A stretch of DNA of 64,000 bases from Octopus sinensis (lineage: Eukaryota): positions 109,244,001 to 109,308,000 of the forward strand of contig NC_042998.1 in assembly GCF_006345805.1 (NCBI RefSeq), in the 5' to 3' direction. The stretch's first letter is position 1; every line of letters begins with the position of its first letter. Under the pieces are notes generated by a model, which saw nothing but the letters and a program-made list of their open reading frames with translations, did no database searches and was not told the origin of the DNA. A program made the translations under genes and the position numbers. Below are positions 1 through 64,000 of the stretch, one piece after another.

Positions 1-1709
1 GGCCATATGGTATAATAATCCTGAATTTACAATGTCTGAAATAAATGATTGGATAGGTTACTGTTAAAACGCATCTGATCATGGTTTCCCAACATTGACA
101 TATCCCACTGGAGTTGTGATTGAGAATTAGAACTAAACAACAAAAAGAAGAACACTTTTTTTTCTTAGAATATATCAATTAGTTTTGATAATGAAGATTA
201 AAAGTATTATTGGAAGAGTAGGTGAAATAATTGTTCTGTCATGCGCTTCAATGAAGTAAAAATGTAAATAAAACATGTTTATAAACCTGTCTGGCCAATT
301 CAAAATAGTTATCTTCGTTTATGTGTTCATATTCATTGCTCTCTGTCATATTGATATCTGTTGTTAATAATTGTAATTGTGTAGGAGAAACATGTTTTTT
401 GCAGACTGTTTCAATTGACAGCTATTATGCATCGAGTATACATGTAGGTGGGGGTAATAAGTTGAGTGAGATTTTGTAAATGCCATTATTGAAAATGGGT
501 GTATAGAATCATGAAAGAAAAGTTAAATATTAAAATGGAAATTAAATTGTGGTAGTGGTGTGGTAGCAGTAGTGGTGGTGGTGGTGGTGGTAATGATGAT
601 GATGAGGAGGAGGAGGAGGGAGAGGAGGGGGTAATAATAGTAATGGTAATGGTTTTAGGAATGATCCTGATGGTGGAAAGGATGAATATGAGGATGTCAA
701 TATAGAGTGGAGGATGGAAATCTAATAGACCATCAGACAAAACCTTTTAGTATTTGGTTATGTCCTCCAACTTAATTTTACTTTCATGCTTTCAAGTCCA
801 ATAAAATAAGTACCAGTCTACAAATATTGAGCTGATATAAATCACATGTACCCCACTGAAGATAGTGCCTTTCACTGTATGGCTACAGTCCAATCATTGA
901 AATCAGTAAAATTATACAAGAATGTCATAGTTGTGTCCTTTCCATTCAGTTGACTATTATACAAAATTAAATAAGGCTAACTCTCCTGTGTTTGCAATTA
1001 GCTTCTCAATCTTAACTGTTTTAATATCATTGAGTTTTTAGAATTAATTTAGCAGAAATATGGCTACAGATAGTATGAATTTTTCCCAAGAGAAATAAAA
1101 CTTTGGAGTTTTGGAGAAAAATTTTAATATTATATTATATGTTACATGATATGCTATTTGTTTATTACTTCATATATTTATCTATTTTTTTATTCTAAGT
1201 TCAAAAATTTATTAGCAAACGATCTTTTTCTTGTTTTTTAATATGTTTTGGTATCCAAAAATCATTTTCCTAAGTTATTTAACTTCATTAATCTTCCGCA
1301 AACTAGTTAATTCAAGGATGCACACAAGGTTTAGGTGTCTGGTTATGAGAACAAGTTGAAATTATACACGATGTGAACTGCTTTATCCAAACAGGAAGTT
1401 GTTATGGTGAAATAAGCAGGATTAAAGAAGCTGTGTCCAACATACACGTTCAATTTCAAACTTAGCTAGAGTTCACTTAATTGTGGTAAAGCACTAAGTC
1501 ACAGTTTGGGTAAAACTTGGAAGCTCTTTTCTTATGCCTCTACTCAAAATATTTAAGCAGCTTCCAATTTTTATATAAAATCCCAATTTTTACTTTTAAA
1601 TACTCTATTAGGATTTACTTTATAAATTTAATAAGGATTTATTCCCTTCATGTGATTCAATTAATTATTGAAGTTGGTTTAAATTAACCTGGCTTACATT
1701 TCACCTATT

Positions 1710-1905
1710 TGTTGTTGTGTAGCCTCAAGTGAGCTTCAACCAAGCAGATCTATGCTCAAAGATGTTCCAGCTACAATTATTCTGTGATATTTTCAGACAG
1801 TGTATCAAAGATTGCAGTACCCAATATGTCTGTTCTTTTTTTAAGACAACAGGATATGATTTTAGGGAGATTTTTTTTAGTTGTTATTTCTAGCAAGTCA
1901 ATGAC
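1710..1905. mobile_element. Interspersed SINE-like repeat family D (degenerate copy)
   Basis: Motifs gttgttg..tagcc..ag....agcaga.ctatg.tcaaaga.ttccagc and gggagattt....tgctatttctagca recur at ~14720-14920, ~19205-19380 and, inverted, at ~15145-15290 and ~48590-48735. Confidence 0.55.
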
Positions 1906-3594
1906 TTAATTTTCACTTGGCCATGATGGCTAGTAAAAATCATGAATCCTGCCCTCTTCTCTCAAATTAACTGTATAAAAAACAAATATTACTGTCATCC
2001 ACTGATTAAGTCTGCCTTGACAAGGATAGACTCATATTCTTTAATTAGACAAGTAGATGTTCAACTGATACATTCCATGTTAATGCTATTAGAACTCAGA
2101 ATGACAACTGCTGCATGATAAAATGTGCAGCTTTGTATGAGATATAATACCAAACACTGAAATGTGGCATATAAGTATTTGACTGGTTACACTCTTGTCA
2201 AATCTGCTTATGCAGAGAATTTTTGAGTCGTGCAACAACTGAAGCAACTGCTCAACAACAACTTCAACATTGACAAAAGTGTCTTCTTACTGTCATTTCA
2301 AGTGAAATTTCTTTACCAAACAAAACTTTTAATACTTTGCTTAGATAAATTAATGACTCAATTAGATACTTTATTGGTAACTGTATTATAATTTCGACTT
2401 TTAATTACAGTATAGTTTGAACTTTCAAAATACTGTGCAGAAGCTTTTACTCTCATTAACACAGATGACACAACTGTTGCACAACCCAAGTATTCAACCC
2501 TTGTTGCACAGTCCCCATAATCATGACTTTTACCAAGTATGCTACCGTCTTTACTTTTAATACACAATATTAGTGTTTGCATGTTAAATGACACAATTCT
2601 ATAATCTTAACTCTCTGTGACACATACTATTCAAATAAGAATTGATCTCTAAACTGCAAAGCCAGTCAAATCCCACCATCTATTACATTACCTCTGAACT
2701 AACATACTGACTCAGTACAGTCAATTTTTATCTGTCTATAGGTTGTTACTCATGTATTTGTATACCAAAATAACTAGAATGAATTCTGTTAACATACATG
2801 TGAATAACACTTGATTTTGCAGGAAAGGCTTACACAAATACTGGTCAGTTGTAAAGAGTTTATTGACTGGATATTTTTAACACTGTGTAGTAGATTTGTC
2901 TGATGTACACACATAAAATACACAAATATAAATCTACTGAGACGTCAGTGTTGCTAATATTATTATATAATTCAACTGATTCAGTGGCGACATTAGTTCT
3001 ATGATTTGGTTGAGATCAACAAAAAGTATTGTTACAATGTTTTATGAAGAATTACATGCATTAGTAGTAAGAGGGCAGTTAAGCATGAATTTTAATTAGA
3101 CAGAATTACTGAGAAGATTAGAGTAAAAATGCTGCAGTAGGCTGTTGCTGACATTCAACAACTGAATTTGTAGAAATATATGATACTACAAAATAAATGT
3201 TGCTGCGAAATTACTGCTACTATTTAAATATATATTATTGCTGTGGAACAATTCATTCTGTGGAAGTATATAACTGCTTTAGGGTTATTAATACTTTGGA
3301 AATATTGACAGGGTGGAACTACTGATACTAGGAATATACTGATACTCTGATATAGTACAGTCCTCTTCTTATGGGGAAAGCAAAATTATTTACGTTACAC
3401 TAATGGGGCAACAAGTATGAGATATAGTTGTGAAGTACAGCATTGTGATCAATATGAACACTGTGTTATGGGGAGTTAAGTCACCTCTATTGTATAGTGC
3501 TGCAGTGAGCTAGGAATGTAGTACCCTGATGGCATTTCTGGGCAGCTGCTAGGTTTTAGGTTACATCTTGGAACTCCAACAGCTTCACTGTCTC

Positions 3595-4560
3595 TTTTGT
3601 TTATTATGCGTTTAGTAGTAATCTCTTGTTCTTGGATTGCAAATGCTTAGCTTTTGAAGTGTGGTGTGATGTAGCAGTCACCAGTCCGAGAGAGGTTTTG
3701 TTTCATGTCAATTTTACAGTCTTCTTCAAATCTTTGGGAAAGATACTCACACAAGGTCTTCTTTTTGGTATGCTGATTGTTTCACATTCAGGTCTTCTTT
3801 GAAGTATGTTAGTCCAGCTGTTTGAGGTTGTATGGGAGGTCATCAGGAAGATAATGCTTCCTGAGGAGCTCACTGCTGACACATAGAATATTGTTCTTTA
3901 CTCTTTTCAGCAATAAGTTAATGTATTTATTTTTTCTGTTGTTGTTGTTTAGGAAACGCTCTCTGAGAGAGACTATATGACATTCAATGGCTATCTGCAC
4001 TGATTTGAAGCTTCTACCTCTTTCATCTCTTCTTAAGTAGAGCCTGTCTATATCATTATTTCTGTAGAGATTTCCAGTTATGTCAGTATCTGGCAGGTTT
4101 TAATATCTATGGAGTGGATTTTCTGTACAGACCAATCAAGTATCCCAAATGTTGGAATCAGCTCTGGTACTGCAAATGCATTGTGGAATATTGTCTTGTT
4201 GTAAGAAGAGAGTTCTGGATGCCATATTTTTCTTAAGTTTGGCATGATATTCTCAGGTCACTCTATATTTTCTTAGTAAATAGTATGTTTTCATCAATAC
4301 CTAGGTACTTGTAGCATTCTTTTTGTGGGATAAGAGAGATAGTGAGACATTGATGCACAAATTTTGGGTCTGAGGGATTGATTTTCCACATTAAATAATC
4401 AAATATGAACTTTTCTTTTGGTCAAATTCCAGTCCTGTATCAGCTGAAAATGTTATTAATTCCAGCTGGGGTTTTTTTGGTTTTTTTGACATTGTTAATG
4501 TCTTTAGTATAAATCTTGAGGTTGTCCACAAAAACATTATGGGTTACATTAATATAGTAG
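3595..4560 (-). mobile_element. Decayed R4/Dong-like (RLE-clade) non-LTR retrotransposon, RT C-terminal region
   Basis: Minus-strand translation gives VTHNVFVDNLKIY (YxDD-region equivalent, ~4500-4550), YKYLGIDEN (~4290-4310), NDIDRLYLRRDERGRSF (~4010-4060) and AFAIQEQEITTK (~3615-3650), with frameshifts and stops. Confidence 0.8.
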
Positions 4561-4569
4561 AATAATGTT

Positions 4570-5040
4570 AAAAATTAAGAGAGTTATGAATGTAGTATAG
4601 TGTTGCTGAATTTTAAGACAACGTGATGTAAAGTTAACACTGAAGAACAATATTGTAGATATAAAATAATAATGATGAACTTATTGTATACAGTACTATG
4701 GAAGCTAGGATTCAATTATGGTAATACTGAGTGCCAGTGCTGTTGTATAATGTTGTTAAGAGTTAAATATTCTTGTACTATATTTCTGAGTTAATACTGT
4801 ACAATAGTACTCTTGAGTTCTGACACTTTGATGCAGTGTTGTTAAGGGTTAACACTATAGTAGAATTGCTAGAAGTTACCACTGTAAGCATGATGTTGTT
4901 GAGTGTTAATTCTAAGATATTATTTGGAGTGTTAATACTATAGCACAATGCTGTGAAGAGATGAAGCTTTAATGAAATATTAAGGCTAGATTACCCTGTA
5001 ATATTGTTTGGTAGAGAGGTAATACTGTGTCTGAAACATT
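4570..5040. repeat. Degenerate ~28-29 bp minisatellite (approx. gagttaacactgtagtatagtgttgtt)
   Basis: gttaa(c/t)act...gtgttg(c/t)t recurs at roughly regular spacing. Confidence 0.45.
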
Positions 5041-6339
5041 TTAATTGCCAAAATGTTGTTGAGATGTATATCTGAAATATGATGTATGATTAAAATAGTT
5101 GGAGGGCTATATCTAGTGAAATCAAACAACAATAGAGGCTGCAGATTTTGATTGAATATTTAGTAAGGTGAAAAATAGTATGATGGCTGGTGGGGACTCT
5201 ATGAAAATCTGAGAACAAGTCAGCTAGTTGTTAAAAGTGAGAGACAAATTATATGATTGGATGGTGATGCCTGCTGAGTGAAAAAAGTGTAATGTGGTAA
5301 TTTTTGAGATACCAGTAGCTAGAATGGTGGGAAGTTGTGGTAAGTAGAGGTTTAAGAATAAAAAATAATAGCTCTCAGAATTAATGGAGTGAGATGAATG
5401 CTCACTACACTGCAAATCTGTCTAAGCCATGCAGACATGGAAAAATATCATTGATAATGATGATGACTACAGTGGCAATGAAGATAATGGTAGATTTCTT
5501 GGAAAGAAATTCATTTTGAAATTATAGTATGAAATATTAATAATGATAATGCTGATAATAGTCTTTTATTTGTTAGGTCTTTAATCATATTTTAATTACA
5601 AAAAAGAATTATTCTAAAAAGAAACTTATCTAGTAACTAAAGTATTATTCAATAGATAACCAATAATTATTCTAATAATTGTTTTCTTGAATGCAATTAA
5701 AGGTGGTTAGGGATGTGAAATAGTCAAAATAAAAAATGATTTTCTTTAAGTAAATAAGTGAACTTATCATTTGCTCAATAATTAGATATTTCAACATAGC
5801 TTGAAATCATAAAATCATTGTTAATCATAAAATAGTGGTATATAATTTTATTGACCACATAAACGTTTTCTCTACAACAAATTAATTATGAGAGAAAAGT
5901 TCAGTTGTTGGCCTGCACAGGCACTACAGGGTCATTCTTAAGGCTTACCTAAGAGACTTAAGCATTGATCCAAAGTCATAAACCATTCTCAATATAGAAA
6001 CTTAATGCAGTTATGTGAGGAAGGGTGCATCTGAACAAATTAGAATTATACATTCTAAGTAGAAGATGGAGCTATGAAATATCTGAGTCATGATCACATT
6101 AGCATCTCCTCTATACCCAGATTCTCACCCCTCCCAGCATTCCCAACCCCCACCCTCTACTTGTGACTTCTTGGCAATACCCTGCCAACACCTGCCACCA
6201 TTCATCTCTCTCTCTCTCTTCCTTACTCTACCATCTCATCTATGTCCTGATCCCTGTTCCTTGCAATATACCCTGGCACTTACCATCATCCCTCTCCTGC
6301 TCTTGCTGTCTCCTACTCTTTCTTTCCTTCCCTCACTCT

Positions 6340-6670
6340 TCCCTCTGGCTGAGTAATCATGTATCTCCTCTGCAGCAACAAACCTCATTCTTGATCACTC
6401 TCTCTCCCTCCTTCTTTTGTTCTTACCTCTGGCTAGATAACCATGTACCTCCTTTACAGCAGCACACCTCTTTCTTGTTAACTCATCCTCCCCCTCTGGG
6501 TAATCATGTCCCTCCTCTTCAGCATCACACCTGTTTCTGTCCTCATTTTTGTTAACTTTTGCTCTCTTTCTCTCACTCTCTTTCTCTCCCTCTCACTCTC
6601 TTCCTTTCTCTTTCTCCCTCTCTTTGGCTAGGTAACCATGTACCTTCTCTGCAGCGAGACATTTGTTTCA
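6340..6670. repeat. Four diverged tandem units of ~50 bp separated by CT-rich spacers
   Basis: ct(c/t)tgg...g(g/a)taa(c/t)catgt.(c/t)ct(c/t)ct...cagc starts at ~6343, ~6428, ~6494 and ~6622. Confidence 0.7.
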
Positions 6671-6764
6671 GTCTCTCTGTCACAATTTTACCTTCCTTCA
6701 ATTGACACAAGATCACCCTTTCTAATGCCCCCTCCCCTCTCAAAGATTCCTTGTTTTGCAAAGT

Positions 6765-7085
6765 TACTTGGTGGTCCTACCAGTGCAGGTGTCACTTAAA
6801 AAGCACCCAGTCCACACTGTAAAGTGGTTGGCATCTGAAAGGGCATCCAGCTGTAAAAACCCTGCCAAAACTGACTGCACCTGTGTGAGTGCTATGTAAA
6901 AAGCACTCAGCCTACTCTGTGGAGTGGTTGGTGTTAGGAAGGGCATCCAGCCATATAAATATCATGCCAAAACAGACACAGAAGCATGGCAGAGGCTCCT
7001 GCCTGACCAGCTTCTGTAAAGTCATTCAACCCATGCCAATCTGGAAGGAGGACGTTAAAGGATGATGATGATGATGATGATGAAT
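6765..7085 (+). mobile_element. RTE 3'-UTR-type retroposon (family C) with (GAT)n tail
   Basis: Contains gtggttgg..ttaggaagggcatccagc and aacccatgcca...ggacgttaaa.gatgatgat. Related copies at 58215-58408(+), 49937-50303(-), 43622-43685(-), 35700-35790(-) and ~63010-63100(+). Confidence 0.7.
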
Positions 7086-7257
7086 AGAATTTTTATGCTT
7101 TTACTGAACTTTTCGACAACTTCTAGACATGCATTCTGAGTACTTGAACACAGATGTCATGGTCACCATCCTATATATGGGTGCTCTAAATTTTTGAATT
7201 TAAATTATACCGGAAACTACTACTACTACTTCTACTACTGATCTCTGGGCACTTTTC

Positions 7258-7272
7258 TCACACACACACACA

Positions 7273-7340
<68 letters not shown>
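7258..7340. repeat. (CA)n microsatellite
   Basis: Directly visible. Confidence 0.95.
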
Positions 7341-7341
<1 letters not shown>

Positions 7342-7345
7342 ACAT

Positions 7346-7435
7346 AGGCACAGCTATGGTTGTGTAGTTAAGTTTACATCACAACCTCATGGCTTTGGGT
7401 TCAGTCCCACTGTACAGCACCTTTGGCAATTATCT
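7346..7435 (+). mobile_element. 5' fragment of tRNA-derived SINE family A
   Basis: gggttcagtcccactgtacagcacc head matches the full copy at 28709. Confidence 0.65.
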
Positions 7436-7479
7436 TCACATTCTGGTTATTTTTATTTTTTAACATCTTTACTTGAAGG

Positions 7480-8420
7480 TAGTTTTCTCTGTCTCTAGTT
7501 AGGACTGATATATGGATTAGGTCACATTTCTTTTCTTGGTGGCCTTTGATAACAATATCTATTTGATTAGTTTTTATCTTCCAATCTGTGGATATTGGTA
7601 TATGACTATGGTTGCTTTGTCATTATTGAAGACCTTTTTTGGTGCATAGCTATAGTAACTCTTTTCTCATGGTATTTCATAATACTAACATAACTCCCTC
7701 TGTATGTAAATCCCAATTCTGTCATGTGGGTGTATTCTTTCCTGGCCGAGACTTTCAGAAATTATGTGGCTATTTGTTTTTTCATCACCTGAAGATGCGT
7801 GTAAAGTATTGGGCTCACAATCATGAGGTAGTAGTTTGATTCCTGGACTGGGCTATACATTGTGTCCATGACCAAGACACTTTATTTCATGTTGTTCCAG
7901 TTCACTCAGTTGTAGAAATGAGTTGCAACATCACTGGTGTTAAGCTGTATCAGCATTTGCCTTTCCTGTGGATAACATCAGTGGTATAGAGAGGGGAGGC
8001 TGGTATGCATGGGCAACTACTGGTCTTCCATAAACTGCCTTGTCCAGACTTGTGCCCTGGAGGGGAACTTTCTAGGTGCAATCCCATGGTCATTCATGAC
8101 CAAAGCGAGTCTTTACCTTTTACCCTCTTATCATCTCTTCATATTCTGCTGTTATTTAATTTATTTTGCTTTATAATATGAACTTGGTAATTTTTGTCAG
8201 GAAGGCTTTGGTTCTTTGCTACAATGAAGAATTCTTCAGTCACTGCTTCATGTCCCATTGTTTTTGATTAGTGCTGGGGTTTTCTTTTTCTATTTCCACT
8301 TTATTCAGCCTTTTCCAGTATTGGTCATGTAGGGACTTTTCTTATCGTTTTATTATGGCATTCCATAGACCCAATTTATGTTTGTTTAGAGTTTAACTAT
8401 TGCCAGATTTCTGTTATTGT
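7480..8420 (-). mobile_element. Decayed R4/Dong-like element (post-RT, zinc-knuckle and RLE region), interrupted by a SINE at ~7795-8128
   Basis: Minus strand reads KSLHDQYWKRL...TEEFFIVAKNQSLP, then after the SINE HIISE...HDRIG...TDWKIKTNQIDIVIK, which resembles RHD/PD-type RLE motifs. Confidence 0.7.
7795..8128 (+). mobile_element. tRNA-derived SINE family E with (TTTACC)-like tail
   Basis: B-box-like gtttgattcc. The body aligns over ~330 bp to the inverted copy at 60444-60780 and ends tttaccttttaccct. Confidence 0.75.
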
Positions 8421-8604
8421 CACTTATTATTATTTTGTTTGTTGTTGTCATTGCTTTGTTTTTATATAAACAGGTACTTGCTTTGTTTTTATATAAACAG
8501 GTACCAGTTAAACACTGGGGTTGTTAATATGCCTGACAAAATGCTTTGTAGCATTTTTTCCATCTTTAGCTTCTGAGTTTAAATTCTGCCAAGAATTCAA
8601 GAAC

Positions 8605-8875
8605 CCTACAAAGAATTCTTGCTGTTACAAGCAATGCTGATTTTTGTAAGTGTTCTACCTTACACTCATACCAATCTTTTATGGTCATGTTGGTAGTTGT
8701 CAGCTGATAATTTCAAGTGCACCAATTACTATTGGTGTCACATCTACTCTCCTCATTGACCATAACCTTTGTATTACCCACTTCAAATTGTCATGGCCGT
8801 TTATTTTTTCTTCTTCTCTCTTTGATCCTGTTGCCACCAGGGTATGCTATGTTGATTATCATACATGTTCTTTCT
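8605..8875 (-). mobile_element. R4/Dong-like RLE C-terminal fragment
   Basis: Minus strand reads CMIINIAYPG...EEEKING...LKWVIQRLWSMRRVDVTPIVIGALEII...HLQKSALLVTARIL. Confidence 0.8.
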
Positions 8876-8884
8876 ATTATTATT

Positions 8885-9430
8885 GAATGAGAGAGCAGTG
8901 CATGCCATCAAAGTGACACTGGGGTAAGATATTCAAAGTCCAGTATACTCATGACTACCCGTCTGATAAGGATACACCAGGCACATGTATCACAACCATA
9001 TCTGCGCAACATGGTGACCTCATATCAAGATAAACAGTGCATGACCTTACAGGTGGGGTCCAGTTAGAACTTTTTCTGCCCACCTTGCTCAAAAGGTCCC
9101 TGAATGAGGATTGTTTAAGGGTGTGGAATGAAACACCCATGTTTCCAAAAGTAAATTATCCAAACCCTCAACACATGGCTATGGTGCTCCCCCACTACAT
9201 CTGCTCATTATCAGAGATGCACATATTGTCAGCCACTAAGTGACATGCTCAACTGGTTACGGTTAAACAACTAACAAGCAAATCTGTGGTATTGAGCAGA
9301 ATATTAGCTGTAGCCCGTCTTTTAGCTGTAGCCCGTCTTTTATAAGACAAAACAATGTACACAATAACATTTCCAATCAGCTAAGATGAGAAGCTATGAA
9401 AGCCAGTACCTGGTACTGCATCAGAGTTAT
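8885..9430 (-). mobile_element. Unclassified interspersed retroposon with (AAT)n tail
   Basis: The left end gagagagcagtgcatgccatcaaagtgacac... is repeated at 14015-14150, and both copies abut (ATT)n. Confidence 0.6.
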
Positions 9431-9442
9431 TATTATTATTAT

Positions 9443-9597
9443 TCTGCCCAGGTCAGCTTTGCCTTTCATCCTCTCGAGATTGATAGAATAAGTACCAGTC
9501 AAGTACTGGGGTCAATGTAATCAACTAACCTCCTCCCTCAAAATTTCAGGCCTTGTTCCTATAATAGAAAGGACTATTATTGTCATTATTATTATTG
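9443..9597 (+). mobile_element. 3' part of SINE family B
   Basis: gctttgcctttcatcc...ataagtaccagtcaagtactggggtcaatg...ggccttgt..cta with ATT tail. Confidence 0.7.
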
Positions 9598-9604
9598 CAA
9601 GTTT

Positions 9605-9990
9605 ATTGAAAGGTGAGTCAAAGTTGCAAAAATGGCAAGAGTGGATGGTAGTTCTTGAAGTGTAGACTTGTAAGTCGGAGAGAAGGAATTGGAGAGGGCA
9701 CTTACTCCTAGGGTTCCAGGGAAATCTCGGATAGTGGAGTTCTTGATTATCCCTAGACATCTTCCTGTATCAGGAGGGCCACATCTCTATCATCCTCCTT
9801 ATCATTTTTTTTTATCTTTGCTTATTATGTGTATGTCCCTTCTTTTTCAATGTATACTATGTATACTTACTTTTTTTTGTCATTTCATTATATGTAAACC
9901 CCCACACTTTCTGTCTGTCTCTGTATTGTCCCCCTCATCCTTCACACTTGTGGCAAATACATGAAATCATTATTATTGTTATTTTTATTG
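9605..9990 (+). mobile_element. Possible LINE 3' end (clade uncertain, L1/Tx1-like)
   Basis: GC-richer block ending cttgtggcaaatacatgaaatc followed by an (ATT)n tail. The family assignment is inference only. Confidence 0.3.
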
Positions 9991-10008
9991 TTATTATTAT
10001 TATTACTA

Positions 10009-10470
10009 AGGGGGTGAGCAGGCAGAATCATTAGCAGGCCAAGCAAAATGCTCAGCAGCATTTTATCCAGCTTTACATTCTGAGTTCAAATTCTGCCATG
10101 ATTGACTTTGCCTTTCATCCTTTTAGGGTCAATAAAAATAAAGTTCCTGTTGAGTTCTGGGGTCAATGTTATCAACTTCCTCACTCCCCAAATTTGCTGG
10201 CCTTGTGCCAAAATTTGAAACCATTCAAGCTGGCAGAATTGTTAGCACACCGGGTGAAATGCTTAGTGGTATTTCATCTGTCTTTTCTTTCTGAGTTCAA
10301 ATTCTGTTTAGGTCAACTTTACCTTTCATTCCTTCGGGGTTGATAAAATAAGTATCAGTTGAACACTGAGACCGATGTAATCGAATTACCCTCACCCCAC
10401 TCCTGAAATTGCTGGCCTTGTGCCAATGTTTGAAATCATCATTATCATCATCATCATCATCATCATTATT
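10009..10470 (+). mobile_element. Two tandem copies of tRNA-derived SINE family B
   Basis: Each copy has ggcagaat..ttagca (A-box region), ctgagttcaaattctg (B box), cctttcat.c.tt..gggt..ataaaa...agt and ggccttgtgccaa. Units start at ~10009 and ~10226. Confidence 0.85.
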
Positions 10471-10489
10471 ATTGTTCATATACATACAA

Positions 10490-10660
10490 CATATTAGACG
10501 GTTGGAAAAGAAAAATTCCTAACACCGGGCTACAACAACTAACCTTAGATGTCAAGAACCCTCCTAAGTATCCTAGCTGTCCCTAATAACAGTTTTCTGG
10601 AGCTGTATCCATCTGTATCCTCTATCCATCTGTTCAAATCTTTAGGAATAGTTCCTAATA
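10490..10660 (-). mobile_element. R4/Dong-like 3' terminus
   Basis: Minus strand reads LGTIPKDLNRWI...LQK..LLGTARILRRVLDI-stop, then a short 3' UTR. Confidence 0.8.
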
Positions 10661-10678
10661 TTATTATCATTATTATTA

Positions 10679-10719
<41 letters not shown>

Positions 10720-10729
10720 TTTTTTTTTT

Positions 10730-10950
10730 TCTTCTTTCAAATTTTGTTCCATTTCTTGCCGAGTGTCTTCCCGACTCCTAGGGCAAAGAAACTCATAGTG
10801 TATATTGGTAGGCCATTAAACCAAACTCAATAGTTCGTTCAATTTTTTTTTTTTTCTTCTTTTTTTTTTTTAAAGTTAAATTAAAATGCATGAGCAGCAA
10901 CAGTTCTCATATCGACAATGCTCTTCTCAATACGTGTGATGTACCAGTTA
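10730..10950 (-). mobile_element. Retroposon 3' end with (AAT)n tail
   Basis: ttccatttcttgccgagtgtcttcc.ga..cctagggca.agaaac is shared with 30350-30420, and both are flanked by (ATT)n. Confidence 0.6.
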
Positions 10951-10983
10951 AGACAATTATTATTATTATTATTATTATTATTA

Positions 10984-11022
<39 letters not shown>

Positions 11023-11024
11023 GA

Positions 11025-11340
11025 TATCAAGCTTAGGTATCTAGCACCTTATAGTTCTTACAGTGAGAGCCAAGCAAACATTTTTTTCTATAGAATCTGG
11101 AAATTCCTATTGGTGTCCAGCATTTGCTACGAACCATTCCAATTTCTTGCAACTATTCCTTAGGCTCTTATTTCAGTTGGGATAATGATCTTTCCTTTTT
11201 CTCATTTTCTGCCTTTGTAACAACATTCTCAGTGAAATACATCTTCCTCTACCCTTCTGTTATATGTAACAACAGTATCCTCTTATTTTTGAGTGCAGGG
11301 AAGAAACACTTGACATTGCAATGGGAAATGTCAGCATGAG
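11025..11340 (-). mobile_element. Highly decayed R4/Dong-like RLE C-terminus
   Basis: Minus strand reads KAENEKKERSLSQLK followed by an LQK..LLGT-like end, next to (ATT)n. Confidence 0.45.
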
Positions 11341-11545
11341 AAACTGGTAATCACTCAATGTCATATAATCTGAGCATCATCAAGCCATTGACAACTAAAC
11401 AAGCTAAGCACACTTACTGAGGAAGGTGCTGTTTGTGTTTGTGTTTTTCTTCTTTTCTTTTTGGACAACATGCAGAATGTAAAAAAAAAACCTGTCAAAA
11501 GGTGAATCAACTCAAGAGGGTCAACAGCCATCTATATAGTATCTA

Positions 11546-11605
<60 letters not shown>

Positions 11606-11630
11606 CACTACCACCACCACCACCACCACC

Positions 11631-11679
<49 letters not shown>

Positions 11680-11699
11680 ATAATAATAATAATAATAAC

Positions 11700-11735
<36 letters not shown>
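11546..11735. repeat. Compound trinucleotide microsatellite (CTA)n(CCA)n(CTA)n(ATA)n
   Basis: Directly visible. It explains the poly-T/N and poly-S/G/I ORFs. Confidence 0.95.
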
Positions 11736-11737
<2 letters not shown>

Positions 11738-12089
11738 CTTTACATTCTCCCTCTATGAATTCTAAATAGCTAACACTCGTAAAGTTATCACTATTCTCCA
11801 AACATTTATCATAAACACATATTTCATTAGATATCAATAAAGCTATTGCAATTATGTATAATTTTTTTGCTTATCGAATATTTTACTGCCAGTAGTATCA
11901 TTACTTGTTTCTGTCTTTACTATAATGATATAATAATAACTAAATATAGCACACCTACTATCCATTGAAAGAGTACTGATGTCAATAAGATATACTTCTC
12001 TAAATTTAGATATTTACTTTGTCAATTCATTTGCTTTAAACTGCCAACATGGTTTGTTTTGCATATCTTCCTTTGACATCTTAATATAT

Positions 12090-12480
12090 TACTTTCCATG
12101 GCAATATATTAATCAATGTTACCATGGTATATAATGATTAGTGTTACAATCACTATTTGTAAATATAACCTTGCTAATTAATTTAACTGTGGTTTATATT
12201 TTATTTAATGCTATATGATTTATACATAACTAAATACTGTCATGATAATATATTATTGTACCATGGTTTACCTATAACTAAGGTAATATATTACCTATGG
12301 TTATCTACAAAATATATTGCCATTACCATGCTTAAATACATTACTTTCCTCACTATAGTAATATGTTACTACTACCAATGTATTATGTTACCTTGGTGAT
12401 ATATTTACTTATCATTATCACAGTAGCATATCACTACCACCATAGTAATACATTTTATCATTACCATGGTTATATACAAT
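12090..12480. repeat. Degenerate ~20-25 bp minisatellite (ttaccatggtaatatattac-like)
   Basis: taccatgg/ttaccat and taatatatta recur throughout. Confidence 0.5.
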
Positions 12481-12935
12481 TTAATAACTCTTCTTACTGA
12501 CTATATATCATCTTTTATATTGCATCTCATTTCTGATAAAACTATTTGCTTTCGTTTTGTTTCCTAATCAATTTTTAAAATTTTTTCCAAACAAGAATTT
12601 TTATTTCAAGTTCATTATTATCTTTTCCAAGACCATTCTTATTTATTGCATACTATTTCTAAATTTTATCTGAAAAGGGGATTTTTTGATAATTAAAAGT
12701 GAATCCCTTCATTACAACTATCAATTGTCTCTTTAGCATAAATTATATTTTGGAAAGAAAACAAAGCAAAATTCAGAAAACAAAAGAAAAAAACAATAGA
12801 AAAAAGAAAATGATTTAAAATTAACTTCTAACAATCAACATAAAACAATCAACTAATGATTCTTACTTTCAGATTCTCATCTACCTCTGCCATCTATCTC
12901 ATCAAATATATTCTTGATTACACCTCAAGCATCCA

Positions 12936-12985
<50 letters not shown>

Positions 12986-13789
12986 CTCTCTCTCTCTCCT
13001 TCTTCCTCATTTGGAATATCAAAAATAAAACTCTCCAATGTTATTTATCTAAAAAAGAACAATAAATTTGGTTAATCAAAACTTACATATTCTATTTGAA
13101 AACACAGCTTTCTTCTTCTTCTTCTTCTTCTTCTTCTTCTTCTTCTTCTTCTCCTCCTCCTCCTCCTCCAAGTATGTGTTCCTACCCTGTACCCTGTACC
13201 CTAGTTAGATGAACTACCCTCAATGTTGTGCGTAAATTGGTTTCAACTATCTACCCAAGCTTGCAAATTAACCAGCAGTGTTCGCCTGTAAAACTATTTC
13301 TACTGTCCCCTCTGCATGTATCTACTGTTTTGTATGGATGTAGGAAATCAATATACCTGCCAAATATACTTTAAAAAGAAAGAAACAAAAACACCTATGA
13401 CAAATGTCTGTTTGTTGTTTTTCAAATTGAGAGCATCTTTCAGACTTGGAGGGGGTATATATTTATTTCTTTCTTAAACAAAACATTTCACTTTAAAATT
13501 CTTTAGTTCTTCAGGAATTTTTAATGAAAGAGAAAACGTCTTTGTTATCTTAATTGTGTTTCATATGGCAAAAATTAGAGGTAAGTTCTTGATAATATGG
13601 TATTTCTTGCATTGAACCGTTTCAATGACTGATAACCTCATTGGGAAAGACACGGATATCATAACTTTCCATTTCCTATTTTCATTTAGTCACTTGCTAG
13701 TCAAGATAATATAGTACTGTCATCACAATAACTATTCTATTTGAATTTTTAGAGCCCCAGAATAGAGCTTGCAGTATTTCTTATGATTA

Positions 13790-13930
13790 TGTTCAGAGTT
13801 CAAAATTTCTCAAAGGTCATCTTTTCTTTACATCATTTCAAGGTCAACAAAATAAAGTATCAGTCAAGTACTCAGGTCAACTTAACCCTTCCATCAAATT
13901 TGCTAACCTTGTGCCTAAATTAGAAACACT
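13790..13930 (+). mobile_element. Degenerate SINE family B
   Basis: gagttcaaaatt...catcatttcaaggtcaacaaaataaagtatcagtc...ccttgtgcctaaattagaaac. Confidence 0.6.
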
Positions 13931-16358
13931 TATCATCATCATCATCATCATCCTCATCATTATCATTATTATTATTATCATTATTATTATTATTAATATT
14001 ATTATTATTATTATTGAGTGAGAGAGCAGTGCATGCCATCAAAGTGACACAGGTACAAATATACAAAACCCAATCATGACTACCCATCTGATAATGGTAC
14101 ACTAGGCACATGCATCACAACCATATGTGCATGACATGGTGAGCTCATTATTATAATTATTATTATTATTTAGATTTAGTCTCTTATAGTTTGATTTCTA
14201 ATCTATCCCTCACATTTACTTCACCTGTCATTCCTTTGGAATTAATAAAATAGGTCCTAGTTGAATTAAATAACATTGATATTGCCTCTTCCAATCCAAA
14301 ATATGCGGATTTTTGTAATGTTAGAAATTATCTTTACAAAGCAATATAAGACAAAGAGAAATTATATTAATGAGAACATGACTATGTTTTTGTACTTTCT
14401 CATTAGATTCCAATAACCTAATTTGGTATGGGTTGGGGGAGATACGAAGACTACATATTTCTGAATCAGTAATGAGCTTCTCACCTACATCTTTTAATTA
14501 GTTTATCAGTAAGTGTGCAACTTACTTTTGATGCCAATCAGTAAAATTGACATCTTAGAAGAGAGATATATGTTATGATCCTGTTCTTTTTGTCAGTTTG
14601 TAGTAATTTTGGCCTTGAGATAAAACAAGCTGTGCAGATCTAGCCAGGTACTGAATAAAAGTAATGTATAACTCATCAGCAGTATTTAGCCACTGATAAA
14701 CAATATTAAATTGCTATCATTGTTGTTATTATTATCTATCCATGACTAAGATGTGATCCAGCAAACTTATCATCAAAAGTATTTTAGCAATGTTATTCCA
14801 TCTTTATTTTGGACATTGTGTATTTAGATCTACAATATCCAATGAATCCTTTCCTTTTTCAAGATGGAAGGCTATTATTTAAGAAACCTTTAGCTCCTGT
14901 CTTTAGCAGATTTAGCTTGTACTGGAACATTTAACAGTAATAAGATCATCTTCTTTTTCTGTATGCTTTCATTGTAAAAGGATGAGAAAGTCCATATTTC
15001 AGGTCTTTGATATATTCAAAGATAATTGTGAGGATAATCTTTTTGGCCATGTATTAGTTTAGTACAGTTGCTCTGAGATTATTTTATTTTTAAAAGCTGC
15101 ACTTTCCTTACCCAAATCAACAAAATAACTGTTCAAGCTACAAAAATTGGCAGCTAAATCTTCTTCAAATTACATGAGGAATGATATATTGGATGATGTA
15201 GTTCTGCAAAAAGATACGCTAATCATGGGTGGACTGCCTTTCATCATAAGCCTCTCCAATTAAATTGGGGTTAAACAGCAACAACAATAGTTTTCAAACA
15301 AACAATTGATAATCTTCTATATGTGACTCTCTGACCAAGACATGACCGTTCAGCCATTCACTGATGTATCTATCATGATTTATTGGTTGAAGTTTGAATC
15401 TTTTTTTCATCAGTAGTTTAATGAAATTTGTTTCAATTTTTTTTTTTTTAGATCTATGGCTGCCTAATCAACTGACAGTTATTCATCCAATCTTTGTTTT
15501 TAAAGGGTAGTGTATCAAGGTTGTTTGAATGAATTTAAGTTGAGATGTTAATTCCTTTTTTCATCTTATAACTGCAGATTTAGTTTCTGGATGGTATATA
15601 CCTTGGATGATCAGTATCTTTCTTGCTTGTAATCAGTCTACATACCATCATTTCTAAGGCATTCTATGATCTCAAATATGTGAACCAGGACTGGGATGGA
15701 AGATCTTTAATCTGGTGAACTGAATCCACTTTTGTTCATTAATCTTCTGTAATACTAAGTTTTAAAATTAACTTTCATAAGCTAATATTAGACATTTGCA
15801 TTCTTGACCCTTTGCTATACAGTATATGTATATACAGGAATACACACACACACACAAACACACACACATGCACACATGCACACATGCACACACACACACA
15901 TGCACATATGCATGTACACACTTATATATATATACAGAGAGACAGAGCGAGAGACAGACTGACAGAGACAGGGAGCAAATCAATAATAGAAGGCAAAATC
16001 AAAAAACCAACAGAAGTAGATCTCAAAGCAAATAAAGCTATAGATAATAGTGCATACATATTGGTTAAAAATCATTTCGGATAGAAAAACCCTAGCAGGC
16101 TAAAACGTCAAAGTTACTGTTGACATTATTCTTGTAATGTCATATGTGTATATCAGTATGTGTGTGTGTGAGTGTGTGTGTGCGCGTGTGAATAAATTAT
16201 TATAAACAGCCATGTGGAATGTGTTACCATAAGGAAAAAATATAATTGTCACTAAACATGACTAAAGGTGACAAGATACCTAAATTGCTAGAAATAAGAG
16301 CTAAAATGCTCTAATGCTGAAGGAAAAGCACATAAATGTGTGTATGTATATATATATA

Positions 16359-16401
<43 letters not shown>

Positions 16402-16439
16402 ATGTGTGTGTGTGTGTGTGTGGTGTGTGTGTATATATG

Positions 16440-16740
16440 TTCATAAGGGCTGTGTAATTTCCCAAAAACACTGACTTGAGAATTCCTTAGACTGAGCGTT
16501 CAGTTTCAGCTATTTCCGTAGCCTCTTCAGTAAGGACTGCTTGTTCTGCTGATTCTGAGCTTAAATGTCCCTCATATGCATACTCAAGCACCAGATCAAA
16601 CACAGAATTGCAATCCACCCCAAAATATACAGTCATTTACTGTGAAAAACTAAATCATATACGACAATTTTAGAGTATTCACTACATGTATTGCAAACTT
16701 TAGCACAGACAACAACTGATCAAATGAGTAGGCCATATAC
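16440..16740 (-). mobile_element. Hammerhead-bearing non-coding element (Penelope pLTR or retrozyme-like) between TA/TG microsatellites
   Basis: A unique ~300 bp block containing the hammerhead and bounded by dinucleotide tracts. The classification is inferred. Confidence 0.5.
16484..16536 (-). ncRNA. Type I hammerhead ribozyme, monomer-competent, GUC cleavage triplet
   Basis: Minus strand: UCCUUA-CUGAAGA-GGCUA(cggaaa)UAGCU-GAAA-CUGA(acgc)UCAG-UC-UAAGGA. All three helices pair and the core is canonical apart from a G10.1-U11.1 wobble. Confidence 0.88.
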
Positions 16741-17559
16741 TAGCTAACATAATGTTTGTGTGAGCCTCTGTGTGTGTGTGTGTGTGTGTGCATGTATGTG
16801 TTTGTGCATGTATGTGTGCATTGTGTGTGAAATTTTATGTATGTGGTTGTGTGTGAATTTGTATGCTCATATATACATGTATGCTTTGTGCATGAGGAAA
16901 TAATATATAAATATGTAAATTCTGGAAGAGATAATGTATGATCCAATCAAGGGAAGATGATAGATAATATCTATTCAAATAAATTTTTACCTTTAAACTT
17001 AATTAAATTAGTTTTTGCTTGAAGTTTTTTTTCATCTCATATCTTACCACACCCAATCTGTGTCTTATCAGCTATTTATAATGATGGCTGCAGACTGACA
17101 CAATATATATCAACATATATATTGTTGATATGAAAGTACAGGTAACCACTCCCTAAACTAATTAAATAGATAATTTAGATTCTGCCAGATTTCTTCTTCA
17201 GTTATTTATCTCAAAATGTGGGTATATACTCATAGATGCGTGCGCACACACGCACACACACATACACACTCACTCACATGCACATGCACACACACGCACA
17301 TGTACACACATGCACATACACATGCATGCACGCACACACACACACATACATACGTACATGCATACATACATTCATACATGTGTAGTGAGAGAAAGGAGTG
17401 ATTTAGGAAATCTGGATAGATACCTCCTGGCTAACAATGTATAAAAATGAGAAGTAGAATTCATATTCATTGAATCCACTGTCCTATACAAACTGTCAAT
17501 CTGAGGAAATTTATCAAGTAACCAGCTGGTGTATACAGTGCAATGTATAACAGCAAACA

Positions 17560-18330
17560 AACAAAAGAATGAAGATGATGGTATTACATATCTTTATCAA
17601 ATTGTTTATTCATATAGTCATGGATATCCTTGAAATATTTCTAGAGCATTGGGTAAGCAACTTTCCCCTTCTAGTAGATATAATAATATATTCAAAAGAC
17701 ATACCTTGAAATTTATGCATTCGACTACATCTAATCTAACAAATAATATAACAACAATTTACAGTAAAAATATTCAAATGCTATTAGTAATAACAAATGT
17801 ACTTTTAATTATTCAAATGGCAAATGTCTCTGTCCAGTATAAATATGATAATAATACTGCAGTATCACATCACATTAAAAACAATAGCATTAATAAAATT
17901 AATAAGGTTTCCTCTGATAACAAACACAATAGTGTGTGTAACTGTAGGATTCATGATAAATGTCCATTAAATAATTTATATATTAGGTATAATTTAATGT
18001 ATAAATACTCTGCTAAAACGTTGTACAAAGTCTATTATTACATAAAAGCAACTGCATCCTAAATCAAAGTTAGATGCATAATCACATACACTCATTTAAG
18101 TATATATTTAAAACGTGCATAGAACACCACATTGGCTAAATTCATCTGGGACTTTAAGGAGAAAAATATCAATTACTCATTTTCATGGGTCATAGGTATG
18201 CGCTTCCATACAAAATGGGCAAGGGTAGCTGTAATTTCTGTTCAGTAGCAGTGTTAGAAACTCTCAAATGTAAATCTAATTAATAAGCATAATGAATTAT
18301 TGATCCATTGCCTTTCCTTATCTAATAAAA
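17560..18330 (+). mobile_element. Decayed Penelope-like element, Naiad-type linker plus GIY-YIG endonuclease
   Basis: ORF 17649-18062 has IFKRHTLKFMHSTTSNL (IFNRnTlKlSYS..pN-like) and CNCRIHDKCPL...MYK...YYYIKAT (LIY/YIG equivalent). Downstream frames give TTLAKFIWDFKEK and SCNFC. Confidence 0.75.
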
Positions 18331-19555
18331 CACTCTTAAAATTCCCACTTAAAAATTCTTCTTAATTAATGGAGATAACTTACTTGATTCAAATATTATT
18401 AATGGTAGCATTCTTACCCTTTTAATTCTCTCAACTCATGCTCAAAATATTTCTTATTAACCAACAAATCATTTATTTCTAAACTAATATATGTGTTATC
18501 TAATATTACATAATATATACAATGTAACTTTTATGGATAAATTTTGCATTAAGCAGGCAGTAAAATTTGTTATTGATCCTATATTTGAATACTGCTCAAG
18601 TGTTCAATGTAATTTTTTTTATACCTAATCCAATTATAACTAACCCTAACCTATCCCCTATGTGTGTAAATGCTGTCTATTGATCTGGAGAAGACTTCTG
18701 GGCAGAGTCGGAGAGTTTATTGCAAATTTGGATATCCTGTCATGAAATATTTGCTTTAACCAGAGATCGTCTATTTTTTAAGTTCTAAATGTTTCTGGAA
18801 TTGCACTTAATCATGGATTTTATTTAACATTTAGAAAAGCCCTTTACAAGTAATTTTAGCAGTTTGCATATCAGATGATTGTCGTTTTTCCTTTTGCACT
18901 GAAAATACTCTTATTTGTATTCTCAATTAAATTCTTTAGTATGGATGGATTAATGGAATGGTGGACTCTTTTTAAAGGTTAGATCTGCTGTCGTATTCTG
19001 GAATTGTTCCAATCATAAACCCCTCCTCTTTTATTCAAAGTTGTGTCTTTTATTCAATACAGTGATGTTTAGAAAAATGGCTCATAGAGCGAGTTCTGTT
19101 ATTTTTGTTGATTTTAAACTGACCTCATTCTAAAATATTGGGAAAGTCTTTTCATAATTGCATCCGGATTCTGCACATTCATGCTGTTGGAGTGCTATTG
19201 TTAACACTGTTGTTTAGCCCTAGCTTAGTCCTATTCTTGTCAAGCTATGGTCTAAGACATTCCAAGCATGATTATCCCTACTTTCATTCACACAAAATAT
19301 ATCTAGGATTACATTGGATGTTCTTTTCTATTTACAATGTAGGATGTGATTTAAGAGCATTCAGTTGTTATTTCTAGAAGCTTCCTTTTAAGCACTGAGC
19401 TACAAACATTGTACATTTAAGTGATTATTATAGGATTCTTCAGCATACTGTTTACAGAGTTATTTTTGTTCAGCACACTCAGAATTACCCTACAATATTC
19501 ATTCATCTATCAAGATTTTGCTTGTTTTCATAAAGAGATAATTTATGGTCTAGAT

Positions 19556-19821
19556 CAGTAGTTCCCAGAGTGGCAGTACTGCCCCCTTGGGGTGGAAAGA
19601 TCCAGGAGGGGGTGTTGAAGAAAAATGGGATGATAATGGGGTGATAGATGTAAAAAAATATTAACAGGTTAATTAGGCTTACGTTTTACTTGTGAAATAC
19701 AGTTATTTTTAATTTGCTGCAGAAAATCGTCTATATTTGTGATGAGGAGGGTTATGGGGGTGTAAGGAATGTGGCCTGGGTGCCAAGAGGGCGGCAGCCT
19801 GAAAATGTTTGGAAACAACTG
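19556..19821. mobile_element. hAT/Charlie-type MITE
   Basis: TIRs cagtagttcccaga / tttggaaacaactg, with an 8-bp TSD gtctagat / gtataaat (6/8 match, NTCTAGAN-like). Confidence 0.75.
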
Positions 19822-20023
19822 GTATAAATGGATATTCAAATCATTATCTACAATTTCTTAGCAATTTCTTTAGTATATAAGAATCTTAGCTTATGCATAC
19901 ATACATGTGTATATATATATATATGTATATATGTAAGCATGCATACATGTATGTATGTATGTATGTATGTATGTATGTATGTATGTATGTATGTATGTAT
20001 GTATGTATGTATGTATGTGTGTG

Positions 20024-20079
<56 letters not shown>

Positions 20080-20146
20080 CATACATACATATATAAACTT
20101 ACTTGGAAATGGATGTGTGGCATTCAGATAAATAGTAATATAAATA

Positions 20147-20218
<72 letters not shown>

Positions 20219-20221
20219 ACA

Positions 20222-21225
20222 TATGCATATATGGGTACAGGATGTCACCAACAGTAAAAACATGAAATACAAAAACAAATGAGTTCAATATGCAAACAAG
20301 GAGAGAAACAAATGGTAAATATGGCAAGTGACATAAAGAAGGACTCTTTGTTAGTTGTTGGCTGGCTATCTACTCCCCATTTCGAGCTTTGAATGTCAAT
20401 ATGAGTCTTTGAAAACAGTTGCTCCCATAAGTACCAAAATAAAATTTGGGATTTACGGAGGGTCAAAGTTGGGAACAAAACAGGACAGTGAAGACACACA
20501 AAGAAACTGAATGAAAACAAATATGGAGTATCATTAGACCAGAACGGGTGTAAAATAATGAACGCTCGAGAAATATTTTCTTTGACAAGAGAAAAGATAG
20601 AAGAGAGAGATAGGATATAACCTGTCCTTAGGACAGTCCTGAAGAGAAAGACAGACGATGGTCACTTGTGAGCAACGAAAGAGTGGGAGAGAGAGAGACA
20701 GATAGAAAACGGTGAAGGAAGAAAAAGTAACCGATTTTATCTGTCTCTCTCTCTCTCCCTATTTTATTGCTCAAACGTGACCATCGTCCATTTTTCTTTT
20801 CCTCATGTGATCATGTTTCTTTTCTTTCAGTACCATCCTATGGACTAGACGTATCCTATCTCTCTTTTCTATCTTTTCTCTTGTCAAAGAAAATATTTCT
20901 CCAGAGTTTGTTATTTTATCCGCGTTCTGGTCTAATGACATACTATGTTTGTTTTTATTTGGTTTCCTTGTATGTCTCCACTGTCCTGTTTTTGTTCCCA
21001 AATTTGACCCTGCATAAATCTCAAATTTTATTTTGGTACTAATGGGAGCAGCTGTCTTTGAAGACTCATATGCTAGAAATGAGTAGATAGGCAGCTGACA
21101 TCTGATGAAGAGTCATTCTTTGTGTCACTTGTCCCGTTTTTCTTTTGCTTCTCTCATTATGTATTGAACTCATTTGTTTTCATATTTCATGCTGTTTACT
21201 GTTGGTGACATCCTGTGCCCATATA

Positions 21226-21230
<5 letters not shown>
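20222..21230. repeat. ~1 kb imperfect palindrome (arms ~490-500 bp) inside (TA)n
   Basis: Left arm 20222-20713 is the reverse complement of 20730-21230 (e.g. gggtacaggatgtcaccaacag vs ctgttggtgacatcctgtgccc; gtaccaaaataaaattt vs aaattttattttggtac). A partial copy lies at 44255-44420. Confidence 0.9.
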
Positions 21231-21265
<35 letters not shown>

Positions 21266-22064
21266 TATAAATATATATGCATATATATATTATTTATATA
21301 TATAATTTATATTATATATATATACATGCATATATTTGTACATATGTACATATATATGTTTGTGTGTATCTATACTTGGATGAGGTGGTACTATATAACT
21401 TTACTCTCTATTTCCCAACTATTTCCCAATGCATGTATATATCAAATGGAATTTGTGTATGTAAGTTTCATGCGGGGAATTGACTAAATTCTATGCCATA
21501 TTGGCAGACTTATACATATATATATATATATCATACATGCACACACACACACACACACACAAACACGCATACACACACAAAGAGAAATAGAGAGATAAAG
21601 AGAATACAAACCAAAAAAGCATGATTTTCAGAGATAGACCATAATTATTTCTAACAACTGTTTCATTAGGTATAAACATCATTAATTCTATAATTATGCA
21701 ATTAAGATCCATCACTAATTAATATAAATTAATATTAATTGAATTAATTTAAATCAATGTCTCTCCCCAATCATCAGGAATTTTACAAGCTATGCTAGCC
21801 ATGGGCCATTTCTGGTTTGAATATATATGTATGTGTATATTTAAAACAGGAATGCATATATATATTTATGGTTTCTATGTGTGGGTATATTTGTGACTGT
21901 GTAATGTTCATTTATGGATGTCTATACATAAGCATAGACTTATATATCTGTGTATGAACATTTATGTATATGTACATGTGCATATGTTTATGTATATAAA
22001 AATATTCATACACACATACATATATATTACAGGCTATGCAAGCCACAGGTCATTCCTGGTTTAA

Positions 22065-22101
<37 letters not shown>

Positions 22102-23371
22102 CAGTCATACAAATATAGCTAGATCGATAGATAGATATACACATAGACACATGCACACACATGCACTCACACATATGTCTATGTGTATGCATAGACATCC
22201 ACAAATATACAATACACAAATATACCCACACATAGAAAATGCTTATCATATCTAGAGAAAGCAGTTCAAATGATGACAGTTCATAATAGCACTTTCATGC
22301 TTGAAATTAAGATTGGTGGTCAGCCTTAATAATTTTTAGAACCTCTCAGATACATAACTGGCAAATCTATTTACCGCCTTGATAAGAATTTTCAGAATTC
22401 AATATGGACCATTTCAAGTTACTGGGTATGTTTATCAGGTTTTCAGATTGAAATATATGTTCAGCAAGACAAATAGTTGTTTGGAATATTTTTAGAAAAT
22501 GAATCATGATATCTGTAATATCCTTTTTGAAATCAGAAGTAGAACCAGTGTAGGATTAAGAAGAATTAAGCATTTAACAGTATATTTTTGAAGTACATTA
22601 GCACATTTGCAGTGACCATTGAGTAGAAATTTTATTTCATCCTACAACTACATTAATTTTTTCAGGCTTTCACAAAGAAGAATTCTTAGAGACTGTCAGA
22701 AAATTGCTAGCACTTGTAATTTTATGATTACCATCTATTTAATAAGTAACCTTATTACGCACTAATACGAGAATCATATATGCTGCTTTATCATTTTGTA
22801 CTATAGTCAATCATTTTTATATCTTTATCTACATTATTGTTGTGGTTATTATTATGATAATTACTTATGGTATCATAACTATTAGTACTAACATTATGAA
22901 TATAACAACTCATACCCTTGTACTGGTTACGATTATAACCAATACTAATACAGCTAATATATTCAGAGGAAAACTGTTATTGCATTATACTTGTTTAATT
23001 TAGAGTGACTAGTGGTAATTAGAATAGAAGCTAAATTATGCATAGTAGAATAAGAAGTTAAACAGGAGGCTTGCTGAATATTTGACAGTACTTATGCTAT
23101 GGTGGAAAATTGACCTTAAGTATTTTAAAAAATAAGTTTGCAATTTTCATTTTGACAGCTCTTGCAAATGGAATGTTATACCAGTAATTTCGTCAATTAT
23201 TATTCAATTGAAGGTCGTTGTTATTAATGATATAGCGGAGTCATTCCTTACCTTAGTAGGTGAATTACAGAGAGGTGTATATTTAGTATATGTGGATTGG
23301 GAAATACTATATTTCCTATAATTAATACTTGAAATACCTCAGAAGATCTTATTACTTTTAAATCTTGGATT

Positions 23372-24247
23372 TAAGGTATGTAAAAACTTCCTGGACTAGT
23401 TCTGTAGAATGCCAACACACGGTCGTGCATACAATGAGCTAGCATCAACTTTCTTGAATCAGTGTTCCAAGTGACATCACTGTGTTTGCTTTGCAAGTTG
23501 TGAAATTTGTGTTTTTGCGATCATGTGTCTGCTGTAGTCTGTGATTTTGTCATGGACAGGAACACAGTGCCAACATAAAATTTTGCATTAAACTTGGGTA
23601 TCTACTACAGAGATATAGAGCATGCTTTTACAAGCTCATGGCAATGAGGCAATGGGTCGTACGTAATGTTTCAAGCGGCACAGGTGCTTTAAAAGCAGAA
23701 GAACGTCCCTAGAAGACAATGAGCAATTTGGAAGATCTACCATGAGTGTCATCCTTGGAAATGTGGAAAAAATTCATCAGCTTGTGCATGAGGATCGTTG
23801 GAGAACAATCAATGATGTTTTGAAGCACTTGAGGAAGTACATTCGGTGAAAGCGACCAGATTTGTGCAGCACGAAGAATTGGATTCTTCATGATGACAAT
23901 GCACCCTGTCACTGAGCTCTCCTCATTCATGAGTTTCTCACCAAAAACATCACTTTTGCATCCACCTTATTCTCTAGATGAGCCCCTGCGGACTTCCATC
24001 TCTTCCCCAAGATGAAAATGCAGCTCAAAGATCACTGTTTTAATACTGTTATTGAAATCCAGAGCGAATCACAGAAGGTCTTTGATCCACTTACGGAAAA
24101 TGGCTTCCAGGCCAGATTCCAAAAGTGGCAGGAACACTGGGACCGGTGTATTGCTGTGCAAGAAGACTATTTTGAAGGAGATGATGTTAAAACTGTTAGT
24201 TTTAATTAAACATAACCAATCCAGGAACTTTTTGATATTAACTTGTA
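23372..24247 (+). mobile_element. Internally deleted mariner element (DD34D-type transposase pseudogene)
   Basis: Degenerate TIRs (aaaacttcctggactagtt / aaccaatccaggaactttt). Translates to ANIKFCIKLG...MGRT...KIHQLVHEDRWRTIND, then jumps to WILHDDNAPCH...PADFHLFPKMK...WQEHWDRCIAVQEDYFEGD. Confidence 0.92.
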
Positions 24248-25111
24248 CCAAAGTATTATATTTATTGGTTTGAATGGTGGAATAGAAACATTGTTTAATA
24301 GGTTTTTCTATTGTATGTAGTATTCTGAGCACACTTTACTGAAACGTAATTATCATTTGTAGTGAGTCTACTAGATTTAGTATTATTTTATTTTTGGAGG
24401 AATTTATAGTATTATCTGTAAATAAATCAATGAAAGATTATATTTATCTTTATCAATATTCTATTTTTATTTTTAATAAATTTACAGTGAAGTTGCCTGT
24501 TAGTATTTGTCACAGAATATTTTTTATTTACTTATAGTTTTTAATCTTATCGTTAAAAGTTGTATTGATATTTCTATGATTATTAATTTGACTATGTTAC
24601 ATTTTAAGCTTAGTATTATGCATATATTCTTGCATGATAGAGTGTAGATTCTCATTGTATTTATGATATGGATAATACAGAAAATAATTTTAGTTAGAAA
24701 CTAACAACAGTCTATGGTTAGCATAGTCCATAATATTTCTGATGATTTAGGGGAAAACATTGCTTGGAATTAATTTAATCAAAATTAATTATGTAACTTA
24801 ATTACATGATTATAGAATTAATAGTGTTTATTCTGACTGAAACAGCTGTTGAAAATAATTGAATTATGATCAATAAGTGAATTCAATGCTTTTCTTATTT
24901 TTATTCTAAGTATGTTATGCTCTTGAGAATCATTGAAACTGATTATGTATTTACACGCAAGCTTTTCCTGCTTGGGTTTGCTGCTATGCTATAATGTGTT
25001 GGGGTTTAATGACCCTATTATTAATTAAGCTCTTGATTACTGTGGTTATATATATTTTTAATGCTTTCTACATCATCTTGATATATATATATATATATAT
25101 ATACATATACA

Positions 25112-25215
25112 CAAGCAGAAAGACCTGGTTACACTCAGGTTATAAACTCATAGCCTTAATACGGGTAGACAGACAGACAGACAGATAGATGGATGGATGG
25201 ATGGATGGATGGATG

Positions 25216-25289
<74 letters not shown>

Positions 25290-26340
25290 CGGACAGATAT
25301 AGATAGACGGACAGATATAGATAGACAGGCAGATATAGCGGCATAACTACAGATGTGTACCCCACCCAAATTTGTTGCCTCATAACTTCCAGAAACTGTA
25401 TACTTTTTAACAAAATTTTCAACAAATACCATTTAGATACCATTTAGATACCAGAGCATATAAGGAATTACGGGAAAGAATTTTTTCATGGGGGTGGGTA
25501 AAGGAGTTTCGGAAAATTCACACAATCCGAATTTTTCCCTCATAACTTTCCCGAAAATGGATATCTTTTCATGAAATTTTACACAAATACCTTTCAAATG
25601 GCATAGATTACGATTATAAAGAAATTTGTGGGGAAAATTTGTTCCGAGTTGATGGGGAGAGGAGTTTCAAAAAAATGGAGCTTTGGATCAGGAAACCCAA
25701 ATAAGTTGCAGCCACTCCATTTTGACAGGAATTTTTACAATTTTTTAACTACAGCCTTCGAAATGATGGGGAGGTATATCTTTTTATAAAAAAAAGATTT
25801 TGAAATTTTTGTAGAACCCCGCCTCCTCATCATCGCACTTAGGACCAATTTTGGCCAATTTTTTTGTACTTTGAAGCCATGGCAGGAGCCTTTTTGGTAA
25901 AAAAATATTTTTAAAATTGTTAATATTTTCAGAGGAAAAAGAGAGTGATTTAAGGGAGATTTGGCAGTCGCTTCTAGCACATCCTAGGACAACCCGCCTC
26001 GTTTCTTTCTCATTGTCGAATATATAGAAGTTTTCCAATATTTTTTTCCCCATGAATACATTATATGATATAAAAAGAATGTGAAAAATTATGATTATTT
26101 TGCAATCTCACTCCCAGCCTCCAGTTGTTTCTGTTTATAATTTAAAACATGGGAGAGCCTGAAAAGGTCATTGCTGGAATTTATCCACAAATTTAAATTA
26201 CAATTTCTTTTTTTTTTGTTGCTTATATCCCACCAATGGACTACACGTGCATTACGTCAGCAGTATCATTCCACAAAATGTGTTTAATAGAAGAGAAATA
26301 CTGAGAAAAAAAAATCAATACTTGCAACGATGTGAGAGTG
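25112..26340 (-). mobile_element. Non-autonomous Helitron-like element with (GATA/GACA)n and two 160-bp internal tandem units
   Basis: Minus-strand 3' end has hairpin acctg-agtgtaac-caggt then CTTG|T (CTAG variant). Tandem units starting cctcataactt at 25378 and 25538. The right boundary is uncertain. Confidence 0.5.
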
Positions 26341-26804
26341 AAAATGGAGGGTAGTTCAGGATGTGCTAGAAACAACAGCTAAATCTCTATTGATTCGTAC
26401 ACCTTTTCCTCTGAAAATATTTATTTTTTACCGAAAAAGCTCCTTCCATGCTTTTTATTTCTTTAATTAATTTATCATAGTTGTTTGCAAATAATGAATT
26501 AAAACTTGAAATGAAAACAATAAAGCAATAAGTGAGAGACTTTACAAATGAAAACAAAAAAAATTGCTGTTGCTATGTCAATACTGGAAGTGGTCGTTGA
26601 AAAACCTTTTCAAAGAAGTGAATCATATATATAAAAGCAATATTATTTATTTTAATAAAAAAATAAACTGAAGATCCTATTTTGTATCCAAGGTCAAATT
26701 ATTCATGCATCCCAAGTATGGAAGTAATTCACATAGCTGTTTTTGCATGAAAAGTGAACACACATACACACACAGGTATATTTTATATAAGAAGATATAT
26801 ATAC

Positions 26805-26847
<43 letters not shown>

Positions 26848-26854
26848 TATATAT

Positions 26855-26920
<66 letters not shown>

Positions 26921-26924
26921 ATAT

Positions 26925-27014
<90 letters not shown>

Positions 27015-27416
27015 TTGTATGTATATGCCCACATGTACATATAGGATATTCTTTATAAATCTCAGTTTCCTCCCTTCTGTCATAAGCACCAACTAGAACT
27101 TCTTTGAATCTACAACTAGCAAAGAATTCTTTTAGTATCCATATCTTCCTCCAGATTGTCTTTTATCTCTGAATCCATCAAGCTGTTTCTCTGATGTCAC
27201 AAATCATTAATCTTTGTTGAGTGTTGCATTCTTCAGTAAGGAGAAACTTTGAACTTATAACCATCTCCTATTTCCTGGTGAAAATAAATTCTGCCTGGCT
27301 TATGTGTTCACCTGAATGAGTATGTAACTGATCAATTTTCTGTAGTTTTCGTTGTGGATAGTTAAATCATTGGTATCATATGTTTCCAATAGCATTGATT
27401 CTAACTCAATCTTTGT

Positions 27417-27457
<41 letters not shown>

Positions 27458-27494
27458 TTTAACATACGTCCATTGTCCATGCTAGCATGATATA

Positions 27495-27544
<50 letters not shown>

Positions 27545-27697
27545 GGGAGAGAGGGGGAGAGAGAAATTCTGCACATGTTAAGAAATGTTTACAAGTAAAA
27601 TGTTTTCATAGATATATGTTTTCACCATATATTCTAACTATAGAAAATAGTCTAATATTGGGGCATCATAAATCTACAATGGAAGAAAAATAGGTAT

Positions 27698-27770
27698 TAG
27701 TACATGTGGGAACTGAACCCACATCTCTTATTTTTACAATGAGTGTGCTACCAATTACACCAACATACCC
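27698..27770 (-). pseudogene. tRNA-like sequence (tRNA pseudogene or SINE head)
   Basis: Minus strand has A box TGGTGTAATTGG, B box GGTTCAGTTCC, T-stem gtggg/cccac and a partial acceptor stem. The anticodon arm is degenerate. Confidence 0.6.
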
Positions 27771-28261
27771 ATCCATTAAATATAGGAACTATGATTTCAT
27801 GGCATGAAGTGTGTAAACATGTGCATATTCTGTTTAAGTTAAGAAACAGTAATGAGTGAAAACCTTTCCTAAGTGTAATTATAAATTTTCACTGTATATA
27901 TTGACAATAAAAATAGTCTAACATTTGAGCATATAAACCCACGACTGTTGAAATGGGTATTAGTACATGTGAGAATTGGACCCACACCTCTTATTTTCAA
28001 TTGCCATGTGTACTAATGCCCATTTTTTTCTGTCATGTTTTTATATGCCCCAATATTAGACTGCCAATAAATATGGTGAAAATGAATAACATTATGAGAC
28101 AAGGACACAAGCCAGTAAATAATGCAAGGAGTGAAAGAAGCAAAGCACATGACTGAAAAAGGCTAGAAATTAAAAGCACAAAACAACATTGCAAGAAGTG
28201 TACAAGGGAAAAAATGATATGCCAATGAAGAAATTGATAAAAGTCTACTGTTTTGGGTGAT

Positions 28262-28305
<44 letters not shown>

Positions 28306-28310
28306 AAGGT

Positions 28311-28530
28311 TGTAAGCTAGCAGAATAGTTAGTATGCAGGACAAAATGCTTAGTAACATTTCTTCTGACTTTACATCTTAAGTTCAAATTCTGCCAAGGT
28401 CAGCATTGCCTTTCATCCCTTCAGGGTCAATAAAACGCATACCAGTTACACTCAGGGGTTGATGTAATTGACTAGCTCTCTCTCTCTCCCAATCTTTCAG
28501 ACCTTTGCCTAAAATAGAGAGAACATATTT
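28311..28530 (+). mobile_element. SINE family B
   Basis: agctagcagaatagttag...agttcaaattctgccaaggtcagcattgcctttcatcc. Confidence 0.75.
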
Positions 28531-28708
28531 GAATGCAAGATGATCCCATTCTGAAAAATTCTTTTGTATGGCCAACAAAAAGAGGGGGTCTGCAGCAAGA
28601 CCCATCCTTAGGTATAAGAAAAGGTTGAAATAATTACAAAAATCCCTACACCTTAGTTTAACATCATATTGCCCTGATTGATCTAAGTTGTGTAAAATTT
28701 GTCACAAT

Positions 28709-29118
28709 GCGCAGGAGTGGCTGTGGGGTAAGTAGCTTGCTTACCAACCACATGGTTCCGGGTTCAGTCCCACTGTGTGGCACTTTGGGCAAGTGTCTTC
28801 TACTATAGCCTCAGGCCAACCAAAGCCTTGTGAGTGGATTTGGGAGACGGAAACTGAAAAACCCTGTCATATATATGTACCTATATGTATATGTATGTGT
28901 GTGTGTGTATATGTTTGTGTGTCTGTGTTTGTCTCCCCAACATCGCTTGACAACCAATGCTGGTGTGTTTACATCACCATAACTTAGCGGTTCAGCAAAA
29001 GAGACCAATAGAATAAGTACTAGGCTTACAAAGAATAAGTCCTGGGGTCGATTTGCTTGACTGAAGGCGGTGCTCCAGCATAGCCACGTCAAATGACTGA
29101 AACAAGTAAAAGAGAGAG
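28709..29118 (+). mobile_element. Full-length tRNA-derived SINE family A with internal (TA/TG)n
   Basis: A box tggctgtgggg, B box ggttcagtccc, body ...aacttagcggttcagcaaaagagacc..., end caaatgactgaaacaagtaaaaga. Multiple copies in the window. Confidence 0.9.
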
Positions 29119-29382
29119 TATGCATCTAAACAATTTTAGTTGGAGAAACAGAACAATAAAAGAACTATATCCTGCAATCAACAGATATATTTGTCTGATC
29201 CCAAATAAAATCAAAATCACTATTGTCCCCAGTATGACTTCATAGTAAAATCCATATCTGGACTTAAATTACATTCACAGATCCATCACAAATAGATGTG
29301 GCTTCTTTTATTATTAATCCTTTCCTTTTTATAAAAATCCTTTCCTTCAAACACTCATACATTGAAGCTAATTAGAGTGACA

Positions 29383-29420
<38 letters not shown>

Positions 29421-29469
29421 CATTATTAAAATTATTATTATTATTATTATTATTAAGGTGGCAAAATGT

Positions 29470-29715
29470 GGTGAGCTGGTAGAATTGTTAGCATGCCAGA
29501 CAAAATGATTTGAGCATTTCATTTGTCTTTATGTTCAAATGAAAACTTATGTTGAAATTTTGCCAAGGTCACCTTTACCTTTCATCCTTTTGGGGTTGAG
29601 GAAATGAGTGACAGTTGTGCACTGGGATCGATGTCATTGGCTAGCCCCCTCCCTATACAATTTGAGGCTTTGTGCCTATAGTAGAAAAGATTATGATTAT
29701 TATTATTATTATTTT
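29470..29715 (+). mobile_element. SINE family B
   Basis: ggtgagctggtagaattgttagca...cctttcatccttttggggttga...tgtgcctatagtagaaaag with ATT tail. Confidence 0.75.
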
Positions 29716-29719
29716 CTCT

Positions 29720-30310
29720 TTATCACAGGTTTTGTTGGAGTCTCTGGAATCTTGCATGTGTAGCGGGCTTACTACATGCAGCCTACAGTACCATGCTATT
29801 CATTCTTTTCAACTATATAATACTTTCCTGATTATTCTGGCCGTTCTAAAGAGGCAAACTTTCTGTAACAATTCTGCTGAGCTCTCTATTCCAATTTCTT
29901 TTATATTTTTCATGATGACTTCTGATAATTGATGCAATTTTCACCTTCTTCATTTTCCATAGCCAGGCTATTTTGTACTTAAGAAGGTTTTATCTATCTA
30001 TCTTTTTACCTTCCTTCTTGACTATTCATAGGCCAAAGGGGCATGCAATGTCAACTATATAACATATGTGGTGCACCTTGTCCACCACCACTAGGTCTGG
30101 TCTGTTATGCTCTAGCACCTGATCTGTTTGGATTGGGAAATTCCAGAGGATTTTGCTAGTCTCCAGCTTTGCTACTCACTGCAGTTTGTGCTCATACCAC
30201 ATCTTGCTTCTCTCTAACCCGCACTTTTCACACATTTTCCAATGTAACACTTTTGCTAGCTGGTTGTGTCACCACAACTTGTAGTGGTTTTGGGCAAGTC
30301 TAGGGCATTT
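29720..30310 (-). mobile_element. R4/Dong-like RLE endonuclease domain and 3' end
   Basis: Minus strand reads CPRLAQNHYK..HNQLAKVLHW...KILWNFPIQTDQVLEHNRPDLVVVDK...YIVDIACP...KKEGKK...LLQKVCLFRTARIIRKVL, a PD-(D/E)xK-type RLE. Confidence 0.9.
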
Positions 30311-31066
30311 GTTCATATTATTATCTTTATCATTATTTTCATTAGCATCTTCTTTATATTCTGTTTCCATTTCTTGCCGAGTGTCTTCCTGATACCTAGG
30401 GCAGAGAAACGTACTGTACACATCATTATTATTATTATTATTATTATCATCATCATCATCATCATCATCATCCTCATCATCATCATCATTATTATTATTT
30501 CTTATTAGTCTCCTCCTGTTCCTTGATAAAGAGTACTACCTGGAATATTAGTTTCTCTTTTGTTTCTTTCGTGGCATATTTATTGCCATTGTACACTTCT
30601 TTGACTGTTGCTTCTTCTCTTTATGTCTCTATGCTTCTTCTGCTGTGTAAATTGTTTGTCTTTATATATTATTTGTTTGTTTGTCACCTCCTTGCTTCAT
30701 AATCTTCTTCATTTTACTTGTGTGATTTTTAACTGTCAGTCCATCTATCCATTTATCTGCTAACTCTCATGCTCTCTCTTGCTCTCTCAATTCTGTATGT
30801 GTGTGGTTGTGTATGTGTATATGTGTGTTTATACACAGAGAAGGAGAGAGTGAGACAGAGACAGAAATAAATAGATAGGTGGATGGAAAGCTGGCTGGAT
30901 GGATATTCAACATTCATTGAAAACAACTGTTTGAATTTCTATGCACTGAGCTCAGACTGAAAATAGATGACAAAAGATGTGAGAAGCAGTGGTGAAGGTT
31001 GATTTCATGAGGAGATGACAAAGAAACATTGTTCAAAACATGCAAGTTTGAAAAAATAGGCATAAA

Positions 31067-31101
<35 letters not shown>

Positions 31102-31476
31102 AATGATCATCATCATAATCATCATTATCATCATCATGACAATGATAACAAACTTCCATATAAGCCAAGTGCAGATGAAATAAGTATAATATGAAATGAA
31201 ATGAAATGAAATGAATATGAATATCTTAGGTATAACAATTTAAAATATATTATACGACAGTTATAGATTGTGTTTATATTTGTGTACATATCTAGATCTC
31301 TGTGTTTATATATATGTGTGTGTAGAGAGAGAGAGAGACAGAGAGAGAAAGAGAAAGAGAGAGAGTGAGATAGATAGGTACATAGAGAGATACACATACA
31401 TGCACACACACATACACTCATATATATATATATATAAAGAGAGAGAGAGGGAGGGAGGGAGGGAGAGAGCGAGAGA

Positions 31477-32230
31477 GGGAGAATTTACAAAAAAAGACAA
31501 AAGACAAAGATAGGTGTGTAAACAACAAACAGATGTATTAGTTTAACACTCGGGAAGTGAGAAAGTCTTTTACGTTTCGAGCCCATGCTCTTCGACAGAA
31601 AGGAACACAGAAATAAACAGGGAGAGAAAATAGAAAAAGGTTTAGCAGCTAGCGATCTATTATGGTAAATGCCGGACAGAGGGGTCACACAGAAGAACTA
31701 GGAAGAAGGGAAGATAATAAAGTAGTGGTGATCCCAAAACGAAGATGCGCGTGCATGTGTTTGTGATAGCGTGAATGTGCATGTGGAAGGGGGCTGGTGA
31801 CATTGACGTGTGCATGAGTGCATGTGTAGGTGTGTGGATGATGGTGTAGGTGCCAGGAAGTGGTCAGTGCTAGTGTTTGCAGGGTGGTGTGATGTGGTGT
31901 GGTGTAGTATGGTGGTGTGTGGTGTGGTGGTGTTGGGGTAGGGGAGGCGATAGTGGGGAAGTAAGGGTGGGTCTAAGGGATGGGGTGGGGGTGGGATAGG
32001 ATGTATAGGGATGGTGGGGTTGGATTGTGTAGGAGTGGGGTAATGAGGAAGGGGGTGACGATGAAGGGAGAGGTTGGAAGGGAGAAGGTGGGTAGGAGTG
32101 AAGAGAGAAGAGAGGTGGGTGGGAGGAAGTAGGTGTGAGAGGAAGAAAGGAGAGAGGAGGAGGGTTAGATGAAGTGGGGAGGAGAGTTGAGCCCATGTGG
32201 TGCAAAGGAGCAAAGAGAGAGACTGACATT
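31477..32230 (-). mobile_element. Penelope pLTR-like element carrying the minimal hammerhead and a G-rich low-complexity segment
   Basis: Unique sequence next to a (GA)n tract with a hammerhead motif. The P/H/T-rich ORFs are compositional. Confidence 0.45.
31567..31602 (-). ncRNA. Minimal type I hammerhead-like motif (core CUGUCGA variant, GUA triplet)
   Basis: Minus strand: CUUU-CUGUCGA-A-GAGC(augg)GCUC-GAAA-CG-UA-AAAG. Stem III is the palindrome ACGU. Confidence 0.6.
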
Positions 32231-33070
32231 CTGTTTAGAGGATATGTTGGCCTGTCTACTTAGCCAGCAGAATGGCATTATTTGAAAGCTTTAACAGTGT
32301 AAAGAAGCACATTGCCACCAGCTGTGTATAAAACATCTGACAGTCAGGTCAATAGAGTGATACAGTGATATACATATACATGTGTGTGTGTGTGTGCACG
32401 TGTGTGTGTGCACGTGTGTTGTGTCAGTTCTCGAATGAATGCCACTTACAATGTAATCCAATTTAACTTGTATCATGGCTGAGTCATTAGCAACTAGGCT
32501 TTCCCCAACTAGTATAGCCTATCGCAAGAATATCTGTAGAGAAGAACAAGACATGTAGAATGTCAAATGAACTCAGTGTAGAGTTAATGACTATCTTGCA
32601 ACATAATGTGGTCACAAAGTACTTTTATATACTACAGTAGGTTATGTTGCCCTTTAGTTATACTATTTAACATCATAGTACCTTATGAGACAAATAACCA
32701 GTATTATCTGTGCTGGTCTTTGAAATCCTTAAGAAATTAGGGCATAGCAACATATGCAAATTTGAAGACTTAGAAACATAGTCACAAGCCTGCTCATTAG
32801 GTAACAGAAAATTTATCTGAACAATGTTATCCTGAACTATAGGAGTTAGAAGAATTGGGTGGAAACCCCTATGTCTGAGTAACCTTATTTATAAAGAAAA
32901 CAATGTTCTCTCATTAAAAGTTATCGCCAAGCTAATATGGCAGTCCATAAATATAAGACTAAAGCTGCCATTGATTAGCTCCAAGAGGCCATCACCTCTA
33001 GCTAGCTATATGACCCATGAACCTTTGTCCATTATAACCTTCAAACAGGGGAGGTCAGCCGGGTCAGGCA

Positions 33071-33113
33071 TCTGCAGACATGTTTCAGGGTATTTGCCCT
33101 TTATCAATGCAGA
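33071..33113 (-). ncRNA. Minimal type I hammerhead with U3-A8 core (UUGAUAA), GUC triplet
   Basis: Minus strand: UCUGCA-UUGAUAA-AGGG(caaaua)CCCU-GAAA-CAUG-UC-UGCAGA. Stem I is 6 bp and stem III is the palindrome ACAUGU. Confidence 0.7.
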
Positions 33114-33489
33114 GTAGCCACACCCAGCAGGCATCATTGCTGACCGTCTGTTCGAAGGATTATTTACCTAATTTCAGCAGAAAACATCCACTGGTTTTCA
33201 AAAATAGAAATATTATGTTCTCTCAAATTACTGAAAAGAGACCAGGAAAGAGAGTGCAAGATAGGTGGCAAAGAAAATAGTTCCAACTATTACTGGTAGC
33301 ACAAAAATGGTGAGTGGGGAATATGTACACCTCTGCTCTCATACAACAGAAAAAGCTAAGGAAATAGTGCCATAGTTAAAGGGTAAAAGTGGGTTGGATA
33401 TTAAGAAAATAAGTTGCTTAAGGAGGCTTGACAGATAAAGATTGGATGCAATGGCAAAGACATTAATCATATACTATTAGGACCTTGTT

Positions 33490-35690
33490 TTTTCTGAAAT
33501 GGATAGATCTTCCCTAGCACAGTGAATCACTATTCATCTCAGTTCTTTGTCATTTTCTTTGTGGGGCTCAACAACCTGAGGTTGGTCTTCATTATTTTGT
33601 CCCATATCTTCCTCGGTATACTGCTTCTACATATTCCAGTCACATTTAATGATCGGCATTTCTTTATGCAGCAGTCCTTATCCATGCACATCTCATGACC
33701 ATACCAGGGCAGTTTTCTATCATATACACCATACCTGATGCATCACATGCTGTTTTTTTTTTATCTTACTATATTTTCACTTAGTTATAAATGCAAAATG
33801 ACATTGCACATCCAGCAGAACATTTTCCTTAGCTTTATTTCTTTCTAGTCTTCACATGTCCTCTACATTCATGGCCTATGTTTCCCTAATATGTAGCACT
33901 GCTGTTCATATGCAAGTATCATACAATCTGCTTTTCACTTCATAGAGAGGACTTTTATTACAAACAAAGGTAATAACTCTCTGAACTTTTCCCAGCTGGT
34001 TTCTGTTGTAGCAACAATATACTTTCAGAACATTCTCCTCCAATTCAAATTAGGTTACCTGTGTAACAGAAACTATAAACTACCTCTAAGTACCCCCCTG
34101 GGCATTTGAGAAATTCTATTTCTCCGCTAATCCAGTAAATCCATTGTACTTCTTATGTGTTCACAGTATGCACTGGATATACTGTATGGAATTACTACCT
34201 ACAATTTTCCTACCTACTGAACAGGACCATTTTGCTGAAGGAATTAACATACTGTCTTACTATGACTTTGGTCTTTTCTAAGTAAACCCTATGCCCTTTG
34301 ATTTCAGGTTTTGCCACCACACCTGGAATTTCTTTTCTAAATCTACTACAAATACAGCTATAAGAACAAGCTCATCAGCATAGAGGGGTTCACAAGGCAA
34401 CTGGTCTTAAACTCCTTTCATATGGCCTGGAGGACCATGATAAATAGGAGCCATTGTGAACTCCTACCTGTTCACTAAATTTATCACTATATCTCATTAA
34501 CTCTCACATTATTGAGAGTATCTCTGTATATAGCTCACACCAGCCATTCAACTACTCTTAGCTTCTGCTGCAACCATCAAATCAGAATGTGAAGAAATCT
34601 GTTGAAGGCTTTCTCTAGGTCAACAAAAGTTATATACAGCAGTTTACTTTTGTCTGAATGCTTTTCTTGCAGTTACTTTACTAAGAAGTAGTACTTCCCC
34701 ATGGCACATAATCAAATCATATCTCATCTAGTCTAACTCTTTTACTAATTAGTTAAACTATAGCTTTTTCTGCAGCTTTCAAGACTTGGTCCAGCAATTT
34801 GATACCTCTGTAATTATTTCTCTCTAAAGCATCTCCATTACTCTTGTAACAGTTGGCTATAATGCTGCTGTACCAATCATTGGAGATTATACCTTACTGT
34901 GCTAGTTGATTAACTGTACAAGTGACTAGGCTATATTTTAAATATTTTAAACAACTCAATAATAATTTCTGATGAGCCAAAGATTTTCTGTCTTTATATC
35001 CTTAATTGCTGTATCTATCATACTGCTATCAACTTCAATGATTGGTTCCTCTGCTACGTCAACATTTAGAAGACTGTCTTTCTCCCATGCTCTCTCCACA
35101 TTTAGTAGCCTTTCATAGTAGCACTTCCATGCCTCTTTCTTTTCAGAAACACTAAGTGCAAGTGTATCATTAACCATCTATACACATTTCTCTCCCACAA
35201 TGTCTCAATTTTCACTGATACCCTTACTCGCTATCCAGAACACCTTATGCCTTTGGTCCTCCACTGCAGAACATTGATAAACCACTTCCTCTTTTTGCTT
35301 CTTCCTTTGCTGTATATTCTTATAAACTAGCTTCCCTTCTGGCTACCTCCAATCTTCCAATCTTTTCAAGTGTATCTCTTTGCTTTTATGGCTCTATCTA
35401 CTTCACTGATCTACTACCGTGTCACCCTTGGACTGGCTGGAATTTGCATCAGTCACAGATTTGGTTTGTAGCCTTCAGTAAGTCATCTAAAAAGAATTTT
35501 CAGTTTTTCTCTCTGTTATGTTTCTGTCTCCTATTCATTCTCATCAAATGCTTCAATTACAGTTTCTCTAAATCTTTGTCTGTTCAGTAGATCTTCTTTA
35601 ACCTTTCATATCTTTCTTTCCCAGACTGGCTTGTGTCTCTAAGTCCTTTCAGTCTGAAGTCACTAGCCACTAACCTATGTTAGGTAGAAC
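33490..35690 (-). mobile_element. Decayed RTE-clade LINE, RT region to C-terminus
   Basis: Minus strand: KKEAWKCYYERLLN (ORF 34956-35177), ERNNYRGIKLLDQVLK, FVDLEKAFNR, LYADELVL, FCY.G, YGHEMCMD, PRKIW. Many disablements. Confidence 0.88.
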
Positions 35691-35903
35691 ATATAATAAC
35701 CACCATCATCTTCATCATCTTAATATCCCCATTTCCATGCTTGCATGGGTGAGACAGAATTCATTGAAACATTCCCTACGGGCAGCTGTCCACCCTATTT
35801 TCTACACTTATCTGTTTCCTCATAGCCAACCATCACTCGATATTTAGAAAAAGTACATACAAACGCGCGCGCATGCACACACACTCTCACACACACACAT
35901 ACA

Positions 35904-35934
<31 letters not shown>

Positions 35935-35954
35935 GAAATACACATATGTGTGTC

Positions 35955-36120
35955 TATAAGATGGGCTTCTTTCAGTTTCTGTCTTCTACATCCACTTATA
36001 TGACTTGGGTGGTTTGGGGCTATAGAAGATATTTACGTAAAATGCCAGTCACTGGATTGAACACAAAGCCACATGGCTGAGAAGCAAGCTTCTTAAACAC
36101 ACAATCATGTCTGTGCCAAC
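35955..36120 (-). mobile_element. 5' part of SINE family A
   Basis: The reverse complement matches the head and body of the 28709 copy (aagaagcttgcttctcagccatgtgg...). Confidence 0.65.
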
Positions 36121-37791
36121 ATACACACACACATACACACGTGCACACACACACACACACATACACACACACGATAGTAGTTTTTTTATTAATATATTCA
36201 AAAAAGGATCGACAGTCTTCCCAAGTCATAGGTTCAGAAGGCCAGTTTCCCAGATTTAGTGGCATATATGTATACTTACAATCATGAGTGCAACACCCTA
36301 ATCACTAAGCCATGTGCCCCCATATGAATATATTAGTATCTATAAAACAACCATAGACACACTAGATAATTCCTATTGTTTTATAAATATGAATGTACTA
36401 GTGTTTATAAAGCAATAAGAGTTAACTTATTATGTGTCTGTTTTTGATTTTATGGTCTCACAATTTCAGGCCCTGCTTAAAAATTATCTGCACCATCTAG
36501 AATGAAGGAGAGCCCACAGAGAGCAATGATAGCCTACAAAATAGGTTAACTTATAAGCCTGAGTAAAGATTGATTTAGCTTCTCATGTTACTTAAAGTTT
36601 CCTGGACATAAAAAAGACATAAAAAGAATATGATCAGCCCCTCAAACATTTGGTGACAAATGGGAGAAAAAGCAAGTTGGATTCTTTCTTACAAGGACAA
36701 CTTAACTCCCATTTGTAAGTTAGGTCATGTTGTTGTAGTGATAATTCAGCATGTTGTTTTGTCAATGAAATGTGGTATTAATACATCAGCAATATTACTG
36801 CTGGTGGCATTGGGTGGTAAGAAGTGACTTCTATGTTACAGAGAGTGATCAACATCTGGTAATCTATGGCCACGTAGGTGTAGTGATATCTTAGTAACAA
36901 CAAATGACTGCCATTTGGTGATCAATATGTGATGCTCGATGAGAATGTAGGAGGAGCGTCTGCTGAATCATTGAAACGCAAGAATATTGGCAATGATTTC
37001 TGTACAGACAACAAGCATAGTATAGCCCGAGTGGGTGGTGTATTGGGACAAACCGTGGTGGGGGAGGGTAGTGGTTTGAAATACATTAAAAGTGCATATC
37101 TTCTATGACAGTAATATGAAATGTCAGTCTTTCTGGTAATGAATACTGCAGGATGTTGTAGAATGTGTAGCTTTCTGAGAGGTCTTTTCAGAGGTTTATA
37201 TGCAAATCAATTTTTATGTAGCCCTGTGCCCCTATGATGATAAGAACAAATGAGAATCTGTAGCCCGGGTATAAGAAATATAAAGTTCTCATCGGCTTTT
37301 CATAGATGTTCTGTTCCCCAGTGAACAGAGCATGATTCACATTGTCTGAGTTCAACTGATCAAAGGAAAAGTAAAAGTTTATAATACATTTTAGGAGCTC
37401 CTCATTTGAGGTACCTGGGTAAGCATATCCTCATAACCACATATATATATGGAATATACATACACCCATAAAAGTAATGAAATATGCACACTTGTGTGAT
37501 GGAAGTTTTTCAACACACTTATATGTGCATACCTCAATTAAGCACATAACCACAAACTTTAAGAACTGTCTTGACTTGAACAAAAGAGCCTTTCTGCTTT
37601 GATAGTGATTCATTTGAATTCAGCAAAGGAAAGGACTTAAAATAAATTCCATACAAACATATGTGTGAGTGTGAGTGTGTATAAATCATATATTTTTAAT
37701 ATTGTGTGTGTATGGATGTAATTAAGTTTTTAGTAAACATCCTTATATAATTATATTTCCATTTAAATTTCTATTTCTGTAAATCTCTTCA

Positions 37792-37833
<42 letters not shown>

Positions 37834-38268
37834 GCATACATACATATATATATATATATACATAATGCATATATACATATATATTTATGCATACATACAT
37901 ATATATACATGCATACTTACATATATACATATGTCTATGTATGTATATATATATATATATTATATATATAAGGCAAACATCTCAAGTCATATACATTATT
38001 TTTTTCCCAGTAATAATAATGTATATGACTTGAGATGTGTTGCCTTGCCTTAACGTTTCTTGTCCTCTTTAACAATTATATATCTGCTATATCGGAAATC
38101 TGCAATGGCTCCATAACTACCATATTGGGTATAACCTTGGAGCTCTAGTAATCCATTACAGCACTTACCTAGTATATCTAATTGTTTAGATCACCTGTGA
38201 ACTAAACCCTCAATATTTCACACACACACAAACACACACACACACACACACGCACACACACACACACA

Positions 38269-38299
<31 letters not shown>

Positions 38300-38340
38300 C
38301 ATACATATATATATAGGCATACATACATATATATATGTAT

Positions 38341-38496
38341 GGAGTGGCTGTGTGGTAAGTAGCTTGCTTACCAGCCAGATGGTTCGGTGTTCAGTCCCAC
38401 TGCATGGCATCGTGGGCAAGTGTCTTCTACTATAACCTCAGGCCAACCAAAGCCTTGTGAGTGGATTTGGTTGACCAAAACTGAAAGAAAGATGTC

Positions 38497-38579
<83 letters not shown>

Positions 38580-38803
38580 GTATCTGTGTGTATGTGTTTG
38601 TGTCTGTGCTTGGCACCCCAACATCGCTTGACAACTGATGCTGATGCAATTACATCCCTGTAATTTAGCGGTTCAGCAAAAGATACTGATAGAATAAGTA
38701 CTAGGTTTACAAAGAATAAGTCCTGGGGTCGATTTGCTTAACTAAAGGCGGTGCTCCAGCATGGCTGCAGTCAAATGAGTGAAACAAGTGAAAGAATAAA
38801 AGA
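38341..38803 (+). mobile_element. SINE family A with expanded internal (TA)n
   Basis: Aligns end to end with 28709-29118. Confidence 0.9.
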
Positions 38804-38807
38804 ATAT

Positions 38808-38895
<88 letters not shown>

Positions 38896-38967
38896 CATAT
38901 GTATATATATATATATACATATATATACATGTATATATGTGTATATATATATATATATACACACACA

Positions 38968-41003
38968 CAGAACCTTGCAGTATGAGTTCATCATAGTATG
39001 AGCAATTTACTGTATGAGCTGAGGTTAGTATGAATTTTTATCTTGAAATATGAGCAGAAACCTGAAGTACGAACAAGTTTCATACAAGCAACCACTAGTT
39101 GTCCCTGAGCTGGTACATGTTCTCCCAACAAGTGCAGCCTCCACTTGCTCAGTTCACGTGTTTATCTCATTGTGGCAACATCCCTATTTTGTTTTCACCA
39201 GTGTTTTTTTCTTTTTAATTTTGTGGGCTTTTGTTAATGTTTCATAATAATTAGTTGTATTAGCCACGGGTCCTAAAAAGGTTAGTGAGAAGGAGAATCT
39301 AATTACAATAGAATTGAAGAAAGAAATCATTGATGAACATGGAAGAGGAGTGTGTATAGTGGACATATAATGTCAATATGGCCAAAGTATTGATGATCTG
39401 CACCATCCTGAAAAAAAAAGGGCAAGATCAAGGTCATTACAACACCCAAAGGTTATCTCCAGGCTCTCCAAAAACACACATCAGTCCATGAAGAGATGGA
39501 AAAATTGCTTCTCCTGTAGATCAATGAGGAGCAACTCAGGGGATATGATGACAGAGACCATCATCTGCAAAAAAGTACAAGCACTGTATTCGGGATCTCC
39601 TTAAACAGAACCCTGAGACATCAGCAGAGGAGACAGCAGCAGATGCATTCAAGGCCAGTCACAGCTGGTTTGATAATTTCAAGAAGCTGTAGGTCATGTG
39701 GAAGACAAATGTTAAAGCTTGGGTCACCAGGCAATTCTTCACTGAGTGGGTCGATCTTGTTCTCAGACCTGCAGTGATAAAGTACGATCTTTCTCTTAAG
39801 GCCCTCTTCATCCTCGACAATGCTCCTGCTCACTCTCCTAACCTCGAAGATGATATCCTGGACGAATTTGAATTCATAAAGATTCTGTATCTTTCATGCA
39901 ACATCACCCTACCTTCAAGCCTGTGGACCAAGGTGGTTTCTAGTTTTAAGAAATTGTACACCAAACATCTATTTCATCAGTGCCATGAAGTCACCAAAAA
40001 TACAAATCTAACCCTTTGTGAGTTTTTGAAGGATAACTACAACATTGTTTACTGTCTGTAAATCATTGATATGGCTCCTCTTGTAATGAGGAGAATGCTG
40101 AATTCTGCTTGGAGGAAACTATGGCCTGACTGTGTATCCAAAAAAAACTTTGAGAGGTTTGAGTCTGAGACACCTGTAGTTGAGGAGAGAGAGTGTTTCT
40201 TGGCAAGTTCATAGGCCTCGAGGTTGATGATGGGGACATTAACGATCTCATTGAGGAACACTCAAGGGAGCTGATGACAGATGAACTCCTTCAGCTTTAG
40301 GAGCAGCAACACTTAGATGTGGTGTAAAAGATTAGTGCCCCAGAGGAGGACAGTCTAGCAAAAAGGTTTTCTCTACGAGTGACACAAAGACTGTGTTGGC
40401 AAAGTGGTAGTATGTTTCTAAATTTGTAGAAAAAAAATCATCCTGAAAAAGTATCTACAGGTCGTACAACTGCTTTACCTAATGACACTGCCCTAGTGTG
40501 CTTTTGTAACATTTTGAAAGGCAGAAAGAAGCAGACTTCTCTTGATATATTTCTGATGGAATGACCAGCAAGTGTGAAAAGTAAAGAAAGTGTCCAAAAG
40601 CCTGAATTAAGTGAAGTGAGAAAGAAAGTGCCAGAAATCATTCTTCCTGAAGTCTTAATGAAAGGAGATTCTCCTTCCAAACAGTAATTCTCCTCCTCAA
40701 CACCCCATCTTCCTCACACACAAATCATCCCATCTTTAAGGTAATACAATAAATAAAACCAGTTTACTTATTTTTTTTTTGCATTCTCTTTTATCATGCT
40801 TTTATAATTGTCAATTTCCTTGTAACTGTACCCTTTCCATTTTAAAACCCATAAAAAATGATTTTGGGGTGGTTTTGTGGGGCTGGAATGGATTAATTAT
40901 ATTTTAATTAATTTCCATGGGTAAAATTGATTTGTAAAATGTGTAAATCATAAAACAAGCTCAGTCAAGAAACAAATTAAACTCGTACTGCAAGGTATCA
41001 CTG
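38968..41003 (+). mobile_element. Tigger/pogo DNA transposon relic, internally deleted transposase
   Basis: TIRs cagaaccttgcagtatgagtt / aactcgtactgcaaggtatcactg followed by TA. Translates to GPKK...ITIELKKEII (HTH-psq), FKASHSWFDNFKK (CENP-B HTH end), then KAWVTRQFFTEW...FILDNAPAH (ORF 39696-40061). Confidence 0.93.
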
Positions 41004-41052
41004 TATATATGTGTGTGTATGTATGTATTATTTATGCATGTATATATGAATA

Positions 41053-41128
41053 GGTGCAAGTGTGGCTGTGTGGTAAGAAGCTTGTTCCCTAATCACATGG
41101 TAACTGAGAGAAGCCCATCATATATATA

Positions 41129-41159
<31 letters not shown>

Positions 41160-41423
41160 GTACACACACATATATATATATACATGAGTGTGTGTGTTCT
41201 GTGTGCATGTGTGCACATGACTGTGTCTGTTTGTCCACCACTACCGCCCCACCAACTAGTGTTGGTCTTGTTAATGTCCCCATAACTTAGCAACGGGTAT
41301 AATAAGTATCAGGCTTAAAAACAAAGCAAGTACTGGGCTCAGTTCATTTGACTAAAAGTTCTTCAAGTCGGTGCCCCAGCATGGCTGTGGTCAAATGACT
41401 GAAACAAATAAAAGAGAGAAAGA
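41053..41423 (+). mobile_element. SINE family A (internal deletion)
   Basis: Head gtggctgtgtggtaagaagc and tail cagcatggctgtggtcaaatgactgaaac. Confidence 0.8.
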
Positions 41424-42659
41424 TAAATCTTTCAATTTGCATTCATATGTTTCCATGTGTGTATGTATGTGCATGCATGCGTGTGTGCATACATGTGTAT
41501 AGTTAAGTTTAAAATATGGTAGTTTTAATTTTCCCATATTCATTCAAATTTTGAATTTTCTGTAAAATTCTGATATACAATTACTTTATGACATTAAGTT
41601 TCACTAAATAATCAACCTATAAAATTTTATTTTCACAACATGGCTTTTAATATTTTTCAAGGATTTTAAAAAAAGATAAAATATATATTTTTTTTTAATA
41701 GACATAACACTATTGGCTAAGGATTTTCTGTCTTAAGCTATTTTAAGACTTATCCAGTCCCAGCAAAATAAATAAATATATAGCTAAAAATTAATAATAA
41801 TCTGAAACCCTCCTGTATTATATACTTATTAAATACATATAACCAAAATTGAACCTAAATTTCTTACTGTCCTATAATTAGCACTTCATTATACTCAACA
41901 CCCAAATTATTACAATTACTGGTGATTATAAAGTAAGTGATAAGTAAAAGCATTTACTATTAAATTTCTGGCTTTTTTCGTCTTATTTTTTTTTTATATT
42001 TTTCTTTTCCTTAAGTTTCCTATAATTCTACACATTACATTTACCACTTCTAAAAGCATCCGAATTTAACGGAATGCTGGGATGTGAAATATTTGAAATT
42101 CAGAGAATGGTCACCTTGCTTCTTGAATTTTTTTGCCTGACATTTTTTTTGTATAAATATTTCATTTGCGAGTACAAACTGGATACAGCAGTAAGTAAAG
42201 TTACTGAATTTCTTTGTTTTTCAACTCTTTTTGTTATTTTATTTTTTGTTGGAGAGTTTCAGGTTTGCGATTTGATTTGATTATTAACTTTTAAATACAC
42301 ACATGCACATACATACACATTCACACATACACACACTCGCACACATACATACACATTCAGTCAAATATAAAGACATACATTCATGCATACATAAATGATA
42401 TATATATCAGTGTAATTAGCAGGTACTAGGTACTATTATGTTAATAAAATGAATATTGTTACGTTTGTAGATTAAAGATTTGTTATGAAAATTGCAAAGT
42501 CAACCATTGTAAGAAAAACTGTTGGTTTCATCCAGGACTAGGATAATTGATGGAACCTCAGCCCAGGATGAAGCCATTGGTCATGGCACACAACTATTAA
42601 TTCCCACGACTCACACACAGTCACAAACATACATGCATACATACTATCCATCCATCCAT

Positions 42660-42715
<56 letters not shown>

Positions 42716-44083
42716 GCATGTGTTTAACTTTGCTATCATCCAGTTCCAGCTGGGTTTGATTGCTTGTGAGTAGAACTAAATATGTGTGTGTGTGTTTGAA
42801 GAAACAAAAGATAGAGAAGCACTGATATACGGTAAAAGATGTTACATAAACATACACATACACATACTTGACAAGGAATATAGTCCTTGAGATATCTTTA
42901 CAGCTGTTTCAAAAATTCAGTGGCTGCTTCATGCAGTAATGTGCATTACACAAACAGGTGTATATATTTATGAAATAATACATATCAAATAAGTAGAAAT
43001 TGTTATTAGAACATGAACATGATCTGCTAAGATGTTCAAGCTGGAAATGTTGAACTGGCAAATTTTCTCACCAAATACAAATTCTGTAGAAGCAGATTGA
43101 TATTTAAAAACATAAAAACGTTATTAAAAATAGTAGAAAGAGAGGGATTAGCAGTGGTAATGTGGAAGGAAGGCTGTGAGATCAAGAGCAACAACATAGA
43201 AGTAAAACTGAGGGAGTAGCAAGAGATAAGTATGTACAAAAGAAAGAAGAGAATGAAAAATGTAGAGTATTGGAAAAAGGACCACATTGTTGGTTATCAT
43301 CAGATTATATACATATCAAAGTTTGAGGAAATCAGACTAAAGAAAGGAAGATCAAAAAGAATCCATTATAAGATACAAAGTAAAAAGAAAGATGAAAGCG
43401 AATTCAAGAAAGGCATTGCCTGCTGTGCAAGTGGCAAAATGACTCCTTGTTGATCTTAATACAATATAAGCATTCAAACATGTAACAACACAGAAGGCAA
43501 AAGAAAATTGTAAAGGATTAAAAGTTGAGGAATAAGAAAACAAGAATGTAACAAAATAATATAAAGGAGAATATCTAGTATATTAGGAAATGTATAGAGA
43601 ACACCTGTAAAAAGTTATCATTATATCATCATCGTCATCGTCGTTTAAACGTCCGTTCTCCATGCTAGCATGGGTTGGACGGTTTATATAATTTATATAA
43701 TTATAAATAAAATTTTAAACACCTTAAAGTATCATATGATATGTCATAATTCTAATTAGGCTCAGTTGGTATATGTAAAAGATGAAAATGAATATAAAGA
43801 GAAATTTTTAAAACAGCTTTAAAGGTTATCAAGGATTATGTTTGACTATATTTGTTTTGCCAAATATGTGCATGTTTAAATTTATGTAACATCTTTTATA
43901 AATGATTTAATGCTGTATGTAAGTGCTTGTCCATGTTTTATTTCTTTATTAGCTGCTCAAAGTATACATTTCATATAGCTAACTTTTGTCTCGCTAGCTA
44001 TTTTTACCCTGAATTAGATATGGGATTTTAACAATCTGGACTAGTCTGCACACTAACCTAGTGGTCATATATATATATGTATG

Positions 44084-44146
<63 letters not shown>

Positions 44147-44148
44147 TA

Positions 44149-44188
<40 letters not shown>

Positions 44189-44203
44189 GTAAATGTATAT
44201 ATA

Positions 44204-44239
<36 letters not shown>

Positions 44240-44254
44240 TGTATGTATGTATAT

Positions 44255-44420
44255 ATGCATATATGGGTACAGGACATCACCAACAGTAAACAACATATAA
44301 TATAAAAATAAATGAGTTAAAAATGCAAACAAGAGAAAAATGGAGAACAGGACAAGTAACACAAAGAATGACCCTTCATCAGTTGTTGGCTGTCTATCTA
44401 TTCCTCATTTTGAGCATTAC
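44255..44420 (+). repeat. Partial copy of the terminal segment of the 20222-21230 palindrome arm
   Basis: atatgggtacaggacatcaccaacagtaaac...aagaatgacccttcatcagttgttggctg, flanked by (TA)n. Confidence 0.8.
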
Positions 44421-44713
44421 ATATATATATATATATATAACTATAATTCCCATGCTTGCATGGTTAGATAAAATTTTGTTGGCAGATTTTGCTAAAGTCA
44501 CATGCCCTTTCTGTATTGCCAACCATCACCCGTTTCCAAGTAAGATAGTATTTCCTCTTTGTTCTCTTAAGTAACAAACAAGCCAACGGCTGGACATCTT
44601 TCAGCAGCAAATTGGAAACAAATAGCACCATTTGTGTGTTAGTGTGTCTTGTTTACAATTAGCATGTTCATGCCAGGACAAAGGGACAAAGGCACACATT
44701 CATTCGTCCTTAT

Positions 44714-44785
<72 letters not shown>

Positions 44786-47189
44786 TATATACATTCATAA
44801 CCCTCTAGCTATCTATATCAGTATGTATGTATGTATGTATGTATGTATGTATGTATGTATGTATGTATGTATGTATGTATGTATGTATGTATGTGTGTGT
44901 ATGTATGTATGTGTGTGTGTGTATGTATGTATGTATGTATGTATGTATGTATGTATGTATGTATGTATGTATGTATGTATGTATGTATGTATGTATAGGC
45001 ACAGGATCTCCTATAGTTTCCTTTTAACAAATTTAACTAGCAATGGATTTGTAATCTCACACCTATAGTTGAAGAAAGAGCCAATCATGTCTGCATAATA
45101 TAAATGAAGACAAAATCATGTGGTTCTGAAGCAAATAGACCTCACAGACAAGTCTGTACCTATGAATGGTTTAGTGGTTACACTTTCTATGAGATGTACA
45201 CATACATTTGCTAAAATATCTATTTAAGTAGGTTGTTCTTTCCTTTAATATTGTTCCCTCACTATTTTAAAAGATCTCATATTTAATTCAATACCTACCA
45301 TAAAGATGTTTTTAGATGTATCAAATTTACATTATTAGAATACATTTACTAAAGAAGAAGACAACTTGTAAGCAGATACCCAGAAAATTTCACTGTTGTT
45401 TATTTCCCTGTTATCATAAGACTGGTTCCTGAAAAGATAATTTACAATGATACAAAGAACTACAGAGAAATATTTACAATAATGTAAAATATTTCTGTCA
45501 TTTTAGACATTATAAGCATTGATCAGATTCAAACTGATGGAAATTGACCCTTGTATATATTGCTTACCAAATGACAGTGTTATTGATTACACTACATAGT
45601 GCCAAATATTCACTCTTTTTCAAATTAAGTTCCATAATCTATTTCCTGCTATTTAGAGTGTGCTGCTTATCTCAAAAATAAGTCATACGCTACTCAGCAC
45701 TAGCAAAAATAAACTATTCTACTGAAGCCTATCATAGCAGATTCTATTACAATGGATCAATGCTTATGACAAGAATTAATTCTATAAATGTGAAAAAAAT
45801 TAGAAACTAATAGCAAAGATTTTAATAAATTATATTAGATATAATATATATGGAATTAAACATTATGAGCATCAATTTGAAACAGACAAAGAGCAACAAA
45901 GTCTTTGATAAAATTTGAATCACTGTCTCAAATTCATTCTATACTGTCTAATATCATTTACATTAATTTCTAGATGTTAATTTATGAACAAAATGTCTTT
46001 TATGTTAATAATAATGGTGAAATATCAGAGAAAGATAAAGAAAGCTTTATCTTTTAATTCTAATTCCACATTATTTCTTTCATATTGTTTTTTTAATGAA
46101 TATGTGTGACTTTATCTGAAATTGAGTGACATTCCAATTTAGAGCAGGGATAATTTACTCTTTATCCAGACAGAGAGAAAAGAAAATCTCACTAGTATTA
46201 TTTTTCCATAAAATTGTTTGCTTTCATTTTGATACGCATCAACAATTTTTAACAAATAGAAATAGTTGTAGTTTACACAAAACTGTGTCCTTATTGTCAC
46301 AGGCTGATATTATGGTAATACATTTTAATTTGTAAAACTTTTGTTCTAATTCAAGTATTCTATGCAAAAGAAAATGCACACATACACATACTATCATGCA
46401 TACATACAAATACACATGCAAATACATACATATCTATTTGTATATATATATACACAATGAAATAAAGGCAGTATTATTGCATGAAACTCACTTTGGGAGT
46501 ATTTCGCATACTTCTCACTTATTTGTGCATGATTTATCTAGCACGCATGTTTGCATGATTATTTTATAAATCAACTTGAATCAAAATTTCTTTCATGTAA
46601 CTATATGCAGGTTGACTAAAGTTTCAGGCACGTTGCTGTCAAAATAAGGTTACATCTTTTATTTATTGCTTTATTCATTTATTTCCTTTGCTTTTTATTT
46701 AGGATCAAATGGCCTACACTCAATCACACTGGAAAATATATCTCTCAATCTATGACTATCTATTTATCATGTTTCTCATTCCCTCTCTTTTTCTTTTATT
46801 CTCACTCGTATAGATAATATGCACGTGTGTAAGACACACACAAACAAACACACACATATACACATACATATATATGTACACAAACTCTCACAGACATTTG
46901 TGTGTGTGAATATATATATATGTGTGTGTGTGAATGTGTGTGTATATATATATATATCTATATATATATATATATATATGTACGTATGTTTATGTAGATA
47001 TATATACACATAGACACACACACATACAGGCACACATGCATATGGACAAATAAAAACATTTAAAGACGGGCCTTGCTTCCAGAATCAAACATTTCTACAT
47101 TACATTTCATTTCATTTCCATATGTTTAGACTGATTTTAAAATAGTAAACTCAGCATCAATATTTTCATTTTTAAAATATTCACCTTAC

Positions 47190-47360
47190 AAATTTCCACT
47201 TTCAAAGTTTCCATTTTCAATATTCCACTTTTAATATCTACACTTTTCAACATTTCTACTTTCAATATTTCCACTTGCCATAATATTTTTTCATTCATTA
47301 TATTTCACTTTTTTCATATTAAAATTTTCTTCATTCAACACATTCACTTTGCACATTTTT
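47190..47360. repeat. Degenerate ~14-15 bp tandem repeat (atttccactttca)
   Basis: Directly visible recurring unit. Confidence 0.55.
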
Positions 47361-47542
47361 TTCCTACTTCATTAATTACATTTTTGTCATTGTTGTTGTT
47401 GTTGTAATAGATTGCAGAAATGTAATTAATAGTTGAAGAAAAAAAAAAGACAAAAAGACAAAAAAACTCAAATTACTTCAAACTTTTTCTGACATCAGAT
47501 CATTATTTCTGTTTAACATGTAGATTTCTGTCATAGTATATT

Positions 47543-47631
<89 letters not shown>

Positions 47632-48446
47632 TACAAATACAAGCATATATATGATTTCAAAAGGAAACTAGGATTAATCGATTGTTTGTTAAATTTATGT
47701 TTTAGTTTGAAACCAGTTTCAATGAATATAACAACTAAAATAACACCAAGAATAAATAGGAATAAACACACTTTGATTGAGCTAGAAAAAATGTGTTTTT
47801 AATTTAAATTTATCTATAACAAAAACTTGAAACTAAAATATATTACTATAAAACTAAAACTAATTGTCTAAGCTGGATATTTAATTGCTTTATTTTGATG
47901 TATTTGCATGTAAACAGAAATATTAGCATTAGAATTTAAATATTAGTCAATGTTAAATATAATTAGCTATCAAATACAACAGACATGGAATACTCATGAA
48001 ACGCATCAGATATCAAAGAATGTGGACACACACACACATACACACATACACATACGTATACACACACACATACAAACACATCCCCACACAGATACTTCAT
48101 CAAATATCAAAATAACATTATTCTTAATTTCTATCTTTTTAATTTCAATTCAGAATGATATGGAAGAACAATGGCCCTATCTCCTCCCACTAATTTTCTT
48201 CTTTGAAAAAGAATATTCTGTATGAAAAATACTCAGCATTTCAATAATTTATTGGCATTACCATCAGTGGTGCTATTATTAATATTAATATCACTATTCT
48301 AATTATTATATTCTTATTATCATCTTCACATTATAAGAGGCTTGCATAAATATATATCTATGCAAAAATCATGCTGCTATGCATTTATGAGACATGCAGA
48401 TAAATAGAAAATATAGAAAGGTAGATAAAAATAATGACATAGCCAA

Positions 48447-48531
<85 letters not shown>

Positions 48532-49936
48532 ACAACAAAAATTAATAACACACAACAAATGTATTCTTTTAAATTCAGTTGAAGCAGATTGCTTGCTTAG
48601 CTAGAAAAAACAGCCAAATTTCTCTTAAATTGCACCCTACTGTCTCTGAACTAGTAGTCAAAGATGGGCAGGACTAGAAGGACTAAAATACCTTTGATCA
48701 TAGCTCTGCTCAGTCAAGGCTAACTTGGGGTTTAAAAAAATAATAACTCAACCTAAACCATGCAAATACTGCAAATATTAATAACAATTTTTCTAATTTC
48801 TTCTGATTTACTTTTATTACTGTATTCTGATAATGTGTGATGATACAATAACTTCAGTAATGAGATATGGAGTAGCCTGAAGGTGTTAGGTTCTTGATAA
48901 TATTTACAGCTGTTATTCAAATATTTCTCACCAAATAAGAAATGACAATATATGAAAATGTTGACAGGCTTCTGATAAAAAAAATTACAAAGTGGCTAAC
49001 TAGAGCACCTGCATTTTGTCCTTTCAATATAAGTAGATCTCAATTGATTTTGTTAAACCTTTAATGATTTGTTCAGATCTATATATTCCATGACTACATT
49101 TCTGTCTTGTAAAATATCCAACAGCAGTTACATTGGAATGGTATTTTGCGGGTAGAAGTAGTTGTGGTGGTGAGGGTGGGATGGTGGCAGAGTGGAAGAT
49201 TTGTTTTTGTTTTTTCTTTTGTTATTTGTTTTAATATCATTGAGAAATTGTTTGGCCTAGAAGCATTTCGTTGTTGCTGTTGCTGATCTTATAACTGCTG
49301 TTGTTAGTTATAATAATAGTAATAACAACTATTATAATGATGATGGTGATGATGATAAAAAAAACCGATGAAGGTGATTGTCTTTATTTGTTTTTTAATG
49401 TGACAATAGGCATGCAGTGTGTGCATTGGAATAAAGCAAAATTGTGTGTAGTGAATATTGAAATAATGCAACAAAAGGTGTGCTGTGAATACTAAAACAA
49501 TGACAATATACACCTGTTTTTATTTTCTCTTTGTATTTTCTTATTTGATTTGTATTTAGTTTGATTTTATTTACACACACACACACACACACACATGCAT
49601 ACAAACACACACACATACATGCATATACACATGCACATACTTTTATTCTTTTGTTCATTTACTTGTTTCAGTCATTTGACTGCGACCATGCTGACACACA
49701 CATAGTGCTGTGTCAATAAAACATAACTTAGTGATTTCACAAATATAGATCAATACAGTAGACACTGGAGAAGATGAGATTGACTAAACAATTGCCTGCG
49801 TGCCCTAACATGGCTACTGTTCATCAACTGATATTTTAAAAGAATAAAAGAATATTTGTCTTTATTATCCTAATTCATGTCACTGACCATTCTGATTTAT
49901 TTCTCTAAATCCATTTTTGTTTAATATATATATATA

Positions 49937-50303
49937 TCATCATCATCATCATCACTTAATGCCCATTGTTCATGCTGGCATGGGTTGGATAGTTTGACCA
50001 GAGCTGGTAAGCTAAGGGGCTGCACCATATTCCAGTCTGATTTGGCAGGGTTTTTATGGCTTGATGGGTTTTCTTCTCAACAGAATATTACCAAAGGTCT
50101 TGATCATTGCCATTGCTTCCATGAGGCTTAGTGCCTGAAAGGTGCATTTAATGTGCTACTGGCATGGATACCAGTTATGTGACAACAGCATCAGCCACAT
50201 TGCCTCTGTGAGGCCCAACGTTCGAAGATCATGCTTCACCCCCTCGTTCCATGCCTTCCTGGGTCTACCTCTTCCACAGGTTCCCTCCACAGTTAAAGAT
50301 CAG
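49937..50303 (-). mobile_element. 5'-truncated RTE LINE 3' end with (GAT)n tail
   Basis: Minus strand reads LTVEGTCGRGRPRKAWNEGVKHDLRTLGLTEAM, then a family C 3' UTR and gatgatgat. Confidence 0.8.
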
Positions 50304-50325
50304 CCCTATATATATATATACATAT

Positions 50326-51190
50326 AGGGTGTGATGGGTAAACTGTAGCCATTTTATATTCTTTTAATTTCACATATGCGCATTGTTTGTTTCTGATTTT
50401 GTCAGCTACACAGTTTAGTAGGGTAGGTTGGGCACCATCTGTGAGAAAAACAGCACCATGGCACAATTCACTCTGCAAGAAATTTGAAAACTATATGCTG
50501 TACAGCTTGGCATTCATGCCAGAAGCTCCAATATGAACATTTCAGAGTGTTTGGGTGTCAATCTGAGGACCATGCAATCTGAGAACATGTACCAAGAGTG
50601 ATAAAAATCAAACATCCAGTCAACATCAAGGTGTTTGGAGTGATCACTAGTGATTGCAACATTATGCTTCCATTCATATTCCCACACCGCCTCAGGCTCA
50701 ACACGAAGCTTACATCAAGTGCCTGGAGGAGATAGTGCTGCCCTGGGTTAAGTGGGTGGCTGCTGGAAGACTCTATGTCTGGCAACAGGACTCTGCACCA
50801 TGTCACACAAGCAAGAGGACCCAGTCATGGCTGTCAGACAATTTCTGTAACCACATCACCCCTAACATCTGGTCACCTAACTCCCCAGACTGCAACCTCT
50901 TTGATTATTATATATGGGGCAAAGTTGAGTGAGAGACCAAGAAAACTTGTAACACCAAAGATGAACTGAAGGCAAAGGTTATGGCAACATTCACCAAGGA
51001 GACCACCCAGAAGAGTTGCACGAGATTCTGAAGTCATCTGGAGGCCATGGTTAAAGCCAATGGCAATTTTATTGAATAAATCTACTTTTTAGTATTTCAA
51101 GATATTTTTATATGTAATTTTGGTAAATATATCTGTTAAAATGAGATGTCAGTGTTATTTTAATTTAGATGACAGTTTATTCACTGCATA
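50326..51190 (+). mobile_element. Internally deleted DD37D (maT-type) Tc1/mariner element
   Basis: QQD-SAPCH...WSPNSPDCNLF-DYYIW has 37 residues between the 2nd and 3rd catalytic Asp. KHPVNIKVFGVI lies upstream. Degenerate TIRs in (TA)n. Confidence 0.85.
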
Positions 51191-51199
51191 TATACATAT

Positions 51200-51420
51200 A
51201 TAGTAGGCATCCGTCAGTTTCAAGAGGCCATAATGGATTGGCACCAGAAGAAATTTTATCAGCTGCTGATGGTGATGCAGCATCTGTTGCAGCTGTACAG
51301 GCCCATATGGGTGTGGCAGTGGCAGTCACATAAACAGTGACTCTATTTGAAGGAGCTCTCTGCCAGCACTAATGGTTTTTCCTGCTGTCAAGCACACTTT
51401 TCTATGGTAGCAAGTTCCTA
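51200..51420 (-). mobile_element. 3' terminus of an RTE/BovB-like LINE
   Basis: Minus strand reads CDCHCHTHMGLYSCNRC (C2H2-like CxRxCxSRIGLYSH motif), then ...tcttgaaactgacggatgcctacta. Confidence 0.6.
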
Positions 51421-51422
51421 TT

Positions 51423-51458
<36 letters not shown>

Positions 51459-51459
<1 letters not shown>

Positions 51460-51858
51460 GCAGGCATTGCTATGTGGTAAGAAGCTTGCTTCCCAACCAT
51501 ATGGTTCAGTGTTCAGTCCCACTGTGTAACATCTTGTGCAAGTATTTTCTACTATAGCCTCAGCCAATCAAAGCCTTGTGAGTAAATTTGGCAGACAAAA
51601 ACTAAAAGATGCCTGTTGTATATATGTATATATATCTATGCATGTGTGTCTTTGTGTTTGTGTTTGACCCCCCACCACTGCTTGACAACCAGGTTGGTGT
51701 GTTTATGTCCCTGTAATATTCAGCAAAAGACACCAATAGAATGAGTGCCAGGTTTTAAAATGAATAAGTACTAGGACTGATACATTCAACTGAAATTTCA
51801 AGGCAGTGCCCCAGCATGGCCACAGTCAAATGACTGAAACTAGTGAAAGATGAAAGAT
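51459..51858 (+). mobile_element. SINE family A
   Basis: Aligns with the 28709 copy from head to tail. Confidence 0.85.
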
Positions 51859-51909
51859 ATGTATATGTATATGGATATGTATGTATATGGATATGTGTGT
51901 GTGTGTGTG

Positions 51910-51942
<33 letters not shown>

Positions 51943-51984
51943 CCTTTCTATCTATCTATCTATCAATCTAGCTATGTTTGTATC

Positions 51985-53445
51985 ACTCTTGAGTGCTACT
52001 GGTACCATGTAGTCCAATACAACCTGTTCCATGGTTGGGTCGTCGGTGACTAAACTGGCAACACCACCAGGCCTGCTTGGTGAGGTGGGGCTCGTCAGCC
52101 CAGGAGGGCAGCCCACCTGGGGGAAGGGAAACCCTGATTTGAAACCTCTGCTGTTTTGTGGGATACCTGATCACAGGGAAAGCTTCAGGAGTAAACCTCG
52201 AGGAAAAATCAGGAGTTGCAGCCCTTCAGGCAGCTCAATGTTGACTTCAACTCCATCCTGGCAGCTCCTGCAACAACATTGCGACCAAACTGTAGCAGCC
52301 CGCTGTTCCTTTGGATTCATCAGGGAGGTGGAGAGGGGGGACAAGTTGCATTGGCAACAACCTGTTCTCCATACTACATTGCTCAGACTCACATCCGTCC
52401 ATGCCATCATTAAACATGTACACCTGGAGAGGACACTCCACCTTCACTATTTATTTGGTGTCGACACAACCTGGGAAGCAGCAGACACTGGTTATAAGCT
52501 TTAACTCAATTGGCATAGAATGCGGCACTAGGGGTTGCTTCTGATGGTGGGAGAGATCTTCGAGTCTCATTGGACAGCTACCATCTGCCTCGAGTCAGGC
52601 AGACCCCAGCCAGTAAGGTGTTGTCCTGTCATGGCTTGTTTCCTTGTTGGGTGCATGGAGATTAAGAGAACATCCAACAAGCAGATCGTTAACTACTGCA
52701 CCAGGCAAAAATAGAAAAGCTATCAAAAATTGATCAGCTCTAGAACTGGTATGTCGGAATGTCCGGACAATGATGCCTGGCCTCTCCCAGGACCTTCAAG
52801 ACATCAGTAACACCAGGAAAACAGCAGTCATCAAAAATGAGCTCAAGAGACTGAACGTTGATATCGCTGCTCTGCAGGAAATACAGTTAGCCAATGCAGG
52901 CACGTTGAGGGAAGAGGGACTACACATTCCTCTGGAAAAGGAAGAGCTCCGATGAACCCAGAGAACATGGAGTAGGCTTTGTAATAAAGAGCAGCTTGCT
53001 GAAGATGGTAGAACCAGGCATCGGCAGCTCTGAGCAGCTCCTAACTCTCCACCTGAACACTACCGAAGGCCCTGTCACCCTCATCAGTGTGTATGCCCCG
53101 ACAATGTCCGCCGCACCAAATGCCAAGGATGAGTTCTACGAGAACCTTGCATCCACTATCAAGAGCATCTCCATTAGCGAAAAACTTATTCTCCTGAGTG
53201 ACCTCAATGCCAGAGTGGGTGCTGGCAACAACTCGTGGCCCTCTTGCCTCGGTCCATTCGGGGTGTGAAAATCGAACGAGAATGGACAGCAACTGCTTGA
53301 GCTCTGCACCTTTCATGACCAAGTCCTTCTTCAAGGCCAAACCCCAACACAAAGTGTCTTGGAGACATCCATGCTCAAAGCATTGGCACCAACTGGACCT
53401 GATCCTGGTCAGGCGTGCTGCCATCAAGTGTGTTCACACTGCATG
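51985..53445 (+). mobile_element. RTE/BovB-like LINE 5' half: long 5' UTR plus AP-endonuclease pseudogene
   Basis: RNVRTM...ELKRLNVDIAALQE...HGVGF...ISVYAPT...KDEFY...LSDLNARVG...NENGQQLLELC...SWRHPCSKHWHQLDLILVR, with frameshifts and a stop. Truncated at the 3' end. Confidence 0.92.
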
Positions 53446-53513
53446 GTCCATCAATTGAATCCACAATTCAGCGATCATGAGTGTAACACCCTAACTACTG
53501 GGCCATGTGCATG

Positions 53514-53544
<31 letters not shown>

Positions 53545-55303
53545 CCTGCCAAAAGTTATATATTATATATATCTTGTCAAAAGTCATTAGAAGCAATATC
53601 AATCCAACCTCGTGCAGTTATGTGAAGAGGATGGAGATTGAAGGACAGGAAAACTATTGAGAAAAGAAACAGAAAAAGTGGGTCTAGACAATGAGCAAAT
53701 AAAGCCTGGACGAACCTCAGAAAGGAACAACCACTTCCATGGTGTGGCTAAAATTTATGATAATCTGAAAGAAAAATGATATGCTAAGGAAGAAATAAAA
53801 ATGAATTGAAGGAATAATATGCTTATAGGAGAAGCAGTAAGGGATAGATACTTAGAATTCTAGAATGGCAGACTATTGGGGAAAATCATACCTATAAGAT
53901 GTGGGTGACTAAGATCAGCCAAAGGTTCTTATGTCTGAACACAAGAGGCCTAGATTGTAGTCAAAGTAAATTGCTGGAGTTGAGGAGAGGCTCTGATCCT
54001 CTCAGACCAATATGGATGGGTTATCTTATGAAAGATATAGTTGGGATAATATTGAATTTTTCATGGAGCTCCAGATTGCAGGATGTAATAGTTAAATACC
54101 TTCTTTTGATTTAACTTCAATTTATAAATATACTTTGTGGTTATTGTTTTTACCTGTGAAAATTGAGATGTTGTTGTTGTTTAACCTAGGTTAACTCTGA
54201 TTAAGTAAACATGCAATACAATATATGAATGAATTCATTATAAAGAAACATTGCTATACTTGCTTAAAAATAATTGAGTAAGTGAGGACATAGATGTTCT
54301 AACATACCCTATAGTAAATTATGTAATCTTCATTAGCTAGCATCAGATTCTTTAGATATAAACACATGCTATGTTTGAGGTCTTGCTGCTTGTCTATACT
54401 GTGGTCATCACAAGTATCTGCAGACATACAGATGTAGACTGATGTAGACCCCATATGATTAACCACTGCATGTCAGAGCAAGCATTAGGAGTCCTCAGCT
54501 AGGTGAAGGCAGAATATATCAGTAATAACAGATCTGAAGATTGCACTTAGTACCCTAGGTCTCTAACAAAGCTGACCATTGGTTATACAACCTCAGAGTA
54601 TTTCAGTTCTTCTGTATCAGGGAGTACAGATATTAGAAGAATCCAGCTGTAAAAAGCAATTGCTTCAATATCAAACTATCCAAATTTACAAATACTTTTA
54701 CAACCAAGCTAACAGGGGGGAAATAATTTAGAAAAGGAAAGATAATAAAGAAAATGATAAATTGAGAAAGTGGTTCTGAAATATATCATCATCATCATTA
54801 CCATCATCAATTTTTTATATTGATGAATTTTCTTTTTCTTTTCTTTTTTCTTTTTTTTTTGTTTGGCTTACATTTAAATGATTCTAAATTAACATATCCT
54901 ATAGACTTTCAGTTGTTGGTTAAATATTGACATCTAATTTTAACCTGAATTTGGATTGAGCTGCCAGGAAGTGTGAATAGAGCACATGTTTAGATATAAA
55001 AGAATTTAGCAATTTGGGATCTGACAAGTCATATTTTGATCAACTAAACAGACATGACTTGAAATAAGATGGAAAAACAAACAATACAACTTTGTATATC
55101 TGCCAGGCAAAGAAAATAGAAAAAAGAACTCATGCAGCTATATTTTGTATGGAACCCCAAAATTTAATTCTAGCAGATATTTGTTGCTAAAACTATCCAT
55201 GATTACAAACAATGTGCATTACTTGGAAGTATTTCTATCCTGCAAGTTTATATATTGGAATTTCTGTTTAGGACAGGGTTCTTTCAAGCAAATTACAAAT
55301 GCC

Positions 55304-55346
<43 letters not shown>

Positions 55347-55994
55347 ATTATCATTGTTATTATTATTGCTGCTTAGCTGCTGCTGTTGGTGCCTTGATGT
55401 AGCCATGAACAGAAAACAAAAACAAACACAAAATCTTTATTTTTGTAATAACTATTTGTTAGAGCTTCATATAGAAAGAACTTTTTTCTATAATTTTTAT
55501 CTTTGGTCCTGTCAGTTTTCTATTTATGATTTGGCTTTAGAAAATCATTTTAGATCAGAGTGAACAGCTGATAACAAAAACATAGAAACCCTCAAATAAA
55601 ATGAAATGAATATTTGGTTTAGGCAAATACACTATTGATTCAATGTATTCCATTCAGATATTCCATTTTGGTGGCCACACACTGAAAGGAAGTGAACCAT
55701 TGGCTTTTTTCGAAAAATCTATTAATGATTCATTATTTTCAATACACTCAAATCAATGATGAGATCCATGCCGGCCTGACAGGAATTACAATGCTACAAG
55801 TCCTTTGAGGTCAATGATATTTTGGTCTTATCATACAATTAATGCATAAACATAACCAATTTTAATTTTAGTGGAAACCCACAAATGTTCATTGCTACAC
55901 GAGCACGCATGCACACACATCTGTGTGTGTGTCTGTTTATATATGTATCTATTTATCCATCTGTCACTATCTATCTATCTATCTGTCTATCTAT

Positions 55995-56081
<87 letters not shown>

Positions 56082-56084
<3 letters not shown>

Positions 56085-57090
56085 TTATATATATAAAACT
56101 GAGAATGTGTGTCCGTCTGTCTGTCAGTGTGTTTCCTTAAAACTTGAGAACTACACAACCAATTTCATTCAAATTTTACACATGCCTTACTTAGGGTCCA
56201 GGGAGTGTCAGCGGCAAAAATATTTTGAACTCTTTGCCTAGGGCGAGCCCACAGCAATATCATATCTTCTCCACTACGATTCCCTAAAACTTCAGAACTA
56301 CACGACCAATTCCATTCAAATTTTACACATGCCTTACTCAGGGTCCATGTAGTTTCATGGGCAAAAAAAATGTTCAACTTCTTGCCTAGAGCGAGCCCAT
56401 AGCAATATCATATCTTCTCCCCTATTTCAGTATTACGTGTTAAAAGTGGAACAAAAATATTTCTCTATTTTATGTCAGATACTTTCACATTAACAATAAA
56501 AATAGTAATAACAATTGAATTATATGTAGTAAGTAATAATTAAAATCAAACTAAAGTATATTATAATCGAAACATAACAAAAGTAAAAATAGCAATTGGT
56601 ATAAAATTGCATCAATGATTGAATAAGTGGTTTCACATGAATGGGAATAAATTAAGAATAAAATTAGCGTGCAGAAATGGAATAGTTCAGATGGATAATA
56701 AAAAATTAAATTAAAGAAAAGACTATTGTCTATAAAGTATACTATGTAGAGAAAAAAGAAGATTTGAACACATAGAGGAAAGCACCTTCGAAAAGTGTCT
56801 TGGTGCAACTATGAAAAGTATCTAATCAGAGGCGGTAAATTCGCCACAATAGAAGCACGGTTTGAGTCAACGGAGCATGCAAGGGAGTACTCAACTCGAA
56901 CTTGCAAAGTGGAAATATTTTATTTTTACCTTTATATCTGGGACGTAGGACATCCCGGAAAAAATTTTTAAATGCCCCCCACCCCCACCCCCAGAAGTAG
57001 AGGTAGGCTGGATTGTAGCCACACTTCTATACAAGAGGGAGGACAAGATACAATTGATTGAAATTACAAGAGACGGGCTAACAATTCCAG
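56082..57090 (+). mobile_element. Non-autonomous Helitron-like element with two 147-bp tandem units
   Basis: 5' TCTTTATATATATAAAACTGAG followed by (GTCT)n. Units start taaaactt at 56138 and 56285. The 3' end is acgggc...CCAG|T. Confidence 0.55.
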
Positions 57091-57243
57091 TCTATATATT
57101 ATAGTTATAGTTATATATTTTGAGTATTGTTATCACTAGCAATATCAAGGTATAACTTTGTATTTTGTATTCTATGTGTAGATGTATATATATATAGATG
57201 TACATGTAATATGTACACATATATATACACATATATACATGCA

Positions 57244-57283
57244 CTAGCACTATGACCCGTCGTTGCCGGGTCTTTAATGCTTG
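57244..57283 (-). mobile_element. Helitron 3' terminus remnant
   Basis: Minus strand has hairpin gacccg-gcaacga-cgggtc, 6 nt, then CTAG|T. Confidence 0.7.
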
Positions 57284-57309
57284 TATATATATATATATAT
57301 ATATATATA

Positions 57310-57930
57310 CAGGGGGTGGACAAAATAATGGAAACACCTTAAAATTTCAAACAAATTTATTTTAATATAGGGTAGGACCACTTTTGGCAGTAATTACAGC
57401 TTGAATTCTATGAGGTATGGACTCATACAAAGTTTGAATTGTTTCCAAAGGAATTTTTGTCCGTTCTTCAGCTAAAACAGTCTCCAGTTCTTGTAGTGAT
57501 GATGGTAGAGGATATTAACTCCTTACTTGTTTTTTCTAAAATGCACTCAATTATATTGAAATCTGGGGACTGTGGTGGCCAGATAAGATGTTCAACTTCA
57601 CTAGAATATTCCTCGTGTAACTTTAGCTGTGTGAATTGGTGCATTATCATCCTGAAAGATTGTGTTTCCCTCCGGAAACAGTTCTGCAACCATAGGATGA
57701 ATTTGATCTGATAAAATGCTTAAATAGTTTTGGCTATTAATTCTGCCATGAAGGGAAACCATTGGGCTGGTGGATTTCCAAGATATAGCCCCCATCCCGC
57801 AGATCATCACAGATCTTCCTCCATGTTTAACAGTTGGAAGAAGGCAGTGTGGGTCAAATGTTTCTTTTGGCTGTCTCCACATGTATGCTCAGCTGGTGAT
57901 TGGAAATAAGGTAATGGATGACTCATCCAA
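57310..57930 (-). mobile_element. Tc1-family transposon 3' half (DDE domain)
   Basis: TIR cagggggtggacaaaataatggaaacac after TA. Minus strand reads LDES...PTVKHGGRSVM...FQDDNAPIH...WPPQSPDFNIIE. Confidence 0.92.
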
Positions 57931-58102
57931 GAGCTCACTTTGCAGCCAAGCTGCCTTCGATTCAGTCCCACTGCATAGCACCTTGGGCAAGTGAATTGTA
58001 CTATAGCTCTGGGCTGACCAATGACTAAAATTCTTCAAAGCAGTGTCACAAACATGTCCACAGTATGATGACCAAAACAAGTAAATAAAAAAAGATAAAA
58101 GA
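57931..58102 (+). mobile_element. Deleted SINE family A copy truncating the Tc1 element
   Basis: ttcagtcccactgcatagcaccttgggcaagtg head joined to a gatgaccaaaacaagtaaa tail. Confidence 0.65.
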
Positions 58103-58158
58103 TATGAATATATATATATTTGTATACACATGTGCGTATATATATATACACATGTGTT

Positions 58159-58209
<51 letters not shown>

Positions 58210-58214
58210 ACCTG

Positions 58215-58408
58215 AATGGCTCCCATGCCGGTGGCATGTAAAAAACATCCACTGCACTCTTGAAGTGGTTGGCGTTAGGAAGGGCATCCAGCTGTAGAAA
58301 CGTTGCCAGATAAGATTGGAGCCTGGTGCAGCTGCTGGCTCTCCAGACCTCAGTCACACGATCCAACCCATGCCAGTAAACAGACGTTAAATGATGATGA
58401 TGATGATG
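58215..58408 (+). mobile_element. Family C RTE-tail retroposon
   Basis: gtggttggcgttaggaagggcatccagctgtag...ccaacccatgccag...acgttaaatgatgatgat. Confidence 0.75.
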
Positions 58409-58420
58409 TTGATATATATG

Positions 58421-58454
<34 letters not shown>

Positions 58455-58489
58455 TGTATGTATGTATGTATATGTGTATATATATATAC

Positions 58490-58560
<71 letters not shown>

Positions 58561-58568
<8 letters not shown>

Positions 58569-58803
58569 TTTGAGACAAAACCACTATTTTGCAAAACAAA
58601 CAAGGAAAGACTTAATCAATACATAAAATTTTAATATAAATTAAATAAACCGCCACTACAATTGTATCCACCTGACGAATGTCATTTGAAGACATGAAAC
58701 GATTGTAGTGGCGGTTTATTTAATTTATATTAAAATTTTATGTATTGATTAAGTCTTTCCTTGTTTGTTTTGCAAAATAGTGGTTTTGTCTCGAATTAAT
58801 ATT
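58561..58803. repeat. Near-perfect inverted repeat, 105-bp arms with a 33-bp spacer
   Basis: 58561-58665 vs 58699-58803: only 2 mismatches seen, both at CpG/TpG. Confidence 0.95.
58668..58711 (+). ncRNA. Minimal type I hammerhead ribozyme, GUA triplet
   Basis: CCAC-CUGACGA-AUGUC(auuugaa)GACAU-GAAA-CGAUUG-UA-GUGG. The core is canonical and stem III is the quasi-palindrome ACGAUUGU. Predicted cut after 58707. Confidence 0.85.
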
Positions 58804-58914
58804 ATATAATATTTTACTATAAAATTGGATTTAATCCTAAATCTGATTTTTTCCCTGTAAATTTGGATTTATTCCCTAATATTTATTATTATATATATAT
58901 ATATATATAATCGA

Positions 58915-59092
58915 TTCAAATTTTGACACAGTTGCAGCAGTTTTGCAGGGGAGGTGGGGGAAAGTCCATTAAACTGACCCCAGTACTTGACTGGCATTTA
59001 TTTTATTGACCTTGAAAGGATGAAAAGCAGTCAACCCTGGCAAAATTTGAATTCAATATGTAAAGGCACACAAAATGCCACTTAGCACTTTG
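58915..59092 (-). mobile_element. SINE family B (inverted)
   Basis: The reverse complement contains gaattcaaattttgccagggttgactgcttttcatcctttcaaggtcaataaaa...cagtcaagtactggggtcag. Confidence 0.75.
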
Positions 59093-59593
59093 TATTAAGA
59101 CATATTTTACATGATTGTCTTCATTCCTAGTCTTATTATGCCAAGATAGAACTTAAGTGTTTTGAGAGATTCTGTGAGATATATACACACATTAATATAT
59201 ATATATATATGAAGTGTTGTAAGTCTTATTGGACCTAAAATTTTGCACGAGTATTTCTTTGTCAGTGATGCTTATACTTGTTTACAAGTTGATAACCAAC
59301 ATATATATATATACGATTTTTATTTTGATGTTGACGATATATATACATATATATAAAGACATGAAAAAATACATACATACATATATATATATATACATCC
59401 ATATATATATCACACACAGACTCTGTAAAGTGGTTGGTTATAGGAAGTGCATCAAGCCATGTAAACCAAATGTAGTTACATGTACAAGCATCACTTTATA
59501 GGAGTAATGGTTCCCAGTATCAAATGATGTATTTGGACCATTACAACCCCAACTCAATCCCTTTCAGTTTGGAAAGTAGGTGTAAAATGATGA

Positions 59594-59635
<42 letters not shown>

Positions 59636-60174
59636 ATATATATAAAGAGAGAGAGAGGTAGATAGATAGATAGATAGATAGATACATACATACATACATA
59701 CATACATACATACATACATACATACATACATACATAGAGACATATCTATATGTATGTGCTTGTGTGTGTGGTGTGTGTGTGTGTGTGTATAAATATATGC
59801 ACTCTCACACTCACACATACATGCCTAAATGAATGCATATACAAATAATAAAAGTCAAGTATTGTTATGAATTTTGGCAAATTTGTTTTCAGAAAAATCA
59901 AATTATTGAAATGACTGTCTGCTACTTTTTTAAATTTATGAAGTTGTATCTAAATTCACTTAACCCACAAATCTATCCTCCTTTCACCTTCACTAAGTCT
60001 CACTTCACATATCTCAGTTTTTCCTACCAAGAGTAAAACCTGCAAAATTCCCTTCTTTGTTAATGATGTTTTAAATATTAATTTGCAAGTGTTCCATCTG
60101 AACATCTTCTACATCAATCCCACAAGTTTTGTTATCAATTTCTGAACCATAATAATAATAATAATAATAAAAAT

Positions 60175-61850
60175 AACTGGAAAGTAGAACTGATATGCAC
60201 AAATGAATCATTAGGCAACATGAAAATATACCAAGGCGTTTTCCATGCTCACTATCTCCATTACTCTTTGCTATTGCAGTAGCCCCTTTAACAAGTTTAA
60301 TAAGAAAATCCAGGTCTGCCTATGAGTTTGCCAAATCCAAAATGAGAATAAATCACCTACTTTATATGGATGTCCTCATGCTGTATATAAAAATTGAGAC
60401 AGAACAAGACTCTTTGATCCAAATAGTAAGAATATTCAGTAAAAGGGTAAACAGGTAAAGAACCCTTTCGGTCATAAATGACAATGAGATTGAACTTAGA
60501 AATTTACCCTCCAAAGCACAAGTCTGGGACAGTTGTTTATGTAAGACCAGCAATTGCCCGTGCATGCCAGCATCCCCTCTCCATAACATGGAGAGGGGAT
60601 AACTGATGTTATCCAAGGCAAAAGCAAAAGCTGATACAGTTTGGCACCAGTGATGATGTCATAACTCGTTTCTACAGCTGAATGAACTGGAGCAACATAA
60701 AATAAAGTGTCTTGCTCAAAAACACAACATATATCTCGGTCCAGGAACTGAACTCACTACCTAGTTTTTGAGAGCCTAAGTATTCAGCAAAGATATTGGA
60801 ATGCAGACTGGGATAAATATGTGCATAGTACTAATTATGAAGAGAGGCATGAAATTTTATCTCTGATGGCATAAAATTACCACAAGATAACACCATTAGA
60901 TTGCTGTGGAGTAATGGAGGAAAATAATATCTAGGAGTACTGCAAAACAATAGGATAATGGAAGGAGAAATGAGAGGAAGTCACAAAAGAGTATAAGTGG
61001 AGAATTAGGAAAGTGCTCAATACAAAATTAAATGGAGGGAATATCATTAAAGTCATAAGTAAATAGGTTGTGCCTCATATTGAGATACCCTGCTTCCTTT
61101 CTGAAATGGATGAAACTTGAACTACAGAACTAGAAAGCTGCTCACAATGCACACTGCACTCCACCTTAAATGCAATACTGAGAGTAACCACCTACCAAGA
61201 TGGTGGCAGAGAAGTACTAAACATAGAACACACTCTTAATACTGAAATACTGGATCTGTAAAGTTATGTTGTGCAGAGTAAAGAAAGAATATTATCAGTG
61301 ACTAAGAGATACCCAAAAAGTGACTAAAATAGTAGGAGAATACAAAGAGAAAAGGAAAATAGAAGAAAAAAACAGAATAAACAAATAGAAAGAAATGGAA
61401 CTGCATGGCCAATTCATGCAAAAAACTGAGAATGTTGTAAGTAAAGATTGTTGGCACTGGCTGACTGATGGGAACTTGAAATGAAAGACAGAAATCCTAA
61501 TAATAGTTGCTCAGAAACAAGCACTTAGAACAAATTTGATAAAGGCAAAGATCCACAATCTCAATCAGACAGTAAACTTGGAATCTGCAATAAAGGAGAT
61601 GAAAGTATCAATTATGTTTTCAGTGAGTGCAAGCACAAAAGGAATATAAATGCAGACATGACTGTGTAGGCAAGTGAGTGCTTTCAGATGTTAGCCAAGT
61701 GTGTGGTTTCAAAATAACAGGAAGATAGTATGAACAAAAACCAGAGGCTGTGATAGGAAATCAGAATTACAAGATTTTGTGGAATTTTCTGATAAAGACT
61801 GACCATGCTATTGAAACAAGAAAACCAGATATGATTATAGAGGATCTTTG
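60175..61850 (+). mobile_element. Decayed R4/Dong-like non-LTR retrotransposon (RT, zinc knuckle, RLE), interrupted by a SINE
   Basis: SLSPLLFAIAVAPL...INHLLYMDVLMLY...IVRIFSK | FSKDIGM...YLGVLQ...LHGQF...TEILIIVAQKQALRTN...ICNKGDESINYVFSEC...YKCRHD...KILWNFLIKTDHAIETRKPDMII. Confidence 0.92.
60444..60780 (-). mobile_element. SINE family E inserted with a target-site duplication
   Basis: Reverse complement of 7795-8128. Flanked by tattcagtaaa (60433-60443) and tattcagcaaa (60781-60791). Confidence 0.85.
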
Positions 61851-62832
61851 AAGATCTTGATGTCTAGGTTAATAAGCTGGAGGATTGCTCAGACACCTTT
61901 CTTAATTTTAAATTCTGAGGTCTTCCCCTATTTATTTCTCACTAATACTGTTTGTTCCCACTGCATTTTTGTTATTGCATTTTGAGGTCTTTTTCACATA
62001 TCCTGAATTCTGACAGACAACTTTATACATCAACTTACGGATTTTATTTTGTTAAATGCTTTGTTAAAGTCTTCAAGGCATGTTGATTTATGTCTAGAAC
62101 TCTTTTCCATATGGCTCTTAGGTTAAATATTCCCCCTTAAGTTATCACTCCTGCAGTTGACTTATTTCTTCTTTTGTTCTTGCTCTAATTCTCCATTGGA
62201 TAAGGCTTAGTAGTAGTTAGGTTTGGTACCAATTTATGAAAAACAGTGAATCAAAATACAATTGAATGAAGCCAATTGCTCAATAAAGAAAATTACTTAA
62301 AGTAATAGCTGCTTGAATCAGCAATTAATCAAATTATAGGAACTATTCAAAATATAGTAAATAGTCTAAAGGAAATCAGTTACATTCTCACAATGTATAA
62401 GCAAATATTTTTAAAAAATTAAAATGTGTGACATGTTTCTGTTTATAGTCTAAAAACCAGTGTAGTTCATGTTTATGCTCTTTTGTAGCCTTATCTTGTC
62501 TTTATCAAAATCTACATTAATTGAATCAATACTTAAAAACTGTACTGATGCTTTACCATATGAAGAAACTAGCAATTCAAAAGCATAATAATTTCACATT
62601 ATGGGCAACTGATTATATGTATGCAGTTGTGTTTTTGTATGATGTGTATTCTTAGTTTAAAAGCGCTAGTGTTTAGAGTTCATGGTTCAATACAGCAGAG
62701 TTTAGTTTGTAAACATAAACATGACACATACAACATTTATAAACAACACTCGTTTTTACATTTTGATAAAAGAAAATCTGAATAAAGCATAACATAATCT
62801 TTTTAGACGGAAATTATTTTAATAGATACTAT

Positions 62833-62990
62833 AGGTGCAGGCATGACTGTGTGGTAAGAAATTTGTTTCCCAACTACTTAGTTTCTTGTTCAGTCCTATT
62901 GTGTGACACCTTGGGCAAGGGTCTTCTCATAGAGCCTCATGCTCATCAAAGCCTTGTGATTAAATTTGATAGAAAAATACTGAAAGAAGT
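62833..62990 (+). mobile_element. 5' part of SINE family A
   Basis: ggtgcaggcatgactgtgtggtaagaa...ttcagtcc...caccttgggcaagg...aaagccttgtga. Confidence 0.75.
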
Positions 62991-63669
62991 CACGTGAATG
63001 TGTATAATCAGACTGGAATTTGATGCAGCCTTCTAGCTTACCAGTTCCAGTCAAACTATCTAACCCATGCTGGCACGGATTAGATGTTGATGATGATGTG
63101 TGTGTGTGTGTGTGTGTGTGTTACTGTCTCCTTACCTTGACATCACATGATAGTTGTGAGTGTTACTGTCATTTTCTGATACTATTTCATGGTGAAATAT
63201 CACCTTACTTGGAAACAAGTGAGGGTTGGTGATAAGGACATCTAGCTGTAGAAAATGCCCCTCTATAAATTCCATCTGACCTACAGGAACTTGAAAAAGT
63301 AGACATTAAAATAATGATACTGTAATTATATCAATTGTTACTCCAACTGTTACTCCAATTGGTTGTTTTCTAAGTGAAATGTTTTCAATAAATTTCAGGT
63401 CAGTCAACTGTCCACATACCTTCTACTCTTTAGACTTATCATTCAAAAAACTGCACATATGATTCCTTAGACTTATGGCCCTAAATCCTGCATAGTCTAC
63501 AGCTTTGGTTTCTTTGGTAATGAAACTAAGATAGATCGTTTGGTATATATCATATTATATAACATGTTAGAGATGCTGGTCATTGTTATTTAATGGTTTT
63601 AACTTAAATTTCTGCTACTTCAGTTGCAGCTTTGAAATCCAGCATTGGTGGTCTGCTCTTAATCATCAT

Positions 63670-63860
63670 ACAGTTCTTTTATGTATTCAACTCATTCAAT
63701 TTGTTGGTGGAATTCTTCTATCTCTTCATCTTTGTATTCTTGTGTAGGAGCACATAACTGTATGATGTTGATATTGAAAGGTTTACCTTCTAATTTCATC
63801 AGAATCACTCAATCCAAAATTGTCCAGCATCCAATTAGTAATTTTGTTACAGCATTTTTT
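63670..63860 (-). mobile_element. RTE-type AP-endonuclease fragment
   Basis: Minus strand reads GCWTILD*VILMKLEGKPFNINIIQLCAPTQEYKDEEIEEFHQQI. Confidence 0.75.
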
Positions 63861-64000
63861 CATTAAGGTATAAATACATGGGTGTGTGTATGTGTGAGAC
63901 AGTAGCTTCAAAGTTTCAGCTTACTTGTTGTCATCAGACATCACATAAAAACGAATAATAATATGTGTGTGTGTGTGTTTTGTGAAGCAGTGTCAAGTTT

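What the first reader, a model, noticed from the sequence alone, without database searches (positions are those of the whole stretch)
16440..16740. Monomer-competent hammerhead with GUC site in an unexplained 300-bp island
Seen on the minus strand (16536-16484): 6-bp stem I, CUGAAGA, 5-bp stem II, GAAA, a 4-bp-plus-core stem III capped by a tetraloop, and a GUC triplet cutting between 16490 and 16489. A possible stem I extension (agaa/uucu across an asymmetric internal loop) could provide the loop I-II tertiary contact. The only defect is G10.1-U11.1, consistent with CpG decay. Known: most PLE-associated hammerheads have a very short stem III and act as dimers, whereas stable stem III forms cleave as monomers. 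Inference: this is a potentially active ribozyme from a distinct PLE or retrozyme family, which would cut any minus-strand (e.g. intronic) transcript crossing it.
Basis: partly seen in the sequence, partly recalled or inferred. Interest (0 to 1): 0.75.

Follow-up and report, generated by a model that had tools for sequence, protein, structure and literature searches.

The report
Decayed copy of hammerhead retrozyme family
This is a real self-cutting RNA motif, but it sits in a worn, incomplete copy of an old family of small non-coding repeats scattered through the genome, likely spread by a Penelope-type retrotransposon, and this copy is predicted to fold poorly, so it is probably an ordinary fossil.

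Summary
The type I hammerhead is there as described (minus strand 16536-16484; no equally complete motif in 200 shuffled windows). The "unexplained island" is explained. 16564-16194 is one truncated copy of a dispersed 347-nt non-coding repeat (1197 candidates), split by an expanded microsatellite; 16570-16768 is single-copy flank.

In 89 loci, 34 of 137 pieces exceed one unit and 96 end in one AT-rich arc. 24 loci carry inverted 5' pieces, and none is joined to a Penelope ORF. This fits a non-LTR retrozyme copied by Penelope machinery, likely from a circular RNA. The family looks extinct: copies are 9-24% diverged.

G10.1-U11.1 is not the only defect. The family's stem I extension has decayed in this copy, and agaa/uucu is accidental. 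Helix III is a 14-nt palindrome in the family and in a relative's orthologue, so it is dimer-capable, not purely monomeric. The predicted share of active fold in longer contexts is 0.004 or less, against 0.05 for the family majority sequence.

Against a pure fossil: its 53-nt core is among the two best preserved of 90, which ascertainment can explain. The scan found younger families of this kind elsewhere in this genome. Cleavage and host strand are untested.

The parts
16194..16564 (-). Whole insertion: 5'-truncated copy (unit positions 70-343 of 347, under one unit) of a non-coding hammerhead repeat family, 11-14% diverged from the family majority
16426..16564 (-). 5' piece of the copy (unit 70-206), holds the ribozyme
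16484..16536 (-). Type I hammerhead: stem I 6 bp, CUGAAGA, stem II 5 bp with G10.1-U11.1 and loop CGGAAA, GAAA, helix III, GUC
16491..16504 (-). Helix III plus loop: 14-nt palindrome in the family majority, broken here by one change at 16496; intact in the orthologue of runs X5 and X6
16489..16490 (-). Predicted scissile bond after GUC (unit 144/145); H17 is A in 25 and C in 23 of 55 copies
16470..16549 (-). Span of the family's extended stem I (CGAG/CUCG and GCCGA/UCGGU); 3 of its 9 pairs are broken in this copy
16350..16425 (.).
16194..16349 (-). 3' piece of the copy (unit 194-343), ending in the family's usual AT-rich 3' arc
16160..16193 (.). (TG)n/(CA)n tract abutting the 3' end; likely the insertion target
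16570..16768 (.). Single-copy flank, not part of the element
   Evidence: 1 candidate, itself

Best explanation
The motif is the hammerhead of one truncated, decayed copy of a dispersed 347-nt non-coding repeat family, likely a non-autonomous non-LTR retrozyme copied by a Penelope-like reverse transcriptase and now likely inert. Shown: copies map head-to-tail on a circular unit, run through the ribozyme's cut site, reach 1.6 units, end mostly in one AT-rich arc next to TA/CA microsatellites, and often carry an inverted 5' piece. Inferred life cycle: a more-than-unit transcript self-cleaved at its hammerheads, probably as a double hammerhead through the palindromic helix III. The monomer was circularised, and a Penelope RT/GIY-YIG enzyme primed on it at microsatellite targets and copied around the circle. 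After insertion each copy decayed. This one lost C11.1, three stem I extension pairs and the helix III palindrome; it has no second ribozyme in cis and is predicted to misfold in context.
For: Family size: 141 candidates for the island, all 39 non-self scored hits limited to query 167-301; 1197 for a full unit; 625 for a second subfamily. Architecture in 89 loci: 34 of 137 pieces longer than one unit, longest 558 nt; 96 of 137 3' ends at unit 281-347/1-10 (an arc of 22% of the unit), 6 near the cut site; 24 of 89 loci with a head-to-head inverted piece. In the 63-locus subset, 68 of 100 pieces cross the cut site and a microsatellite lies within 40 nt of 60 3' ends against 29 5' ends. Partial tandems, inverted 5' copies and (TA)n bias are described for PLEs (10.1101/2021.04.23.441226). 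GIY-YIG ORFs up to 883 aa are abundant in the genome. The majority unit folds as a stable circle, z -5.1, 0 of 100 shuffles. Age: 8.6-23.8% from majority, median 14.7% (52 pieces); median nearest-neighbour identity 83%. Decay: core 8.4% vs rest 13.3% substitutions, per-site p 0.21; CpG 26%; 36 of 90 cores intact, 3 of 90 with all 15 pairs. Folding: active share 0.11-0.12 in short contexts, 4e-3 to 2e-6 in nine longer ones, against about 0.05 in all 11 for the majority. Double hammerhead equals the MFE of a majority tandem, 3 kcal/mol below two single ones.
Against: No long tandem array was found and only 1 of 137 pieces holds two ribozymes, so the tandem criterion for an active retrozyme is barely met; only 40 candidates are scored per search. 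No autonomous partner was found: no family match in 20 GIY-YIG loci, and the three nearby PLE remnants are not contiguous with the unit. Covariation does not exceed the shuffle control (442/500 and 42/500), RNAalifold predicts no consensus pairs, and Rfam has no hit at gathering score in 20 loci. This copy's 53-mer is unusually well kept: 2 differences, median 7, 2 of 90 as good. Folding energies omit tertiary contacts, had no known active ribozyme as control, and the majority sequence blends subfamilies. No circular RNA was observed.
Confidence: 0.82

Rival explanations
1. The repeat is the pseudo-LTR of an extinct autonomous Penelope-like element, and the copies are 5'-truncated insertions of it, not a separate circular retrozyme.
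For: Same insertion footprint as PLEs. Retrozymes and pLTRs are related in Xenopus (10.64898/2026.07.22.740005). PLE protein remnants lie within 1.5 kb of 3 of 89 loci.
Against: Where copies extend past one unit they continue into the unit's own other end (34 of 137 pieces). In L150 and L151 a microsatellite separates the remnant from the unit, and in L152 it starts about 800 nt away. The ribozyme is the canonical type (6-bp helix I, extended), not the minimal metazoan PLE type (PMC4209133).
Confidence: 0.1
2. This particular copy has been kept by selection as a working host ribozyme that would cut a minus-strand, for example intronic, transcript.
For: Core and all 15 stem pairs intact, as in only 3 of 90 copies; fewest differences in the 53-mer, tied with one other. 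RNA-like contigs of a related organism cover the site and nearby unique DNA at depth 2-8.
Against: It was picked because it looked intact; 2-3% of over 1000 candidates gives some tens of such copies. The majority sequence leans to its subfamily. 1 of the 5 differences from the X6 orthologue lies in the 53-mer, as expected by length. The stem I extension is decayed and misfolding is predicted. The X5 and X6 contigs span the cut site. No host exon was found among 146 frames.
Confidence: 0.04
3. The family spread from linear transcripts of short tandem master loci, with no circular RNA; lengths over one unit reflect uncut read-through RNA.
For: No piece exceeds 1.6 units. The monomer's active fold is predicted at only about 5%. 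8 of 9 Xenopus dimers tested did not cleave.
Against: No tandem master array was found. The unit folds as a stable circle. Subfamily-level compensatory changes keep the ribozyme. Circular forms are documented for coral, mussel and axolotl retrozymes (PMC7229834).
Confidence: 0.2

Closest known systems
Metazoan non-LTR retrozymes (coral, Mytilus, axolotl: PMC7229834; vertebrate survey: bioRxiv 10.64898/2026.07.22.740005)
   Same: Non-coding unit of about 350 nt (mussel 350-390), GC 39% (under 45%), canonical type I hammerhead, head-to-tail junctions, highly self-paired predicted circle, PLEs in the same genome.
   Different: No long arrays found; mostly dispersed 0.3-1.6-unit insertions; old and decayed; helix III longer (5 bp with core pair) than the 1-2 bp given as usual; no RNA evidence.
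Penelope-like element insertions and their pLTR hammerheads (PMC4209133; bioRxiv 10.1101/2021.04.23.441226)
   Same: 5' truncation, partial tandems, inverted 5' copies, microsatellite targets, palindromic helix III region.
   Different: No ORF linked; canonical not minimal hammerhead. A minimal PLE-type hammerhead occurs separately at window 58666-58712.
Hammerhead satellites of newts and Dolichopoda crickets (passages in PMC7229834 and PMC2837043)
   Same: Type I hammerhead in a repeat of a few hundred bases, able to form a double hammerhead.
   Different: Those are tandem repeats, and the newt ones are transcribed; this family is dispersed and looks extinct.

Membership tests
Type I hammerhead ribozyme | Core CUGANGA, GAAA, UH in a three-way junction with open stem I | tested here: met
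Type I hammerhead ribozyme | G10.1-C11.1 pair | tested here: not met
   G-U in this copy; G-C in 32 of 55 aligned copies
Type I hammerhead ribozyme | Extended stem I giving the loop I-loop II contact | tested here: inconclusive
   Present in the family (76-78% of cells paired); 6 of 9 pairs left here; the contact itself cannot be seen by these tools
Type I hammerhead ribozyme | Match to an Rfam hammerhead model above cut-off | tested here: not met
   18.3 bits, E 1.2; 0 hits in 20 loci
Type I hammerhead ribozyme | Site-specific self-cleavage | not testable with these tools
   needs an in vitro assay
Non-LTR retrozyme | Non-coding unit of about 150-450 nt, low GC, with a type I hammerhead | tested here: met
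   347 nt, GC 0.39
Non-LTR retrozyme | Head-to-tail repeats of the unit | tested here: met
   family level: 34 of 137 pieces exceed one unit; this copy is under one unit
Non-LTR retrozyme | Two or more consecutive units with complete hammerheads (active element, Li et al. definition) | tested here: not met
   1 of 137 pieces covers two ribozymes; only the top 40 candidates per search were scored
Non-LTR retrozyme | Self-paired circular RNA that is expressed | tested here: inconclusive
   fold z -5.1; only contigs of runs guessed to be RNA were available
Autonomous Penelope-like element (pLTR) | RT/GIY-YIG ORF joined to the repeat | tested here: not met
Autonomous Penelope-like element (pLTR) | 5' truncation, partial tandems, inverted 5' copies, microsatellite targets | tested here: met

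The most novel reading that the evidence does not exclude
The family evolved a built-in folding switch. ACUGA occurs twice, once across the core and once in helix III, so in the monomer or circle the 3' strand of helix III sequesters the catalytic core and protects the circle. In a more-than-unit RNA the 14-nt palindrome makes the double hammerhead the best fold. A long helix III would then mark a regulated dimer-on ribozyme, not a constitutive monomer, and the copies that run through the cut site are fossils of a Penelope enzyme copying around the circle.
Probability: 0.3. Interest if true: 0.45.

Novelty: new member of a known kind. Interest (0 to 1): 0.2.

Why it matters
As a locus it matters little: one of probably over a thousand decayed copies. 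As a family it adds an old layer to the hammerhead repeats of this genome and shows the Penelope insertion footprint on a protein-free ribozyme unit. That fits the published proposal that animal retrozymes are non-autonomous Penelope derivatives. It also warns that a long helix III does not imply monomer activity. Younger families noted earlier in this genome are better material for testing the mechanism.

Tried and rejected
Rfam on the whole window: microsatellite-driven miRNA hits and one tRNA among the 150 of 178 rows shown, no hammerhead. The exact-pattern genome search gave 8 hits and missed a known match, so it is no copy count. RNAalifold on 55 copies gave no structure, and covariation was not above shuffles. 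Both are expected for neutrally decaying copies but give no support. Search for a young subfamily: best identity between copies 88% over the ribozyme region; the 95-100% pairs L146/L147 and L057/L095/L096 look like segmental duplicates, not tested further. Partner search: 20 of 147 GIY-YIG matches fetched, no family match. Sequencing runs: no RNA holder listed; runs guessed to be RNA are contigs only, give no strand or ends, and show similar low depth on a control stretch in X6 and X9; X19 showed no cover, which proves nothing. Host gene: 146 filtered frames of 50 aa or more plus 9 longer ones gave transposon domains and three weak hits, no convincing exon. The context-folding table had an off-by-one error and was replaced. 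The intact-core count (19 of 55) missed cores with an extra base and was replaced (36 of 90). Literature searches for an octopus or cephalopod hammerhead family listed no paper describing one. Supplements of PMC7229834 and PMC4209133 were not read and bioRxiv supplements are closed, so a listing there is not excluded.

Full report
OBSERVATION. My motif scan found it and one other hammerhead-like motif in the window; 200 dinucleotide-modelled windows gave 0 motifs as complete and 0.03 loose ones per window. Rfam supports it only weakly: RAGATH-1-hammerhead, 18.3 bits, E 1.2.

THE ISLAND. A genome search with 16440-16740 gave 141 candidates; all 39 non-self scored hits covered only the ribozyme half. 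The other half, 16570-16768, is single-copy. Aligned copies continue past the microsatellite. The window copy maps to unit 70-206 (16564-16426) and 194-343 (16349-16194), with a TA/TG tract expanded inside it. A full unit gave 1197 candidates and a second subfamily 625; 40 were scored each time, so these are neither exact nor complete counts. G000 is a 2.72-Gb animal genome. The label octopus comes from earlier AI notes and my recall, not from a test of mine.

FAMILY ARCHITECTURE. The unit is 347 nt and its end joins its start. I kept 89 loci, distinct by coordinates, after dropping repeats of the same place; two small sets look like segmental duplicates. They gave 137 pieces: 34 longer than one unit (longest 558 nt), 96 with 3' ends in an AT-rich arc covering 22% of the unit, 6 ending near the cut site, and 24 loci with a head-to-head inverted piece. 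In the 63-locus subset, 68 of 100 pieces cross the cut site and a microsatellite follows 60 of the 3' ends against 29 of the 5' ends. A template cut once at each ribozyme and left linear would give copies ending at the cut site; these do not. Partial tandems, inverted 5' copies and (TA)n bias are described for Penelope-like elements (10.1101/2021.04.23.441226, passages). PMC4209133 proposes circles as templates for more-than-unit copying (parts 1-2 of 4 read).

NO LINKED ORF. The genome holds many GIY-YIG frames, some of 760-880 aa. Neither the family model nor the unit matched the 20 such loci fetched, apart from one 27-nt stretch. PLE remnants lie near 3 of 89 family loci. In two a microsatellite separates them from the unit and in the third the remnant starts about 800 nt away, which fits separate insertions into the same kind of target. 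The partner enzyme is therefore inferred, not identified.

AGE AND SELECTION. Pieces of 200 nt or more differ from the majority by 8.6-23.8%, median 14.7% (52 pieces); this copy by 11-14%. Median nearest-neighbour identity is 83%. Core positions change at 8.4% and the rest at 13.3%, not a significant difference per site (p 0.21), and CpG sites at 26%. Of 90 ribozymes covered, 36 keep the core and 3 keep the core and all 15 pairs. The named structure pairs in 84% of cells against 28-41% when slid, but covariation does not beat shuffles and RNAalifold predicts nothing. The tree does show subfamily-level changes that keep the fold: a U-A to A-U pair in stem II in 8 of 9 rows of one clade, U-A to C-G in stem I with U-G intermediates, and variation at N7 and H17. 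These are a few inherited events, not many. I read this as selection on master elements and neutral decay of inserted copies.

THIS COPY. It differs from the majority at 13 of 103 positions. The family's stem I extension is CGAG/CUCG plus GCCGA/UCGGU; 3 of its 9 pairs are broken here. The agaa/uucu pairing uses a private base and is destabilising by 1.5 kcal/mol. Helix III with its loop is a 14-nt palindrome in the majority (duplex -21.1 kcal/mol) and has one change here (-12.5). The orthologous contigs in runs X5 and X6 of a related organism have the palindrome intact and share U11.1. A CCGG loop variant keeps the palindrome and a CCGA subfamily does not. The predicted active share is 0.11-0.12 in two short contexts and 4e-3 to 2e-6 in nine longer ones, against 0.04-0.05 in all eleven for the majority. 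In a majority tandem the double hammerhead equals the MFE and lies 3 kcal/mol below two single ones; in the circle the active share is 0.047. The majority's preferred monomer fold pairs the core with the 3' strand of helix III. These energies omit tertiary contacts, lacked a known active control, and rest on a blended majority.

AGAINST MY READING. The 53-mer has only 2 differences from the majority, the fewest of 90 (tied with L031; median 7). The orthologue comparison shows 1 of 5 differences inside the 53-mer, with little power. Co-option stays possible at about 4%.

EXPRESSION. No listed holder is on record as RNA. Contigs of runs guessed to be RNA span the cut site at depth 2-5, and X6 and X9 cover a control stretch at similar depth. 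That fits intronic RNA of unknown strand or DNA carry-over. No host exon was identified.

COMPARISON. It works like the metazoan non-LTR retrozymes of PMC7229834 (passages and section 14 read) and fits the Penelope origin argued in 10.64898/2026.07.22.740005 (parts 1-3 of 5 read). The family meets the size, ribozyme and head-to-tail criteria but not the two-complete-units criterion for an active element. This copy is a fragment. PMC2837043 was seen in passages only. Searches listed no description of this family; supplements were not read. Earlier scan notes describe younger retrozyme families with the same footprint in this genome; none matched this sequence or place.

VERDICT. A real hammerhead in a decayed copy of a previously unlisted family of a known kind. 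Interest 0.2.

Noticed in passing
window 58556-58808 (+), motif 58666-58712: A second, unrelated minimal hammerhead (CUGACGA, extra A before stem II, short near-palindromic helix III, GUA) at the centre of a 113-bp, 97% inverted repeat between TA tracts: a head-to-head PLE-type insertion. L077 holds a relative with a perfect ACGAUCGU palindrome.
   Followed up: partly
L150 5189-5721, L151 4600-4920, L152 5324-6260: Penelope RT or GIY-YIG remnants downstream of family copies; in two cases across a microsatellite, suggesting shared target tracts.
   Followed up: partly
G000, one search list: Many GIY-YIG hits share the same score and several have open frames of 781 aa, suggesting a young autonomous PLE family.
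   Followed up: no
window 27698-27769 (-): tRNA-Leu(TAA) by ARAGORN and Rfam (45.3 bits); gene or SINE head not determined.
   Followed up: no
window 39693-40058 (+), 57471-57719 (-), 60207-60455 (+): Transposon remnants: DDE_1, DDE_3 and RVT_1 matches.
   Followed up: no
L043, L060, L041, L038, L040, L042, L018, L019, L026: Subfamilies with an extra base (A or U) between A9 and G10.1 in an otherwise canonical core.
   Followed up: partly
window 56138-56424: Two-copy tandem repeat of 147 bp, 87% matches.
   Followed up: no
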